IMG/VR virus record: IMGVR_UViG_3300044630_002434
Location: 32,001 to 96,000 of that record
Reading direction: 5' to 3' (one strand)
DNA length: 64,000 nt
Source of the DNA: a virus
In this document: positions 1-64,000 of the stretch, piece after piece
How positions within the stretch are numbered: position 1 is the first letter of the stretch
Layout of the letters: each line of letters starts with the position of its first letter
Notes under the pieces: model-generated
What the model saw: only the letters and a program-made list of their open reading frames with translations
What the model was told of the DNA's origin: nothing
The model's database searches: none
Program-made: the position numbers and the translations under genes

Positions 1-25
1 CGGTACAGGGGCTAGACCTTTTAGA

Positions 26-184
26 CTATTCCGCCCAATGATGATTAAGTAGTTCCAACTCATCCGAGTTGTCAGACCACGCTTTCATCCTGATGATGTT
101 CACTATCTGGTCAAAGGTTAGTTCCTCGTCTGCCTTGTAAGTGATGTTCAAGGTTAAAGGAATCTTTGCTGTGTAGTTTTCCAT
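26..184 (-). CDS. small hypothetical early protein (MENYTAK..., 52 aa)
   Basis: Start reassigned to the ATG after SD GAGGG; promoter TTGACA-17-TAGAAT at 234-262. Confidence 0.7.
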   Translation of the reverse strand: MENYTAKIPLTLNITYKADEELTFDQIVNIIRMKAWSDNSDELELLNHHWAE

Positions 185-354
185 TGTCTGGGTTTCCCTC
201 TTTTCAGTTATACACCAACTTGGTGATAACACCATTCTATCATCTAACCTGACATTTGTCAAACACAAGTATTTACCGCGTGTCTGGTGTCAATTTGCTT
301 TTTGTCAGGTTAATGTGGTATGCTTATCTTGTAGGACAACGAAGGGTCACACAG

Positions 355-386
355 AAGAAAGCCTCCCGAAAGGGGGGCTTTCTTTA
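355..386. terminator. bidirectional intrinsic terminator
   Basis: AAGAAAGCCTCCC-GAAA-GGGGGGCTTTCTTT hairpin with A/T tails. Confidence 0.75.
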
Positions 387-569
387 TTTGTCTAGAATTC
401 TAAATACGGGTTCGCAAGGGTCGCCACCCTCTTCAGCGTATTCCTGTTCTTCAGGTGTTAGGTAGTCCCAGCCACTATCGTGTACCGCACAATACTGTTC
501 GCTAATCCACCCTTTTGTTATACCGAACAGCACCCATTCTGCGCGTTCATCCCATTCTTCGTCTTGCAT
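384..569 (-). CDS. hypothetical protein (61 aa)
   Basis: ORF with SD AAGGGG; acidic phage-like composition. Confidence 0.7.
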   Translation of the reverse strand: MQDEEWDERAEWVLFGITKGWISEQYCAVHDSGWDYLTPEEQEYAEEGGDPCEPVFRILDK

Positions 570-587
570 CTCGACCCCTTAAAAATT

Positions 588-1148
588 TCAGTTATCTTTA
601 TACTGTACCGTAATGTGAATAGTTCCGCCAGTACCTGAATCCAAGTAAGACGAGATAGTTATGGCTTCCTTTAGGTAAGCCTTTGCTTCTTCCACTGTGA
701 CCTTAGCCCCAACCATTGAATGCAATGCGCCAAGCGCGAATGATGAACCGCTACCAATACCGTAAATACCTGCAACATCTCTTGCCCAGCAGTAGTCGTT
801 AGCAATTTCATAGACAATCCCATTGACACAAACTATGATGTCAAACTCTTGGTTTCCGTCTTTTGCGTAGCCATTTGTTTCAAAGTAGCCTCTGATTACT
901 GGAATCAGTTTAGTAGAAACAAACTTATCGAGTTTAACTCCACTCAAGTTCTCCGCATCAGGCAAAGGAATGTCCGCAAGTAAGTTCACAGCCCTTAAAT
1001 CTCCCGCTGCGCCTACGAGATAGTTTCCGTTCTTAGATACTTTCTTTATCCCATTTGGTAAAAGATAGACTCTGTTGTCTGAGGAAATCTGAGAGTCGAA
1101 CCCAACAACCGTGAAACCCTCTCCCTGAATTGCTGCAATAGTTGTCAT
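588..1148 (-). CDS. Ntn-hydrolase, HslV/proteasome beta-subunit-like threonine protease
   Basis: N-terminal MTTIAAI (Thr nucleophile), DSQ, K, GAAG and GIGSGS motifs, C-terminal D..TGG. Confidence 0.8.
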   Translation of the reverse strand: MTTIAAIQGEGFTVVGFDSQISSDNRVYLLPNGIKKVSKNGNYLVGAAGDLRAVNLLADIPLPDAENLSGVKLDKFVSTKLIPVIRGYFETNGYAKDGNQEFDIIVCVNGIVYEIANDYCWARDVAGIYGIGSGSSFALGALHSMVGAKVTVEEAKAYLKEAITISSYLDSGTGGTIHITVQYKDN

Positions 1149-1165
1149 TGGAAAAAATTTCAGTC

Positions 1166-1432
1166 CTAAACTTCGTAGTCAATCGCGTCATCCCAAAGTA
1201 AATCTTTTAGTTCACTTTCGTATTTTGCTGAGTTCCAGCCATTAGTTTTTTCGGAGATGTCTTCCTCATCAACAATTGAATCTAAAGATAATACTGCCGT
1301 GTAGCCGTCATCCTCGAACATAACTATTAACTTGGTGTCATCTCTGTCCGCGTCATCAACAATAGCAACGACAAAGGACTCGCCCATACGATTAACGTGA
1401 TACGCGCTCTGGAGAATTTCTAATCTGCTCAT
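1166..1432 (-). CDS. hypothetical protein (88 aa), probably leaderless
   Basis: ORF; TAATGT -10-like box shortly upstream of the ATG. Confidence 0.7.
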   Translation of the reverse strand: MSRLEILQSAYHVNRMGESFVVAIVDDADRDDTKLIVMFEDDGYTAVLSLDSIVDEEDISEKTNGWNSAKYESELKDLLWDDAIDYEV

Positions 1433-1469
1433 AGCAAAAACATTACCGCATCCTAAGAGAGGCTATTTT

Positions 1470-1715
1470 TTACTTAGAAACCCTGCCTACATACACGGTA
1501 GTACGCCTATCGCTTAGGCTCACTACCTTGACAATCTTGCTAGTGTTGTCGAGATTAAGTTCTCTAATCAACGCACTAGCCCTTGGGTTATTGACCGTGC
1601 TAAGTTGCTTATGCGCGTAGGCAATCGCCAACCCCAAAGAGGTTTGAGTTCTACTCTCTAGGGGAGGCTTTATTTCCTTGCCCTTAGAGTTCATTAGTGT
1701 TACTGAATACTTCAT
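1470..1715 (-). CDS. hypothetical basic protein (81 aa), leaderless
   Basis: TTGACA-16-TAGACT promoter ending 6 nt before the ATG. Confidence 0.7.
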   Translation of the reverse strand: MKYSVTLMNSKGKEIKPPLESRTQTSLGLAIAYAHKQLSTVNNPRASALIRELNLDNTSKIVKVVSLSDRRTTVYVGRVSK

Positions 1716-1741
1716 ACCTCTAGTCTACCTAAAAATTTCAG

Positions 1742-1989
1742 TTTGTCAAGTTAGTCAAAATACTCTATGACAACCGCGCCCACGAAAGAAACCGCACCAA
1801 TTACTAGAGTTGCGATTAGGTAGGTAGGTGTTATAACTACTGGCTTTAGTAATCCAATAAACATAAGTTGTAGTTCCAGTAATGCCAATGGCAATGAGCC
1901 AATAGCAACATAAGTTAGTACGGCTTGTAAGTTAAATAAAAACATCTTGCTCTCCTTTTCTTTATCGCCCCTTGCGATAACTCTATTAT
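1742..1989. repeat. copy 1 of exact 248-bp duplication (copy 2 at 8198-8445)
   Basis: Identical by direct comparison, offset 6456. Confidence 0.95.
1751..1945 (-). CDS. small membrane protein (64 aa, 2 TM), copy 1
   Basis: MFLFNLQAVL... hydrophobic; SD AAGGAG; own promoter. Confidence 0.8.
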   Translation of the reverse strand: MFLFNLQAVLTYVAIGSLPLALLELQLMFIGLLKPVVITPTYLIATLVIGAVSFVGAVVIEYFD

Positions 1990-2019
1990 AACATAACTCT
2001 TTTGGCTTGTCAAGCATTA

Positions 2020-2133
2020 CTAAACATACGGCAACATTTGATGAAACCAAGACAAATCGTCTTTAGTAATCTTTCCTAGTTTAAGACCAAGGTAGTAAAG
2101 GTCGGCAACTTTTTTCTTGTAGTTTCTATCCAT
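2020..2133 (-). CDS. micro-protein (37 aa, MDRNYKKK...), leaderless
   Basis: Translated by hand; consensus promoter 2140-2168 directly upstream. Confidence 0.55.
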   Translation of the reverse strand: MDRNYKKKVADLYYLGLKLGKITKDDLSWFHQMLPYV

Positions 2134-2174
2134 AAAACTATTATAGAGTATTAACCTGACTTTGTCAAGTTAAA

Positions 2175-2300
2175 CGCCAGACGCGCCACCGAAAGGGGTT
2201 AAGGTGACGCGCCTAGCATTTGTGAGTGGGGAGAAAGGGGGGCAACCCCACTCGTATTCGGAGCATAGGGAGAAGGGAGTAAACCCTTGCTCTACGAACT
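2175..2300 (-). ncRNA. candidate three-hairpin small RNA with C-rich anti-SD loops
   Basis: Stems at 2257-2298, 2224-2253 and 2175-2218; loops UUUACUCCCUUCU, UUGCCCCCCUUUCU, UUAACCCCUUUC; G-U pairs work only on the minus strand; extended -10 TGcTAAAGT at about 2306-2314; no credible ORF. Confidence 0.7.
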
Positions 2301-2447
2301 CCTCTACTTTAGCATAAAAAAATTTCAGTTATGCTTCCGTGTCGGAATTTTTAACAATCTCCGCAGACTGACTTGCTCGAAACTTTCTTCGAGTCAAGCC
2401 CAAACCTTTTACCGCATCTCCAGCAGTTAGTAAAGATAGTCACTACT

Positions 2448-2666
2448 TCACTCCCCAATCTCTGGAATGTCGTAGTCATTAAGAGTCTGGCACTTCGGGC
2501 AAGTCCAAACACCGCGACCCCAATCGTCAAAAGATACTTCCTCTTGACCCTCGTACTGGCAAGCAACTTCATCTAAACCAAGTTCGATAGTGCCTAAACA
2601 AACTACTTCAATGTCTGCTGAATCCGCGTAGAATCCTGACCCTCTTAGTGAACCTTCGTAACTCAT
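2448..2666 (-). CDS. hypothetical Cys-containing protein (72 aa)
   Basis: SD GAAGGG, leader hairpin, promoter; CPKC motif. Confidence 0.75.
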   Translation of the reverse strand: MSYEGSLRGSGFYADSADIEVVCLGTIELGLDEVACQYEGQEEVSFDDWGRGVWTCPKCQTLNDYDIPEIGE

Positions 2667-2734
2667 TTTGTTTCCCTTCTTTATCGCCCCTTGCGATAAC
2701 TCTATTATAGCATACTTCTTTTTAAGTTGTCAAG

Positions 2735-2908
2735 TTATCTAACAACCGTGCCGTTCCAGTCTGACGGTAGTAGGTATTTAGCCTTCAATGAGTCGTGACA
2801 GGTATCTACAACTATCTGACAAACATCATCTATTATGTGTTCGCCTATCCCGTCAAGGTAGGCTCTTAAATTTTCCTGCAACTGTTCTTGCAAATCTTTA
2901 ATGCTCAT
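2735..2908 (-). CDS. hypothetical protein (57 aa, MSIKDLQ...)
   Basis: Translated by hand; SD GAAAGGAG; stop abuts the next -35 box. Confidence 0.7.
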   Translation of the reverse strand: MSIKDLQEQLQENLRAYLDGIGEHIIDDVCQIVVDTCHDSLKAKYLLPSDWNGTVVR

Positions 2909-2985
2909 TTATTTCTCCTTTCATAAAAATAAATAAAAGTTCCCCGACCCTAAATTTCCAAAATTATCTAGGGGCGGGGAATTCT

Positions 2986-3180
2986 TTAGTTGTCGTTAAT
3001 ACCTAGCAAAGCGAAAATTTCATCTTCGTTTAAGACAGTAACCTTTTCTCCACTATCATCAACAATCTTTACGCTAGTCACGCGGTAAGAGTTAGCAACC
3101 AAGTCACGAACTTCTTGCGCCGTGTTAGCGGTAAAACTGTATTCGTTATCTTTCGACTTCATTGTTACGTTGTAAGCCAT
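2986..3180 (-). CDS. hypothetical protein (64 aa, MAYNVTM...)
   Basis: SD AGAAGGGAG; hairpin downstream. Confidence 0.75.
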   Translation of the reverse strand: MAYNVTMKSKDNEYSFTANTAQEVRDLVANSYRVTSVKIVDDSGEKVTVLNEDEIFALLGINDN

Positions 3181-3237
3181 TTCGTTCTCCCTTCTTGGCT
3201 CTACCCTTTCCGCACTTTGCGGAAAAGTTTTCAGTTT

Positions 3238-3508
3238 ATGAAGTAGGTAGGTGGCTCTCTCAACCACCTGTATGCGCTTCCCCACGCTTCCTATTCGGCT
3301 ACCTACTTCAGTTTTGACTGGCGAACTACGCACCGCACTCCAGTTGTAGTTGTCTTATCTAGTGCAAGACCAGTCAAGTCTTAATAAAGTGAGCCTTGGT
3401 CTGCAATCATTGTTAGGTAGTTGTAGTCAGGCTATTTGCCTTTTCCGTTCACTAACGACCCGTTACCCGTTTATCCTCGGCACTCACTTCGTATCTCTAT
3501 TTAGTTAT
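3238..3508 (-). ncRNA. candidate multi-domain structured RNA (about 270 nt)
   Basis: Own promoter TTGCGA-17-TAGACT (3515-3543); long-range helices 3239-3250/3299-3310, 3314-3321/3370-3377, 3387-3393/3483-3489; no SD-led ORF. Confidence 0.6.
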
Positions 3509-3544
3509 AACCCTAGTCTATCATACTAGGTCTGCTTTCGCAAG

Positions 3545-3623
3545 TCCCAAGAGTAGGAATCGAACCTACCGTGCCAAAGCGAGTGATTTACAGTCACCTT
3601 CCCCACCTTGGGGAATCCTTGGG
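3545..3623 (-). tRNA. tRNA-Tyr(GTA), atypical
   Basis: Acceptor CCCAAGG/TCTTGGG+A, anticodon arm GGTGA-CTGTAAA-TCACT, T arm GTAGG-TTCGATT-CCTAC, long variable region, no encoded CCA; own promoter 3643-3671. Confidence 0.85.
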
Positions 3624-3657
3624 GTTATTTAATTATGAGTCTAGTTTATCATACTAG

Positions 3658-3825
3658 TTATCTCTTGTCAAGTTCCTCGATTAGTCTTGTTCGGCGTACA
3701 ACATCTTTGGTACTCCAACCTTGACCAATCTCGGCGCAAGACTGTAAGTAATAATCTAAGTCTTGAATTTCATCGTGAAGTTCATTGACCGTGAGTTCTT
3801 CTACTTGTTTGTTTCTTGTAAGCAT
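3658..3825 (-). CDS. hypothetical protein (55 aa, MLTRNKQ...)
   Basis: Translated by hand; SD GAAAGGGG; promoter upstream. Confidence 0.65.
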   Translation of the reverse strand: MLTRNKQVEELTVNELHDEIQDLDYYLQSCAEIGQGWSTKDVVRRTRLIEELDKR

Positions 3826-3976
3826 CTTTGCCCCTTTCGTTCCTCAAGTCTATAACATCTACCTGACAAATGCAAGTCACGGGGAAAGATAGTTTAACGA
3901 AGGCGGGACTCAGAATAAAAAATTTCAGTTATGCCCAAAAAAGAAACCCGCATTTCTGCGGGCTTCCATTTTTAGA

Positions 3977-4150
3977 TTAGTAGTTTTCGTTCACCCAATC
4001 CACAACGTCTTGCATTGTGTCCGCGCTACGCGCTACCGCTAGAAAGTTCTCATCTTCTAGCAATAGGTGTTCGGAAACCGTAGTTTCTCCCGCAACGAAA
4101 CCTAGTACCACTCTCAAATTTAGAGTTGTCATTAGTTGTCCTGTTGTCAT
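3977..4150 (-). CDS. hypothetical protein (57 aa)
   Basis: SD GAGAGGGG; promoter upstream and terminator downstream. Confidence 0.7.
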   Translation of the reverse strand: MTTGQLMTTLNLRVVLGFVAGETTVSEHLLLEDENFLAVARSADTMQDVVDWVNENY

Positions 4151-4214
4151 TTTTTCACCCCTCTCCGTGTGATAACACGAGTCTATCATACCTACCTGAC
4201 AATTGCAAGCAAAT

Positions 4215-4245
4215 AAGAAAACCCCCGTATTAACGGGGGCTTTCT
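4215..4245. terminator. intrinsic terminator
   Basis: CCCCCG-TATTAA-CGGGGG stem with U tail on the minus strand. Confidence 0.75.
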
Positions 4246-4254
4246 CCGTATCGC

Positions 4255-4419
4255 TTAGGCGTAGATAACCTTAAACACTAAGTCCATAGCGTGACGCTCG
4301 GCATCTGACCAAGCACTTTCACCTCTAAACTTTTTAACTGTCTTGCCATTGACGCGAACGATACCACTCATTGAATCTGACTCAACGGTGATGCCGTGTC
4401 CATAATCTGTAGTTTCCAT
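4255..4419 (-). CDS. hypothetical protein (54 aa, METTDYG...)
   Basis: Translated by hand; SD GAAAGGGG; flanked by promoter and terminator. Confidence 0.7.
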   Translation of the reverse strand: METTDYGHGITVESDSMSGIVRVNGKTVKKFRGESAWSDAERHAMDLVFKVIYA

Positions 4420-4475
4420 AACTACCCCTTTCGTTATCTCTATTGTAGCGTATTAACCTGACAAATGCAAGTCAT

Positions 4476-4506
4476 AAAGAAAACCCCCTCCGTAGAGGGG
4501 GCTTTC
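4476..4506 (-). terminator. intrinsic terminator with UACG tetraloop
   Basis: CCCCCTC-TACG-GAGGGGG then U tract; the same UACG loop occurs at about 4954-4971 and 9381-9400. Confidence 0.8.
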
Positions 4507-4519
4507 CAAGGGGTTCGCG

Positions 4520-4828
4520 CTATACGTTGAATAGGTTCTGCACGGCGGTTAATGCTTTTGTATCTTTGCCACCAACGTGCCAACGGTAGTAACCGTAGTT
4601 AATTCCATTTTCGTAGTTCTTCCAATCGTAGATACTCGCGACAAAAACCTCGCCAGTTTCTTCATCTTCAAACTTTAGTAACCATTCTGCCTGTACCTTA
4701 TCTTCGGGGTATCCCGTGTAGTGAGGTTCTCCCAACTTTTCTACAATAGTTGCGTAGGTTGTATTGACGTACCCAACTAATGAAGTTCCGCTTATGTCTA
4801 CAGAATTACTTTTCTCTATAAGTTTCAT
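4520..4828 (-). CDS. conserved phage hypothetical protein (102 aa)
   Basis: LGEP...KV.AEW...IYDWK...WHVGG pattern; SD AAAGGAG. Confidence 0.8.
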   Translation of the reverse strand: MKLIEKSNSVDISGTSLVGYVNTTYATIVEKLGEPHYTGYPEDKVQAEWLLKFEDEETGEVFVASIYDWKNYENGINYGYYRWHVGGKDTKALTAVQNLFNV

Positions 4829-4984
4829 TTTTTCTCCTTTTCGTGGCATCTCCACTACCTAAAGTAAACCATACAACCTGACCTTTGTCAAGTTGTGCAA
4901 ACTCCCGCGCGTCCCTAAAAAATTTCAGTTTTAAGTTCCCGCGCAAAAAATAATCCGCCCCGTAGGGCGGACCATTTTTGTAGG

Positions 4985-5458
4985 TTAGAATCTGCGAGCG
5001 CAGACTGGACCAATACCGCGAGCAACCGAAACCTCATCAGTTAGTTCACGACCGCAAGCGACACACACGCCAAACTGCAAACCGTAGTCGCAAGCCTGTT
5101 CAAGAGTCATCTTGTCATTAGCCGAGATAGCGCGAATGTAACTAGGGTCATACTGGAATGACCCCCCAACCAATTTGGTTGCGTATGGGCGACCTGACGA
5201 CTGCGAAATTTTAACGCGGTAGACAACGCCCTCCTTAAAGTAAACGCCGACCTCAAGCGCGACAACTGGCGCGGTAGTGCGTGACTCGCGCGGTGCGTAT
5301 GGAAACGACCGCAGGGTGTCAATGAGGGTACTGGCTTCGCGCTTGGATAGCACGGTGATGTCGCCAATGGTGGCGCGGAATGTGTCCGAAACTTCGCGTG
5401 ACGCGAGCAGGGACTGGGCATACGAGATTTGGCTCTCGGTGGCTTGTGTTGTGTTCAT
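4985..5458 (-). CDS. DUF6011-like zinc-finger protein, leaderless
   Basis: C-terminal CVACGRELTD..S..RGIGPVC motif. Confidence 0.75.
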   Translation of the reverse strand: MNTTQATESQISYAQSLLASREVSDTFRATIGDITVLSKREASTLIDTLRSFPYAPRESRTTAPVVALEVGVYFKEGVVYRVKISQSSGRPYATKLVGGSFQYDPSYIRAISANDKMTLEQACDYGLQFGVCVACGRELTDEVSVARGIGPVCARRF

Positions 5459-5640
5459 AGAACAACACTATCAAGTAACCTGACAAAAGTCAAGCGAAGA
5501 ACTCAGAACTATTTTTTCCGGGCTGAGCCTGGCAAAAAGCCTGGCGACAAAACTGAAATTTTTTACCCCGCGCAAAATTAAAAAATTAAAACCAAAAACC
5601 CCCAGCGATTTGCTAGGGGTCATTGGCTAGGGGTTATTCG

Positions 5641-5865
5641 TTAAGCACTTATCTTTTCGCCGAGATAGATTTCTAACTCCGTGCTGTTTTCTCTTGTCTT
5701 TCGGTCTAGAACTTCTTGAACTTCGTCAAGAGATTTTCCAAACTCATACGACACGGTAAGAATTGCAGACAATACGCCGTATTCGTTTGTGTCTAGGCTT
5801 GGGTACTTTGCTATGTGCAAAGCATTGTAAGACTTTAGAAAGTCTTGAGTATTTAGTGTTTTCAC
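5641..5865 (-). CDS. hypothetical protein (74 aa)
   Basis: GTG start after SD AAGGAG. Confidence 0.65.
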   Translation of the reverse strand: MKTLNTQDFLKSYNALHIAKYPSLDTNEYGVLSAILTVSYEFGKSLDEVQEVLDRKTRENSTELEIYLGEKISA

Positions 5866-5973
5866 TTCATTCTCCTTTTTAGTTGCCCTTTGCAACTTCA
5901 TAAAACAATCATAACACACTTGTCTGACAAATGCAAGTAAGGTGCGCCAGCCGTAGCCAGCGCACCCGTGAAC

Positions 5974-6318
5974 TTAAACGGCTAACCCAAATTCCTTTAG
6001 GAACTCTAATTGCTTTTGGGTGAGTCCAGTAGTTTCGCCCTCTCCGTCATTAGATGTAAGAAATACATCTCCAACGATTATGTCCGTACCAATTCCGTAC
6101 TTGTCCCAGAATAGGTTAGTGGCAATTCTGTTTGGCTCAAGTCCAATTAGTTTGCCTTCCTCGTTTAGCCATAGGTCAATGTCCTCGCCTACAACCGCGC
6201 ACTCAATCCAACCATTGACCGCGTTACGAATTACCTCGTAAGACTCGCCAACTGTGAACTCACGAGTTTCAACTGTGCCATCTACTCCAATGAATAGACC
6301 CTTTGCTTTGTCGCTCAT
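5974..6318 (-). CDS. DUF3846-like protein
   Basis: V.GWIE...NEEGKL..L..N..AT...IVGDV motif. Confidence 0.8.
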   Translation of the reverse strand: MSDKAKGLFIGVDGTVETREFTVGESYEVIRNAVNGWIECAVVGEDIDLWLNEEGKLIGLEPNRIATNLFWDKYGIGTDIIVGDVFLTSNDGEGETTGLTQKQLEFLKEFGLAV

Positions 6319-6445
6319 CTCTTCCCTTTCTTTGTGGTATTTCCACTAATAGAAATAATACCACATCTCCCTGACATTTGCAAGTTAATTTTTCCGTGTG
6401 GGTTTCCGACCTAAAAAATTTCAGTTATCTAACTCAGCGCAAAAA

Positions 6446-6577
6446 TTATTCTTCTATCGAATCAAAATAGTTGTTCACATCAACGATTGAGCAAGGTTCG
6501 CATTGCTCATAGTCACCATCAAGGCTGAACTTGTCTAGCGCATTACCGCACTCAATGCAAAGTTTTAATTCGTTCAT
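6446..6577 (-). CDS. Cys-rich micro-protein (43 aa)
   Basis: Translated by hand; TAATG coupling to the upstream ORF. Confidence 0.55.
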   Translation of the reverse strand: MNELKLCIECGNALDKFSLDGDYEQCEPCSIVDVNNYFDSIEE

Positions 6578-6765
6578 TACGCACCCCCTAATTCAGTTTC
6601 GAACTCGTATAAATCTTCGTCGTGTTCTGGACAGACCGCGTAGTAACCTTTGGTCACATCTTCGAAACTAACTTCAGTCTTGCAACGAGCGCAAACAACG
6701 CTTTCATCTTCGCCTAGTGCTTCTTCCGCACCGCGTAGTAACCATTCATCAAATCCTTGTAGCAC
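6577..6765 (-). CDS. hypothetical zinc-ribbon protein (62 aa)
   Basis: CARC...CPEH; SD GGGAGG. Confidence 0.7.
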   Translation of the reverse strand: MLQGFDEWLLRGAEEALGEDESVVCARCKTEVSFEDVTKGYYAVCPEHDEDLYEFETELGGA

Positions 6766-6872
6766 TTTGCTACCTCCCTTTCTTGTATTTCTATTGTAGC
6801 GCATTAGTCTGACATTTGCAAGTAACCGCGCAAAAAGAAAGAGCGAGCCTTTCGGCTCGCCCCTCCTAGAGT

Positions 6873-7283
6873 TTAGTAACTCGCGTGAGTTCGATTAGAA
6901 CCTAAGTCACTAGCAAGTTCGTAAATGTGGTCAATGTTAATTGTCCGACTCTCGCCCTTGTTGTTGTACGCAGTAGCATCACCCGTAAAGTAGCGATACT
7001 TCTCGTAACCATTAGTAATGATTACCGCGACCCAATCATCTTGCAAGTGACGCTTAAATACATCAGCCCAGTCAATCTCGTCAAACTCTTCTGTTTCGTC
7101 ATTGTAGATTGACCAAATTTCTCCAGAACCATCATCATCATTGTCAAGAAATCCGTAAAGTGTTACGCCATCTTTCTCTTGAGTAATTACCTTTACAGGG
7201 TAGTTCTCAAGTTCTGCTGTAAACGCTTCCGCATCTTTTACCGCAAAGTAGTTGCTTCGCGTCTGTCCGTAGTAATTAGCCAT
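6873..7283 (-). CDS. conserved phage hypothetical protein (136 aa)
   Basis: MANYY...RSNYF.VKD and G.EK.RY pattern; promoter, leader hairpin, terminator. Confidence 0.8.
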   Translation of the reverse strand: MANYYGQTRSNYFAVKDAEAFTAELENYPVKVITQEKDGVTLYGFLDNDDDGSGEIWSIYNDETEEFDEIDWADVFKRHLQDDWVAVIITNGYEKYRYFTGDATAYNNKGESRTINIDHIYELASDLGSNRTHASY

Positions 7284-7353
7284 TTGGCTGTCCCTTCCGC
7301 AAGTAAGCCCTTCTCACTCGCTGTATCTATTATTTCTTATTACCTAACATTTG

Positions 7354-7656
7354 TCAAGTTGATTTAATAATTACGAGTCCCGTGTCCTGCGTTTCAAGTC
7401 CATAGCCCTCAGACAGTTCTTCTTCTAGCCATTGAGTTGAGTAATCAAAAACATAAAACAAATCTCTTTGCATTTCTTCGTCTGACTCTCCCGCAAAAAA
7501 ATTCAGTTTATCTTCTTCCCAGATTTCGGTGTTGATGTCATACCCATACTTCATAGCAAGTTCGACTACCGCAATCTGAAACCTGATGTGCGGGTCAGGT
7601 AGTTCACTCTCGTACCTAACCCACACGCCTAAGTCTTTCTCTGTGACCTTAATCAA
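7354..7656 (-). CDS. hypothetical protein (100 aa)
   Basis: ORF whose TGA stop lies inside the next TTGACA box. Confidence 0.7.
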   Translation of the reverse strand: MIKVTEKDLGVWVRYESELPDPHIRFQIAVVELAMKYGYDINTEIWEEDKLNFFAGESDEEMQRDLFYVFDYSTQWLEEELSEGYGLETQDTGLVIIKST

Positions 7657-7909
7657 CTCTTACTTCTTTCTCTCCTTGTAGTAATCCGCAAGACGAGCAA
7701 GGATAGTCGTCAATGTTGATGTCGTACACAAATCGGTGTTCGCAGTCTACACGCCAAATACCGTAGCACTCACAAACAAAACAACGGTGCTTGTCCTCGC
7801 CAAGTTCGATTACTTCATCTCGCTGGATAATCCAATTACAATCATCACACCGAAAAGATTTCACTTTTTCGTTCGAGTTGTTGCTGACAAAAATCCACTC
7901 TTCTGCCAT
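7649..7909 (-). CDS. Cys-rich hypothetical protein (86 aa)
   Basis: Three CxxC pairs; translational coupling. Confidence 0.7.
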   Translation of the reverse strand: MAEEWIFVSNNSNEKVKSFRCDDCNWIIQRDEVIELGEDKHRCFVCECYGIWRVDCEHRFVYDINIDDYPCSSCGLLQGEKEVRVD

Positions 7910-8136
7910 TAGAACACTCTCCCGTACTCGTTCATAACTACTCCCCCGCCACCGCTAGGTGATGTAACTTCCCATTGTTCGTATGGTGTTGGGTCGTAAT
8001 TATCTCGGCACTCTTTACACCACAGAATGTCCATTCTGTCGTACTTCTCAAACATTTCCACTTTTGGGAAATCTTGTTCGCAGTCCACGCAGAAATCGTT
8101 TTCTGCTGGTATCTCAATTCCAAGCCATTGTGTCAT
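7909..8136 (-). CDS. hypothetical zinc-finger protein (75 aa)
   Basis: CVDC...CKEC; SD AAGGGAG. Confidence 0.7.
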   Translation of the reverse strand: MTQWLGIEIPAENDFCVDCEQDFPKVEMFEKYDRMDILWCKECRDNYDPTPYEQWEVTSPSGGGGVVMNEYGRVF

Positions 8137-8197
8137 TTTGTTCTCCCTTTTCTTTATCGCCCTTTGCGATAGTTCTATCTTACGGACTTTTCTAACT

Positions 8198-8445
8198 TTT
8201 GTCAAGTTAGTCAAAATACTCTATGACAACCGCGCCCACGAAAGAAACCGCACCAATTACTAGAGTTGCGATTAGGTAGGTAGGTGTTATAACTACTGGC
8301 TTTAGTAATCCAATAAACATAAGTTGTAGTTCCAGTAATGCCAATGGCAATGAGCCAATAGCAACATAAGTTAGTACGGCTTGTAAGTTAAATAAAAACA
8401 TCTTGCTCTCCTTTTCTTTATCGCCCCTTGCGATAACTCTATTAT
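8198..8445. repeat. copy 2 of exact 248-bp duplication
   Basis: Identical to 1742-1989. Confidence 0.95.
8207..8401 (-). CDS. small membrane protein (64 aa), copy 2
   Basis: Identical to 1751-1945. Confidence 0.8.
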   Translation of the reverse strand: MFLFNLQAVLTYVAIGSLPLALLELQLMFIGLLKPVVITPTYLIATLVIGAVSFVGAVVIEYFD

Positions 8446-8471
8446 TCCATAAGGATTGACATTTGTCAAGC

Positions 8472-8624
8472 CTAGTTCGCTTCCGCGATAGCGTGTCGGC
8501 GTTGGGCAGACCTATCGCGGTTACGGCGTGTACGCCTATCCGCAAACTTTGCAGACTTCTGGTTTAGGACATAGTGTCCCGAACCTGTCACTAGATTGTC
8601 TAGTGGACTCTTGCGCTTAGCCAT
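8472..8624 (-). CDS. Arg-rich micro-protein (50 aa, MAKRKSP...)
   Basis: Translated by hand; SD GAAAGGAG; promoter upstream. Confidence 0.65.
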   Translation of the reverse strand: MAKRKSPLDNLVTGSGHYVLNQKSAKFADRRTRRNRDRSAQRRHAIAEAN

Positions 8625-8771
8625 CTCTGACTCCTTTCAATAAATCTATTGTAGCACACTTCCCTGACATTTGTAAAATTACCCGCGCAAACTTTTAGTA
8701 AAAAATTTCAGTTATGAATTTTAAGAAAAAAGAAAACCTCGCCCTTTCGGGTGAGGCTCTCTTTCTACCTA

Positions 8772-8975
8772 CTAGACGGAAACTAACCGCCATTGTAGTT
8801 CCTCGAAACTATGGTGAGTGCGTAAGTCTTTGCACTCGGCTAGACAGTCTACGCAGACCTCAACTTCCGTTGAGTAGACAACTTTGCCTGAACCAACCAC
8901 ATCATACTGTGCCTTTACTATTTCAAAAGTGTTTGCTGACTCTACTCCGCAAGTGGCACATTCTAAGTTACTCAT
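8772..8975 (-). CDS. hypothetical zinc-finger protein (67 aa)
   Basis: CATC...CVDC; promoter, leader hairpin, terminator. Confidence 0.7.
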   Translation of the reverse strand: MSNLECATCGVESANTFEIVKAQYDVVGSGKVVYSTEVEVCVDCLAECKDLRTHHSFEELQWRLVSV

Positions 8976-9157
8976 TTTGTTCTCCCTCTATCAGTCACTC
9001 CCTGCAACTTGATAAATCAAGTTTAACATACTTACCTGACATTTGTCAAGTCACCGCGTGTTCGGCGTGTCGCAATTTTGTAGCACCCCTTTCCCTAAAA
9101 AATTTCAGTTATGAAAATAAGAAAACCCCACCTTTCGGTGGGGCTTTCCTTTGGTGG

Positions 9158-9310
9158 CTACTTACTTGGGTGACGGTGCATAGCCGAGTGAAGGTTGAGA
9201 TAACCCAACACATCATTACGAGTTAGGACTTCGCGACCCTGCGAGCAGGTTGGGCAGATAACTAACTTGCCTAGTCCTAGTGAAACTAGTGTGCGCTTTA
9301 GTGTATTCAC
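9158..9310 (-). CDS. micro-protein with CxxC...H motif (50 aa)
   Basis: Translated by hand; GTG after SD GAAAGGAG. Confidence 0.6.
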   Translation of the reverse strand: MNTLKRTLVSLGLGKLVICPTCSQGREVLTRNDVLGYLNLHSAMHRHPSK

Positions 9311-9412
9311 GCTTTTCTCCTTTCCTTATGTAATAATTGTATCATACCTTTATGACATTTTCTGTATTTCGAGAAAATAAACCCCGCCCGTAGGCGGGGC
9401 TTATTTTAGTGG

Positions 9413-9604
9413 CTAACTAACTTGCACCACTTTTAGTTCCCGCGCGTAGCGAACCAATACTTTGTAGCCTAAACGCTTTGCGTCAGATTTATTTAGGTAT
9501 TGACCCGTGTAAGACTGAAAATCCAAATCGGCGTTCCAATCTGCTTTCACTTCGGCTTGAGATTTGTATTCTCTGCCGTATGCTGGCTTTGCTTCAATAA
9601 ACAT
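9413..9604 (-). CDS. conserved phage hypothetical protein (63 aa)
   Basis: PAYGR.YKS..EV..DW....DF pattern; SD GGGAGG. Confidence 0.75.
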   Translation of the reverse strand: MFIEAKPAYGREYKSQAEVKADWNADLDFQSYTGQYLNKSDAKRLGYKVLVRYARELKVVQVS

Positions 9605-9758
9605 TTGTGTCCTCCCTTCCGTTAAAACTATTCTAGCGTACTTACCTGACATTATCAAGTTAAACGCCAATTTATTTTTTTCCTCGTGTTCATAACTGAA
9701 ATTTTTTAGCGAGGCGACAAAAAAATCCGCGCAATCTTCCGCGCGGGCTTCTTTGTGT

Positions 9759-10034
9759 TTAGTATTTGTAGGTGATGTTTAGGTATTGGTACTTGTAAGG
9801 AATTGTGACTTCCCTGCGTACTGGCTCTTCATCATCTTCGTCAAAACTTTCGTCAGTTTCGTAGCGCACTAGGATTTCGCTATCCTCTAAAGTCACTTCG
9901 ATTAACTCGGTAGCGCGGTAATCATCTACATAGTTTTTCCATTGACTAGTAATGTCCGCGATAGCGGTGTCTAGTGTGTCGTACAACACTTCGCCGTCTA
10001 GTTCGATAATGTCTACTGTTCTAACATCTGACAT
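9759..10034 (-). CDS. acidic hypothetical protein (91 aa)
   Basis: SD GAAAGGG; flanking promoter and terminator. Confidence 0.7.
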   Translation of the reverse strand: MSDVRTVDIIELDGEVLYDTLDTAIADITSQWKNYVDDYRATELIEVTLEDSEILVRYETDESFDEDDEEPVRREVTIPYKYQYLNITYKY

Positions 10035-10157
10035 TTTGTTCCCTTTCTTTTGCAACTCCCTGTTGCTAGTACCTAGCGTACACTACTTCCCTGACATTTG
10101 CAAGTTGAAAGGGGGGCGAGTTTCCCCGCCCCCTTTTCGTGCGCCCCTTAGCGCGGA

Positions 10158-10631
10158 TTACCACGAACTATCGTAGGCAAAACTCCAGCCCTCTGGGACT
10201 TTAGATAGTATGCGCCCTAGTTGGACTAGGGTGTCCTCAATCTGTTCCCAATACCACTCGTCAATTTCAATCGAGCCGTAGAAGAAACCTACTTGAGTTG
10301 GTAGCAATTCTTCCGCCACTTCTTTGCTCTTGCTTGTCCAAACTTTCATACAGACATCATTAAGTTCCTGCAACTCTTCGCGAGTGACATAATGCTCTTT
10401 GCAATTATCCTCGCCGTCTTGCACATTGTCCACGAACCATTGGTGTATCTGGTTAGCCTTGCGCCAGTAGCCAACTTTTACATTGACTGAAATTGACGGC
10501 ATCTCCTCGTTCTCAAAATCGCCCGTGCCAAGCACTTCCGCAACTTTTGCGTATGCTTCTTGCTTTGCTTGCTCTTGCCACAAACCACCTGATAGGTAGT
10601 TAGTCGCATAAAGGTACTGGTCTAGTCCCAT
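10158..10631 (-). CDS. conserved phage protein (MGLDQYL...YWRKANQIHQWF family)
   Basis: Characteristic N-terminal and YWRKAN motifs; ends in SSW. Confidence 0.85.
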   Translation of the reverse strand: MGLDQYLYATNYLSGGLWQEQAKQEAYAKVAEVLGTGDFENEEMPSISVNVKVGYWRKANQIHQWFVDNVQDGEDNCKEHYVTREELQELNDVCMKVWTSKSKEVAEELLPTQVGFFYGSIEIDEWYWEQIEDTLVQLGRILSKVPEGWSFAYDSSW

Positions 10632-10632
10632 T

Positions 10633-10803
10633 TTAGTTTTCTCCTTCTTGTTCTTCGATTACTTCTACATAAACTTCGTCTTTTTTGTAGGTTTCAATTT
10701 CAGAGAAGAAACGATTTTTAACTTCAATTTCTATCTCTTGGTCGGTAAGGTTTTCACCTTTTATTTCAATGGTGATACTAGCCGTACAGATGTAGGTAGT
10801 CAT
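10633..10803 (-). CDS. acidic hypothetical protein (56 aa)
   Basis: Translated by hand; SD GAAGGG. Confidence 0.65.
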   Translation of the reverse strand: MTTYICTASITIEIKGENLTDQEIEIEVKNRFFSEIETYKKDEVYVEVIEEQEGEN

Positions 10804-11031
10804 TGTATTTCCCTTCTGTAAGCAAGTCCCTCTTGCCTACTCTGTAAGTGTATCATACTACTCTGACATTTTCAACTTGAACGCGAAACTATTTTTTCCG
10901 CGCCCGCCCCCGTAAAAAATTTCAGTTTTGAAAAATAGAGAAAGCGCGAATCTCTCCGCGCTCTCTCATTTGTTATTCGACTTCATTATCCGTAAGGATT
11001 TGCTCTACTAAATACTCAACCGTGTATTCTA

Positions 11032-11328
11032 TTATCGTACCTCGTACTCTCTGCTGACACCGTGGTATTCATAAAGGTTTAAGCCGTTGCTATCGCACTC
11101 TAGGCAATACAGTTCGGTATCGGTGACATCAGTAATGTCAAAATCTTCTGACAGGATTATGTCGCCGTTCTCATCTACTGTTGTCTTGTATTTATTCGCG
11201 ACAGACATGTAGTAATTTAAGTTGTGTTCTGGGTAATAACCCTGCTCGCCTTCACAAGTTTTGCAGAACGGTGTGCAGTCGAAACCGCCCCCGTGTTCTG
11301 GACACTCAATCATTTCTTGTTCGCTCAT
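11032..11328 (-). CDS. Cys-rich hypothetical protein (98 aa)
   Basis: CPEH..FDCTPFC..C; SD GAAGGG. Confidence 0.7.
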   Translation of the reverse strand: MSEQEMIECPEHGGGFDCTPFCKTCEGEQGYYPEHNLNYYMSVANKYKTTVDENGDIILSEDFDITDVTDTELYCLECDSNGLNLYEYHGVSREYEVR

Positions 11329-11422
11329 TTTGTTTCCCTTCTTAGAGTGAGTCCCTCTCGCTCTATGATAAGTATACGCCCCTAGCCTGACATTTGTCAA
11401 ATCAGGGGCGCATACCGCGTGT

Positions 11423-11653
11423 TTAATCTTGATGTGTCGTGTCTAGTAGCCGTGCAAGGCTGTCCTCAACTTCGTAGAGTCGGCTATGCATTTGGGGGTC
11501 GTCGCCTTCGCGTGGCTTGTACCACTCGTCGCCTGTCCAAACCTGACCGTCATAAAACTTTGCGTCAGTCGTTTCGGCATCTACAAAAAACTTCTTTGCT
11601 TCTGGGTCATACCTAACAACAAAGTGCATCTCAAAATCTAATTCGCTCATCAC
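11423..11653 (-). CDS. hypothetical protein
   Basis: Coupled ORF. Confidence 0.65.
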   Translation of the reverse strand: MMSELDFEMHFVVRYDPEAKKFFVDAETTDAKFYDGQVWTGDEWYKPREGDDPQMHSRLYEVEDSLARLLDTTHQD

Positions 11654-11871
11654 AAATCCTCGCCGTTTTCGTCTTGGAAGATTAGGTCGCCTAAATTATT
11701 TTCGTGACCAAATCCGCAACCAAAATCCTCGTTTACCCAGCCCTCTATGTATTCCATAATGTCTGGCAGACTTACGTTAGTTCTACCTTGCTCTTGTAGT
11801 TCAGCAGTAATCCGCTCAACGTCATAGGTGACAACTTTCATCACATTTATGCGCTTTGGTAGTTCGCTCAT
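11650..11871 (-). CDS. hypothetical protein (73 aa)
   Basis: Coupled ORF (TGATG). Confidence 0.7.
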   Translation of the reverse strand: MSELPKRINVMKVVTYDVERITAELQEQGRTNVSLPDIMEYIEGWVNEDFGCGFGHENNLGDLIFQDENGEDL

Positions 11872-12059
11872 CACGCCACTTCCTCTTCTACTTGCCACGC
11901 ATCGGCAACCTGTGTTCCGTTGCTTTCGGTAATGTAATCTGACTCTGGGCTATTCATTACAATTTCCCAGCCTATCTTTCGCGCCTCTTGCTCGCTACTG
12001 GCTTCCACCTGTAATGAGTGAGTCAGGCGTTCGTCTATGCGTACTTCGTACTTAGCCAT
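11871..12059 (-). CDS. hypothetical protein (62 aa)
   Basis: Y.V.I.E.L...V.VEASSE.EA pattern; SD GAAGGG. Confidence 0.7.
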   Translation of the reverse strand: MAKYEVRIDERLTHSLQVEASSEQEARKIGWEIVMNSPESDYITESNGTQVADAWQVEEEVA

Positions 12060-12239
12060 TTTTTTCCCTTCTCGGTAAGTCCCTCTCACCAATAACTCTA
12101 TAATACACTACTAGCCTGACATACGCAAGTCGAACACGAAATTATCTTTTCCCGCGCCTTCGCTGAGTCCGCCAGAAAAAATTTCAGTTATCGCTAAACC
12201 AAGAAACCCCTAGCCTTTCGGCTAGAGGCATCTTTTGGA

Positions 12240-12416
12240 TTAAGCGGTGATGAGTCCCTCATCTATCAAGGTGCTGGCAATCCTGCCGTAAGAACCTTGC
12301 AGTTGCCACGCTAGTCGCGTATCAACTAGTTTCTGAAACAAGTCAATCGTTTCTTCTCTGTCGAGAGTTCCTTCCTCAAACGCGATAATGAGGTTTGTTA
12401 TGTTGTCTAGTGACAT
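12240..12416 (-). CDS. conserved phage hypothetical protein (58 aa)
   Basis: FQ.LVDT.LAW.LQGSYGR motif. Confidence 0.75.
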   Translation of the reverse strand: MSLDNITNLIIAFEEGTLDREETIDLFQKLVDTRLAWQLQGSYGRIASTLIDEGLITA

Positions 12417-12509
12417 TTGCTTCCCTTTCGTATTCGCCGTACTTCGGCTTATGTAATAAGGATACACTAAACCCCTGACATTTGTCAAGGGCTTAGTGTC
12501 CCTGCGTGT

Positions 12510-12791
12510 TTAGGCTACTTCTTCTTCTTCGGCATCAGGGCAAGTAACGCGCCCCCAATAAACGATTGTGTCGTACCCCATTGAGTCGGTACTGCTGTTG
12601 CTGATTAGTTCATCGCGCAGTTCCTCATCTTCTACTAGGCGTGAGATTGCTACGCCAAGTTCTAACAGATTGTGCGCCACAATACCTACGCAACTATCGC
12701 CGAACATTCCGCGCCCTGAATAATCGGCGCGTACACTTCCTTCAACTTCTTGAGCAATTTCTTCAAGTAGTTCGAGTGAGATTGTAAACAT
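12510..12791 (-). CDS. conserved phage hypothetical protein (93 aa)
   Basis: YSGRGMFG..C.GIV and DSMG...IVYW motifs. Confidence 0.8.
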   Translation of the reverse strand: MFTISLELLEEIAQEVEGSVRADYSGRGMFGDSCVGIVAHNLLELGVAISRLVEDEELRDELISNSSTDSMGYDTIVYWGRVTCPDAEEEEVA

Positions 12792-12951
12792 CTTGCTCTC
12801 CTTCTATCAGTAAGTCCTTCTTGCTGATAAAACTATTATAACATACTTCCCTGACATTTGCAAATTAAGATTTTTAGCGCGTGTCGCCCTAAAAAATTTC
12901 AGTTTTGCCAAACAAAAAAATCCGCGCACTTGGCGCGGACTTTTTGTGAGG

Positions 12952-13263
12952 TTAGCGTTTCGAGCATTCCTCGTCGTGTTCAATTTCGCCCTCGTACTTG
13001 TCTGTTATTGAGTAACACTCTTGACAAGTTTCTATTGGCATCAACTTGTATTTGTAAACCGCGCTGGCTTCGTTATCGTCCAGTAGCGACTCCGCGATTT
13101 CGTCTGTCCAGTTCCACCACTTGCTAATAATGCTTTCGGCATCTGCGTATTCGTTGTGCTGTAAGTCGAAAGCAAACTTGCCAACTACTGTCGCAAACCT
13201 AATTGAATCCATTTCGGCTATTGCGTGGTACATACGCCTTGCGTTAATTGTTTCTCGACTCAT
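12952..13263 (-). CDS. hypothetical protein (103 aa)
   Basis: SD GAAAGGGG; promoter and terminator. Confidence 0.7.
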   Translation of the reverse strand: MSRETINARRMYHAIAEMDSIRFATVVGKFAFDLQHNEYADAESIISKWWNWTDEIAESLLDDNEASAVYKYKLMPIETCQECYSITDKYEGEIEHDEECSKR

Positions 13264-13355
13264 TTGAGTCCCCTTTCGTTTTGTCGTATTTCGACTATGA
13301 GATAAGGTTACACCCAACCCCTGACATTTGTCAAGGGCTGGGCTAACCTGCGTGT

Positions 13356-13670
13356 TTAGAGATTATTTAGTTCTATGTATTCGTAGGCTTTCTCGAAAGA
13401 CTTGACGACACTTTCTCTAGTTGCATCTAAGTCCTCAACAATAAAGTCCAGATACTTTTCATTAGCGTGGTCAATCAGGTAAGCAACATACTTTCCTGTA
13501 TCTGGGTTTTGGTTGAAACAAAACTCAAGCCCATCTTTTGGAAACGCGCTGGCTATGTAGCCAACCCCTGCGTCAAAGGTGTAAGCCATAAAACGAGGGT
13601 CAGTAATGCTTGCTAATAGTTCGCGCTGGTCTTTTGCATCTTGCGTTATGTAATCTGCGTGAGTATTCAC
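13356..13670 (-). CDS. hypothetical protein (104 aa)
   Basis: SD AAAGG; own promoter. Confidence 0.7.
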   Translation of the reverse strand: MNTHADYITQDAKDQRELLASITDPRFMAYTFDAGVGYIASAFPKDGLEFCFNQNPDTGKYVAYLIDHANEKYLDFIVEDLDATRESVVKSFEKAYEYIELNNL

Positions 13671-13906
13671 TTTGAGTGTTTATCCTTTTCTGTTAGTGAC
13701 TTTCACCAACAAGTACCACTTTAGCAGATTACCCTGACATTTCCAAATCGAGATTTTTGATGCGTGTTGCGGTAAAAAATTTCAGTTTTGCGCAAACGAA
13801 AACCCGCACCGAAAAAATTTCAGTACGGGCTTCGCTTAGAAACTGTCGGAAGGCTGACACACGCTGGAAGGACGATACCCCCCGACAGGGCTTATGGGTT
13901 ATTCAA

Positions 13907-15715
13907 TTATCCGTTACGGTTTCCCATAGCGGTTAGTGCTTTCGCACACGCTTGTCCGATAGCGTTGGACGCTTCCGTTGGAGAAGTCACTCCGCTTAAC
14001 GGCTCTACCGTTGTCCCCCTTAGGAGACTTCTGGCACTAGACCCGTTGTCGAACGGTATCCATACTACCGCAACGCCGTTACTCTCACATTGCGACACCC
14101 AACTCCTTGCTTTCTGGGACTCCTCATAGGTGAACACGCCGTCCGATACCACAACTAGAAGCCTAGCACCGTCGCCGTTAAGCAGATTTAACTCGCCGTC
14201 TACTGCCTTGAACGCCTTGTCAAACTTTTCAGTTCCGTCTGGCGCTGTGTAGACCGTTACATCCGTTAGGTGCTGACCACTCTTAAGGGTAGGGAACACA
14301 TCGTCACCGTAGTAAACCATCGCGCACTTACCTTGCACTCGCCGAGTTGCTTCCGACATTACCCACGCCGTTGTCGCCATCGGTTGCATAGCCGAGTTCA
14401 TCGAACCGCTAATGTCTACCAGCACGCCGACCTTTAGTGTTGGCTCGTCCGTTGTCTTGCGGACTCGCTTACGCCAAGGTTGCGCCGTTGGTTGCACGCC
14501 GATTGATTTGTGCGCTTCGTTCTGGATAGCCGAGCGAGTTCGTAGCCGTCCACCGGGGACAATGCTACGCACTTCGATAACATCGCGCTCGCGATACTTC
14601 GCACGCTCTAGTGCGCTCGCCACTTTCACCGCGCTAATGCGCTCGTCTGCCGTAGGCTTGCGAACCTCTATTGCGCGACTACGAGTACGGCTAGAGTCTG
14701 ATGGACCAGTGCCACGCCCGAAAACTTCTTGAGCAACTTTAATGTTCTCACGACTTTGCTTTGCACTGTCCGCGCGATTCTTAACTTCGTCTTTCCATTC
14801 CTCTGACTCCTCTTGGTCAGCAAGTTCGGAGTAGTTAGATACCGCAACATTGTCAGATGCTTCTTTCAACCTCTCAAGTAATTCTTTTAGTGCTTCACCA
14901 ATTTCAGATGTGGATTCGCCACTGCCACCAGAAGTGCTTTCGCTACCAGACGTATCCTCGCCACGTTCGTTTGCAAGGTCACGAATAATCTGTGCCCACT
15001 CACGCGCTAGAGGATAAACAGGTTCTAGGTTTCTGTGGTCTGTGTGTGTAATGAAACGCTCGATAACATTAGATAACTTTTCAACAGTTTCGTTGCCTAA
15101 GTATTCCTCTACAAAATCTGTAACTTCTAGAACATCATCGCGCTCTAAGATTCCACCAATGATTCGACCATGCACTAGTCCAACTAAAGTTGCAATGTTT
15201 GAAACAGTGCCTTGCGTTAAATCTGATGATTCAAAATCTGCGATAACAATTTCCATCGCGCTTGAGCGTAGGAATGCGCGATACCTAGCATCAAGCAAAA
15301 TACCTTGTGCTTCGATTCGTGTTTCCTCGAGTAGCATTAGTGCTTCGTATTCGTCTGACTTTAATGCGTCATAAGCAGACTCTAGACTCCACTTTGAGAA
15401 CCGCGCGTGAAATGCTTCGTGCATCACTGCGCCAGTAGCCTTTGGGAATTCGTACTGCGTTGAGCGTTCGTTGATGTCGCCAATGTGTTCTGGCTTAATG
15501 CCAAACCCAAAAGCAATTTCTGTGTTTACTTCAATCTCTGCAATCGCTGGTTTGTAGCACGCTGGCGCATTGCTACCTGCAACAGGAGATGCAAGCCCAA
15601 CTAAATCGCTACGACCTGCTACGCCATTTGCTAGTTGTGCAATCTGCGAACCAACTGCGTACCATTCTGGATGTCTATCTCCAGAAGTCTTACTATGTGT
15701 GTCAATGTGTGCCAT
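13907..15715 (-). CDS. vWA-domain protein with N-terminal HExxH domain (CobT-like MoxR partner)
   Basis: MIDAS DISGSM, VVVSDG; HEAFH and LEETRIE; low-complexity linker. Confidence 0.85.
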   Translation of the reverse strand: MAHIDTHSKTSGDRHPEWYAVGSQIAQLANGVAGRSDLVGLASPVAGSNAPACYKPAIAEIEVNTEIAFGFGIKPEHIGDINERSTQYEFPKATGAVMHEAFHARFSKWSLESAYDALKSDEYEALMLLEETRIEAQGILLDARYRAFLRSSAMEIVIADFESSDLTQGTVSNIATLVGLVHGRIIGGILERDDVLEVTDFVEEYLGNETVEKLSNVIERFITHTDHRNLEPVYPLAREWAQIIRDLANERGEDTSGSESTSGGSGESTSEIGEALKELLERLKEASDNVAVSNYSELADQEESEEWKDEVKNRADSAKQSRENIKVAQEVFGRGTGPSDSSRTRSRAIEVRKPTADERISAVKVASALERAKYRERDVIEVRSIVPGGRLRTRSAIQNEAHKSIGVQPTAQPWRKRVRKTTDEPTLKVGVLVDISGSMNSAMQPMATTAWVMSEATRRVQGKCAMVYYGDDVFPTLKSGQHLTDVTVYTAPDGTEKFDKAFKAVDGELNLLNGDGARLLVVVSDGVFTYEESQKARSWVSQCESNGVAVVWIPFDNGSSARSLLRGTTVEPLSGVTSPTEASNAIGQACAKALTAMGNRNG

Positions 15716-15849
15716 CTCTGGCTCCTTCCTTTGTACGCCCCTTTGACGTACTCTGTGAGTTTATCATACCTTTCTGGAATCTCCAAATTGGGGTAGGGGA
15801 GTCGGAAAACACTCACGAAAACCGACTCCCCCTTTAGCAAGGAAAGGGA

Positions 15850-16881
15850 CTAAATCCTTGCTGGCTTATACTCCGCACCAAACACTCGCGACAAAACATC
15901 TGCCACGATTGGTCTGTCCATCTCTGGTGCAGAAGCAAGTAAGTTCGAGATACCAAACGGAACCCCGAATGTTGTAACGATGTCGCGAAACGCTAGGAGT
16001 TCGCGCATCTGTGGAGCCCAAGATACTTCACCAGACTCTTGCTTCTTAGCAAGGTTCTGCGCAACAGTAACTAGGTTGCTAGGTACACCTAAGGTGCGAG
16101 CAAGTGACCAGTCAGTTGCCATCTCTGCTTGAACAGTAAAGCGAGATAGTAACGCTTCTGAAAGTCGTACCCCCGGAGCATTAGGGTTAGTTGCGCCCAC
16201 GACATAGAAGTCAGGGTGAACCTTGACAGTACCTCTATCTGGATTAGCAGTAACAGTAATTTCGCCACGTCCATCCATTGCGCCATACAAACCTGAAAGT
16301 TGCTTAGGGTCAATCAGACCAATTTCGTCAATAAACAAAACCGCACCTTCCTCTGCTGCTCGTACAAGTGGACCATCTACCCACTCGAAACCACCTGATG
16401 GATTCTGTACGAAACCACCAAGGAAGTCTGACATTTCAATGTCAGCAGTTCCAAGCACTGTGTACATGTTTCCAGCAAACGCTGCTTCGACTAATGCAGT
16501 CTTACCAGTTCCCGGTGCGCCATAAAGCAACGCGAACATTGGCGAACCAACTTTGTCTGTAACAGCCAAGGTAGTTGCTTCACGAGCCTTGCGTAGTGTC
16601 GCAACATCTTGATGCTCGCCCCAAGTTCGAGCGTGGTACACACTTCCATTTGGGCGAGTGTATTGACTACCACTTGACTCAAGTGTTACACCTGATGTTG
16701 TGATTGGTGTCGCTACGCGAGCCACGCGAGGTGCGCGTTCTACGAAACGACCTTGTGGTGATACCTGCGAGATTACTCTCATAGATGCTTCTGGTGATAC
16801 TGACTGCGCAACCATGTCGTCTAACATGGAAGTGAATTCAGTTCCCCACTTTGAATAAATTTCATTTTCTTTGATGCTCAT
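15850..16881 (-). CDS. MoxR/CobS-like AAA+ ATPase
   Basis: Walker A GAPGTGKT, Walker B LFIDE, W.DGPL, ATNP, ALLSRF. Confidence 0.9.
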   Translation of the reverse strand: MSIKENEIYSKWGTEFTSMLDDMVAQSVSPEASMRVISQVSPQGRFVERAPRVARVATPITTSGVTLESSGSQYTRPNGSVYHARTWGEHQDVATLRKAREATTLAVTDKVGSPMFALLYGAPGTGKTALVEAAFAGNMYTVLGTADIEMSDFLGGFVQNPSGGFEWVDGPLVRAAEEGAVLFIDEIGLIDPKQLSGLYGAMDGRGEITVTANPDRGTVKVHPDFYVVGATNPNAPGVRLSEALLSRFTVQAEMATDWSLARTLGVPSNLVTVAQNLAKKQESGEVSWAPQMRELLAFRDIVTTFGVPFGISNLLASAPEMDRPIVADVLSRVFGAEYKPARI

Positions 16882-16897
16882 AATTTTCAGTCCCTTT

Positions 16898-17365
16898 CTA
16901 CGCTGTGAACATTTCTGGATAAGATAATGCAGTTCGAGTCTGATTGATTCGATGCACGACCTTAGTTGGAGTCTTGCTGTTTGTTACGTCAGTCAAGTCT
17001 TTCTGTGAAACTTCCACAAAAAATGGCTTGCCAACGATTGTGCTACTAATTGAAACGCGCTTCATAAGCCACGCTAGTGTCTCAATTCGTCCCTCGCGAT
17101 GTTCATCTGATGTAGACCCTGTTACTGGGTCAACAAGTTGACGCTGGAGTGTTTGTATTTTCCATTGCTTCTTTGGTTGTGAAACCGAAAGACGACGATA
17201 GTAAGCACGTGCTATTGAGAAATTTCCATGTTCGTTCCAACCATCTGGTGTAATGAACATCTGAAAAATCTGATGGTATTCATTTTTGAATTCCACATAC
17301 AAGGCAGTGCCTTGTACTTTCTTTTCTGGGTCTGTAAGCAGACCAAGAGGTGTTTCTAGTGACAT
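16898..17365 (-). CDS. hypothetical protein (155 aa)
   Basis: First gene of the AAA/vWA operon; SD GGAAGG. Confidence 0.7.
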   Translation of the reverse strand: MSLETPLGLLTDPEKKVQGTALYVEFKNEYHQIFQMFITPDGWNEHGNFSIARAYYRRLSVSQPKKQWKIQTLQRQLVDPVTGSTSDEHREGRIETLAWLMKRVSISSTIVGKPFFVEVSQKDLTDVTNSKTPTKVVHRINQTRTALSYPEMFTA

Positions 17366-17487
17366 GAGTGTTTCCTTCCCTTTATGTCTTTGTCCCTGTG
17401 ACAAGTCTTACTTTAGCATAACTCTATGATGTAGTCAAATCGGGGTAGGAGTTTTTCTAAGGAGACCTACCCCGACCTGACCCCTAA

Positions 17488-17820
17488 CTACTTAGCGACA
17501 ATGATGTCGTAAGTAGAAACCTTGGCGCATTGTTCATACGCTTCGGGGTTCGACAACTTCAACTTCTCGGAGTCGATAGTCGTGCGAGAGCGTGGTGCGA
17601 GTTCAACCACTGGTAAACCCTTGACAGTACCTGTCTTGGCTGAACCAATGAGTTCGCGAATAGCATTGTCAATTTCTGACTTTGCCTTTTCGAGTTCCTT
17701 GATTGCAAGTTTTGCGTTAGCAAAATCTGCAAGCAGGTTCGCGATGTTGGTGTCGTCCAATTCAACAGTGGACGTTTCTGTGACAACCTGTGTTGTCGTT
17801 ACCTGTGTGCGTATGCTCAC
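17488..17820 (-). CDS. coiled-coil protein resembling the C-terminal region of YqaJ-type phage proteins
   Basis: Helical segment followed by R.TIDS.KLK...PE.Y pattern. Confidence 0.6.
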   Translation of the reverse strand: MSIRTQVTTTQVVTETSTVELDDTNIANLLADFANAKLAIKELEKAKSEIDNAIRELIGSAKTGTVKGLPVVELAPRSRTTIDSEKLKLSNPEAYEQCAKVSTYDIIVAK

Positions 17821-18133
17821 TTTGGCGATTCCCCTTTCAGGAGTATTCGATAGACCATCTAACGAACAGTTGCAACTTTACACGATGTCCCTGACATTTG
17901 TCAAATCGAGCGTGTCCACCCCAATTTCTTGGGCTGTTTCGTTCATAGAACCAATGTAACACACGAACCTGACAAAGCGCAACTTATTTAGATAACGATT
18001 TGATAACGGACCCGGAAATAAAAAATTTCAGTTCTGGGTTGTTGGAGGCAGGCTTCAATAAAAAATTTCAGTTTTAGGCAAAAAGAAACCCCCGTCCGAA
18101 ACTCGCTGGTTTCGATTTAACGGGGGCTAATCT

Positions 18134-18331
18134 TTATGGGGTTTCTAGTTCTTGTTCCCACTTTATGGTGTCGTACATTCCCCAGATTTCATCATCTGTG
18201 AAGTTCTCGTGCAACCAGATAGAGGCGCGAGTCTGGGTTACTGGGTTTTCGTCTACTGGCTTAGCAGTTCCGAAGATGCTACCCATAAGGGCGTTGTATG
18301 CGTGTGCGTTTGCTTCATGCGGTTTGTTCAT
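18134..18331 (-). CDS. hypothetical protein (65 aa)
   Basis: Coupled ORF followed by terminator. Confidence 0.65.
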   Translation of the reverse strand: MNKPHEANAHAYNALMGSIFGTAKPVDENPVTQTRASIWLHENFTDDEIWGMYDTIKWEQELETP

Positions 18332-18792
18332 ACTCCTACGGTAACACGAGGCACTGACATTTCTTCAGGTGTCCAAATGTAGGGGAGGTCACTTGGCGTA
18401 TCAGAAAAAAATTCAGAATAATACTCAGGTGCTTTCCGTAAAAGATTCGAACGGTGTGATTCGTGGAACGCTAGGTTTCCGATGAACCACGGCAAGCCTT
18501 CGTACCGCTTACCTTCGACCGTCAGTTCTCGCATCCGTTGCACGAAGTACGGTAACAGGTTGTCCACGTATCCGCGACTCTTCCACTCCGACGACATCGC
18601 TGAACCGTAGTACGCGAGCACGAACTCGTAACCCGTCCACATCTTGGTCGCGGGATGGTTCACCCATCCCTTGGTCTCGCCGTTAAGTGCCATCAGTATC
18701 TGCTTGGTCTCTACCCGTTGCTTCCCAAGCCGTCGGTAGTCCAATACGCTCGCCGTCTTCTCGAAGTCCGCGTATGGCAGGAACGTCTGCAT
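18328..18792 (-). CDS. pyrimidine-dimer DNA glycosylase / MSMEG_6728-family protein
   Basis: MQTFLPY...LD.RRLGKQRVE..QI...HPA.KMW.GY...SHRSNLLRK.P..Y. Confidence 0.85.
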   Translation of the reverse strand: MQTFLPYADFEKTASVLDYRRLGKQRVETKQILMALNGETKGWVNHPATKMWTGYEFVLAYYGSAMSSEWKSRGYVDNLLPYFVQRMRELTVEGKRYEGLPWFIGNLAFHESHRSNLLRKAPEYYSEFFSDTPSDLPYIWTPEEMSVPRVTVGV

Positions 18793-18953
18793 TAGCGCTC
18801 GCCGTTCTCTCGAACTAGCGCGATTGCTCTCGCCATGCCTGCAGACCATCCGTCGTTGAACGCGACATCCACTTCGTTCTCTTCTTCAGCGTCCGTCATG
18901 TCTTCTTCGGTTACCCGTTCCCACTCCTCCATTAAAATTTCTAACAGCGTCAT
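18792..18953 (-). CDS. acidic hypothetical protein (53 aa)
   Basis: Coupled ORF. Confidence 0.6.
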   Translation of the reverse strand: MTLLEILMEEWERVTEEDMTDAEEENEVDVAFNDGWSAGMARAIALVRENGER

Positions 18954-19111
18954 GCGGTCACGCCCGCCAACTTCCACGCCTTCTTTAGGTCGCGGTCGAA
19001 GTCGCGTTGCAGTTTAGCCCACGCCGTTTCGTCAAAAAGAATTGGGTGGACCTCTTGCTTGTTTCGGTTAAGTACTCGCCGTATAAAAGATTTCAGTTCT
19101 GTGTAGTTCAT
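18950..19111 (-). CDS. hypothetical protein (53 aa, MNYTELK...)
   Basis: Translated by hand; SD AGGAGG; ATGA overlap. Confidence 0.6.
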   Translation of the reverse strand: MNYTELKSFIRRVLNRNKQEVHPILFDETAWAKLQRDFDRDLKKAWKLAGVTA

Positions 19112-19189
19112 GTTTTGGTTCCTCCTTTGCCAAGCAAGGCACGCCGTGTGCCTCGCCGTCTTGATGTATTAACTTTATGATAAAAGTTT

Positions 19190-19474
19190 TTAGATGTCAA
19201 GCGCGTACTCTGGAAGTTCTAGACCTGCTCCGTTTAACGCTCGCCGTATTAAACCTTGCTGACGCGAGGTTGTCTGCGAGTATTTACCTACGTTCAGATA
19301 AGTAACCTGACGTTTTTCTGTGTTTACACTAGCCATCCGTGTTGAGTACGAGTAGATGTCGTAGATGATGTCGCCACTGGCATCAGACCACTTAGAGGCT
19401 TTCATGCTGTGACCGTGCTTGAATGGTTTAAACGCTGGAATAAATTCTTCTGCAATTTCTTTGTAACTAGGCAT
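19190..19474 (-). CDS. conserved phage hypothetical protein (94 aa)
   Basis: Y.IYSY.T...KYS.TTSR.Q motif. Confidence 0.8.
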   Translation of the reverse strand: MPSYKEIAEEFIPAFKPFKHGHSMKASKWSDASGDIIYDIYSYSTRMASVNTEKRQVTYLNVGKYSQTTSRQQGLIRRALNGAGLELPEYALDI

Positions 19475-19560
19475 TTCTTAGTTCCCTTCTGTTGACGTGT
19501 CTCATCAACAAGAGCAACTCTATCATACCAACCTGACATCCGTCAACTCAGGGCACGCCG

Positions 19561-19908
19561 TTAAATTTCTTCAGGGTCAAGGTCAAAAAGATTTTCTTCG
19601 ACCATTCCCCAGAAAGTTTCGAAGGTCTTGGACTTCTCTTGAAGTTCCTCAATCGGTTCGTTGTACTCAACAACCGTTAGTTCAGGAACATGGTCCTCTT
19701 CGGGTTCGATGTGGTGGCTTTGGTAAATGTAGTCTCCGTCTTCGGTAATCAGGTACATGATTACGTACGCGCCACATTCGTTCTCGAATATGACTTGGTA
19801 CATTTTGGTCAACGGGTCGTAGATAGGGCATGACACAGAAAGCATGTCGTGCATGTAGGTCCCTTTGTGGATGATACGGCTTGGGTGAATCTTGTGGCGT
19901 TTGTTCAT
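19561..19908 (-). CDS. hypothetical protein (115 aa)
   Basis: Leaderless ATG just below promoter 19915-19943. Confidence 0.6.
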   Translation of the reverse strand: MNKRHKIHPSRIIHKGTYMHDMLSVSCPIYDPLTKMYQVIFENECGAYVIMYLITEDGDYIYQSHHIEPEEDHVPELTVVEYNEPIEELQEKSKTFETFWGMVEENLFDLDPEEI

Positions 19909-20143
19909 ACCAGCAGTATTGCACGCCTGCCTGACATTTGCAAATCGGTCGGGGGCACGCCGTCATAAAAAATTTCAGTTTTTAATTTGCACGGATGGAT
20001 TTTACGGACCCCTCCCGGAAAATATAAAAAGGAGGCGGGTGTGGCCTGGCGGCTTCTTCCAGGCTCAGCGGCTATCCGTTTAAAAAATTACGTCGACAAT
20101 CAGTGCGGCTATGAGAAGCGCTCCAAGTAGCGCGAATGGAAAC

Positions 20144-20311
20144 TTAAACTCGGTCATCGGTTGACTCGGCGGTTAGTAGGTTGAACAGTTCAGTCGCGCG
20201 GTTTGCTCTCGCCGTTACGCGGATGTGCTCTTCGCGGGTTTTGCATAGCGGGATGTCATCCGTTAAGTTCCGGGCTAGTTCTTCAGCAATCGCTAGTAAA
20301 TTATTCGGCAT
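20144..20311 (-). CDS. hypothetical protein (55 aa)
   Basis: Overlaps the end of the upstream gene. Confidence 0.55.
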   Translation of the reverse strand: MPNNLLAIAEELARNLTDDIPLCKTREEHIRVTARANRATELFNLLTAESTDDRV

Positions 20312-21287
20312 CCGTGCTCGCCGCCTGGCCGCCTGAGATGTCATCCGTTATTATATTTTCCGGGCTCTCTTCAGGATTGGATACAATCTCAGCATCCGTT
20401 ATCTCGTAGGTTTCAAACGCTTTTGCTTGGGACTCTTCTGGGGACAGGACGCTATAGACACTCGCCGCTCCTGCAGCAAGCCGTTGTAATCTTTCGGCAA
20501 CAATGACATGCGGTGGACGCGCATCGTTAACTTCGATGTCCACACTCAGGTCCGTTCCTCCGCGCACGCCTGCACGGTCAAGAATTTCTGTAGCGGCTTT
20601 AAGTTTTACGGGTTCCGACTCAGCGTTCTCCATCATATCTTCTAGAACGTCGACTGCGTATGGTGCGGCTTGGATGAGTTTGCGTCTCGCCCGTTCCACA
20701 TCTTCGCCCGGTTTGCGGACGGACTTTAAGTGGGCTCGGCACAAGCCGTCATCTTTGAGGCGACCCGATGCCCAAAGCATGCATCGCAAGCCGTCTTCCT
20801 TTACGGTTCGGCATCGAGTCGGAAGAACTGCGGGTTGCTTCCTTTCGCTCGCCGTTGGTTCGTTTTGCTCCGTTACCCACTTACGGGTCGCGCCGATAAC
20901 CCAAGGTGGGGAAATCTTCATGGCGGTGTCATCAAGGAGAAGGTCCACGCCCGTTAGGTAATCTGAATTATTATTTGAACCGTCAACTAAAAGCGGTCGC
21001 TTCTCAACCAGTGATAGGACACGCCGTTCGCGCATTGCCTCTGGAGACCGTGCGGCTATCATGCCCGTTGGGTTACCCGTTGCGTCGTAAACGGAATCCC
21101 AGTTGTAGTGGGCACGCCGTAATGTGGAACGGTTGTCGTAGGTGTCATCGCACACGCCCCGTTCGTGCTCTATGATACCGAGTTCCGAAAGGTCGGGGCG
21201 TAGGTCTAGTGGTGTATCAAGGCGTGGCGCTCTATCGGTTGGGTCATCTTTGGGACCCTCCGACTCGAATTTAATTACTTCGCTCAT
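20301..21287 (-). CDS. putative terminase small subunit-like / HGGxSTG-like zinc-binding protein
   Basis: C..(G.RC)..C..H cluster followed by ARRKL..AAP.AV..L...VKLKAA.EILDRAG helix pattern seen in TerS-like proteins. Confidence 0.55.
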   Translation of the reverse strand: MSEVIKFESEGPKDDPTDRAPRLDTPLDLRPDLSELGIIEHERGVCDDTYDNRSTLRRAHYNWDSVYDATGNPTGMIAARSPEAMRERRVLSLVEKRPLLVDGSNNNSDYLTGVDLLLDDTAMKISPPWVIGATRKWVTEQNEPTASERKQPAVLPTRCRTVKEDGLRCMLWASGRLKDDGLCRAHLKSVRKPGEDVERARRKLIQAAPYAVDVLEDMMENAESEPVKLKAATEILDRAGVRGGTDLSVDIEVNDARPPHVIVAERLQRLAAGAASVYSVLSPEESQAKAFETYEITDAEIVSNPEESPENIITDDISGGQAASTDAE

Positions 21288-21405
21288 GTCTCGCCGTTCA
21301 ATAAAAAATTTCAGTTATCGTTCCACATTGTGAGACGACTTGCTCGCCGTTAAAAAATTTCAGTTTTCGCGTGCGGGGCAAGCCGCCTTCACCTGGAAGT
21401 TGTAA

Positions 21406-21612
21406 TTACTTTTTCTTGGGGGCGGGAGTCGCCGTCTTCTTCTTGGCGGGTGCCTTTTTAGCCGGGGCTTTCTTGGTTGGTGCCTTTGTTGCGGATGGTG
21501 CAACAATTGGTTCTGGGACTTTAAGGAACTTGCCGTCTTTGTCGCGTGGCATTTGTTCGGCGGCTTTGCGACGTGCGCGGCTGTTCAGGAAGTTCTTTAA
21601 TTTTTTAAGCAT
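21406..21612 (-). CDS. small basic protein with histone-like AKK/PAKK tail
   Basis: KAPTKKAPAKKAPAKKK; PRDKDGKF. Confidence 0.7.
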   Translation of the reverse strand: MLKKLKNFLNSRARRKAAEQMPRDKDGKFLKVPEPIVAPSATKAPTKKAPAKKAPAKKKTATPAPKKK

Positions 21613-21628
21613 GGAAGGGGGTTCCGTT

Positions 21629-21850
21629 CTAGTTTTTTGTCAGGGATGCGGACTCTGGGTCGCCGACCTGTGTGGATGCGATACTGGACAAAACGGACAA
21701 AAGAGCAGCGCCGAGTGAGACCTTTAGGGTGTCTACGGTTGCGATGGTAAAGATGCCAGCCATGTCTGAACCTGTGAGGGCAATGAAGGTCTGGGCAAAG
21801 GTTTTAATCGCTCTTTCGGCGAGGTCGTTCAAGAACTTTTTATTATACAT
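21629..21850 (-). CDS. holin, r1t-like family
   Basis: ERAIKTFAQT...L.SVL.SIAS motif. Confidence 0.85.
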   Translation of the reverse strand: MYNKKFLNDLAERAIKTFAQTFIALTGSDMAGIFTIATVDTLKVSLGAALLSVLSSIASTQVGDPESASLTKN

Positions 21851-22068
21851 AAAATGTCTCCGTTGTCAAATCCAGTGTGTATCTTTTATAACTATTAGAT
21901 AACAAGATGATAACGGTTTAAATCTCGGACGATTTTTTGGCGCGTGGAGAGACAGGCGAGCCGTTTTGCCCCTTCTATAAAGAGAACCCCATAGAATAAG
22001 GGTTTTCTAGAATCAAAGTATTATATAAGTTTAGCCCGAAAAAAGTGTTTATATTTGGGCGTGTCGCA

Positions 22069-22164
22069 TTACTTTTTTGGGTCTAGAACTGCCCAGACTG
22101 CCCAAGCGCAGATTCCAACACCGATAAACAAACCAGCAACTAATCCAACTAGAAACGCAAACAT
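22069..22164 (-). CDS. single-TM micro-protein (31 aa)
   Basis: Translated by hand, MFAFLVGLVAGLFIGVG...; TGATG coupling. Confidence 0.5.
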   Translation of the reverse strand: MFAFLVGLVAGLFIGVGICAWAVWAVLDPKK

Positions 22165-22637
22165 CAGACTTCCTCTCTACATTCCTGACATAATAAAGCA
22201 TCATACCCTGTTGGCTGGGATGTAGCGTGACCGCTCTTGGTTACAGGAACGGGTGTCACAATCTCGTCAACTTTTCCGCATCTGTCGCACTTCAAATCAA
22301 CAATCCATTCTGCTGATTTACCTGACATAATTAGCGCACTCAATCCGCGACTCAAGGCGTGCATAGCCCCACCGCCTACGGTCTTTCGCAGGAACGCACG
22401 AGTATCATCAACTTCTAGAACTGCTCTAGGAGATTTGCAAGGACAATCCAACCGAGACGGTTTGCACATAATCTGACCTGCATATTCCTTGTGTCGGGAC
22501 ATTCCGTGTCCACAGATACAGATTCGGCTATCCCTGTCCTTACCCCTTTGAGTATGGGCAGTATCCGTTATAACAGCCATATCTGGGTCAACCCCAATGG
22601 CAATCAAGGCATTTCTTGCGCTGTCGTCAGTCGTCAT
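22164..22637 (-). CDS. Cys-rich hypothetical protein (157 aa)
   Basis: CICGH...H...C.C plus two CxxC. Confidence 0.75.
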   Translation of the reverse strand: MTTDDSARNALIAIGVDPDMAVITDTAHTQRGKDRDSRICICGHGMSRHKEYAGQIMCKPSRLDCPCKSPRAVLEVDDTRAFLRKTVGGGAMHALSRGLSALIMSGKSAEWIVDLKCDRCGKVDEIVTPVPVTKSGHATSQPTGYDALLCQECREEV

Positions 22638-22827
22638 AATTTTCCATCTCTTTCGATAAGTTTTCCGCGATTTCGATAAAGGTCATTTCGTCCTCTATGC
22701 TCTTTTTCAACTCGGTATAGAACCCCAGCAAGGCTTGCGTTTTCTTGAAATTAAGGTATGATGTATAGCCAATTATAGCCAGACCTGCACCCAAGAAAGC
22801 GCTAATCCCCATCAACAGATATTCCAT
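22627..22827 (-). CDS. small membrane protein (66 aa)
   Basis: N-terminal TM segment. Confidence 0.6.
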   Translation of the reverse strand: MEYLLMGISAFLGAGLAIIGYTSYLNFKKTQALLGFYTELKKSIEDEMTFIEIAENLSKEMENYDD

Positions 22828-23023
22828 CAGCGAATCCCCTATCTCTTGTTTCCAATAGTACTTCCGATACCCCGTGACTGTCAAGCAGTGAACTCACAAC
22901 TTCCTCAGCCTTGGCTTCCCATCTATCTTTTTCTTCCTGACTTAAGTCAGCCATTCCATCAGGGAACCAATACCTCAAGGTATCCTCCACAAAATCCTCA
23001 TAGGCTCTCTTCATCCGACTCAC
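22802..23023 (-). CDS. hypothetical protein (73 aa)
   Basis: SD AAGGAG. Confidence 0.6.
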   Translation of the reverse strand: MSRMKRAYEDFVEDTLRYWFPDGMADLSQEEKDRWEAKAEEVVSSLLDSHGVSEVLLETRDRGFADGISVDGD

Positions 23024-23035
23024 GCTAACTCCTTA

Positions 23036-23410
23036 AAGTTATCCACAGGCTTGCTCTAAATATTTTATTAAAGTCAACCATAACATAAAAAAACCAAACA
23101 TAAAACCAGCAAACATAAAAGTCAACTATATTTTACCAACCCCCCTAAGCGTATGCATACGCGCGTAAGAGAAATATAGTTAACTTTTATGTATGGTGTA
23201 TAGTTACTTTTATAATACTAGTCAAAATAATTTATCCGAAAATGTTTTTTCTTGCTAGTAACACCATCATCAACCAAACATAAAAACATAAAAAAACCAT
23301 ACACCATTAAACCAAACATTAAACATAAAACAACCAAACACTAAACATAAAAGTCAACTATATTTCCCAGACTAAAAACGCAAATCCAGAGAAAAGTTAT
23401 CCACAGCCCT
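23036..23410. other. putative replication-origin-like region
   Basis: TTATCCACA DnaA boxes at 23039 and 23397; 23-bp direct repeat 23111-23133/23343-23365; inverted copy 23172-23192; palindrome GCGTATGCATACGC at 23149-23162; AT-rich; at the transcription divergence point. Confidence 0.6.
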
Positions 23411-23452
23411 ACCCCTCTTGACAGACCAAAATCCAAGGAGTAATCTACCGAT

Positions 23453-23752
23453 ATGAATTCTGAAATATACCTAACCCTTGAAGAGTACAACGACTTTGTT
23501 TCCAAAGCGCACTCTCAATATATGATAAACCGTCTGCAACATACTCCAGCACATGCCTATAAAAAGCATCACCCTGCTGACCTTGCAATCGAAACCGCAT
23601 CATTCTTTGAAGCATCCTATCTAGTCCTTGATTCCTATCTAGATGTAGTTACCGCACGACTAAGGGATGAGAGGGAACGAAAAGAGAAATCTCTAGAGCC
23701 CACCGAAAACAAGAAACCAAAGAAGGAAAGAAAACAGGTAAAAGAAAGATGA
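23453..23752 (+). CDS. hypothetical protein (99 aa)
   Basis: TTGACA-type promoter directly upstream. Confidence 0.65.
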   Translation: MNSEIYLTLEEYNDFVSKAHSQYMINRLQHTPAHAYKKHHPADLAIETASFFEASYLVLDSYLDVVTARLRDERERKEKSLEPTENKKPKKERKQVKER

Positions 23753-23809
23753 AATACCTACTAGATAAAATTAAAACAGCAAAGACTAACCGCTTACTAA
23801 AAAAGCACG

Positions 23810-24007
23810 TTGGCAAATCAACGTACTGGGATTAATATGATTAAACAAGGTTTCTTTATTCGAACATTTACCTTAGTCACGTTTACAGGTCTTGCTTGGC
23901 TTTTACTTTTTGACCAGTTAAACCAAGAAACTATTATACAAACTACCCTGTTTTCATTATTTCTTTCTTTTGCACTATCTTTGATTAAGAGCAACCAAGA
24001 AAAATAA
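23810..24007 (+). CDS. small 2-TM membrane protein
   Basis: Two hydrophobic segments; start may be the ATG near 23837. Confidence 0.55.
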   Translation: MANQRTGINMIKQGFFIRTFTLVTFTGLAWLLLFDQLNQETIIQTTLFSLFLSFALSLIKSNQEK

Positions 24008-24080
24008 ATAAACAATTCATTATATCCGCAACGACAACAAAATTTGGACAATCGAAAAAGTCCAATAAAGAAAGGGTTTT

Positions 24081-24371
24081 ATGTTACTCAGAAAATATAT
24101 CGGAGAGACACTACTAAAAGAACGTACAAAGCAGGAAAGAACACTAAGAGATGTATCTGCTCAAGCAACCGTTTCCTTGGGCTACCTATCCGAACTAGAG
24201 AGAGGACTTAAAGAAGCGTCCTCCGAAGTCCTAAACTCAATCTGCGAAGCATTAGTTATGAGCCCTGTTGACCTACTAATAGATGTAACAGCATCTATGA
24301 GTAAAGACTTAGGAAGGGAATTAGATAATGAGTTTTATTCCGTCCAATCTAAAGAAACACTTAATATCTAG
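24081..24371 (+). CDS. clgR: XRE HTH regulator, ClgR-like
   Basis: LLR..IG..L...R..Q.RTLR.VS..A.VSLGYLSE.ERG.KEASSE.L..IC.AL matches the actinobacterial ClgR signature. Confidence 0.8.
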   Translation: MLLRKYIGETLLKERTKQERTLRDVSAQATVSLGYLSELERGLKEASSEVLNSICEALVMSPVDLLIDVTASMSKDLGRELDNEFYSVQSKETLNI

Positions 24372-24586
24372 GCTAATAACTTTAGATGAAAAGATAGGAT
24401 TCCTTAGAGACCAGAACCCCTCTTTCAGGGCACTAACATGCACATCAATCTTTGAAGAAGTTGAGAAGGGGATTAGAGAGTGCATTGTAAGTGAGATATA
24501 TGCTTGGCATGATGTTGATTGCGCCAACGGTATTAACTGTAACTGCCCTGAAATTGCTAACTTAATTGCACCAGATTTAGGAGGAT

Positions 24587-25042
24587 ATGAAAGTGAAGAC
24601 TAAAGCAACTAGAGAAGTGTCAGGTAATCCGTTGACGCGGTTTTTATCCGATACCGCAATGAACGTAGCCTCAAGTCTAATAAAGGTTGCTTCATCTAGA
24701 GCACTTATGTATGAAGTTTACGACTGGGATGAAGATTTTGATTCAACAATATTTTACGAAGATACAGAGAACTTAGTAGAAATCTCCAGACTTTTAGATG
24801 AAGCATATGACAACTACTTCACTAAATCACCAGACGGTTCTGCTAAAGGTAGTGACGGTTCTTTGACTGCATCTTTCGGTACATATTTCGACCGCAAGGG
24901 TGCTGGAATAAAGGTAACCAATGTTCGTATCTTCTCTTACATTTTTTGTAAAGAAAGAAGCATAGATTTCTCTACCACCGAAAAAGCCCTAGCAGAAGTT
25001 AAGAAGTGGCACGCAAAAGAGACGGGACTTTCTAGTGACTAA
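24587..25042 (+). CDS. hypothetical protein (151 aa)
   Basis: SD AGGAGG. Confidence 0.65.
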   Translation: MKVKTKATREVSGNPLTRFLSDTAMNVASSLIKVASSRALMYEVYDWDEDFDSTIFYEDTENLVEISRLLDEAYDNYFTKSPDGSAKGSDGSLTASFGTYFDRKGAGIKVTNVRIFSYIFCKERSIDFSTTEKALAEVKKWHAKETGLSSD

Positions 25043-25445
25043 GAACTCTGACTTCGACATTGACTTCTCTAACGGAAGAGCAGGGGAAGATTCGATTGCA
25101 TATGCACTAAACATCTCAACCGTTGAGGTTAAACGCGACCTAAAGTGGTTCGACACAAACAACTTCTTTATAGAGTACGAATGCTTTAACATAACCCAAA
25201 ACCAATACATCCCAAGCGGTTTGAAGACTACTAAATCTACGCATTATGTTTTTGTTTTAGGTGACACTTTTATAGGGCTCCCGACCCAACAACTAAAAGA
25301 TTTAATCAACAAGAAGCATCACGAAGGAACTCTTAGAGATGTAGACTGTTACATACCACCAAACCAAAGTAGGGGTTATCTTGTCACGGTTCAAGACATT
25401 CTGGAATTCCAAAAAGAAAAAGGAAGAGAACTCACAAATGCATAG
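25035..25445 (+). CDS. PD-(D/E)xK-like phage protein
   Basis: FD.D...G..GE...VEVK.D...N.FIE...PSG...TK. Confidence 0.6.
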   Translation: MTKNSDFDIDFSNGRAGEDSIAYALNISTVEVKRDLKWFDTNNFFIEYECFNITQNQYIPSGLKTTKSTHYVFVLGDTFIGLPTQQLKDLINKKHHEGTLRDVDCYIPPNQSRGYLVTVQDILEFQKEKGRELTNA

Positions 25446-25791
25446 TTCCACCAACCCAAATGATATTGCTTCCTATGGTGAACTCCTAGAGGAACTTCAT
25501 AGACACCAAAAGATGACTGCAAACCTTGCTAAGTTTCAAGACATTGTTTACGAGTTAGCAACCGTTCATCAAAGAAAAGGAGACATCTGTTTAGGTTGTC
25601 CCCGTTCTATGACTGCCAAAGATGGAGTTATTTACGGAAAGTATTCTGAATGTAGTGTTGCTATCTGCATTGAAAAGCATAAGATAACCTCTAACCTTAT
25701 GACCCGTCACGATATGGGCATACAGATTAACAGTCTTACAAATAAGATAAACAAACTAGAAGAGCAACTTAGAAAAACAGAAGAAGAATGA
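25438..25791 (+). CDS. hypothetical protein
   Basis: Coupled ORF (MHSSTNP...). Confidence 0.55.
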   Translation: MHSSTNPNDIASYGELLEELHRHQKMTANLAKFQDIVYELATVHQRKGDICLGCPRSMTAKDGVIYGKYSECSVAICIEKHKITSNLMTRHDMGIQINSLTNKINKLEEQLRKTEEE

Positions 25792-26115
25792 ACCACTGCG
25801 AAGTAATAGAAGACGTTTGTAAGTTAGACCCCTGCCCAGTAAGGCATTTTTGCATAAAGGGCGGATTCACTAAACTGTCAGCACACTCACAACTACCTCA
25901 CCATCTAAAAGATTGGTCTCGCGAAGAAGAGAAGAATAAAAAGTAATGGAATACTACACACCTACATTTATAAAAAAGAACATGGATGCTATCAAGCGCA
26001 TCCGAGAACTACACCGCTCTGCAATATGGAGTTTGCATGATGTTAAAGATGCGTGTTCGGAGTGTAAAGTGCCTTACCCCTGTAACACCATAAAAGCATT
26101 AGAAGGAGAGAAGTA

Positions 26116-26385
26116 GTGCGCGAACAGTTAATTAAAAACATAGAAGAACTCTTAAACAGAGGGAACCCCGAAGAATTAAAATCTACTCTTACAATTAGTG
26201 TTATTGATTTATTTATTGAAGCAATAAACGAAATGATAAAAGAAGAAGTTGACCACATCAACAAAGCGTTAAGTAGTGAAGATAGCCAACCTGACATTAG
26301 ACAAGCATCTCTTTGCTACGAAGCAATGGCAGCGTATTCTGTTTTAAAAGATTCCTTATCTGAACCAAAAGAAGAAAACGCTTAG
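26116..26385 (+). CDS. hypothetical protein (89 aa)
   Basis: SD AAGGAG. Confidence 0.6.
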   Translation: MREQLIKNIEELLNRGNPEELKSTLTISVIDLFIEAINEMIKEEVDHINKALSSEDSQPDIRQASLCYEAMAAYSVLKDSLSEPKEENA

Positions 26386-26552
26386 ATGTTAAAGGCTCAT
26401 ACCTGCAAGTTTTGCGGAGAAGTTCTTAAAGCGACATCTATAAAAAAGATTGAAAAAGAGTACGAACTTCATATCAAAACCGACTACCATATATCACAGG
26501 TAGATTTAATAAAAGAGATACGCAAACAAAGACTTATTTCATTAGGAACCAG

Positions 26553-26840
26553 ATGAGCGACCAAGAAAACGAAGAAGAGTTAGAGAAGTTCCTACTAGAA
26601 ACACGCGAATCTATAAAAGGTTTGTCTGATGCTCTAACAGCAAGACTAGAGAGAATGCAAATGTTTCATAAGTACACCCAAGCGATGATGAAAGATGACT
26701 TCGTTGGGATGATAGATGCTTTAGGTTATTCTGAAGAAATCCTTGAAGGTATGACATACCCAGAGATAATGGAATCAATGGTTGTACGAGTAGCAGACTT
26801 AGCAAAGGAAGTTGGCTTCGACATAAATGGGAAAGACTAA
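26553..26840 (+). CDS. hypothetical protein (95 aa)
   Basis: SD AGGA; helical and acidic. Confidence 0.6.
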   Translation: MSDQENEEELEKFLLETRESIKGLSDALTARLERMQMFHKYTQAMMKDDFVGMIDALGYSEEILEGMTYPEIMESMVVRVADLAKEVGFDINGKD

Positions 26841-27018
26841 AAGGTTTAAATAATGTGTAATCAAATGGAAAATGCTGCGCATATCCATAAACTGAAAAAA
26901 GAAGTTTGGTTAGAAGTGTTAAGCGATTACCCAAGCGAAGGTGAAGAAGAGCGGTTATGGCATTGCTTGCATGGCAGGGCTTATGGAATCAACTGCAAGA
27001 AGTGTGAGAGAGACGACG

Positions 27019-27435
27019 ATGAATAAACCAAAAGCAATCATTGTTGACATTGATGGAACTGTTGCGCACAAAACCGACAGAGATATCTATGAATACGAAA
27101 AGGCTCTTAGTGATTCCTCTGACGCAGTAATTATTGAAGTAATCAAAGCACTCTGGCTTCAGGATTATAAGATTATTTTTATCTCTGGACGTTCAGATGA
27201 ATGCATTCAAGTTACTCGCGAGTGGCTTCGACTTCACTGTCCTCCATATATCGGTCTCCATATGCGACAAGCAAAAGACTTTCGTAAAGATGCAATCGTT
27301 AAGAAAGAACTCTACGAACAATATGTTAAAGACCACTACGACGTACTCTGCGTTTTTGATGACCGTAATCAAGTTGTAGATATGTGGCGCGAGATTGGTC
27401 TTAAGTGTCTACAAGTACAGCCCGGAGATTTCTAA
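27019..27435 (+). CDS. HAD phosphatase, T4 PseT/PNK phosphatase-domain-like
   Basis: IVDIDGT, SGR, D.RKD.IVK, FDDRNQVVDMWR. Confidence 0.9.
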   Translation: MNKPKAIIVDIDGTVAHKTDRDIYEYEKALSDSSDAVIIEVIKALWLQDYKIIFISGRSDECIQVTREWLRLHCPPYIGLHMRQAKDFRKDAIVKKELYEQYVKDHYDVLCVFDDRNQVVDMWREIGLKCLQVQPGDF

Positions 27436-28079
27436 TACATACATATGACGTAAGACAGATAGAATCCAAAGAGACGCATGACTACCTTCTTAATATCCAT
27501 TATGCAAAGCGTCTGCCACAGATTATGTATGCATACGGACTATTCAGAGACGACAACCTAGTAGGGGTTATTACTTATGGTCGTCCCCCTGCACCGTCTG
27601 TATCTAAAGGTGTTCTAGGAACAGAGCATAAAAACCTAGTCCTTGAACTCAATCGTTTATGTCTCAAAGACAATCTTAAAAACGAAGCATCACAACTTGT
27701 TGCAGGTTCTTTCAAACTTCTTCCTAAACCTCTTGCAGTTATTTCTTATGCGGATACATCACATGACCATCTCGGTATTGTTTATCAAGCAACAAACTTT
27801 TTTTACACAGGGCTTTCTTCCAAGCACACAGACTGGGCGGTAGAAGGAATGGAAGGAACTCATACGAGAACCTTTAACCATATTGCCGATGCAATTCCCG
27901 GAGATAAAAAGAATCTTGAAAAAATCAAAGAACTTTATGGTGACCGTTTTTACTACATTGACAGACCAAGAAAACATCGATACATTATCTTGTTAGGGAG
28001 CAAGTCAGAAAAAAGAACGCTAAAGAGTCTTCTAAAGTACCCAGTTCTTCCGTACCCAAAAAGGAGTAAAGATGCTTGA
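27405..28079 (+). CDS. Mom-family (GNAT-fold) DNA modification protein
   Basis: HY.KR...GV.TYG.P...ELNRL...SYAD...H.G.VYQATNF.YTG...KHRY; exact start uncertain. Confidence 0.8.
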   Translation: MSTSTARRFLIHTYDVRQIESKETHDYLLNIHYAKRLPQIMYAYGLFRDDNLVGVITYGRPPAPSVSKGVLGTEHKNLVLELNRLCLKDNLKNEASQLVAGSFKLLPKPLAVISYADTSHDHLGIVYQATNFFYTGLSSKHTDWAVEGMEGTHTRTFNHIADAIPGDKKNLEKIKELYGDRFYYIDRPRKHRYIILLGSKSEKRTLKSLLKYPVLPYPKRSKDA

Positions 28080-28308
28080 TAAAAATGGGGATTATCACCC
28101 TAACGACCCATCTGCAGAGAATGAAAGACTGTACAGAATTTTAGATAAACTGAACAGTATTAGAAAGCATTCTCAAGTACGAGGAGACTCAGAGCAGTTT
28201 ATTCTTGGCATCTTACTAAGTACTGATATCGTAACTGCTGAAATACGTGGAGAAATTCACAAAATAGATGGCAGTACTATCCACCCCGACCAAATACCCC
28301 TAATCTAG
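28072..28308 (+). CDS. hypothetical protein (78 aa)
   Basis: SD AAGGAG. Confidence 0.6.
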   Translation: MLDKNGDYHPNDPSAENERLYRILDKLNSIRKHSQVRGDSEQFILGILLSTDIVTAEIRGEIHKIDGSTIHPDQIPLI

Positions 28309-28361
28309 CACTGCTAGTATTTTAACTCTTACTCAAATACCACCCCCAAAAAAGGATACCT

Positions 28362-30419
28362 ATGTCTACCGTTACTTTTGTTTTTCGTCTAAACGAAGAG
28401 TTTGTTGCTTCTTTCAAAGAAAAGAAAGCACCGTTTGGGTATAGAGATGCAGGTGGTAATTCGGTAGGCGAGATTACATTCTTACGCACATACTCACGCA
28501 AGAAAGAAGATGGAACTAAAGAGACTTGGGTAGATGTCTGCGAGCGAGTTATCAACGGTATGTACTCACTTCAAAAAGAACATTGCAAGACTAACCGTTT
28601 ACCTTGGTCAGATGCTAAGGCTCAGGCTTCTGCAAAAGAAGCGTTTGACCGTCTATTCAATCTAAAGTGGACACCACCAGGTCGCGGACTTTGGGTTATG
28701 GGAACCCCAATTGTAAACGTACAAAAGAACTCTGCTGCTCTGCAGAACTGTGCGTTTGTTTCAACACTTGAAATGACAAAACTAAATCCTGCTAAGCCAT
28801 TTGGTTTCTTGATGGAAGCGTCAATGCTTGGCGTTGGTGTTGGTTTTGATGATAAGGGCGCTGAAAAAGAATTCACCATCTACGCACCTAAGTCAGAGTG
28901 CACAACAATGGTTATCCCAGATACTCGCGAAGGCTGGGTCGAGTCAACCGTTGAACTTCTTAACTCATACCTAAAGGCAGACCATAATTGCCTAGAGTTT
29001 GACTACTCAGAGATTCGTCCTGAAGGTGCGCCTATTGCAACCTTTGGTGGAACTGCAGCAGGTCACGAACCACTAGAGCGTCTACATAACTACATCCACA
29101 AACTATTCAAAGGACGCGCTGGTGAACTCATCACTAAAAAAGATATTGCAGATATTGGCAATCTTATTGGTGTATGTGTGGTATCTGGCAATGTTCGTCG
29201 TAGTGCTGAACTCCTAATTGGTTCTATTGACGACCAAGACTTCTTAAATCTTAAGAACGCAGAAGTTTTCCCAGAACGTAACTCATACGACCCAGCAACA
29301 CCAGGCTGGGGCTGGATGTCTAACAACTCTGTTGCTGTCAGCGTAGGTCAAGACCTTTCTCCTATCGTTGATGGTATTGCTCGCAATGGAGAGCCCGGCG
29401 TTATTTGGATGGACGTATCTCGTAAGTATGGTCGTCTTGCAGATGCACCTAACAACAAAGACCATCGCATCGCTGGTTACAATCCTTGCGCAGAGCAATC
29501 CCTTGAGTCATTTGAGATGTGCACCTTGGTTGAAACATACCTAAACCGTCACGACTCACTAGAGGACTATAACCGAACTCTTAAGTTCGCGTACCTCTAC
29601 GCTAAGACTGTAACTCTTCTTCCAACCCATTGGGAAGAAACCAACGCAATCATGCAACGTAACCGTCGTATCGGAACTTCAATGTCTGGCGTAGCAAACT
29701 TTGCTGACCGTAAGGGCTTACCTGTTCTCCGTGACTGGATGGATAAAGGCTACGAGAACATCAAGAAGTATGACACCATCTATTCAGAATGGCTAGGTAT
29801 CCGTGAATCAATCAAGACAACAACCGTTAAGCCATCAGGCACAGTGTCTATCCTTGCTGGAGAGTCGCCCGGCGTTCACTGGACACCAGGTGGAAAGTTC
29901 TTCAACCGAGCAATACGCTTTGCAAATTCTGACCCTATGCTCCCACTTTTCAAGATGGCAAACTACCGAGTCGAACCAGCATCAGAATCCCCAGACACAA
30001 CCTCTGTCGTATTCTTCCCAATTAAGTCTGATGCAGAACGCGCAGAACGCGATGTAACAATCTTTGAGAAGATGTCACTTGCTGCAGTTGCGCAGCGTTA
30101 CTGGTCTGATAACTCGGTATCCGTTACCGTTTCGTTTGACCCAGAAACCGAAGCAGAGCATGTTGGAACTGTTCTACATATGTATGACGGTCAACTAAAG
30201 ACTGTTTCATTCTTACCATCTGGTAACTTCACCTATCCTCAAATGCCTTACACGCAGATTACTGAAGAGGAGTACCATGAAGATGGAGAACTAAAGTTGT
30301 TCCCTATTGACTTCTCAGGTGTTTATGCAGGTATGGCAGCAGACGCAATCGGCGAGGCTTACTGCACCACCGACGCTTGTGAAATCAAACTCATTACAGA
30401 AAACAATAAGGATAAGTAA
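28362..30419 (+). CDS. nrdJ: class II adenosylcobalamin-dependent ribonucleotide reductase
   Basis: RTYSR, PPGRGLW, NC, GNVRRSA, NPCAEQ.L, TTVKPSGT, C-terminal C..D.C. Confidence 0.95.
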   Translation: MSTVTFVFRLNEEFVASFKEKKAPFGYRDAGGNSVGEITFLRTYSRKKEDGTKETWVDVCERVINGMYSLQKEHCKTNRLPWSDAKAQASAKEAFDRLFNLKWTPPGRGLWVMGTPIVNVQKNSAALQNCAFVSTLEMTKLNPAKPFGFLMEASMLGVGVGFDDKGAEKEFTIYAPKSECTTMVIPDTREGWVESTVELLNSYLKADHNCLEFDYSEIRPEGAPIATFGGTAAGHEPLERLHNYIHKLFKGRAGELITKKDIADIGNLIGVCVVSGNVRRSAELLIGSIDDQDFLNLKNAEVFPERNSYDPATPGWGWMSNNSVAVSVGQDLSPIVDGIARNGEPGVIWMDVSRKYGRLADAPNNKDHRIAGYNPCAEQSLESFEMCTLVETYLNRHDSLEDYNRTLKFAYLYAKTVTLLPTHWEETNAIMQRNRRIGTSMSGVANFADRKGLPVLRDWMDKGYENIKKYDTIYSEWLGIRESIKTTTVKPSGTVSILAGESPGVHWTPGGKFFNRAIRFANSDPMLPLFKMANYRVEPASESPDTTSVVFFPIKSDAERAERDVTIFEKMSLAAVAQRYWSDNSVSVTVSFDPETEAEHVGTVLHMYDGQLKTVSFLPSGNFTYPQMPYTQITEEEYHEDGELKLFPIDFSGVYAGMAADAIGEAYCTTDACEIKLITENNKDK

Positions 30420-30420
30420 T

Positions 30421-30696
30421 ATGAAAAGACGCACAAAGAAAAACAATGAAGAATCTATGCTAGTCAAAGAAGACCAATACCGCGCAGTCATTACCTACCT
30501 ACCAAATAAGAATGGATATAAAGCATCCGTTCAACGTAGAATCGGCATAGATGAGTGGGTTAAAGTTCAATGTGGACTTAAAGGAGTAGTTTTTGCTTCA
30601 AAAGAGTCTGCTGAAAACAGAGCAAGATATAAAATTAAAGAACAAAAAGGTATGGACAATGCAGAAAAAAACTCTTACATTGTTTACGATGATTAG
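30421..30696 (+). CDS. hypothetical basic protein
   Basis: Start directly after the nrdJ stop. Confidence 0.6.
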   Translation: MKRRTKKNNEESMLVKEDQYRAVITYLPNKNGYKASVQRRIGIDEWVKVQCGLKGVVFASKESAENRARYKIKEQKGMDNAEKNSYIVYDD

Positions 30697-30710
30697 GATA
30701 GAATACTGAT

Positions 30711-30899
30711 ATGCCTACATACGACTACATCTGTTCAAGCGACCACCTCTATACAGAAGAGCGTTCAATCCACGAGGACCAAAAAGTATTTGAATGCCCA
30801 GAGTGCAAAGAAACTCTTAAGCGTGTTTTCATTGCTGTCCCAGTTACTTTCCAAGCACCCGGCTTCTACGCAAGCGAGCGAAAGGGTATGGGGTTATGA
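30711..30899 (+). CDS. FmdB-family zinc-ribbon protein
   Basis: MPTYDY.C...CPEC...KRV...F...GFY. Confidence 0.85.
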   Translation: MPTYDYICSSDHLYTEERSIHEDQKVFECPECKETLKRVFIAVPVTFQAPGFYASERKGMGL

Positions 30900-31165
30900 G
30901 CCTTCAACCACTAACAGGTTCAGGTATCCAATTGGATACAGTGACCGATACTGCTCCAGCAGAGCCCGGCGACCACGATAAGTTTGCTCACTATGCCCCG
31001 AAAGATGAGATTACCTACGCACTTATATATGGCGTTCCAATCATTGCCCTTTGCGGTAAACAATGGATTCCATCCAGAGACCCCAAGGGTTTTAGCGTTT
31101 GTCCTGCTTGTAAAGAAATCTACGAACAACTATCTAAAGACAATCCTGACGACTATATGTCTTGA
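30896..31165 (+). CDS. DUF3039 protein (actinobacterial)
   Basis: GDHD.FAHY...ALCGK.W.PSRDP..F.VCP.CKEIY. Confidence 0.85.
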   Translation: MSLQPLTGSGIQLDTVTDTAPAEPGDHDKFAHYAPKDEITYALIYGVPIIALCGKQWIPSRDPKGFSVCPACKEIYEQLSKDNPDDYMS

Positions 31166-31241
31166 TAAACTGGACGTTGACATACGTTTGGCATAGTAAT
31201 TAGGACTGTGCCTGTTTGTAACTGGAAGTACAGGCAGGAAT

Positions 31242-31727
31242 ATGAAGAAGTTAGTAATTTTATTTGTTGTTTTTTCTCTATCCGTTTTTGGTGTTACCTC
31301 TTCTAAGGCTAATCCAATAAACAAAATGAAGAAAGATACAAGCACCGTAACATTAAAAATTGGTAAGTGGAGAGATGTTCCCTTTAATGGAAACAATGCT
31401 TTTACCTTAAACGGAGAGCGCACCCTATGGGCAGCCCAACTCCATGTAACCTGTAAAAAGGCTCCCAAGTATATTAAAATGAGATTTGCTCGTAACCTGC
31501 CAAATGGCAAGATAGACAGTACTGGAACCAATACTTGGATGCTTAATGGTAAGAAGCCTAATAAGTCTTGGCAAGGTTCCCTTGTCTGGGAAACAACCAG
31601 TGACCATCCCATGACTGTTCAATACAAGATTATGGGCGGTAAAAACTGCAAGTCTAACTCCCGTCAGTTTAAGTACTGGCAACCAGGAGATAGCGTTCAA
31701 GACTTGCTGATACCGCCAACAGGCTAA
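31242..31727 (+). CDS. secreted protein with signal peptide
   Basis: MKK + hydrophobic stretch + SKA; resembles the next ORF. Confidence 0.7.
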   Translation: MKKLVILFVVFSLSVFGVTSSKANPINKMKKDTSTVTLKIGKWRDVPFNGNNAFTLNGERTLWAAQLHVTCKKAPKYIKMRFARNLPNGKIDSTGTNTWMLNGKKPNKSWQGSLVWETTSDHPMTVQYKIMGGKNCKSNSRQFKYWQPGDSVQDLLIPPTG

Positions 31728-31769
31728 ATAGGTGTACACTTAAAGTTCACCACCTAGATAAGGATAACT

Positions 31770-32162
31770 ATGAGCATAGAATATGTTTCGTGGAAAGCGG
31801 GCGACCCAAAGATTAAGCCGTCCCCTCAAACCATTCGTCCAAAAGTATGGACACAACTTGATTTTGGCGCACAAGATTCAATTGTTCCAAAGAATACAGG
31901 TCACGCTAACTGGGCTTTTTACATTAACGTAAAAGAACTTGGCGGAGCCAAAGAAATGAAAATTCGTTTTACCCGCGATATCGGAACTAAAGATGCAGAC
32001 TTTACTGGTCAGCGTATGCTTGACTTAGCACTAGACAACATTCATTCTGGTACTTGGTTCTTTAAGGCTAACAAGGGTCAGCCAGTTGGTCTTGAAGTTT
32101 ACCACGCAGGTACAGCAGATATGGTAGTTGTTACTCGTGAATTTAAGATGTGGATTCCGTAA
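31770..32162 (+). CDS. hypothetical protein, apparent paralog of 31242-31727
   Basis: Shared W...F, WA...V, K.RF.R...D.TG pattern. Confidence 0.7.
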   Translation: MSIEYVSWKAGDPKIKPSPQTIRPKVWTQLDFGAQDSIVPKNTGHANWAFYINVKELGGAKEMKIRFTRDIGTKDADFTGQRMLDLALDNIHSGTWFFKANKGQPVGLEVYHAGTADMVVVTREFKMWIP

Positions 32163-32165
32163 CCT

Positions 32166-32708
32166 TTAATCAGAAGAGGCGGTAGATTTTTCTACCGTCT
32201 TTTCTTTTTTCCAAACGCGGAAGAACCCAAGTTCAGAACCAATCACACGAACTCTTTCATAAACCCCTGTGCGCAGTCCCTCTGTGTCAGAACCTGCTTG
32301 GTCACTTGTCGTATCACCCTCAACAACTTCATAACCTACTGGTATCCCCCACTTGCGAATCACCCCAACAACAATACCTACATGGGTTGCTCTTCCTTCT
32401 TTTTCAAAGTCATAGAACGCTAGGTCTCCCATTCTAACTCTCCACCATTGTATCTGTTCAGAGTTTTCTCTTAGCCGTTCATAACCAATATTACAAGATG
32501 CAAACCCCTTTTTACTTGAAACTTCAACTAACTCACTCAAACCATTTTTTGCAAAGCACCACGAAACGAACATGGCAGAGTACGGATTGTTGTTCAACCC
32601 GTACCACTTTCCATACTTGCTATCTCGATTAGGTCCGTTGGTGTAACCAACTTCTTCTAAGGCAGTACCGACAAGTTCGGAAATCTTAATCTTCAATGGA
32701 GTTTGCAT
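32166..32708 (-). CDS. CHAP-domain amidase/peptidase with degenerate catalytic motif
   Basis: KYGKWYG...PYSAMFVSWC...GD..FYDF...HVGIV...VEGDT. Confidence 0.75.
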   Translation of the reverse strand: MQTPLKIKISELVGTALEEVGYTNGPNRDSKYGKWYGLNNNPYSAMFVSWCFAKNGLSELVEVSSKKGFASCNIGYERLRENSEQIQWWRVRMGDLAFYDFEKEGRATHVGIVVGVIRKWGIPVGYEVVEGDTTSDQAGSDTEGLRTGVYERVRVIGSELGFFRVWKKEKTVEKSTASSD

Positions 32709-33018
32709 TTTCGAGTTTCTTTTCCTCTTTACGCTCTTTCACAATATTTTCTACTGTTTTGTTCTTCCAGTGTACCGTCTTTACTCTGGACACATAGAAC
32801 GAACGAAACACAGAGTACCCTTTTCGACCACCGACAACATCAATCCATTCAGCAGTTGGAGTCTTTACGTGCTTAACAAATCTGAATCTACCTGCTTCAC
32901 CAGTAATAGATAGTTCTGTACCAGCAACTACAGTTCGACCATTAATTTGAATCTCATTCTTTACTGTCCAATTATCTGGATGCGCTTTGGTTTTTTGCTT
33001 GCTCACTTTTTTTCCCAT
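32686..33018 (-). CDS. hypothetical basic protein (110 aa)
   Basis: Leaderless, below a TGTCAGG-type promoter at about 33024-33053. Confidence 0.7.
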   Translation of the reverse strand: MGKKVSKQKTKAHPDNWTVKNEIQINGRTVVAGTELSITGEAGRFRFVKHVKTPTAEWIDVVGGRKGYSVFRSFYVSRVKTVHWKNKTVENIVKERKEEKKLENANSIED

Positions 33019-33104
33019 AACTAGATTGTATCATACCTTCCTGACATAAGCAAATCCCCGCGAGTTACAAGGTCGAAACTATTTTCCATGATACTGTTTA
33101 TTCT

Positions 33105-34181
33105 ATGCCTGAAGTATCAATCCCAACGAGTGTACCAACTGCTGGTGACTTATTCGACGCAAAGACGAAACAACTTGCGCGTTTCTGTGAAGAACCAGCG
33201 TGGTCTGCCTATAACCCTTCTATCTGCTACACAGAAGAGCATGGGTATCTCGTACTGCTACGCTCCTCAAACGGCTGGCTACGCGACCACAGACCAGAGT
33301 GGCAAGTAGAAACAGGCGACGAACTTACCACTGAGGATTCCTACGAGAACCCCGGAGAATGGTACCAGGCTTCATATATTAATTCCGTTCTAGGAACAGA
33401 GAAGCATTTTAGAAATAGAATGTTTCTTGCAAGTCTAAACACAAAGACACTCAATCTTTCTTACTTGAAAGAGATAGACCTAACTCAGGCTTACTCACAA
33501 GCCCCCGCAAAACTTATAAGAGGAATAGAAGATGGAAGACTCTACTACGACGGAGAAACGCTACGAATCTCTGCGACGGTATTTGAAATTGGGCACATTA
33601 ATGTTGCTCGTATTTGTTCTGTTGAACTGGACTTAAGCGGAGATACTCCACGCGGTGTTTCGTTTGAGATGTTTGACTCTCCTGTTAATGAAGATACCGT
33701 CGAGAAAAACTGGATGCCAGTTCATAAGTCATCTATTTTTAACCCAGATGATGTAACTTTTGATTATCTTTATTCTTCAGGAAAGACCTACACAATCAAA
33801 GACCGTTCCCTAAAAGAAGTTGGCGGACCAGCACCGTCCGTCCGAGGTGGCTCACAACTTATCGGTTTAGAGAACGGAACCATGCTTGCAATTGTCCACC
33901 AGTGCGTTTCAGCCGAGTACATTAGATTTGCTAACCTAACCAAGGAAGCACTATTCCGTCGTCGTTATGTTCACCGCTTTATTCAGTATGACGAAAAGGG
34001 AAGAATCATAAAGGTTTCCGATATGTTTAACTTCCTAAACAAGTCAGTAGAGTTTGCAGGTGGAATGGCAATACACGAAAACAAACTCCTAGTTAGTTTT
34101 GGTGCCCTAGACTCATCATCACACATAGCATCCATCCCCCTTAAAAACGTCTTGGCGAATCTTCGTCCTCCTCGTCTTTAA
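33105..34181 (+). CDS. five-bladed beta-propeller glycoside hydrolase/transferase-like protein
   Basis: YNPSI, GIEDGRL, EKNWMP, RGGSQ, HRF, VEF..G, SFG..D. Confidence 0.7.
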   Translation: MPEVSIPTSVPTAGDLFDAKTKQLARFCEEPAWSAYNPSICYTEEHGYLVLLRSSNGWLRDHRPEWQVETGDELTTEDSYENPGEWYQASYINSVLGTEKHFRNRMFLASLNTKTLNLSYLKEIDLTQAYSQAPAKLIRGIEDGRLYYDGETLRISATVFEIGHINVARICSVELDLSGDTPRGVSFEMFDSPVNEDTVEKNWMPVHKSSIFNPDDVTFDYLYSSGKTYTIKDRSLKEVGGPAPSVRGGSQLIGLENGTMLAIVHQCVSAEYIRFANLTKEALFRRRYVHRFIQYDEKGRIIKVSDMFNFLNKSVEFAGGMAIHENKLLVSFGALDSSSHIASIPLKNVLANLRPPRL

Positions 34182-34226
34182 GTCCTATGAAGTCGACAAA
34201 ATCGAACTTTCCATTATAGAGGAACA

Positions 34227-34595
34227 ATGAGCGAAGACGGTAATAACGAACGCGAAGAAGAAGTGGATGGCATGATTGAATTCCTCATTGAGTCAGGTGC
34301 TTTAGAACTTACTTCTATAGATAAAAACGGAGACCCTGTTTACAGGATTACTAGTATTTGTAAAGACTTATTCCCTGACCTCTACTACGAACATATGAAG
34401 AACGCGGACGACACTGCTTTTGCTTTATGGCAAAAAGGTTTATTAGAGATTTCCTTTGCTGAAGACAACACTAACTACATCACGATGTCCGCCGAGAACT
34501 ACTTAAGATATCTAGACATTGCTGACCAGTTATCTGAAGACGAAGAAAGTCTTATGTTTGTCTTGATAAATAAGAATATTCTGGACGCTCAGTAG
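34227..34595 (+). CDS. conserved phage hypothetical protein (122 aa)
   Basis: LI..GA.E...D..G...Y.IT...P.LY..H...LW.KG pattern. Confidence 0.75.
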   Translation: MSEDGNNEREEEVDGMIEFLIESGALELTSIDKNGDPVYRITSICKDLFPDLYYEHMKNADDTAFALWQKGLLEISFAEDNTNYITMSAENYLRYLDIADQLSEDEESLMFVLINKNILDAQ

Positions 34596-34633
34596 GACTT
34601 GACACCGTTCTAGGTTTCTTATAATCTACAGAT

Positions 34634-34815
34634 AGTTCTTGATGTATTAGGTGTTTTCTGCCAGTTCTACTAATACATTAAGACCCTTCGCAGAAATGTG
34701 GTTTGTTCTCCTTTCCTACATTTTTTTGGAAGCGCGTTGTCCCGGCACTTGCGAACACGGGGCACACATAAAAACCGCCCCACCGAATCTAATTCTGCGT
34801 AGGGCGGTTTATTTA
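34634..34815 (+). ncRNA. candidate multi-hairpin small RNA with anti-SD loop
   Basis: Promoter TTGACA-17-TAATCT (34599-34627); stems 34637-34683, 34692-34725 (loop UUUGUUCUCCUUUC), 34738-34764; terminator 34772-34815. Confidence 0.65.
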
Positions 34816-34826
34816 TTTATTCAATT

Positions 34827-35342
34827 TTATAGTCTTCTAAACTGGACATTCTTGCTCCAGATTTTTTCAATTTTTACTACTCTGCCTGGTTTCGGAGAGT
34901 GTAAGACTTCTCCGTTTCCTGCATAGATTGCGACGTGGTAAGCATGACCACCTGACGAAAAGAAAAACACCAAGTCACCGACTTGAGCGTCTCCACGAGC
35001 AATCTTTTTTGACTGCTTGTATTGACCTCCAGTAGTTCTTGCTATTTCCTTACCTTTCTTCTTGTAGATGTACTGAGTAAACCCAGAACAGTCAAAACAC
35101 TTAGGATTTGTTCCACCCTTGCAGTAAGGGATTCCTAAATACTTTAGACCAATTTTGTACGTGGATATAGGTTTTGCTAGAAAACTTTCACTAGCCTTTA
35201 TTTCTCCTAGAGTTATATTCGACTTTACTGATAATTCATTAGCGTTGGCTTGACCCTGGGTTACTGGTGGCGATATGACCATAGCGGACATAAGAAGCGC
35301 AGTAACGGTGGTCAAAACCTTGGTTCTGACTAACATCACCAC
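34827..35342 (-). CDS. NlpC/P60 (C40) cell-wall peptidase with signal peptide
   Basis: LGIPY..GG...FDCSGFT...GDLVFF...HVAIY.G. Confidence 0.92.
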   Translation of the reverse strand: MVMLVRTKVLTTVTALLMSAMVISPPVTQGQANANELSVKSNITLGEIKASESFLAKPISTYKIGLKYLGIPYCKGGTNPKCFDCSGFTQYIYKKKGKEIARTTGGQYKQSKKIARGDAQVGDLVFFFSSGGHAYHVAIYAGNGEVLHSPKPGRVVKIEKIWSKNVQFRRL

Positions 35343-35486
35343 TAGTTTACCAGATTGGTATAATATTCGCCAAACCCAAACCTTGAAAACCCCACTAAAC
35401 CAGTTTTTCGGTTTGTCGTCTTCTAAAGTTTTTTATCCCGTGAAGTCTGGAAAAATGACTTTTCTATTATATAGAAATCAAAACTG

Positions 35487-36230
35487 TTACTTTTTCTTCT
35501 TCTTTTTGTTGGTGTTGCCGTAATTAACAGCCTTTTTCTGTTTAGCCAACCATTCGTCATAGTTAGATTCAACAATCCAAACTTGCTTATGATGACCGAA
35601 TACAGCGCCTGTATGAGCCACCATAGGGATTTTTAGCGACTGTACGCGCTCACAGAAGGTCAAATCCTCAGAGAGCCACTTGTTATCGCCAATCGGACCG
35701 TCTTGGAACCAAGCCCAATCCTCACCAAAATGCTTGCTGTATCCCTTACGAACCTCTTCAAGCACGGAACGGTGAATCATCATTGCACCAGTCCCCGCTG
35801 CGTAAATCTCAACCAGAGAGTTTTTAGGGTAGTCATAAAACGGCTGGACACCTAGTTCTCCACCATGATTCACAAAGATAAGTGGAACAGGTTCTAACTG
35901 CCCTGGCTCTGGAACGGTTCCAGTGAAGTAAAGTCCGCTAACAAAAGGATAAACGTCCTTGTCTGCACTGTTCACAAGTTTATCAAAACCGTCTTGACTA
36001 ATGTATTCATCAGCGTCAACAATAAATAACCAGTCATCTGTTGTTCCATCGAGGAAGTTCTTCACTTGAATATTACGACTCTTGGCTAATAGACCCAGCC
36101 CTTGAACACTATGAAAGTTACCAATTCTATTAGGATTTTGCTTAATCAAATCCATTACACTATGCGCAAAGAACGCATCAACTTCACCGTGGTGACACCA
36201 CGAAATACATACTGTTTCATTATCCTGCAT
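35487..36230 (-). CDS. glycosyltransferase family 2-like protein
   Basis: RN...FL...DWLF.VDAD, G.G.M.IHR.V, SEDL.FC, HTG...H; start reassigned to MQDNET. Confidence 0.8.
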   Translation of the reverse strand: MQDNETVCISWCHHGEVDAFFAHSVMDLIKQNPNRIGNFHSVQGLGLLAKSRNIQVKNFLDGTTDDWLFIVDADEYISQDGFDKLVNSADKDVYPFVSGLYFTGTVPEPGQLEPVPLIFVNHGGELGVQPFYDYPKNSLVEIYAAGTGAMMIHRSVLEEVRKGYSKHFGEDWAWFQDGPIGDNKWLSEDLTFCERVQSLKIPMVAHTGAVFGHHKQVWIVESNYDEWLAKQKKAVNYGNTNKKKKKK

Positions 36231-36288
36231 GGAAAAACAGTACCATAGCCGTCTTGTTTTCTCCATCCAACAGGCGTATGATTTTCCT

Positions 36289-37389
36289 ATGACTGATGAA
36301 CTATGGTACAAATTAGAACACTCAAACTCACCCCTGACTTCTCAAGTGCAGATGGATGATGTTACAGAAGACCTAATTAAGCCATTTGACTATCAGTCAG
36401 AAGGTGAAGAATCCTTCTACCCATATCTAGTCCCTCTAGATATTCCTAAGGACTTCGGTATCGGAGTCATTGTTGGAGCCTCTGGCACGGGCAAATCGAC
36501 TCTTCTCAAATCATTTGGTGAACCAGTACGCCCCAAATGGTCAGCGCAATCTATTGCTTCTCACTTTGAGAGCGCAGTAGAGGCAAATGAGAAGTTTTCG
36601 GCGGCGGGTTTAATGTCCGTGCCAGATTGGGTAAAGCCTTACAGCGTCCTATCCACTGGTCAGCAGTTCCGAGCAGACCTTGCTCGCTCTCTCCACGACG
36701 GCGCGGTCATTGACGAATTCACTTCTGTCATTGACAGGACTGTTGCCAAGGCAGCGTCTACGGCTATGTCTCGGTATGTACGCAAGAACGGTATACGCAA
36801 CATTGTTCTGGCAACCTGCCACAGAGATGTTCTTGAGTACCTAGAACCAGACTGGATAATCGACACAGACCGTGGCGAGTGGACTACTGGGAGGTCACTT
36901 CGGCGACCAGAACTGGACATCACAGTTTATCCTTGCTCAAACCAAGTTTGGGGTTACTTCGCTAAGCACCACTATTTATCCGAATCGCTCAACAAGTCAG
37001 CACACTGCTACTTGGCATTCAGCGATGGAAAAGTAGTTGGCTTCGTTGCTTCACTGGCGTACCCCTCAGGAAGCGTACAGAACGCTTACAGAGAGCACCG
37101 CTTAGTAATCCACCCTGATTATCAGGGCTTTGGTATTGGTCCAAGACTTTCCGAGGTTATAGCCCAGCACTACATTAGTAATGGCAAGCGTTACTTCTCA
37201 AAGACTTCCCACCCCCGTTTAGGTGGATATCGTGACCAGTCCCCTGTATGGAAGCCAACCTCAAAGAACCACATGAAACGAAAAGACGGACAAGACGCTA
37301 CAAAAACACGGTGGACTATTAATCCTGACCGTTGGTCTTATTCTCACGAATTCATCGGAGAGCCCGGAAAAATCAATTCTGAGGTATAG
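36289..37389 (+). CDS. ABC-type ATPase fused to a GNAT/Mom-like acetyltransferase
   Basis: GASGTGKST, LSTGQ.FR, IDEFTS; F..HHYL, RLV.HPDYQG.GIG, KTSHP; start reassigned to MTDELW. Confidence 0.85.
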   Translation: MTDELWYKLEHSNSPLTSQVQMDDVTEDLIKPFDYQSEGEESFYPYLVPLDIPKDFGIGVIVGASGTGKSTLLKSFGEPVRPKWSAQSIASHFESAVEANEKFSAAGLMSVPDWVKPYSVLSTGQQFRADLARSLHDGAVIDEFTSVIDRTVAKAASTAMSRYVRKNGIRNIVLATCHRDVLEYLEPDWIIDTDRGEWTTGRSLRRPELDITVYPCSNQVWGYFAKHHYLSESLNKSAHCYLAFSDGKVVGFVASLAYPSGSVQNAYREHRLVIHPDYQGFGIGPRLSEVIAQHYISNGKRYFSKTSHPRLGGYRDQSPVWKPTSKNHMKRKDGQDATKTRWTINPDRWSYSHEFIGEPGKINSEV

Positions 37390-37452
37390 TAAGAGCACAT
37401 AAGTTATCCACAGGCTAGAAGTGGCGTGTTTAGTACACTTCAGCCATAATAG

Positions 37453-37785
37453 TTGTATACACTTAAGTTTAAGTGTTTATGTTTTATTGCCTTAGAAAGG
37501 GCGCAGATAGTGGATATTAATTGGAAGTTACCGTTCGAAATCTTAACCGAACTTTTTTTGTTTGTTTTAGGCTGGACTCTGGTTGCATTAGTTGGTTTGA
37601 TTGCACTAGCAATTGTTATTGGTTTACTAAGAGGAACCAGTGAAATCTTTAAGGGAAGCAAAAAGAAAAAGATAGTTAAGACTGAAGAAGAAGTATCGCT
37701 TCAGCCTATGCTTGGTGTTGTCGAACCCCCAGACAATTTAACTAATCTTCAACTTAAAAGACTCTTTGAGCGTGGAGCAGACTAA
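37453..37785 (+). CDS. membrane protein
   Basis: Long hydrophobic stretch; start probably the GTG near 37510. Confidence 0.6.
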   Translation: MYTLKFKCLCFIALERAQIVDINWKLPFEILTELFLFVLGWTLVALVGLIALAIVIGLLRGTSEIFKGSKKKKIVKTEEEVSLQPMLGVVEPPDNLTNLQLKRLFERGAD

Positions 37786-38173
37786 CCGACCCTCGTGGGA
37801 TAACTACTACTTAGACATTGCTAAGGCTGTTTCGGCAAGAGGCGATTGCGTTCGCGCTCAGCACGGAGCAGTGATTGTTAAAGACCACAAGATTGTCTCC
37901 ACTGGATATAACGGAACTCCAGCAGGGGATGAACGCTCCTGCGGTTCTACAGGTCAATGCCCAAGGGCTCTGGATTCTTCGTCAGAACACTCAAAGGGTC
38001 AATATGACCAGTGTTGGAGCACCCACGCAGAGTCAAACGCGCTTCTACGGGCTTCCTGGAGCGACCTTCAAAGCGCAACTATCTATATAACTGGTCAACC
38101 TTGCCCCGGTTGCTCAAAACTAATCGCATCATCAGGAGTAAGCAGAGTCGTATGGGAAAGAGACCAACAGTAA
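37766..38173 (+). CDS. dCMP deaminase
   Basis: RPSWD.YY, TGYNG, HAE.NA, PC..C. Confidence 0.92.
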   Translation: MSVEQTNRPSWDNYYLDIAKAVSARGDCVRAQHGAVIVKDHKIVSTGYNGTPAGDERSCGSTGQCPRALDSSSEHSKGQYDQCWSTHAESNALLRASWSDLQSATIYITGQPCPGCSKLIASSGVSRVVWERDQQ

Positions 38174-38877
38174 TGGACGCTACCTTTAGTTCAGAGATGA
38201 CAGTAGAACTTGTTAAGCACAGCGCTTCTGATTCAGATATTGCTTTTGCTGCCAGAGTATCTACTCAGGGAGAACGCTCTAAAGAAACTACAACAGGAGA
38301 GATTGGCGGTCTCATTAACTTCCTTATGAGAGAGCGTCACGGCTCCCCATTCGAACACTCCACAATGACTTTTTATGTCAAGGCTCCAATTTTTGTTTGG
38401 CGCGAGCATATGCGACATCGTATGGCAAGTTACAACGAAGAGTCAGGACGCTACAAAACACTAGAGCCACACTTCTACGTACCAGACAAAGAGCGCAAGT
38501 TAATTCAAGTTGGAAAGACTGGCTTTTACACATTTGAAGAAGGCACTCTTATGCAGTACGGAAGCGTGCTTGCTGGATATCTTAAAGGTGCTAAGGCTTC
38601 ATATGAAGCGTATCTAAAGATGCTTGAATCTGGAATTGCTAAAGAAGTCGCTCGCGGAGTTCTTCCAGTAAACATTTACTCCAGCGCGTATGTCACTATG
38701 AACGCTCGTGCGCTTATGAACTTTCTTAGCCTACGTAAGTCTGACCCTGACTCACACTTTCCGTCCTACCCTCAACGGGAGATTGAAATGGTTGCAGAGC
38801 AGTATGAAGAAATATTCAAAGAACTTATGCCACTAACCTACAATGCTTTTGTTAAGAATGGAAGAGTAGCACCTTGA
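38173..38877 (+). CDS. thyX: FAD-dependent thymidylate synthase
   Basis: H.SPFEH, RHR..SYNEESGRY, E.AR.VLP, N.R.L.NF..LR. Confidence 0.95.
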   Translation: MDATFSSEMTVELVKHSASDSDIAFAARVSTQGERSKETTTGEIGGLINFLMRERHGSPFEHSTMTFYVKAPIFVWREHMRHRMASYNEESGRYKTLEPHFYVPDKERKLIQVGKTGFYTFEEGTLMQYGSVLAGYLKGAKASYEAYLKMLESGIAKEVARGVLPVNIYSSAYVTMNARALMNFLSLRKSDPDSHFPSYPQREIEMVAEQYEEIFKELMPLTYNAFVKNGRVAP

Positions 38878-39803
38878 CCTACCCAACAATCTCTGACTTA
38901 AGTGGTGAAGCGCATCTTATTCGTAGATACGCTATGCCTTCTAATAAGAATTGGAGTGCATTCAATCCTTCAATAATTCTTTCTGACAAAGAAGAGTATT
39001 GGATTGCATTCAGGGCTAGTAACTATATTTTCTCGGATACAAGAATCTCAGTAAGACTCACTGCTGGCAATAGGGTAAGAAATAAAATGTTTCTTGTACG
39101 TCTTAAAGATGACTGGTCATTTGACGAAGACACTCTAAAAGAAATAACTGTAGACAATGTTAGAGAAAATGTTGTTAGAGGACTAGAAGACCCAAGACTT
39201 TTCTGGGACGGAGTAAGTTATTGCATAAGTTCTACTTACTTAGAGAAAGATAATCCAGTAGCAAGAATCTCAAAGATAAGACTTAAATCTTTAGAAGACC
39301 CTGAAGTTTTATCTATGGAAGTTTATTCATCTCCAAACAATCAAGTTGAAAAGAACTGGATGCCTGTGCAGGACACAGAATCTTTTATCTACGACTACTG
39401 CTCTGTGTTTACTAACGAAGAGATAGTAAAGCACGATGTAAGTAAAGAGTATGAAACTTTTAGAGGTGGCACTCAAGTAATCCCTTTTGGAGATGGAACA
39501 AGCGTTGGGCTAGTGCACGAAATTTATTCAGTGGTTGTTAGGGGAGCAAATCCCGTGACATTTTCTTCTACAACAAAAATAAGAAACTACAGTCACAGGT
39601 TTGTTAGATACAACAAAGACTTAAAACCTATTCAGTTATCAGATAGTTTTATTTTTGTAAAAGAAGGAATCGAGTTTGCATCTGGGATTGCACCAACTAA
39701 AGACGGGTTTGTTATTAGTTTAGGTAGGTCTGACTTGGCTTCATACATAGCAACAATAAGTAAAGATAATCTACTAGCAACACTTAAGGATTTAAATGTC
39801 TAA
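38874..39803 (+). CDS. beta-propeller glycoside hydrolase/transferase-like protein, paralog of 33105-34181
   Basis: FNPSI, GLEDPRL, EKNWMP, RGGTQ, HRF, IEFASG. Confidence 0.7.
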   Translation: MTYPTISDLSGEAHLIRRYAMPSNKNWSAFNPSIILSDKEEYWIAFRASNYIFSDTRISVRLTAGNRVRNKMFLVRLKDDWSFDEDTLKEITVDNVRENVVRGLEDPRLFWDGVSYCISSTYLEKDNPVARISKIRLKSLEDPEVLSMEVYSSPNNQVEKNWMPVQDTESFIYDYCSVFTNEEIVKHDVSKEYETFRGGTQVIPFGDGTSVGLVHEIYSVVVRGANPVTFSSTTKIRNYSHRFVRYNKDLKPIQLSDSFIFVKEGIEFASGIAPTKDGFVISLGRSDLASYIATISKDNLLATLKDLNV

Positions 39804-40458
39804 CGGAATTGCTTATCTATATGCTCGTGTTTCAACTCAAATACAGGTTAATGACGGAATCAGCCTTGATGCTCAAGTTAGACAAATGGAATATGCAGCA
39901 CTAGCAGCAGACTACGAACCTGTTGTTCTAAGAGAAGAAGGGCGTTCTGGAAAAAGTATTCAGGGTCGCCCAGTACTACGAAATGCTCTAGATGACCTAG
40001 ATGCAGGAAGGGCTCAGGCTATTTATGTCACAAGACTCGATAGATTGGCACGTTCGACTAAAGATTTTCTTTCAATTGTTGACCGTTCACATAAATACGG
40101 TTGGCGTTTGGCTCTACTTGATTTGGGGCTGGACACTGCTACGCATCAAGGAAGGTTTGTTGTCACGATTATGGCGGCGATGGCGGAAATGGAACGCGGA
40201 ATGATTTCCGAACGTCAAAAAGATGTACATAGAGACCGAAGAAGTAGTGGAAAAAAGTGGGGAATTGATTTAGGACCGCTACCAGATATTGAACAAAACA
40301 TAAGGGAACGTATCTATAAAGAAAGAAATTTAGGACTTTCTTATCAGTTGATTGCAGATGGATTGAATGCAGAAAGTGTACCAACTGCGCACGGAGGAGA
40401 AAAATGGTACGCAGCAACAGTAAGAAATTCTTATTTAGCATACAAAAAAACAATGTAA
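39796..40458 (+). CDS. serine recombinase (resolvase/invertase family)
   Basis: YARVST..Q, SGK...RP, RLDRLAR, AE.ER..I.ER, C-terminal IA..LN...PT..G..W. Confidence 0.92.
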   Translation: MSNGIAYLYARVSTQIQVNDGISLDAQVRQMEYAALAADYEPVVLREEGRSGKSIQGRPVLRNALDDLDAGRAQAIYVTRLDRLARSTKDFLSIVDRSHKYGWRLALLDLGLDTATHQGRFVVTIMAAMAEMERGMISERQKDVHRDRRSSGKKWGIDLGPLPDIEQNIRERIYKERNLGLSYQLIADGLNAESVPTAHGGEKWYAATVRNSYLAYKKTM

Positions 40459-40520
40459 ACTAAGAACAAGGTTCGCGCTGACACACGAATTAATATTCTG
40501 CCCTTGCTGGAGGGGTTACT

Positions 40521-42563
40521 TTGCGTAAGTTAATAAGGTCTGTTTTTGCTTTATCATTTGTCGGTATCTTTTTTACAATAACCCCTCCAGCATCTCAAGC
40601 AATTATTGCAGAACAGCCTTGTAACCAATTTTCTTGGACAGGTGAAGACGATACTGCTCATCAGATGTCGCTTCCATATAATCTTCCTCTCGGAGACACC
40701 ACATACAGCACAACATATGTGACTACCAACGGTACGCTAACTTTTGGCATTCCTGATGCCACATTCCATACATACCCAAGTACCCCATCTATTTCTTTGG
40801 CTGGTTATGACTGGGTAACCTTTGGTCAAGGCACTAGTTTAAGTTACGGAGTTACCAGCACAGGTTTTTGCGTGGAATGGAAAGTTCGTCCATTCCCACA
40901 AAGTTCTGGAGACATTACAACAATCAAACTAACTGTTGATACTTCTCGCTTACCTATTTGGTCTGGCATTGTAGAAACAACAGGATGGCTTCCAGCAGAT
41001 TTACGACGCGGTATTCGTTTCCAATCAGGTGAAGAGGTGGTCCAAATCTCAGAGGCGTTCACTATTAACGGTGGTCGTCCAGTCGAAATGCAGACTTGCT
41101 GGGATGGAACAATTATCCCGATGTCTGGAACCTGTCCAGCAGAACCACCACCCGGTCAATGCTGGGATGGTTCTACAATTCCTTGGAACGGAAGTTGCCC
41201 CCCAGTTCCACCTGATACACAATGCTGGGATGGTACTTGGGTTGCTTGGAGTCAGACCTGTCCACCTCAGCCTCCCCCAATAACTTGCTGGGACAACTCG
41301 GTAATTCCTTACAATCAAACTTGTCCACCAACTCCCCCAGATATTGTTTGTTGGAATGGCGATGTAATTTCTTGGAACCAAACTTGCCCGCAAATGCCAC
41401 CACCTGTTGAGTGCTGGGATGGTTCAGAAGTTAACTGGAATGAGCAGTGTCTACCAGAGCCACCACCAACTATTACTTATCCAGATGGCGCAATCTTTAT
41501 TACTACTGACGAGAACGGACAACTCAACTATGTTGCTCCCGTTGGTATGAAAATTAATCAAATTTTATTTGCTTCATATGGAACACCAAACGAATACCAA
41601 TACGGGTTATGTCACGCTGAGAATTCCGCGACATTAGTGTCAAATGCTGTATCTAATAACGCATTAGTTATTAGTGCAGATAATGAAGTTTTTGGAGACC
41701 CTTGCGGTGGAACTGGAAAATATCTTTCTGTAGTTTTTACTATTGAAGTTGACCCTAACTATATAGAACCAACCCCAACCCCTACTCCAGAACCGACACC
41801 CACTGAGACAGTAGAACCCACCCCAACACCAGAACCGACACCAGAGCCAACACCATCAGTGTCACCGACACCAGAACCGACTTTAGAACCTTCACCTACA
41901 CCATCACCGACACCAACACCAACAGTCCTGCCCACGCCAGAACCGACAGTAACTCCAGTCGTTGAGCCGAGCCCAGAACCAACACCTTCAGAAACTTCAA
42001 CACCAGAACCAACTCCTACTCCTGAACCAATTATAGAGCCTGTTGAAGAAGTTGTAGATAATGCTTCAGAAGATGGAATTATTACTGATGAAGAAACTCA
42101 GGCTATTGTAGACAATCTTCTTTCTGATGGAGACCTAAGTATTAATGAAGTTACAGACCTTGTAGATAATTTGCAGTCTGATGGTCAATTATCTGAAGAA
42201 GAAAAACAACTTGTTTCTGATGTTCTTGTTGAAGCATATGAAGACAGCGCAATTCCTTCCGACGTATTTGAAGCGTCAGGTTTAGATTACGAAGACCTAC
42301 CACCTGAGCAACCAATTACTTTGGAAAACGGTGTAGTTATTACGGCTGAAATTGCAGATGCCATTGAAATATTTGAAGACCCTTCCGAACTCCTTTCCGC
42401 AGTTTTAACTGACCCAGGAAAGGCACTTAAAGCCATTGCGAATGTTGGTGCTGATTTAACACCAGAAGTTCGTAAGGACGCACAAGCAATAACTGTCTCG
42501 GCAGTCATTGTGTCACAAGTAATTGCTGGAACTTCAGCACTGACCCTAGCGAGGAATCAATAA
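40521..42563 (+). CDS. large exported protein: NIDO-like region, CWDG repeats, SUEL/Gal-lectin-like domain, Pro/Thr/Glu stalk, acidic domain
   Basis: Signal peptide; DD...LP...Y...TNG.LTFG; FASYG...CHA.NS...FGDPC.GT.KYL. Confidence 0.75.
41094..41471 (+). repeat. six 21-aa (63-bp) CW(D/N)G...C.P.PP coding repeats
   Basis: Visible in the translation. Confidence 0.85.
41767..42030 (+). repeat. PT/PE/PS low-complexity coding repeats
   Basis: [12 protein letters not shown]... stalk. Confidence 0.85.
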
Positions 42564-42793
42564 TGAAAGCCATACTAATATGGATTAAAGATGCCTTCAT
42601 TGAATCACTAAACCAAACATGGACTCTATTAGGTATGTTTATCGCTTGGTGCGTTCTTGAAGGAAGTGCAAAAACCGTTGTAGGTTATGCAATAACACTG
42701 TCACTAGCAATCTGGTTGCTTACAATTAAATTAAGAGGTCCGCTTGACCTTGAGATTGTGCATAAAGATGAAGACGAAGAAGCCCCCAAATAG
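42563..42793 (+). CDS. small 2-TM membrane protein
   Basis: TAATG-coupled to the lectin-like gene; terminator follows. Confidence 0.75.
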   Translation: MKAILIWIKDAFIESLNQTWTLLGMFIAWCVLEGSAKTVVGYAITLSLAIWLLTIKLRGPLDLEIVHKDEDEEAPK

Positions 42794-42880
42794 GGGGCTT
42801 TTTCCTTTACACGACTAATTTGCGTAGAGGATACAAAGTCTGTACCATAGAGTTATGACACACGCTAAAGACATAAAGAA

Positions 42881-43351
42881 ATGGAGAAAGAAAAAATGAG
42901 TGATTTACTCCTTGAGTACACTGAAAAAATCCTTCCAATCTTACCTTTAGCAAAAAAGGCATATGGTTCTAGGTCACAGAAAAGTGAAGCGCACGATGCA
43001 AGTCGCCAATATACGGAATTTTTAATTGAATTTCAGTCAAAAGGTGGAAGTCTTCCGCAGTTAGCAAAGAGTTTAAATGTTGCTTATCCAGGTGTAAGAC
43101 GACGAGTTGTAATGAATGATGTTAATTTATCAGCAGTAAAGCCAAAAACTCGTGCTACAAAGCAAGAAAATGTTGAAGCAGTAGAACGTGTAAAAAAGGC
43201 AAAAGACATTGGTGTTGACCAATACCACGACCAACTCGCTAATGAGTATAGAAATGGCGTATCTTTGTCAGTTTTAGCCCGTGAATTGGGTCTTAGTTCC
43301 GCCGCACCACTGTATTATGGAGTACAGAGTAGTTTGAAGCGTAACGTCTAA
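42881..43351 (+). CDS. tandem HTH DNA-binding protein
   Basis: Two G.SL..LA..L.. HTH-like motifs; lies upstream of terL. Confidence 0.65.
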   Translation: MEKEKMSDLLLEYTEKILPILPLAKKAYGSRSQKSEAHDASRQYTEFLIEFQSKGGSLPQLAKSLNVAYPGVRRRVVMNDVNLSAVKPKTRATKQENVEAVERVKKAKDIGVDQYHDQLANEYRNGVSLSVLARELGLSSAAPLYYGVQSSLKRNV

Positions 43352-43409
43352 AACAAAAACTTAAGCCCTCATGCTACTCAGCGTGAGGGTTTTGTTTTTT
43401 GGAGGAATA

Positions 43410-44819
43410 ATGGGTAAGAGTTTAATGGAGCAGATTGCTATGCTCTCCGAGGAAGAACGAAATGCTGTTCTTTCCGATATGGATATGGACTCTCTTATCT
43501 GGGACTGGAAGGCTTGGGGAAGACCAGAGCAACAAACACCAGAAGGAAATTGGAATATCTGGGCATACATCGCTGGTCGTGGTGCAGGTAAGACTAGAAC
43601 TGCTGCCGAGTGGGTGCGTGAAGAAGCCAAGCACACAGATAAGGGACAACTACGTTTTGCATTAGTTGCTCGTACTGCTGCGGATGTTCGCGACGTTATT
43701 GTTGAAGGTGAGTCTGGAATTATTAATATTTCACCACCAAGCGAGAAGCCACACTACGAACCGTCTAAGCGTCGTCTAACTTGGTCTAACGGAAACACTG
43801 CAACTTGTTTTACTGCTGACGAACCAGACTCACTTCGTGGTCCGCAGTTCACTCACGCTTGGGGAGATGAGGTCGCTGCATGGCGACAGACTCCAGACGC
43901 TGCTGGTATGACTGCATTTGATAACTTACGAGTTGGTACTCGTCTTGGAGACAGACCAAAAATTATGTTGACTACAACACCAAAACGTGTCCCACTTTTA
44001 TATTCTTTGATAGAAGAATCAAAGAAAAGTGAGAGTGTTGTAATTACACGTGGTAGCACTATGGACAATGCAGGTAACTTATCTGGCGCTTACATGGAAG
44101 CAATCATGGGAGTTTATGAAGGCACTCGTCTTGCTTCTCAAGAACTTTACGGCGAGATGCTTGATGATATTGAAGGCGCTCTTTGGACTATTGAAATGAT
44201 TGAAAGAAACCGACATGGGTCATTTCCTTTAGGAACACCACTTCGCTGTATCGGTGTTGACCCATCTGTTGCAGAGAATCCACGAGATGAATGTGGAATT
44301 GTTGTCTGTGCCTCTACTGGAGACAGAGATTTATATAAACGTGAAGCATGGGTACTTGAAGATGCATCTGTTTTAGGTTCTCCTGAAGTTTGGGCTAATA
44401 AAGTTGTAGAGATGGCACGTAAGTGGATGTGCCCAGTTATTGCTGAAGTTAACCAAGGTGGAGCATTAGTACGTAACGCAATCAACGCTATTGACCCCAA
44501 TGTAAAAGTTTTAGAAGTTCACTCAAAGCACGGTAAGCAACTTCGTGCCGAGCCTACAGTCCTTGCTTATGAGCAAGGTCGTGTTCATCACATTGGATTC
44601 TTAGCAGAACTAGAAGACCAAATGACTTCGTGGATTCCAGGCGAAGGAAAATCTCCAGACCGCGTAGATGCTTTAGTGCACGCGCTAACAGCGCTACTTA
44701 TTAAACCACCTCAAGGTTTTGTAGGCGGAAAAATAACCGCCCACTCCCCTGCTCGTCGAAAGATTGACTTAGGCAGGAGAGGTGGCGGTATGGGTGGTGC
44801 TAGGGTTTTTAAACCTTAG
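43410..44819 (+). CDS. terL: terminase large subunit
   Basis: GRGAGKT, LRGPQF...W.DE, TTTP, QEL.GE, GVDP, E.NQGG, K..RAEP, SPDRVDA; start after SD GGAGG. Confidence 0.93.
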   Translation: MGKSLMEQIAMLSEEERNAVLSDMDMDSLIWDWKAWGRPEQQTPEGNWNIWAYIAGRGAGKTRTAAEWVREEAKHTDKGQLRFALVARTAADVRDVIVEGESGIINISPPSEKPHYEPSKRRLTWSNGNTATCFTADEPDSLRGPQFTHAWGDEVAAWRQTPDAAGMTAFDNLRVGTRLGDRPKIMLTTTPKRVPLLYSLIEESKKSESVVITRGSTMDNAGNLSGAYMEAIMGVYEGTRLASQELYGEMLDDIEGALWTIEMIERNRHGSFPLGTPLRCIGVDPSVAENPRDECGIVVCASTGDRDLYKREAWVLEDASVLGSPEVWANKVVEMARKWMCPVIAEVNQGGALVRNAINAIDPNVKVLEVHSKHGKQLRAEPTVLAYEQGRVHHIGFLAELEDQMTSWIPGEGKSPDRVDALVHALTALLIKPPQGFVGGKITAHSPARRKIDLGRRGGGMGGARVFKP

Positions 44820-45550
44820 ACCAACTTAAATCCGTACTTCTTTGCCATTTCTGACATAGACTTCTTGCCAGGAATGCCATCAGCATCTTTACCGTGGTAG
44901 CCCAACTTATGTTGCCACAACTTGTAGGCTTCTCTAGTCTTCTCATCAAAAATACCGTTAGCAGTAATTTTTGCACCGCATAGGTCTACAAGAGCAGACT
45001 GAACAACTTTAACATCGTCATTGGTAGCGCCAAATACAAGACCAGACATATGAACAACTTTGTTTGGCTTCTTTGGAGTAGGAGTTACAATTGCAACACC
45101 CTTTTTCCAAAGACCAATCTTTCGCTCAGAAGGAGCATTCTTGTCGATAATTCCAGGCATATCTAAGAATGGATTGCTCACATCGTTACCGTAGCGGAAA
45201 GGAGCAACACGAGTTTCTAGATGAAGATGTGGACCTGTGGAGTTTCCTGTATTCCCGGAAAGCCCTAATTCCGTTCCTTCTTCAACTTTCTGACCTTTTT
45301 TCACAGTTGGCTTTGACATATGGCAGTACCAAATATCTACAGTGCCTTTGTCTGACTTGCAAGTAAGAACTACAACTTTGCCATACGACTTATCGTTAAG
45401 AACATCTTTGATTGTTCCTGCAGCAACTGCAAACAAAGGAGTACCAACAGGGCAAGCAAAGTCAATACCTGTGTGACGCTTCGCTGAGTAACGTGGGTTA
45501 GGGCGACCCCAAGGCTGGGATACCTTAGGGTTTTTTAGCGGACTAGCCAT
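44816..45550 (-). CDS. endolysin: M23 peptidase plus peptidoglycan-binding domain
   Basis: HTGIDF, Y.H, GNTGNSTGPHLHLE; C-terminal Q.AL...G.F...WQ..LG...DGIPG. Confidence 0.9.
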   Translation of the reverse strand: MASPLKNPKVSQPWGRPNPRYSAKRHTGIDFACPVGTPLFAVAAGTIKDVLNDKSYGKVVVLTCKSDKGTVDIWYCHMSKPTVKKGQKVEEGTELGLSGNTGNSTGPHLHLETRVAPFRYGNDVSNPFLDMPGIIDKNAPSERKIGLWKKGVAIVTPTPKKPNKVVHMSGLVFGATNDDVKVVQSALVDLCGAKITANGIFDEKTREAYKLWQHKLGYHGKDADGIPGKKSMSEMAKKYGFKLV

Positions 45551-45612
45551 TTTTAAATCCTTTAGTGGTTAGAAAAACAATGTTCTTCTATTTTACCTGA
45601 ACTAAAGTGTCC

Positions 45613-48252
45613 CTATCTGGCAAACCTAGTAGCAACTCCCCAGTCAATATCGTTATTACTTACCTGTCTAGGCTTCAAAGAACGACCCATAATTATTGCT
45701 TGAGAACCCTGACCTACAACTTCTACGTTGCGTTCTAGCATTTTACGCTGGAATGCAGTCTGAGTCATAGGCTTTTCACCGCGTTCTTCAGCCCAAATAC
45801 GATAAATAACATACAAAGACTTAATTGGAGTAGTAGCACCCTCATTCAAAATAGTCTCTTCTTCAAGGAACAATCCAATACGGTCTTCATTCTTTCGGTA
45901 GATTTCTGCTGCTTCAGAAACAACTGAACACCAACCAAGAGCATCGCGAGAACTCGAGCCAAGCATTTTAATCGCACCTTCAACAGCCCACGAAAGAACA
46001 GCAGGAAGAGCACCCTCAGGGTCAAAGATATATTCCTTTAAGTCTGGGTCAGGGTTCTCAGGTACAAATGTAAATGGAATTGGACGAATACGTCTCCACA
46101 TTGCATCATCGTTAATAATTGGACGATGATTTGTAGATATCCAAAGTTTTGCCTGACCCTTAAAAGTAAATGGACGTTCACCAGGGGAGCGAGCAGAAAT
46201 CTCTTCCGAGCCAGTTAGTTTTTTAACTGAGTTCTCTTTCAAGCGCTCAGAGTCTGGAAGTTCGTCAACCCACACGAGGCGACGACCACGAAGTTCAGCC
46301 CAGTGATATAGGTCAGAACCTGATGCGTTACCGTCACCACTAGCAAGAATGCTTGAGTCAAATGGCCAGGCATATTGTTGTGTGCCAAGACATTTTACAA
46401 GTGCTTCAACAAAAGTATTTTTACCTGAACCTGCAGGACCATATACAAGAAACATCAAGTCATACTTACTAAGACCAGTCAGCGAGTATCCTGCTGCTCT
46501 TTGTAGCCAGTCTTGGAATTCTTTATCTCCACCAGTTGCAAAGTTTAAGAACTCTTCCCAGCGTATGTTACGAGTCCCCGGAGAATAGGCGACAGGTGCT
46601 CTACGAGTTATATATAGGTCTGGTCTATTTTTTAGAAGTTCCCCAGAGCGTAAATCAACGACACCATTTAAGACTCCAAGCATATGAGGATTAGAGTCCC
46701 ACTGGTCTACTGCAACTCTAATACGACGGTCAGAGTTACCATTCTCAATTGCAGACTTTAATCTAGCGTTTGATTTAGAGTTTTGCGCCCATTTAATAAC
46801 GTCTGATTGTTTATCAGAATCACCGTCATAGTTTTTTACTTCACTAGCAATAACAGGAGCAAGACTTTTTGCAAGTTCTTGCATTTCTAGACCTTCAATG
46901 TCTGGTTTCCAGTATCCACCTTCCCAGTGGAACCAACCAAGACCTTCTGAATAACGAATTGCTTCACCAAATGTATCTACAAATCTACGACCATTTCCTG
47001 TATCGGAAAGAGTACGCATACCAATAATTCCACCATCTTCTTCACTAATGGCATCAGTATCTTTTGGAACATTTAAATTAGAAAGAGAAGATGCTTCAGC
47101 AACTGACTCACCGTTGTGGATACTTTCGGATATGGCACCAGCAAGAGTTCCCGGCAAAGATTCTGATTCTCCAGAAGAGTTTGATGTTGGTTTAGGATTA
47201 AATCTTGCTTGAGTTTCTTCGGTTGATTTTTTAGCCCAACCATTTTCTACATCACCAATACCCGGCCAAAGCATATTTGATTTAGGGTTATTGGCAATAA
47301 AATCAATAGCACGACGAACGTGCATAAGTAGACCGCCCTGACCCTCAAGGGCTAGAGGTGGTTTTACTTTTTCAGCATTAAACCGAATCATTAAAGTCTC
47401 AAGAGCCTCGCGACCATGAGGCTTGTCTACAGGATATTCATTAGCAAGAGAGCAGGTTAACTTGTAGATATCTACAGCGCGAGAACCTTCTTCAATTCCA
47501 TCTTCAAGAATTTTACGAATTTCTTCTTTGTTCTTGCCAAAATCAACATCATCAAATGTTGCACTCCAGTCCATAGCCCCAAGAGATGAACTTAAAGACT
47601 TTGAAGACGTAGAACGACGACCACGCTTGCGCAAAAAATTTAAAAGTTCTTCTGGAGCCTGAGCCATTTCAATTTCCCAAGGAGCCTTGCCTTCAACCCA
47701 CTCATAGTTTTGACCAGAGAAGTGACGAGATGGAGCAATAAGAACATACCCATTGTGTTTGATATCAATACCCTTGATACCAGCAGATTTTAAGTTTCCA
47801 ACTAAGTCTTCAGAAGCATCGCAACGATAAAAAATATGACGACCACGCATAGTTTTTCCGCCAAGCGTATATTCGCCAGTCAATGCTTCAACAGTTGGAG
47901 GTAGGTTACCCTCAACTAATTTTTCAAACTCTTCAAAAGAATCGTGACCACCTGAGCGAGGGTCAATATCAATTGCAAAAAATCCTGAAGGACGACAGAA
48001 TACACCAATGTTTGCTTCTGAGTCACGCTCCCACCAGCGTTGAATAACATTTACATCACTAGATGCTTCAGTATGCCATCCGCTAATTGCTGGATGCTTA
48101 CCTACATCTTTTGGCTCAGCGTGAGTTTGACTACAAGTACAACGACCGCCAACAATTCCATAGCAAGGAAGAACCTTCCATCCTTGAGAGGCATACCAAG
48201 AAGTTGCCTTACTAAATCTGCCATCGATGTTTGCTTCATCATGCCGAGACAT
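45613..48252 (-). CDS. bifunctional primase-polymerase / D5-like SF3 helicase
   Basis: GKHP, NIG, D.DPR.GG, G.H, APS.H; D.GN..RF; GPAGSGKNT, DE, KKLTG, STNH.P. Confidence 0.92.
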   Translation of the reverse strand: MSRHDEANIDGRFSKATSWYASQGWKVLPCYGIVGGRCTCSQTHAEPKDVGKHPAISGWHTEASSDVNVIQRWWERDSEANIGVFCRPSGFFAIDIDPRSGGHDSFEEFEKLVEGNLPPTVEALTGEYTLGGKTMRGRHIFYRCDASEDLVGNLKSAGIKGIDIKHNGYVLIAPSRHFSGQNYEWVEGKAPWEIEMAQAPEELLNFLRKRGRRSTSSKSLSSSLGAMDWSATFDDVDFGKNKEEIRKILEDGIEEGSRAVDIYKLTCSLANEYPVDKPHGREALETLMIRFNAEKVKPPLALEGQGGLLMHVRRAIDFIANNPKSNMLWPGIGDVENGWAKKSTEETQARFNPKPTSNSSGESESLPGTLAGAISESIHNGESVAEASSLSNLNVPKDTDAISEEDGGIIGMRTLSDTGNGRRFVDTFGEAIRYSEGLGWFHWEGGYWKPDIEGLEMQELAKSLAPVIASEVKNYDGDSDKQSDVIKWAQNSKSNARLKSAIENGNSDRRIRVAVDQWDSNPHMLGVLNGVVDLRSGELLKNRPDLYITRRAPVAYSPGTRNIRWEEFLNFATGGDKEFQDWLQRAAGYSLTGLSKYDLMFLVYGPAGSGKNTFVEALVKCLGTQQYAWPFDSSILASGDGNASGSDLYHWAELRGRRLVWVDELPDSERLKENSVKKLTGSEEISARSPGERPFTFKGQAKLWISTNHRPIINDDAMWRRIRPIPFTFVPENPDPDLKEYIFDPEGALPAVLSWAVEGAIKMLGSSSRDALGWCSVVSEAAEIYRKNEDRIGLFLEEETILNEGATTPIKSLYVIYRIWAEERGEKPMTQTAFQRKMLERNVEVVGQGSQAIIMGRSLKPRQVSNNDIDWGVATRFAR

Positions 48253-48456
48253 AAGTCACCTCGGAAAGTAAACTAGGCAGAAATCCCTGTGTCATTTAGT
48301 CGTTTTCTCCTTTCAAGGACGTTTGCGCGTCGTAAGAAGACTATACCTTAGTCCAAGCAAAAAGCAATAGAGCCACCTTAAAATAGTAAGGTTTATGCTA
48401 TAGTAGTCATACGCGCTGTGAGCGAGTCTACAGTATACACCTTGAAAGGTGACACC

Positions 48457-48780
48457 GTGTCATTATTCTCCCAGTTTGTGATGTTTGTTGGCGGGGCAGT
48501 AACCATCACAGGCGCTTTATATGCCATATATAAAATTGCTAAAAGATTAGAAGATGCCATTGGAACTGACGCAAAAGGCAGAACCCTTTCTGAACGCTTA
48601 GATAGAGTAGAGCATCAACTATGGGAGAACGGTGGCTCGTCCTTAGCAGACAGAGTAAATACTATTGAGATGCATAGCATAAAAACATCAACTGAGATAC
48701 AGTTTATAAAAGAACTTATTATAAGTAATTCAACTCCAGTTGTTGCTGTTAAAAAGCCTAGAACAAGAAAAACAGCATAG
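48457..48780 (+). CDS. membrane-anchored coiled-coil protein
   Basis: N-terminal TM; NGGSSLAD motif common in actinophage proteins. Confidence 0.7.
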   Translation: MSLFSQFVMFVGGAVTITGALYAIYKIAKRLEDAIGTDAKGRTLSERLDRVEHQLWENGGSSLADRVNTIEMHSIKTSTEIQFIKELIISNSTPVVAVKKPRTRKTA

Positions 48781-48911
48781 TTTTCTAACACTTTTATATA
48801 TATTATATAGTGTTCCGACACACCAGTAACACAAGTCACACAAATTGTAATTATTTCTGTTAAAGTTCTTATATGTCTAGTCACAAGACTTAACAACAAG
48901 AAGGACTGGTA

Positions 48912-49202
48912 ATGGGAAAACTAGCAGAAAAAGTTTCAGAACTTTCAGCACCTCAGTTTGGACTCCCTTGCGGGGTCTCAAAATTAATGACAGCACTTGA
49001 CGAAGACGATAAAAATACTTTACAACTTATTCTTTTTCCTAAAAGTGAAAAAGTTAAACGATTTTCTAATCGTCAAATTTATGAATTACTTTTATCTGAA
49101 AACCACGACGTAGCGCAGTCTTCTATTGCACTACATAGGCGTAAACAATGCCGATGCTTCACAGGAATAAATGCCCGTATAGAAGCATTAGGTGACAAAT
49201 AA
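48912..49202 (+). CDS. hypothetical protein (96 aa)
   Basis: C.V...HRR..C.C pattern; coupled to the phosphoesterase. Confidence 0.7.
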   Translation: MGKLAEKVSELSAPQFGLPCGVSKLMTALDEDDKNTLQLILFPKSEKVKRFSNRQIYELLLSENHDVAQSSIALHRRKQCRCFTGINARIEALGDK

Positions 49203-50410
49203 TGTCCGAAAGTTTTTCAAAAAAAGTATTAGAAGAGTTGTCATCACCTGGTCAAACAGGCTCTGATAAACGCAAGCAAGAGACTTCAGAAGCGTGGAAG
49301 CCACGTATGGATATTGACCATAAGACTGGTGGATTTGTTGTTAGTACACCCAGACCAGCAGGTAATACTGCTGATGCAGATGCAATTCTACGAGACTTTG
49401 ATTTAGACCCCTCAGCATGGCGCGTAACAAGCGTAAGACAGAGCAAGTGGCAGTCCGCCACTGGAGAATGGCTTGAGTCTTATCGTGTATCAGTGGTACC
49501 AGCAGACTTACTAGAAGAAGAATTAGAAGACGCTGAGCAACTTATTGAAGAAATTAAAAAATGGAAACCAGTAAAAGTAGCCAAAAAAGCAACTGGCAGT
49601 GGCGCATATGTTGTAGTACCAAGCGACCAGCAAATTGGTAAAAAAGCAAATGGTCAAGGTACTGCAGAATCAATCCAAAGAATTCTAGACCTAACAGATG
49701 GAGCACTTGTTAGATACAAGGAACTTTTAAAGTTAGGTCGTCCTTTAGGTACCGTTGCATTTTTGCTTGCAGGTGACCATGTTGAAGGAAATGTTTCTCA
49801 GAACGGTCGTTTACAAAGTCCTGCAGCGTCAGACCTTGGACAGACAGAGCAGACTCGTGTTGCCCGTCGTCTTTTAATGAAACAGATTAAGACTTTTGCG
49901 CCACACTGCGAAGAACTTATTATTGCCGTAGTAAATGGAAACCACGATGAAGTTACACGACAAGTTGTAGCAGACCCGTCAGATGGTTGGAACGTAGAAA
50001 TTGCATCTGCAGTTCAAGATGCTTGCGCAGAAAATCCAGCACTGTCTCACGTTAAGTTCCGTTACCCAGAAAAAGACCATCAAACTCTTACGGTAGATGT
50101 TTGCGGAACTCTTATTGGATTGTTTCACGGTCATCAGTGCGGTAAAGATGTAGTTAAGTATTTATCTGGTCAAGCAGCAGGACAGACTGCACTCGGTGGA
50201 GCAGATATGTGGGTGTCTGGACACTACCATCATTTCAAGGCTCTTGACGTTGGTTCGCGCCTGTGGTTACAGGCTCCTACAACTGACCCTGGTTCTCCTT
50301 GGTGGCGCGACCGTTCAGGTTTAGAGAGTAAGCCAGGCTTGTTGACATTCACAGTTGGTGAAGATTTAGACCCACGCGGAGATATCAGCGTGATTCAGAC
50401 AAAACTATAA
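49202..50410 (+). CDS. calcineurin-like metallophosphoesterase (Mre11-like)
   Basis: SD.Q, GD..E, GNHD, HGH, GHYHH. Confidence 0.85.
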   Translation: MSESFSKKVLEELSSPGQTGSDKRKQETSEAWKPRMDIDHKTGGFVVSTPRPAGNTADADAILRDFDLDPSAWRVTSVRQSKWQSATGEWLESYRVSVVPADLLEEELEDAEQLIEEIKKWKPVKVAKKATGSGAYVVVPSDQQIGKKANGQGTAESIQRILDLTDGALVRYKELLKLGRPLGTVAFLLAGDHVEGNVSQNGRLQSPAASDLGQTEQTRVARRLLMKQIKTFAPHCEELIIAVVNGNHDEVTRQVVADPSDGWNVEIASAVQDACAENPALSHVKFRYPEKDHQTLTVDVCGTLIGLFHGHQCGKDVVKYLSGQAAGQTALGGADMWVSGHYHHFKALDVGSRLWLQAPTTDPGSPWWRDRSGLESKPGLLTFTVGEDLDPRGDISVIQTKL

Positions 50411-50421
50411 ATAAAAATTAG

Positions 50422-50910
50422 TTAGGGCTTCTTTCGGGAAGCCCTTTCTTTTTTCTTATTTTCTCTATCTGCTTGATAAGCCTCTACAGCATTTGCGCTA
50501 GAACGTCCACGCCAAGCAAAACCACATTCGGTACAAGTAACTACTTTCGCACGAGTCCAGCGTCCACCAGGTGGAAGTTTTTCAATAGATGTCGACAACT
50601 TACTAGGACGGGCAGTGCAGTATGGACAGTTTGGCGGACGGTTACGCTTACGCTCTTCACCGTTGTAAGCGACAGAGAGCGCCCTACGAAGTTCAATTTC
50701 GTCTTTGCCTCCCCAGATACCCCAAATCTCTCTGTGCTCCAGTGCCCACTGTAGGCAGTCTTTCCGAGCAGGACAAGAGAAGCATAAATTTTTTGCTTCA
50801 TTTCTTTCCTCTGAGTCCTTTGAATGGAACCAAGTCATATACTTTTTATTCTCTGGCTTTGCGCATAGAGCATCGCGTTGCCAGTTAAGACTAATAGCAG
50901 GTTTCCACAT
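50422..50910 (-). CDS. whiB: WhiB-family Fe-S transcription factor with C-terminal zinc ribbon
   Basis: W...ALC...AK.LC..CP....CL..AL...GIWGG...ELR; extra CPYC...CTEC. Confidence 0.9.
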   Translation of the reverse strand: MWKPAISLNWQRDALCAKPENKKYMTWFHSKDSEERNEAKNLCFSCPARKDCLQWALEHREIWGIWGGKDEIELRRALSVAYNGEERKRNRPPNCPYCTARPSKLSTSIEKLPPGGRWTRAKVVTCTECGFAWRGRSSANAVEAYQADRENKKKERASRKKP

Positions 50911-50957
50911 AGAACACAATTATATTAAAATATATAGAAAAACAGCAGGCAGACACG

Positions 50958-51293
50958 CTAGAAATCTACTAAAGTTACCCTTTTTATCTCTTCTACTAAA
51001 TCCCCATATTCCGTGTAACCTTCTGAATCGCAAATACTAAACTCGGAGTCAGTGTCGGTAACTCCAGCATACGTATGTGTAACAGATGCTTTTGAAAGCA
51101 TATTAAAACCATCAAGTAGCGAGTCAGCAATTCCGTCTCTTTGAAGACAAGATGCTAAAGCCCTTAATACAACATCTTCATCTAAAGAAACATGGTCAAT
51201 AGTGTAAAAAACCATACTATTTGGGCGAAATTCGTCATACCCTAAGCCGTACCACTCTTCCCAGAGGGATTGACCAACTCTAGAATCCTTCAT
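50958..51293 (-). CDS. hypothetical protein
   Basis: Coupled ORF (MKDSRVG...). Confidence 0.65.
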   Translation of the reverse strand: MKDSRVGQSLWEEWYGLGYDEFRPNSMVFYTIDHVSLDEDVVLRALASCLQRDGIADSLLDGFNMLSKASVTHTYAGVTDTDSEFSICDSEGYTEYGDLVEEIKRVTLVDF

Positions 51294-51591
51294 CAAAAGC
51301 CTCGTCATCATCTCCAAGAGACATAACAAAATTGCTTTCTAATTCATCGTCTTCTAAAAAGTAAACTTCTTTAGGATTCATCATTTGAAATATTCCAGCA
51401 ACAGTAATTGAACCACACATACAGCAGGTCTCTACTGATTCAGTGTTTACTTTTTCGGGAACATCAACACTGATTAGTTTCATTAAAATTTGACCCTCTT
51501 CGTTCATGCTTTCTGGTTCCCAGAGGATGTGGTCATCTAAATAACATAGTTCACATAACGCCATTGGTCTAAGGGCTTGTTCTGCTGACAT
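51280..51591 (-). CDS. Cys-containing hypothetical protein
   Basis: SD AGGAGG; CELC, CCMC. Confidence 0.7.
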   Translation of the reverse strand: MSAEQALRPMALCELCYLDDHILWEPESMNEEGQILMKLISVDVPEKVNTESVETCCMCGSITVAGIFQMMNPKEVYFLEDDELESNFVMSLGDDDEAFDEGF

Positions 51592-51624
51592 CTCTAGGAC
51601 CTCCTGAGGACTATGTGAAACAGT

Positions 51625-51924
51625 CTACAGCACCTTAAAATTAGTTATAGTTCGTAAAGGTATTCTTTTTTGGCTTCTAATAGTTGCTAGTTCTTTAGGG
51701 GATAAACCGCCCCAAACACCAAAAGTTTCGTGATGAATGCCCCATTTAGCGCAGTCCTCTATGTGAGTGCAGTTAGAGCATAACCTTTTAGCCAAATGCA
51801 CATTAGTAAAATTTGTATCTATTTGTTCAGGGTCATCTTCGTCTGCAGAATAAAAAAGGTCTCCACCAACTTCTCTACAAATAGGATTTTCAAATTCCCA
51901 AGGTTCGCGAAGTTTTTTACTCAA
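51625..51924 (-). CDS. whiB: WhiB-family transcription factor
   Basis: C......LF...AK.LC..C....C...GVWGGL. Confidence 0.88.
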   Translation of the reverse strand: MSKKLREPWEFENPICREVGGDLFYSADEDDPEQIDTNFTNVHLAKRLCSNCTHIEDCAKWGIHHETFGVWGGLSPKELATIRSQKRIPLRTITNFKVL

Positions 51925-51952
51925 GACCGTCCCGTTTCTGCTTTTAAAAAAT

Positions 51953-52264
51953 TTACTTACTACTTTCTACACTACCAACTTCATAACCGCAACCTGCATA
52001 CCCAGCAATATCAATCCATGTGTCAGGTTGGAAACCAGACTTTGAAGCATAACGCGCTAACTTTAAACCGACCATCATCATAGCAACGTCTTCTGAAGAA
52101 ATTTCTGCTCCAACAATTACAGACCAAATTTTTGCAATGCGAGTAAAGTTTTCTTCTGGACCGCCATACTGTAAATCTCTATCTCCAGAAATAATTTTTG
52201 CTGCTTCACGTAGAGCCTCTACACGGGGAAGAACATTTTGCTCTTGAGGAACTTGCTCAGACAT
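51953..52264 (-). CDS. DUF6378-like protein
   Basis: L.EA...I.GDR...YG.P..NF..IA..W...DVA.MM..LK.AR...D.W.DIAGY. Confidence 0.8.
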   Translation of the reverse strand: MSEQVPQEQNVLPRVEALREAAKIISGDRDLQYGGPEENFTRIAKIWSVIVGAEISSEDVAMMMVGLKLARYASKSGFQPDTWIDIAGYAGCGYEVGSVESSK

Positions 52265-52472
52265 CTCTACCTCTTACTATTACGGTCGCTTCGTAGTCGT
52301 TATCAGCAGACATATCTACATTTTCAACTACACTAATTTCATAATTAAATTTTGATTTTACTTCATCTATATCTAATTGAAAAAAATCAGAAATTCTATG
52401 CTCGGCAACTTCCATAAGTTCGTCGTGACTATCAGCGTAAACAGTGAATTTAAGAGTTGTTACAATACTCAT
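52257..52472 (-). CDS. hypothetical protein (71 aa)
   Basis: Coupled ORF. Confidence 0.65.
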   Translation of the reverse strand: MSIVTTLKFTVYADSHDELMEVAEHRISDFFQLDIDEVKSKFNYEISVVENVDMSADNDYEATVIVRGRDV

Positions 52473-52900
52473 AGGACCGCAACTAGTTTTTCTAGTTTAT
52501 ATGGAGAGTAGTGAGAGCCATCTAATACTGGTTCTTTTCCGTCTGTAGTTTTTATAATTATGTCTCCATAACGAACGGCTACTACACGACCACGTCTGCC
52601 GTTATGGAGTTGACCTAGTTCTCCTTCAAATGCATCTGCCATGACACGGACTTCATCTCCCACTCTAATAAAACCGGGACGCGCTGCTTCCCAAACTTCA
52701 TCTGAAGGGGACTCAACAATAGAGACGCTACAAGAAAGAAGAGAAAATAGTTGAGCAACTACGTAGTCATTTTTATCTTCGTGATTTAATGTTGACCAAA
52801 CTTCTAGTAGTTTTACAACAGAAATTCCAACGTCAACAGGAACTTTTGCTTGCTCTAACTGGCTCTTAGCCCAATTAGTGTCTAGTTTTTTCATATACAT
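52469..52900 (-). CDS. hypothetical protein with C-terminal SH3/KOW-like barrel
   Basis: VGD.VRV...HNGR.G.VV.VR.GD. Confidence 0.7.
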   Translation of the reverse strand: MYMKKLDTNWAKSQLEQAKVPVDVGISVVKLLEVWSTLNHEDKNDYVVAQLFSLLSCSVSIVESPSDEVWEAARPGFIRVGDEVRVMADAFEGELGQLHNGRRGRVVAVRYGDIIIKTTDGKEPVLDGSHYSPYKLEKLVAVL

Positions 52901-52929
52901 ACCTCGCTAGTTGTTTTAATTTTAGTGTA

Positions 52930-53943
52930 TTAGTCGTTAAATATTGCTGACGAAACTCTCTCTAAAGTTTCTTCATAAGTATTAATTGCTTTTTTGTAGT
53001 CTTTTTCCTGACTTATAGCAAGTTGAACCCTCTGGGAGTCAGACATATCTTCAATAGCATGACCAAGAACAGACCAAGAGTCCCCAAGATAGGATGTGTA
53101 TCTCCAATCAGACACCACAGGGGTCTTAACGCACAAGGATTGAGCAAGATTTACTGACCACCAAGGCTCATCATTTTTATATACTGAAATAAGAGAACCA
53201 ATAGATTTGTTTAAATTAGATAAAACTGAAGAGTTACCTGCAGTTTTTGAGACAACCATAGGAGAGACTTCTCTAGATAAAGTTTTAGATATTTTAGATA
53301 CCCAGGGAGTCTTGGTGTCATAAGACCAGCCAGAAACGTCTGACTTCATATACAGACCAGTGCTATTAAGATTCTTAAAAGTAATAGAGTCTAGGCACAA
53401 TGGCTCTACTAAATCATCAGATAAATTAGATATGTGATTAGTGACATTAGAATTTTTAAACCAAGGAAAAGAAGGAACTATAGTAGAGTTCCAATTATTT
53501 TTATATAAATTATCTACTACAGATTGAAGCCTTTCTAGTTCTTTGTGCTTGCTTGCATTAGAGAACTCGCTTCTACGAGAATAAAAATTTTTTACTAAGT
53601 CATCTGGATTCTGAGAGATAGCCCTGATACCGTTCCACAACTTATGAGGCTCTGGAGCATCAACTAAATACTTTAGATTAGTTACAGACTTAGCCCTATC
53701 AATAACTGACAAAGCACCATATAAACGATATGCAGTAATACTTGTAGGGGCTGTAAGACCAACAACAACCGTGTCATATTGGCTTAAATGTGCTTCTGTA
53801 AGTCGCATTGATGGCGTGTCCCAAACAACTTCGTGACCTGCTTCTGTTAAAGATTGAACAAGTAGACCAGTAAATGTGGGAATTTTTTTAGCAACAGATG
53901 ACGAAGTTTGAGCAGAACTACATCCAGTGATGAGCACTTTCAT
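52930..53943 (-). CDS. putative GT-B-fold glycosyltransferase-like protein
   Basis: MKVLITG...L...GHEV, D.VVVG; WWS...Q.L...TP near the C-terminus; fold call is inference. Confidence 0.45.
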   Translation of the reverse strand: MKVLITGCSSAQTSSSVAKKIPTFTGLLVQSLTEAGHEVVWDTPSMRLTEAHLSQYDTVVVGLTAPTSITAYRLYGALSVIDRAKSVTNLKYLVDAPEPHKLWNGIRAISQNPDDLVKNFYSRRSEFSNASKHKELERLQSVVDNLYKNNWNSTIVPSFPWFKNSNVTNHISNLSDDLVEPLCLDSITFKNLNSTGLYMKSDVSGWSYDTKTPWVSKISKTLSREVSPMVVSKTAGNSSVLSNLNKSIGSLISVYKNDEPWWSVNLAQSLCVKTPVVSDWRYTSYLGDSWSVLGHAIEDMSDSQRVQLAISQEKDYKKAINTYEETLERVSSAIFND

Positions 53944-54032
53944 ATTTGTAACCTATCTCGTTTCTATAGTTTGTGGACTAATAAGAAAACCTTCCAACTT
54001 TCGCTGGAAGGCAATCTTACTAAGCCAAAGAC

Positions 54033-54563
54033 TTAGAACGGTGCTGACGGCGCAGCAGGTGCTGGCGCTGGAGCAGGTGCTGGCGCTGGAGCAGGTGCAG
54101 GAGCAGGTGATGCCTGAGCCTGTTCTGCAGCCCAAGGGTCTGTAGTAGGGGTTGCTGACTGAGCAGAGAAGTAACGCTTAATTTCGTTCTTCTTATTGCC
54201 TTGCCATACACGACTACCAACCTGTGCACGGAATGCACGACCGCGAAGAGCCTGTTCAATTTGAGCATTGCTTGGACCTTGGTCAAAGAAATCTTTGCCA
54301 ATACCAAGTGCTGACATCTTCGAGAAGAAAATACCAAGTGCGCTTGGGTTGTCTGTAGTTACAACTAGGTTGTCCCAAACAAGACGCTTGTTGTGTGGTC
54401 CACCCTGAACTTCAGCCTTAACTGAGAACATAGTTTTACCTGATTGAGTTTGCTTTGCAACGCCCTCAAGGACTACCAAGTCGTAATCACCGTCTGGTAG
54501 TGGTTCGTATGATGATGTTTCTCCAGCCTCTTTAATGAGGTCTGACCAGTTTAAGGTACTCAT
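54033..54563 (-). CDS. DUF669-like ssDNA-binding protein with Pro/Ala tail
   Basis: YEPLPDG.Y...SGK.M...V..G...R..WDN; PAPAPA...PF tail. Confidence 0.8.
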   Translation of the reverse strand: MSTLNWSDLIKEAGETSSYEPLPDGDYDLVVLEGVAKQTQSGKTMFSVKAEVQGGPHNKRLVWDNLVVTTDNPSALGIFFSKMSALGIGKDFFDQGPSNAQIEQALRGRAFRAQVGSRVWQGNKKNEIKRYFSAQSATPTTDPWAAEQAQASPAPAPAPAPAPAPAPAPAAPSAPF

Positions 54564-54566
54564 ACC

Positions 54567-55346
54567 TTATCCTTCTTTCTTTGTGGTTTTGGTAGCCGAT
54601 GCTACAGGTTGCTTCTCACCGAAAACAATGTCAAGCATACGTTCGATGGAAAGATTTTCTTGATGAACAGCAGAGCCAAGGCGACCTTGAACACGCTCTC
54701 CTGCTTCGTACTGATTATTACGTTCTACATACATCTTACGAACTTTGTATGGAGGACTTAACGGGTCAGGATTAGGGACTTCCTCGGTCGTGATTGCCCC
54801 GAGAATGTCGTAGAAGTATGGAGCCTGAATTGCTAACTGACCCTGCAAGTAAGGACGCATACGTCCATCTTGACCTGTACGAGCCATTGCAGTTAAGACT
54901 ACTGCTTCTAGTGGATTAGTTGCGTGCATAGTTAAATCACGAAGGTCGCGTAGAAGACCGCCCATGTGACGAAGTAATTCGCCCCATTGTTGCATCTTCA
55001 TTTGCTCGCTACCTGCAATACTATCTACACACTTAACTTGAAGTTCTGAGATTGAGTCAATAATCAAACTCTTGAACTGATGCTTACCGCTCTGAAGCCA
55101 CTGATATGCCTTGATTACATCTTGATAATCTCGAACTTGTACGACACATGTGTCCCAAGTTCCATCTGCTACTGGTGGCTCCTCTCGGAGTGGGTCCCAA
55201 TATTTAACGATGATAGGGAGGAATCTATGTCCACCCTCAACGTCAAGCATTAGGCGCGGATACGGCGCGGTGACCGCAAAAGTGGACTTTCCAACTTTTG
55301 ACTCACCGTAGACCATAACTGTTAGTGAACGCTGAATGTCACTCAT
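54567..55346 (-). CDS. AAA_24 / Sak4-like ATPase (ssDNA annealing)
   Basis: YGESKVGKST, LD.EGG, IIDSISE. Confidence 0.85.
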   Translation of the reverse strand: MSDIQRSLTVMVYGESKVGKSTFAVTAPYPRLMLDVEGGHRFLPIIVKYWDPLREEPPVADGTWDTCVVQVRDYQDVIKAYQWLQSGKHQFKSLIIDSISELQVKCVDSIAGSEQMKMQQWGELLRHMGGLLRDLRDLTMHATNPLEAVVLTAMARTGQDGRMRPYLQGQLAIQAPYFYDILGAITTEEVPNPDPLSPPYKVRKMYVERNNQYEAGERVQGRLGSAVHQENLSIERMLDIVFGEKQPVASATKTTKKEG

Positions 55347-55349
55347 AAG

Positions 55350-56276
55350 TTAATCGCTACCTTTCTTGTCATTTTCGTAATATGAATAGGGGTCTCCCTC
55401 TTCAAACATTTCTGTCAATGCTTGTTCTCCTGCACTTCCATCGTCAAATAGAGTACATACAGTAAAGAACTGACACTTCCACTTACAGTCACGAGTCGCA
55501 TGAGGATACGCAACTGATGCATGGCTTGTACCTTCGTCAAGTGCTGTACGCACTCGCATTAGGTCTGCAATAGTACCGTGAATACGGTCCCAGAAAGAAC
55601 GCATCGTAAAGATGTTGTGCCTTACTTCAATCTGGTCATAAAACGGTGGTTTTGCCGAAGCAGTACGCTTTACTTTCTTGAGCATGGTAAAGATACCACC
55701 CTCTGAGCGTTCTCCCTCTTTATTCTGGAAAGATTCCAGAAGCATATATGTCATTACTTGCTCGTTCATTGGAGCAAGATTTGCAAAGTCTGAAAGTGAA
55801 CCACCAACAGTTTTAAAGTCACGGAACATACGAACATTGTCAATCTTGCGACGGACACGCATATCCAACTTACCTTGAAGTTCTACTTCACCATTGAATA
55901 GAGGAGCAATAATTGTCTCTTCTGTAGAAATCATTTCTAGTTCAGAGTCAATACCATTTTCTTCAACCCACTGCTCATAACCCTCAAGCATAATACGACC
56001 TAGTTCGGCTTCACCATCAAGAGTGTCAGTGTCGCGAAACTCTGAAATAAGAGTCTCTCTATCAAGGTCAACTAATCGAGAATGAGCCTTTAATAAAGGA
56101 ACACCATTTGCATAGTGGTCGTCAAGTGCAGCGTGGATACGAGAACCTAATGCAAGAGCACCTGTGTAGTCTTGATTACGAGGCTTGAGTCTACGGTAGT
56201 AAGTAAACCACCACCGTCTACGGCAATCTTTAAATGTTTGAATCTCTGAATTAGAGAGTCTAACTATTCCTGTCAT
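55350..56276 (-). CDS. PD-(D/E)xK Cas4/RecB-like exonuclease
   Basis: S.S....F..C.R.W, G..IH, GKLD...DFKT, Q...Y, C.W.C.F...C. Confidence 0.85.
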   Translation of the reverse strand: MTGIVRLSNSEIQTFKDCRRRWWFTYYRRLKPRNQDYTGALALGSRIHAALDDHYANGVPLLKAHSRLVDLDRETLISEFRDTDTLDGEAELGRIMLEGYEQWVEENGIDSELEMISTEETIIAPLFNGEVELQGKLDMRVRRKIDNVRMFRDFKTVGGSLSDFANLAPMNEQVMTYMLLESFQNKEGERSEGGIFTMLKKVKRTASAKPPFYDQIEVRHNIFTMRSFWDRIHGTIADLMRVRTALDEGTSHASVAYPHATRDCKWKCQFFTVCTLFDDGSAGEQALTEMFEEGDPYSYYENDKKGSD

Positions 56277-56297
56277 TATTCCGTCCTTATGTAGTCT

Positions 56298-58103
56298 TTA
56301 CAACTTACCTGATTTGTCTTGCTTTAGCAAGTCAAGTAATTTTGCTTTGTCGTGAACAATCTGCTCAAAGTTATCTGCCTTAGTTTCAAGAACTTGAAGC
56401 ACTCGTTCTTCAATAGTTCCTTCAGTCACATAGTCAGTAATAATTACTGAGTCGTGAATCTCTGAACCAATACGGTGCACACGGTCCATTGCTTGTTTGT
56501 GGTCAACTAGTGACCACGGACGTTGAAGCATAATCAAGCGACGAGCAGCAGTAAGAGTTACACCCACGCCACCAGCCTGAGCAGTAAACAGAATCCACTT
56601 AATTCGACCAGACTGGAAATCATCAATAGCCTGTTGGCGTTCATCTTCATCCTGAGCACCAGTAATCAAACCGTGTTGGATGTCAGCCTTTGTTAAAGCC
56701 TTGCTTAGAAGTTCAATTAACTGGCGTGATACAGCGCAAACGGCTACAGAGTCGTCTCCAAAGTCACCGTTTTTAATGTCGTCCATAAGTGAGTCAACCT
56801 TACAAGAAGGCTCTGACAAAACTGCACTAGGTTCTCCAGTAGTTTCGTTGACAACCATGTCAGCATAAGAACTAGCAAACTGAAGTAGTCGTATCGTCTG
56901 AGTAAGAACACTTGGTGCAGACAACGCTTCACCAGATTCAAGTTCAGCAATCATATGGTCACGCATTTGTTCGTAAGCCTTCTTTTGCTTAGTAGACATT
57001 TCTATATCGCGACGCTCATTTACTACATCTGGAAGCCAAGGCAAAACGCGAGCCTTAAGCATACGACGCATGTGGTGACTAATTGTTTTTTGGAATTCTT
57101 CTTCCATATGAGGCTTCACACCAATAACCATCATGCCACCAAAAGCATTCATCATAGTGTCAATCATTCGGTCAATCCATTTAGTTTTAGAAGACCAGTC
57201 TTCAGGAGAAAGCCAATGAAGAATAGACCACATATCAACAACATTATTTGCTATTGGAGTTCCTGTAAGAGCAAAACGAATTTTTGCATCTCCAGTTGCA
57301 GACCAAAGCGCACGGGTCTGCTTAGACTTAGGGTCTTTAGAACGATGAATCTCATCTGCAACTACAGACTTAAAATCAATCTGGTTTAGTTCTCTTTCGT
57401 GTACCTCACAACGATTCAAAGAAACTCTTTCGTCGTGACCGCCACAAGCAGAGCAACGCGCTAAAGCAATAGAACCATAAGGAGCAAGCCTTGAGTGAGT
57501 ACGCAAAGATTCCCAGTTAATAATGTATACATCTGCTGGGGTATCGAACTGCTTCTTACGCTGAGTAGTAGTTCCCTTAATTACTTGTGTAGTTACTTCG
57601 GGATACCAGCGAGCAAACTCTCGTGCCCAGTTCTTTTTTAGAGTGTTTGGGCAAACAATAAGAGCAGGAAATGAGTCCTCGCCTTGTTCCTTAAGTTCCT
57701 TAAGTGCGCGAATAGCCTGAGCAGTCTTACCTAAGCCCGGCTCGTCAGCAAGCAAAGCACGCTTTGCAGTTGCTAAAAACTTAACGCCAGCACGCTGATG
57801 AGGAAATAGGTCCTCGTTCTTTGGGTCAGCAAACTCTTCTAAGTCACGCAACTCGTTTGCTGGGGCGATACGGGAAGTTAGTTGAGTATTAGCCCAACCA
57901 GTGAGGTCCTCATTAATTATTAAATCATCACGGAATGTAGAACGTAAGGCTAAGCAACTAGACCAACTAAGTGGGATACGCCAAACTTGGTCCGAAGCAG
58001 ACCAAGAAGAACCTGGAATGCTTTTACATAATTCTTTATACCGCCACTCAACATCTAAACGAATATGTTTTCCGCTAGGGTCAAGACTTGCTGTTACTGG
58101 CAT
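56298..58103 (-). CDS. SNF2-family helicase
   Basis: ADEPGLGKT, DE.H, LTGTP..N, G.GVTLT.A, QA.DR.HRIG. Confidence 0.92.
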   Translation of the reverse strand: MPVTASLDPSGKHIRLDVEWRYKELCKSIPGSSWSASDQVWRIPLSWSSCLALRSTFRDDLIINEDLTGWANTQLTSRIAPANELRDLEEFADPKNEDLFPHQRAGVKFLATAKRALLADEPGLGKTAQAIRALKELKEQGEDSFPALIVCPNTLKKNWAREFARWYPEVTTQVIKGTTTQRKKQFDTPADVYIINWESLRTHSRLAPYGSIALARCSACGGHDERVSLNRCEVHERELNQIDFKSVVADEIHRSKDPKSKQTRALWSATGDAKIRFALTGTPIANNVVDMWSILHWLSPEDWSSKTKWIDRMIDTMMNAFGGMMVIGVKPHMEEEFQKTISHHMRRMLKARVLPWLPDVVNERRDIEMSTKQKKAYEQMRDHMIAELESGEALSAPSVLTQTIRLLQFASSYADMVVNETTGEPSAVLSEPSCKVDSLMDDIKNGDFGDDSVAVCAVSRQLIELLSKALTKADIQHGLITGAQDEDERQQAIDDFQSGRIKWILFTAQAGGVGVTLTAARRLIMLQRPWSLVDHKQAMDRVHRIGSEIHDSVIITDYVTEGTIEERVLQVLETKADNFEQIVHDKAKLLDLLKQDKSGKL

Positions 58104-58188
58104 TTTTTTCCTTCTTCGATGTCATTTTGTCCGTAGAGAGATACTAGCACATATTTTGTTAAATGCAATAATTTCTTGCTAGTACTTT

Positions 58189-58659
58189 TTATTGTAGTAG
58201 TTGTCTTGGTATCCAGCCAGTCTTAACTAGTCTTAGTAATCCATGCCTAATTGCATCATTAGCATGACCTTCTCCGCTTTTGTGCCAGTATTTAAGTGTT
58301 TTTAAGGCTTCGTTTGGGAACATTTTCTTTGCATCAGCAGGGCTTTGCCAAAAAATACCTTCTCGGTCTAAGCCAAAATCTTGAAGGATTTGCTTAAGAA
58401 CACCAATTTGTTCCAAACTGTACGGCGCTTGAGAATTTCTAACAGTTTGAGCATTAATTGTAAATTTTTCGCATACTACGCTAAATGTATCGTATTCATA
58501 TCCAATATCTTCTAGTATTTTTCTAACGACATTGGCAAATTCTTCAGGCTGTACTTCACATGAATATAAAATTTCTGGCTCTTTGTTAGTTGTCATAGAT
58601 AGCAAAGCAACTCCTGTTGCTTTTCCAGGGTCTACTGATAAAACATATTTAGTTTGCAT
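58189..58659 (-). CDS. RuvC-like Holliday junction resolvase
   Basis: SVDPG..TG, V.E, E.IG, H..DA.RH. Confidence 0.8.
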   Translation of the reverse strand: MQTKYVLSVDPGKATGVALLSMTTNKEPEILYSCEVQPEEFANVVRKILEDIGYEYDTFSVVCEKFTINAQTVRNSQAPYSLEQIGVLKQILQDFGLDREGIFWQSPADAKKMFPNEALKTLKYWHKSGEGHANDAIRHGLLRLVKTGWIPRQLLQ

Positions 58660-60487
58660 ATTTAACTCCCCAATTTTCCATTGGTCCATCTATACCTGAG
58701 GTGAGCGGAACTGCCCATCCTTCAGTTGTTGTCATACATTGTTGAACGGTACGCATTACTTCCTCAACTTGGTCTCGCGGACAGTTAAGAACAATTTCAT
58801 CGTGCACAGGAACAATTAAAAGTTCTGTTAAATCTGCTTGGTCAAGTTTGATTAAGTTTGACTTAAAGACTTCAGCAGCGCCACCCTGAATAAGATAATT
58901 TGTCAAAGTGTAAGTGCGGTCATCATCGCAGGGTAGACGGCGACCAGTCCAAGTGTGAACATAGCCTTGACCTTCAGAACGAAGACGGCGCATACCAATG
59001 TCTTCAATTTTTTTCTGGAAAGAAATCATTCCCGGATAGTTGAGGTCAAACGAATCGGAAACCGCTCGCATCTGAGATTCTGGTACGCCAGCAGTAAGTG
59101 CTTGTTTAGCCACACCAGCGCCATACAAACGACCGTAAACAACACCCTTAATAAGGTTGCGTCGCTTGTCCGAGCGAGACATATTAGGTTCTTGATAAAC
59201 CTCACGACCAATTTCAGTAAACGGGTCAGAGCCAGTTGCATCAGAGCGGTGGAAAAGATGAATTAAGTTCGGGTCTTGAGACAACGAAGCAAACATACGA
59301 AACTCAACTTGGTCAAGGTCAGAAGTCACAATAACGTGGTCATCATCTTTAGGTAAGAACGCGGTACGAACTACATCGTCACCCTTTGGAAGAGTCTGAA
59401 GTGCTGGGTCAGTAATAGACATACGACCAGTACGCGCACCCATAGTCTTTACGGATGGGTGGACAAACCCATCTACGTTTTTGTTAATAAAGTTAAGAAA
59501 ATAACTTCCAGCAATTTTGTCTGCTTTTCTTTGTTTTAGAGCAGTTGCTGCTAGTTCTTTTACTTCGTCATTTCCTGTAATAGTAAGAAGTTTAAGTTGG
59601 TCTTTGGTTACTGCTTTATTTCCTGTAGGAGTGAACTCAGTGATTTCAGCGCCAAGACTCTCAAACAAACGAACCAACTGCATATTGCTAGTTATAGAAG
59701 TTCCGTTGTATGTCTTTTTACACCAATCTTTGACCGATTCGGTGTAGTCAGACAGTTCTTGGTATTTACGTCTTGAGTACTCAACATTTACGCGAGCGCC
59801 GTTGATTTCCATGCGCGTTACAATTTTTCGCGCTGCCATTTCAATTTCATAGGCTCTGTTGTATGGACCCTGTGGACCACATTGCTCATAAAACTGCTCC
59901 CACAAACGCATTGTTAGAACAGTATCGAGAGCGCCATAAGACCAGTAAGGTTGAAAGTTTGTAGGAACAGTTCCCCAAGTCCAACCATTCTGAGAAAGAG
60001 AAACATCAAGAGTGTCTTGTAACGCCACTGCGCGAGGGTCTACATAACGCGAAGCCAAACGCTTAAGAGCGCCAGAGCCTAGTGGGTCAATAATCTGAGC
60101 CATAATCATTGTGTCGTGAGCACGATGCCAAGGCATATCCCACTTTGAGTTGACAGCAAACCAACGCGCCTCAAAAGCAATATTGTGGCACACAATCTGT
60201 CCTTCATATCGGCTCATCGCCTCATAGAAGACACCAGACCATTCAAGCCAAGGAATAGACCAACCTTGTTCACCATCGCCAACTTGAACTAAACGAATAT
60301 CTCCATGCCAAGGAGAAAGCGCATCAGAGCGTTCACCGCCACGGCGTTCGCCAGTTTCAATATCAACTGCAACAGCATCGTATGGACGACGTTGCCCAAG
60401 CCAAGTTAAAAATTCAGAAGCCTTTTCTACAGAGTCAACTAAATGTAGTTGTACTTTAGAAAGGTCTGTCGTTTGTATTTCTGTCAT
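58649..60487 (-). CDS. polA: DNA polymerase family A (3'-5' exonuclease plus polymerase)
   Basis: DIETG, HN..FE, Y.ALD, TGRMS..P.LQ, D..Q.E.R, K...YG..YG, QG.AA, VHDE. Confidence 0.95.
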   Translation of the reverse strand: MTEIQTTDLSKVQLHLVDSVEKASEFLTWLGQRRPYDAVAVDIETGERRGGERSDALSPWHGDIRLVQVGDGEQGWSIPWLEWSGVFYEAMSRYEGQIVCHNIAFEARWFAVNSKWDMPWHRAHDTMIMAQIIDPLGSGALKRLASRYVDPRAVALQDTLDVSLSQNGWTWGTVPTNFQPYWSYGALDTVLTMRLWEQFYEQCGPQGPYNRAYEIEMAARKIVTRMEINGARVNVEYSRRKYQELSDYTESVKDWCKKTYNGTSITSNMQLVRLFESLGAEITEFTPTGNKAVTKDQLKLLTITGNDEVKELAATALKQRKADKIAGSYFLNFINKNVDGFVHPSVKTMGARTGRMSITDPALQTLPKGDDVVRTAFLPKDDDHVIVTSDLDQVEFRMFASLSQDPNLIHLFHRSDATGSDPFTEIGREVYQEPNMSRSDKRRNLIKGVVYGRLYGAGVAKQALTAGVPESQMRAVSDSFDLNYPGMISFQKKIEDIGMRRLRSEGQGYVHTWTGRRLPCDDDRTYTLTNYLIQGGAAEVFKSNLIKLDQADLTELLIVPVHDEIVLNCPRDQVEEVMRTVQQCMTTTEGWAVPLTSGIDGPMENWGVKYAN

Positions 60488-60506
60488 TTTGTATTGTCCT
60501 TGCTAG

Positions 60507-60980
60507 TTAAGGAATAATTTCTACCTTATAAACCTGTTCTATTTTTTTGTCTTTTTTAGAAGCATCTTCTAAAAGTCTTTGTGCAACCTTTGTAAGATAT
60601 CTTGCCCCACCATCATCATATTTGTAAAGCGCTTCAAGAACTGCTTCTGGGTCGTCAGAAACTTGAGCCCAAGTACGGTTCTTTTCAGGGAAAACTACTG
60701 GGACTCCAACAAGAGTTGGGACGCACTCTTCGCAACCAACTGCATCTTCAACAATAGAGTTAGTTGAAACTTCAACTAATCCGTATTTTCTGACAAGTGG
60801 GCAAACAGAGCCATGATAAACAAGTGAAACACCGATGCGAGAAAGGACATAAGAACCATTATCTGTTTGATACAAGGCAAACTCAATCCAACGAGTAGAA
60901 CCTTTACGCCAAGAAGTCGATTCTCCGAGAAGTCTGCCGTTAAATTGCAGAGTTCTAGAACCGTCTTTTACTTCATACAT
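60507..60980 (-). CDS. conserved actinophage-type hypothetical protein
   Basis: F.G.LL...S...RW.E..LY.T..G.YV pattern. Confidence 0.7.
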   Translation of the reverse strand: MYEVKDGSRTLQFNGRLLGESTSWRKGSTRWIEFALYQTDNGSYVLSRIGVSLVYHGSVCPLVRKYGLVEVSTNSIVEDAVGCEECVPTLVGVPVVFPEKNRTWAQVSDDPEAVLEALYKYDDGGARYLTKVAQRLLEDASKKDKKIEQVYKVEIIP

Positions 60981-60982
60981 CT

Positions 60983-61225
60983 TTACTCCGCAGGTGGAGT
61001 TGGCTCAGGATGCGTCCATGAATCATCTTCATTAAGAATAGAGCCAATGTTTACATAAACATATTCTGGAAGGTCTCGACCATTTTCGTCTTGAGAGCCT
61101 TCAGCATTTTTAGGATGCGCCATTAAAGATAAACCTTCGCCAGGATTATATTCTGCAACACCATCATAAACAATAATGTTTACAACTTTGTTGTTTTCAT
61201 TTAGCACTAAGTACTTATCACTCAT
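60983..61225 (-). CDS. small tail-fibre-associated protein
   Basis: V.N.IV...IG...W pattern downstream of Gly-rich genes. Confidence 0.6.
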   Translation of the reverse strand: MSDKYLVLNENNKVVNIIVYDGVAEYNPGEGLSLMAHPKNAEGSQDENGRDLPEYVYVNIGSILNEDDSWTHPEPTPPAE

Positions 61226-61241
61226 CTTTTGTCCTTATCTC

Positions 61242-62141
61242 TTACGCTAAGTACCATGTTATCACAACTACAATACCTGGAGCCCCTGAAGCACCGAAAT
61301 AGAAAAAACCACCACCAGTAGAGTCTATAGAACCTCCACCGCCACCGCCACCGTAAGAATTTCCTGCAGACGGAGTAAATGAAGCGTTTGGCGAACCGCC
61401 TTTTCCACCAGAAGCAGGAACAGCCATTCCCGTAGGAGAAGAGTTTGGGTTGCTTATAGAGTGTGAAACAGCGTTACCGCCGTCTCCTCCGACTACAGGA
61501 GAGCCTGGAGCGCCTATACCGCCACTGCCTCCACCACCAGCGGCTCCATAAGAAGGATTACCTGGACCACCATATAAATTAGAATAAGTGCCAGAAAAAG
61601 AGCCTCCATCAGGATTTGCTCCGCTACCTCCACTAAACATACCAGTGCCACCAAATCCACCATAACTAAGTCCTACTTGATGACCAGCGCCAGCACCGCC
61701 TCCTGCTTTTACACCACCACTTGACCCAAAACTAGAGTCTCCTCCGTTTGAAGCAGTACCATAGTCAAGATAGGTAGTTCCGCCAGCACCACCTGTTCCG
61801 ACAGTCACAGTTACAGTTGAGCCTAGAATGACGGCATCGTATGTGTAATAAGACATACCTCCGCCTCCGCCGCCACCACCATTATAATAAGAGGTGCTAC
61901 CAAAGAAAGTAGTAATGCTTGAGGTATCCCCACCGCCACCGCCACCAATGCAAACAACAGAAACTACATCAGCATTTGCAGGTTTTGTCCAAGTACCTGA
62001 AGAAGTAAATGCTTCTACAGTTACTCCACCAAGTTTTTGCCAATCAATAAGTTCCCAAGCGCCCTTGGATGAAACATACTCCCACGTGACGTTATTAATT
62101 GTGTATTGCTCGCCATTGTCAGGACTAGAAGGAAAAGTCAT
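61242..62141 (-). CDS. glycine-rich tail/virion protein
   Basis: MTFPSSP.NG N-terminus; FT.SGTWTKP; CIGGGGGG; G.VVV. Confidence 0.75.
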   Translation of the reverse strand: MTFPSSPDNGEQYTINNVTWEYVSSKGAWELIDWQKLGGVTVEAFTSSGTWTKPANADVVSVVCIGGGGGGDTSSITTFFGSTSYYNGGGGGGGGMSYYTYDAVILGSTVTVTVGTGGAGGTTYLDYGTASNGGDSSFGSSGGVKAGGGAGAGHQVGLSYGGFGGTGMFSGGSGANPDGGSFSGTYSNLYGGPGNPSYGAAGGGGSGGIGAPGSPVVGGDGGNAVSHSISNPNSSPTGMAVPASGGKGGSPNASFTPSAGNSYGGGGGGGSIDSTGGGFFYFGASGAPGIVVVITWYLA

Positions 62142-62146
62142 TTAAA

Positions 62147-63028
62147 TCACCCATACCAAACTGTAACAAAACAAGCACCACTTGCACCAGCACCGCCAGC
62201 ACCGCCAGCACCTGTTGCTCCAGCAGTAGAGCCTTCACCGCCACCGCCGCCACCGCCTCCATAAAGACCTCCAGCACCTGCAGCAGAAACTGTTGTAGTA
62301 GTAGAAACTCTTCCGTTACCACCAGAACCTGGACCTCTTAAAGTAGCGTTGCTTGTTCCTGCGCTACCAGCAGTCCCCGATTGAGTCAGGTTAAAAGCAC
62401 TTGGAACAGAACCTAAACCAAAAAATTCGCCACCACCGCCACCGCCACCGCCAGCGACTCCATTTAATCCATCTGCCTCATACGAGGCATTTCCTCCAGA
62501 ACTACCCCTAAACATACCTAAACCACCAGCACCACCAATTTGAGGTGAGGCGGTCCCCCCTAAACCATTAGCACCACCGTAGGCATAAAGGAATGTTCCA
62601 AAAGATGTTGTTCCACCAGAAGTTCCGTTGTTACCGTCAAGAGCAGTTGTTCCTGATGCAGTTGCTGCGCCAGCAGAACCACCTGCTCCCACGGTTACAG
62701 TAATTGATGCATCTACACCGCCAAGGTCTTCTGCTCTAAATAAATATCTTGACAGTCCTCCACCACCGCCGCCACCGCCACCTCTATCACCAGAGAGGTT
62801 ACGAGCACCACCGCCACCGCCACCGCCACCGCCAATGCAAGTTACTTCAACAACTTTTGCTCCAGCAGGAACTATAAATGTGGCACTAGCAGTTAGTGCT
62901 GTTACTGTAGGTGCAATTAACTCATTAAAACTGGTGACTTCCCAAGAGTTTGTAGCAGAATAGTAAGTATAAGTAATGTTATCTAAAACATCTGTTTGTC
63001 CGTTTGTTGGGCTAGAGGGAAAAGTCAT
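62147..63028 (-). CDS. glycine-rich tail/virion protein, paralog
   Basis: Same MTFPSSP.NG start and Gly-rich domain. Confidence 0.75.
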   Translation of the reverse strand: MTFPSSPTNGQTDVLDNITYTYYSATNSWEVTSFNELIAPTVTALTASATFIVPAGAKVVEVTCIGGGGGGGGGARNLSGDRGGGGGGGGGLSRYLFRAEDLGGVDASITVTVGAGGSAGAATASGTTALDGNNGTSGGTTSFGTFLYAYGGANGLGGTASPQIGGAGGLGMFRGSSGGNASYEADGLNGVAGGGGGGGGEFFGLGSVPSAFNLTQSGTAGSAGTSNATLRGPGSGGNGRVSTTTTVSAAGAGGLYGGGGGGGGEGSTAGATGAGGAGGAGASGACFVTVWYG

Positions 63029-63030
63029 AA

Positions 63031-63999
63031 TTATTCATACCAAATCGTGAGAAAAACACAACCTTGAGCGCCAGCGCGACCAATAGCACCACCAAAACCA
63101 GAAGCACCAGCACCACCACCGCCACCTCCACCGCCATAAAGGTTACCAGGAGAACCAATAGTACCGAAATTAGTAGATGAACCAAGACCACCACCGCCAC
63201 CTGCGCCAGGGTTTATAGTAGATGTTGTCCAAAGTAAAGGCGCGACGTTTCCATTTCCACCAATACTAGAAGTGTGATTCCCACCACCGCTACCACCTCC
63301 GCGAGCGCCAGTTGAAATTGCAGGAGAGTCATTTGAGCCAGTATCTAAACCTGCGCCGCCTGCGCCGCCAGTAAACATTCCTATACCGCCAGAGCCCTCT
63401 TGACCTAAGGTTGTTCCTCCAGTAAAACCAGCACTACCACCAGCAGCAATTAATGTTCCTAATGAGCCAGAGTCAGCAATTTTAAAACTTGAAGTTCCGC
63501 CACCGCTACCGCTACCGCTACCACCAGCGCCAACTGTGATAACTGCAGTAGTTTGATACCCAGAAATTAAATTGTATGTGTGAATAGACATACCTCCGCC
63601 ACCACCGCCACCTCCGCCAGCAACACTTGTACCAGAACCTCCCATACCACCTGCTCCTCCGCCACCAATAACTACGGCATGAATTGCGCGAGCACTAGTT
63701 GGAATAGTCCAAGAAGAAACGGAAGAAGTAAAAAGATGTGTTGTTGGAGCCTTTTTAGGGATGGACGTATCTATTTCCCAACGGTTGTCCGTGGCATTGT
63801 AGGTATAGCGAGTTCCAGTGTTGTTAAAGTTGTATACGTATGCAGCGCCTTGCCCTCCCGTTGGAGAAGTGTCTTCACCAGAAGCACCGATTAATGCAAT
63901 GTTACCGTCTGAAGAAAGTGCGACTGACCAACCAAACTCGTCACCAGATGCGCGGTCTGATGCTACAAGTTTTTGTTTTTGAGTCCAAGTAACACCCGA
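63031..63999 (-). CDS. FG-GAP-repeat plus glycine-rich tail/virion protein (5' end outside the window)
   Basis: Frame stays open to the window end; hand translation gives WTQKQKLVASD...DEFGWSVALSSDG..ALIGA..ED...GAAYVY, then the Gly-rich domain. Confidence 0.8.
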   Translation of the reverse strand, partial: SGVTWTQKQKLVASDRASGDEFGWSVALSSDGNIALIGASGEDTSPTGGQGAAYVYNFNNTGTRYTYNATDNRWEIDTSIPKKAPTTHLFTSSVSSWTIPTSARAIHAVVIGGGGAGGMGGSGTSVAGGGGGGGGGMSIHTYNLISGYQTTAVITVGAGGSGSGSGGGTSSFKIADSGSLGTLIAAGGSAGFTGGTTLGQEGSGGIGMFTGGAGGAGLDTGSNDSPAISTGARGGGSGGGNHTSSIGGNGNVAPLLWTTSTINPGAGGGGGLGSSTNFGTIGSPGNLYGGGGGGGGAGASGFGGAIGRAGAQGCVFLTIWYE

Positions 64000-64000
64000 A

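Follow-up and report, generated by a model that had tools for sequence, protein, structure and literature searches.

Between two converging genes of a 119.7-kb uncultured lake phage with a presumed actinobacterial host, positions 34599-34815 hold a promoter followed by three hairpins and a terminator hairpin. All coordinates refer to the window, a 64,000-nucleotide stretch of this genome (positions 32,001 to 96,000 of IMG/VR record IMGVR_UViG_3300044630_002434). We read the element as a phage non-coding RNA gene of ~180 nt that would run from ~34634 to ~34812-34820 on the plus strand and would use one of its loops to pair with the AAAGGAG-type Shine-Dalgarno regions of early genes, and we assign this reading a probability of roughly 0.45. 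The part of it that concerns a stand-alone plus-strand non-coding RNA gene is supported by features of the sequence, namely the promoter, covariation, a bias in G-U pairs and an open reading frame that is not conserved. The element is likely a new small RNA outside the families of Rfam, which returns no match at gathering score in the whole window. The promoter, 14-bp stem, 10-bp stem with loop, third stem and terminator described in the initial annotation are all present where it had placed them. As would be expected of a base-pairing small RNA gene, a promoter and a terminator, recognized by their sequence, bound a short non-coding stretch, and structure is kept by compensatory change, here in helices 1 and 3 across four sequences.

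The element follows a plus-strand gene at 34227-34595, which encodes a 122-residue protein with no Pfam or PHROG family and with 38 homologs at 66-100% identity. A simple scan for loops of up to 8 nt finds no terminator-like site between this gene and the RNA. On the far side, a converging minus-strand gene at 34827-35342 encodes an NlpC/P60 peptidase (Pfam PF00877, E = 2e-24) with an N-terminal hydrophobic leader, and 16 nt separate the terminator hairpin from its stop codon. Of 24 listed sequencing runs, none is recorded as RNA. Run X24, guessed to be RNA and compared with three DNA runs, contains only low-depth contigs that are ~90% alike over much of 6 kb. One contig from X24 spans 34419-34897, taking in both converging genes, and is uninformative on any small RNA.

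The -35 box TTGACA (34599-34604, plus strand) was read directly; it begins 3 nt past the stop codon of the upstream gene and is invariant in all four available sequences. Two overlapping -10 boxes follow on the same strand: TAATCT at 34622-34627, 17 nt after the -35 box, and TATAAT at 34620-34625, which leaves a 15-nt spacer. All four sequences preserve TAnnCT at 17 nt, and three of the four preserve TATAAT at 15 nt, which the relative L018 replaces with TGTAGC. The promoter reads best as TTGACA-N17-TAATCT, although TAATCT matches only three of the six TATAAT positions; the alternative joins two perfect hexamers across a short spacer of 15 nt, and for that reason escaped a consensus promoter scan, which permits spacers of 16-18 nt. 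Exact 12/12 hexamers occur elsewhere in the genome once with a 16-nt spacer and three times with spacers of 17-18 nt.

The preferred -10 box also has a twin. The segment TAATCTACNGATA, which comprises the -10 box, discriminator and start region, has one other exact copy, at 23441-23453, also spaced 17 nt from a TTGACA; there it serves the first rightward gene, a leaderless gene whose ATG lies at 23453. The predicted transcription start of the RNA, A34634 (plus strand), lies 7 nt after the -10 box and matches the A of this leaderless ATG; the surrounding ATAG is invariant in all four sequences. The phage relative G001 keeps the TAnnCT form at both twin sites, as TAACCT and TAGCCT. Of twelve near-consensus promoters in the genome, that of the RNA is the sole one on the plus strand, and nine head the leftward early arm. 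The promoter belongs to the host sigma-A class. Because it is host-like and its start region is identical to that of the gene at 23453, it points, if anything, to early transcription by the host polymerase; the proposal that the RNA is expressed later thus finds no support.

The plus-strand segment 34630-34815 is predicted to fold at -54.5 kcal/mol (z = -3.47), with none of 200 shuffles as stable, and the minus strand of the region gives z = -2.92, with one of 200 shuffles as stable. Helix 1 pairs 34637-34650 with 34670-34683 over 14 bp and closes a 19-nt loop whose sequence varies among relatives; it is probably a protective 5′ hairpin. Helix 2 (34686-34732) consists of a 10-bp inner stem, 34692-34701 with 34716-34725, and four outer pairs, and presents the 14-nt loop UUUGUUCUCCUUUC (34702-34715), the proposed seed, which is predicted to be open with a mean unpaired probability of 0.92. 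Helix 3 (34736-34767) has 7-9 bp and the 13-nt loop GCACUUGCGAACA. All three helices lie on the plus strand. The terminator hairpin (34772-34810) with its T-rich tail extends over 34772-34821 and folds on both strands, so that it can be read in both directions; its strong GC stem is invariant in all three sequences that reach it, and its loop, at more than 8 nt, exceeds the limit of the simple terminator scan, which accordingly left it unflagged. Its tail reads TTTATTTATTTATT on the plus strand and TTTTTAT on the minus strand. Since the minus-strand U-tract is the better one and the plus-strand U-tract is interrupted, the hairpin may mainly serve the NlpC/P60 gene.

Across the four sequences, read on the plus strand, 98.3% of the 176 cells are paired, compared with 41-51% when the partners are slid by 1-3 columns. 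Pairs that change on both sides number four; shuffles give 1.0 ± 0.9, and only 3 in 500 get this far. The count was made on sequences that are ~89-92% identical and in an alignment itself fitted to the model; with so few distinct sequences, the covariation rests on few events. Three of these pairs lie in helix 1, where 96.2% of cells pair and where a variant in one DNA run (X13) carries deletions at 34643 and 34677, two positions that are each other's pairing partners. In helix 3, where every cell pairs, L018 replaces one C-G pair with U-A and one U-G pair with C-G. Helix 2 and the terminator do not vary and so contribute no covariation. G-U pairs account for 25 of the 176 cells, and a minus-strand reading pairs only 85.2% of cells, which bears out the proposed preference for the plus strand; helix 2 contains four or five G-U pairs that are possible on this strand only.

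Helix 2 and its 14-nt loop are unchanged among the four sequences. The 60-nt segment 34675-34734 is 93% invariant among three phages, against 47-67% for other non-coding segments of this size, and 34687-34734 is fully invariant in the three-way alignment. This 48-nt run nevertheless ranks only about 13th among the invariant runs in 6.1 kb and is no better conserved than coding sequence. The invariance of the helix 2 stem, wobble pairs included, is as compatible with a site recognized by a sequence-specific protein, or with a DNA site, as with a seed hairpin.

The element is represented by four distinct sequences, from the lake phage and three close relatives. Protein-anchored scans of IMG/VR yield only five contigs that carry it, three of them identical over 250 nt, and a scan with the 22-nt core returns the same five. 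A metagenome scan added nothing new: one of its matches is the source contig of L014, the other a remote 25-residue match. The covariance model R1, run against the phage's own genome at E up to 10, finds no second copy (it returns the RNA itself, its terminator and a match of only 7 bits), and it has no match in G003, G004, G005, G006, G007 or Actinomycetia phage DSL-LC01, where the best score is 7.4 bits. A full-length match of 18 bits in G002 falls on a pair of terminator-like hairpins that follow a ribonucleotide reductase gene, and was rejected as a homolog. A degenerate tRNA was likewise rejected as an identity for the element, the only tRNA that ARAGORN finds in the window being tRNA-Tyr at 3544-3623.

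The loop of helix 2 is complementary to several early start sites. GGAGAACAAA occurs on the minus strand at 8137-8146 and 8976-8985, directly before the ATGs at 8136 and 8975. GAAAGGAGAA, at 2913-2922 and 9315-9324, precedes the starts of the 2908 and 9310 genes by 4 nt; a further GAAAGGAGAA site, the fifth copy in all, lies at 48305-48314. Counting the RNA gene's own copy, there are three matches to GGAGAACAAA and four to GAAAGGAGAA, compared with 0.14 and 0.26 in shuffles. The complementarity noted in the initial annotation before the genes at 8136, 8975, 2908 and 9310 is thus real and perfect over 10-12 nt, and all 11 start-site matches of at least 8 nt fall in the leftward early arm. Start regions that reach -12 kcal/mol number 34 of 68 in the early arm and 10 of 107 elsewhere, statistics that are rough because the gene calls behind them are crude, with the NlpC/P60 gene missed and some starts internal. 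Specificity for these targets is not supported: loops shuffled at the same composition reach this threshold at 40.3 ± 6.4 start regions, against 44 for the actual loop, a number equalled or exceeded by 64 of 200 shuffles. Because shuffled loops perform equally, the match amounts to a pyrimidine-rich loop meeting purine-rich ribosome-binding sites. G001 keeps GGAGAACAAA-ATG and GAAAGGAGAA at its orthologs of the 8136 and 2908 genes, where the flanks differ. Ribosome-binding sites are kept for translation anyway.

Other pairings were considered. The suggested switch would pair UUUCUGC of loop 1 with GCAGAAA at the helix 2 base. Both motifs are present; UUUCUGC is lost in L015 and L014, however, and forcing the pairing costs +12.9 kcal/mol, so the idea was abandoned. 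A second seed in loop 3 was rejected, since its complementarity is at chance level: the best match, of 10 nt, lies inside the gene 32166-32708, and matches of 7 nt, such as those to three early leaders, number in the dozens. Nor does the RNA have a long antisense target, the longest other match or complement being 13 nt when perfect, or 14 nt if one mismatch is allowed (19158-19171).

A coding identity, as a gene for a small protein that begins at ATG 34696 or GTG 34651, is extremely improbable, even though the frame is open here for 76 (ATG) or 91 (GTG) codons and its first 39 codons are open in L015 and L018. Counted from the ATG, the frame is unstable in length (76 aa here, 39 in L015 and 46 in L018). 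In L015 the GTG lies in another frame, and in L018 the ORF is 46 or 61 aa long. Within the 39 codons the two relatives show five amino-acid differences, several of which coincide with paired changes in helix 3, and the frame crosses the terminator to enter the antisense of the next gene. With length and frame not conserved, no Shine-Dalgarno sequence (crude score -1 kcal/mol) and no Pfam family match, we reject the coding reading of ORF 34651-34926. An arrangement without any functional RNA, in which a two-way terminator is combined with DNA-level sites for protein binding or recombination and the hairpins arise by chance, is quite improbable. It would suit the superior minus-strand tail of the terminator, an invariant core conserved no more than coding DNA, the existence of only four sequences, the absence of the element from more distant relatives, and the tRNA genes found 3′ of the NlpC/P60 gene in five of the six loci examined. 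The compensated changes in two helices, the stability of the fold relative to shuffles and the conservation of the promoter all argue against it, as do the 25 G-U cells, which could not pair on the opposite strand or in a DNA cruciform. Very improbable, too, is that the transcript works by cis-antisense or transcription interference, with partial read-through that enters the converging NlpC/P60 and glycosyltransferase genes at their 3′ end and lowers their expression. The convergent layout, with its 16 nt to the NlpC/P60 stop codon, and the interrupted plus-strand U-tract, at which termination may leak, are in keeping with interference; the conserved strong GC stem speaks against it, and the invariant hairpin 2 and covarying helices 1 and 3 would be left unexplained.

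Two further explanations accept a structured RNA and differ on its origin or its partner. In one, which we consider unlikely, the hairpins form a structured 3′ UTR that shields the mRNA of the upstream plus-strand operon (33105-34595) against 3′-exonucleases; the promoter hexamers would be incidental or a weak internal promoter. RNA structure and plus-strand bias would be equally expected of such a UTR, the spacer between the perfect hexamers is short, and with no terminator-like site before the hairpins, read-through from the operon would end at the same hairpin. Against this explanation, the -35 box is invariant in four of four sequences and begins 3 nt past a stop codon; the -10-to-start region duplicates a bona fide gene promoter, an exact 12/12 hexamer match is rare in the genome, and a protective end needs no invariant 48-nt hairpin. 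In the other, rather unlikely explanation, the RNA is real and independent and has a different partner, either host mRNAs of the AAAGGAG type, whose silencing would shut off the host, or a protein, of host or phage origin, that recognizes hairpin 2. Hairpin 2 is invariant, stems included, while helix 1 drifts with compensation, as might be expected if a fixed sequence or shape is recognized; the specificity of the loop does not exceed its composition, and an RNA made early from a host-type promoter that represses early genes from the outset would be odd. Within the phage, in contrast, the best matches all lie at early start sites, and a search for the 20-nt core in one genome per species returned a single match, in a Verrucomicrobiae MAG, which is about the chance expectation and is taken as chance.

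In the mechanism that we infer for the preferred reading, from transcription and the two RNA ends to binding and the effect on translation, host sigma-A RNA polymerase would transcribe a phage RNA from TTGACA-N17-TAATCT, and the transcript would stop at the hairpin shared with the converging NlpC/P60 gene. Helix 1 would shield the 5′ end, a role in which pairing counts and sequence does not, and helix 2 would keep the 14-nt pyrimidine-rich loop, including CUCCUUUC, open. This loop would pair with AAAGGAG-type Shine-Dalgarno regions, with the small leftward early genes at 8136, 8975, 2908 and 9310 as the best partners. Such pairing would block the 30S subunit and reduce translation, free of any chaperone, as for the actinobacterial 6C RNA. 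A broader proposal, which we regard as doubtful, is that early genes in this lytic phage of freshwater actinobacteria are shut off by RNA alone: two small RNAs made by the host polymerase, one with the GGAG-type loop described here and one, at 2172-2298, with GGGG-type loops, would accumulate and, chaperone-free, mask the strong, purine-rich sites at which ribosomes bind some fifty small early genes. Leaderless genes, among them the one that shares this RNA's promoter, would escape. If both RNAs mask early ribosome-binding sites in this way, they would constitute an RNA-based end to the early phase of infection. The timer would then be set by how a message starts and, together with the phage's leaderless genes, would tie the two translation-initiation modes of actinobacteria to phage gene timing. 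To our knowledge, targets are known for few of the regulatory RNAs that lytic phages make, and a narrow literature search turned up no description of a regulatory RNA in phages of the abundant low-GC freshwater actinobacteria.

Among known RNAs, the candidate resembles 6C/B11 (RF01066) in its presumed host phylum and in being a small RNA of stacked hairpins. The 6C RNA is about half the length of the candidate and is chromosomal, whereas the candidate is phage-encoded, and its loops carry a run of C where the candidate loop is U/C-mixed (UUCUCCUUUC). For segment 34500-34900, 6C is absent among the nine Rfam matches listed at E up to 10, none of which reaches gathering score. The C-rich loops of 6C bind mRNAs in actinobacteria without a chaperone (PMC6486639), and the pairing of its pyrimidine-rich loops with purine-rich mRNA is likewise presented there as direct, with neither Hfq nor ProQ-type chaperones; such pairing is what we propose here. 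That report gives 6C two or more C-rich binding loops (PMC6486639); in the candidate only loop 2 is pyrimidine-rich, its longest C run is 2, and loops 1 and 3 are mixed.

The Cuckoo/alpha-r14 RNAs of Alphaproteobacteria, as described in a second report, carry CCUCCUCCC in each of two to four adjacent hairpin loops (PMC4615179). They share with the candidate adjacent hairpins, a loop with an anti-Shine-Dalgarno-like motif and a proposed repression of translation by pairing at the ribosome site, again according to that report (PMC4615179). They differ in belonging to another host phylum and in their motif, CCUCCUCCC being absent from the candidate, in which one loop of four carries UUCUCCUUUC; the candidate, moreover, has no Rfam match. 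The best yet weak Rfam hit, to LhrC of Listeria (RF00616) at 34621-34728 on the plus strand, scores 21.4 bits against a gathering score of 110 (E = 0.65), and the RNA is not a member of that family. The CU-rich loops of LhrC pair with ribosome-binding sites. In phage T4, RegB, a phage protein endonuclease, silences early messages through their GGAG ribosome-binding sites; the candidate RNA would mask such a site and RegB is a protein that cuts, which makes the analogy one of outcome only.

Within the same phage, the closest comparison is with the candidate small RNA at 2172-2298 on the minus strand, which also consists of stacked hairpins with open pyrimidine loops, UUGCCCCCCUUUCU and UUAACCCCUUUC, ending in CCUUUC, where the present RNA has UUUGUUCUCCUUUC. 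The two differ in strand, in genome arm and in loop core, C6 there and UUCUCC here, and the model of the 34599-34815 RNA has no match at the 2172-2298 RNA when run against their own genome at E up to 10. One loop of that RNA is likewise 14 nt long, and it has similarly been proposed to mirror early ribosome-binding sites.

The candidate RNA is encoded on a single virus contig of 119,711 bp (43% G+C), positions 32001-96000 of which form the window. Judged by the primase-helicase, the closest relative with a name is the lake-water Actinomycetia phage DSL-LC01 (68% amino acid identity over the matched part), followed by large Microbacterium phages at about 50% identity; the DNA runs containing the stretch come from lake-water metagenomes. 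Of the 24 sequencing runs listed, none is recorded as RNA, and a run guessed to be RNA added no information. The RNA locus lies in a 231-nt gap that separates two converging genes, one encoding a 122-residue protein without known family (34227-34595, plus strand) and the other an NlpC/P60 peptidase (34827-35342, minus strand). Population variants in one lake sequencing run, X13, include a GAA insertion at 34253, close to the start of the 122-residue gene, a 12-nt insertion at 35195 within the NlpC/P60 gene, and a 75-nt stretch (37592-37668) swapped for 84 different letters.

Folding of 34630-34815 on the plus strand yields -54.5 kcal/mol (z = -3.47, with none of 200 shuffles as stable); the minus-strand fold of the locus has z = -2.92. 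In the predicted plus-strand fold, helix 1 has 14 bp and helix 2 carries the loop UUUGUUCUCCUUUC on an inner stem of 10 bp; helix 3 and a terminal hairpin rich in GC follow. This fold recovers every helix of the initial annotation, including the terminator. In IMG/VR, scans anchored on proteins and a scan with the core sequence located the element in five contigs, one of which ends at the contig edge within helix 3. Three of the five are identical over 250 nt, so that four distinct sequences are available, counting that of this phage. When these are aligned to the model, 98.3% of 176 cells are paired, a value that drops to 41-51% if the partners are slid by one to three columns. G-U pairs occupy 25 of the cells, and if this structure is read on the minus strand, just 85.2% of cells pair, in keeping with the plus-strand preference initially annotated. 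Two-sided changes affect four pairs, of which three belong to helix 1 and one to helix 3, compared with 1.0 ± 0.9 in shuffles, 3 of 500 of which reach four; this count covers four sequences and few independent events in an alignment fitted to the model. RNAalifold counts only two such pairs on a plain MAFFT alignment, because the paired deletions of L014, one of the relatives' loci, are misaligned there. A DNA variant in run X13 lacks positions 34643 and 34677, which pair with each other in helix 1, and has a T>C change at 34679 by which G-C replaces a G-U pair. Since it probably belongs to the L014 type, this variant is not independent evidence. Helix 2 and the terminator show no variation and thus contribute no covariation evidence. 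In a 6.1-kb three-way alignment, the 48-nt invariant run at 34687-34734 ranks about 13th among invariant runs, and its sequence conservation equals that of coding DNA without exceeding it; positions 34675-34734 are 93% invariant versus 47-67% for other non-coding windows.

Upstream of the hairpins, at the strong promoter noted initially, lie a perfect TTGACA (34599-34604) and a perfect TATAAT (34620-34625), though their spacing of only 15 nt caused a consensus promoter scan to miss them. The related locus L018 has TGTAGC at the 15-nt spacing; at 17 nt, each of the four sequences has a hexamer that fits TAnnCT (TAATCT in three, TAGCCT in one). A relaxed scan detected a second TTGACA-N17-TAATCT in the window (23418-23455, plus strand), where ACCGAT and then the ATG (23453) of the first rightward gene come after the -10 box. 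With this ATG 6 nt past the -10 box, the message would be leaderless. The exact 13-letter string TAATCTACNGATA, running from the -10 box to the start, has two copies in the window, one at each of these promoters; with up to two mismatches allowed it is not enriched (7 matches, 4.7 expected). The promoter of the orthologous gene in a relative's genome, G001, reads TAACCT. Given the retention of TAnnCT at 17 nt and the twin promoter at 23418, we assign the -10 box to 34622-34627, with an inferred transcription start at about A34634, three bases ahead of helix 1. Twelve promoters in the genome differ from consensus at one position at most; this one alone lies on the plus strand, and nine of the 12 head the leftward early arm. 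The promoter type points to the host sigma-A polymerase, and nothing suggests the late expression proposed initially.

The loop (34702-34715) is predicted to be open, with a mean unpaired probability of 0.92, and includes CUCCUUUC, which is identical to part of the 16S rRNA 3′ tail that reads Shine-Dalgarno sequences. Complementary 10-mers do lie directly, or 4 nt, upstream of the early starts at 8136, 8975, 2908, and 9310; one further copy, at 48305, has no long frame downstream. Perfect complements of at least 8 nt number 35 genome-wide outside the RNA gene, and 11 of them sit just upstream of an open frame's start codon, all in the leftward early arm, the longest (12 nt) at the 9310 gene. 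On crude gene calls, 34 of 68 start regions in the early arm reach -12 kcal/mol with the loop versus 10 of 107 elsewhere. Composition-shuffled loops, however, reach this value at 40.3 ± 6.4 start regions; the real loop does so at 44, a figure equalled or exceeded by 64 of the 200 shuffles. Since shuffled loops do as well, the loop suits purine-rich ribosome-binding sites generally and a tailored target set is not demonstrated; early genes fit this pyrimidine loop best because their ribosome-binding sites are strongest. The annotated complementarity is thus present, but the specific targeting read from it is not supported. In G001, the 8136 orthologue retains GGAGAACAAA-ATG and the 2908 orthologue retains GAAAGGAGAA, each with changed flanks; ribosome-binding sites stay conserved for translation regardless of any RNA. 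A supposed switch between UUUCUGC in loop 1 and GCAGAAA fails, as UUUCUGC is absent from L014 and a further related locus, L015, and the forced pairing costs 12.9 kcal/mol.

Within the early arm, a 13-nt exact copy of the helix 1 5′ arm (34637-34649) at 19158-19171 (blastn-short E-value 0.26) is probably due to chance, since helix 1 drifts among relatives. An identical leader and ribosome-binding string, gggcgataaagaAAAGGAGAgcaagATG, occurs on the minus strand at 1958-1989 and 8414-8445 ahead of two 64-residue frames that begin with the same residues, and a near-identical ribosome-binding site precedes a third gene (-1560); the repeated leaders are consistent with a duplicated early cassette.

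Anatomy and the precedent of the actinobacterial 6C RNA, which is reported to pair with mRNAs without a chaperone (PMC6486639), suggest as the most likely mechanism a small RNA that would base-pair without a chaperone and mask AAAGGAG-type ribosome-binding sites, with early messages from the leftward arm of the phage itself as its best candidate targets. Alternatively, the RNA could act on host or protein targets; the hairpins could be a structured 3′ terminus of the operon upstream; they could constitute a two-way terminator plus DNA sites between the converging genes; or transcription toward the NlpC/P60 gene could exert antisense interference against it. A small protein gene was rejected, as the 91-codon frame at 34651-34926 is not preserved in relatives. 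In L015 a stop follows codon 39 of the ATG frame and the GTG is no longer in frame with it, and in L018 the frame closes after 46 codons from ATG or 61 from GTG; neither a ribosome-binding site nor a Pfam match was found for it.

Phages with the element are 89-92% identical to the window across 5-7 kb, and it is absent in relatives whose NlpC/P60 protein is just 46-51% identical. In five of six element-free loci examined, tRNA genes come next after the NlpC/P60 gene on the same strand: L005, L007, L008, L010, and L011 have one to three (Thr, Tyr, Asn) in the position that the RNA locus holds here, while ARAGORN finds none after this gene in L009. Searches with a covariance model of the four sequences recover only the element itself in the phage's own genome and in G001, and give no credible hit in six further viral records, among them DSL-LC01. 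An 18-bit match in another genome, G002, was rejected as a homologue; it comprises two tandem strong terminator-like hairpins with a C-rich internal hairpin (L035 1495-1700, minus strand; G002:C1:6216-6421; z = -5.15), flanked by a ribonucleotide reductase gene and a group of small genes that converge on it. The family so far appears limited to one narrow clade of lake phages.

Another candidate small RNA in the window (2160-2310, minus strand; RNA at 2172-2298) folds at -67.3 kcal/mol (z = -7.35). Its 14-nt UUGCCCCCCUUUCU and 12-nt UUAACCCCUUUC loops both end in CCUUUC, as does the loop studied here, but have C-run cores unlike it, and the covariance model shows no relation between the two RNAs.

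In its mode of action the candidate would resemble the 6C/B11, cuckoo/alpha-r14, and LhrC RNAs. The Rfam search produced no match at gathering score in the whole window, 6C/B11 included, and its best sub-threshold match, LhrC, reached 21.4 bits where the gathering score is 110. The candidate also lacks the defining features of cuckoo/alpha-r14 RNAs that were tested (PMC4615179). Because it departs from all three in the defining features tested, the candidate would represent a new family within a known kind of RNA.
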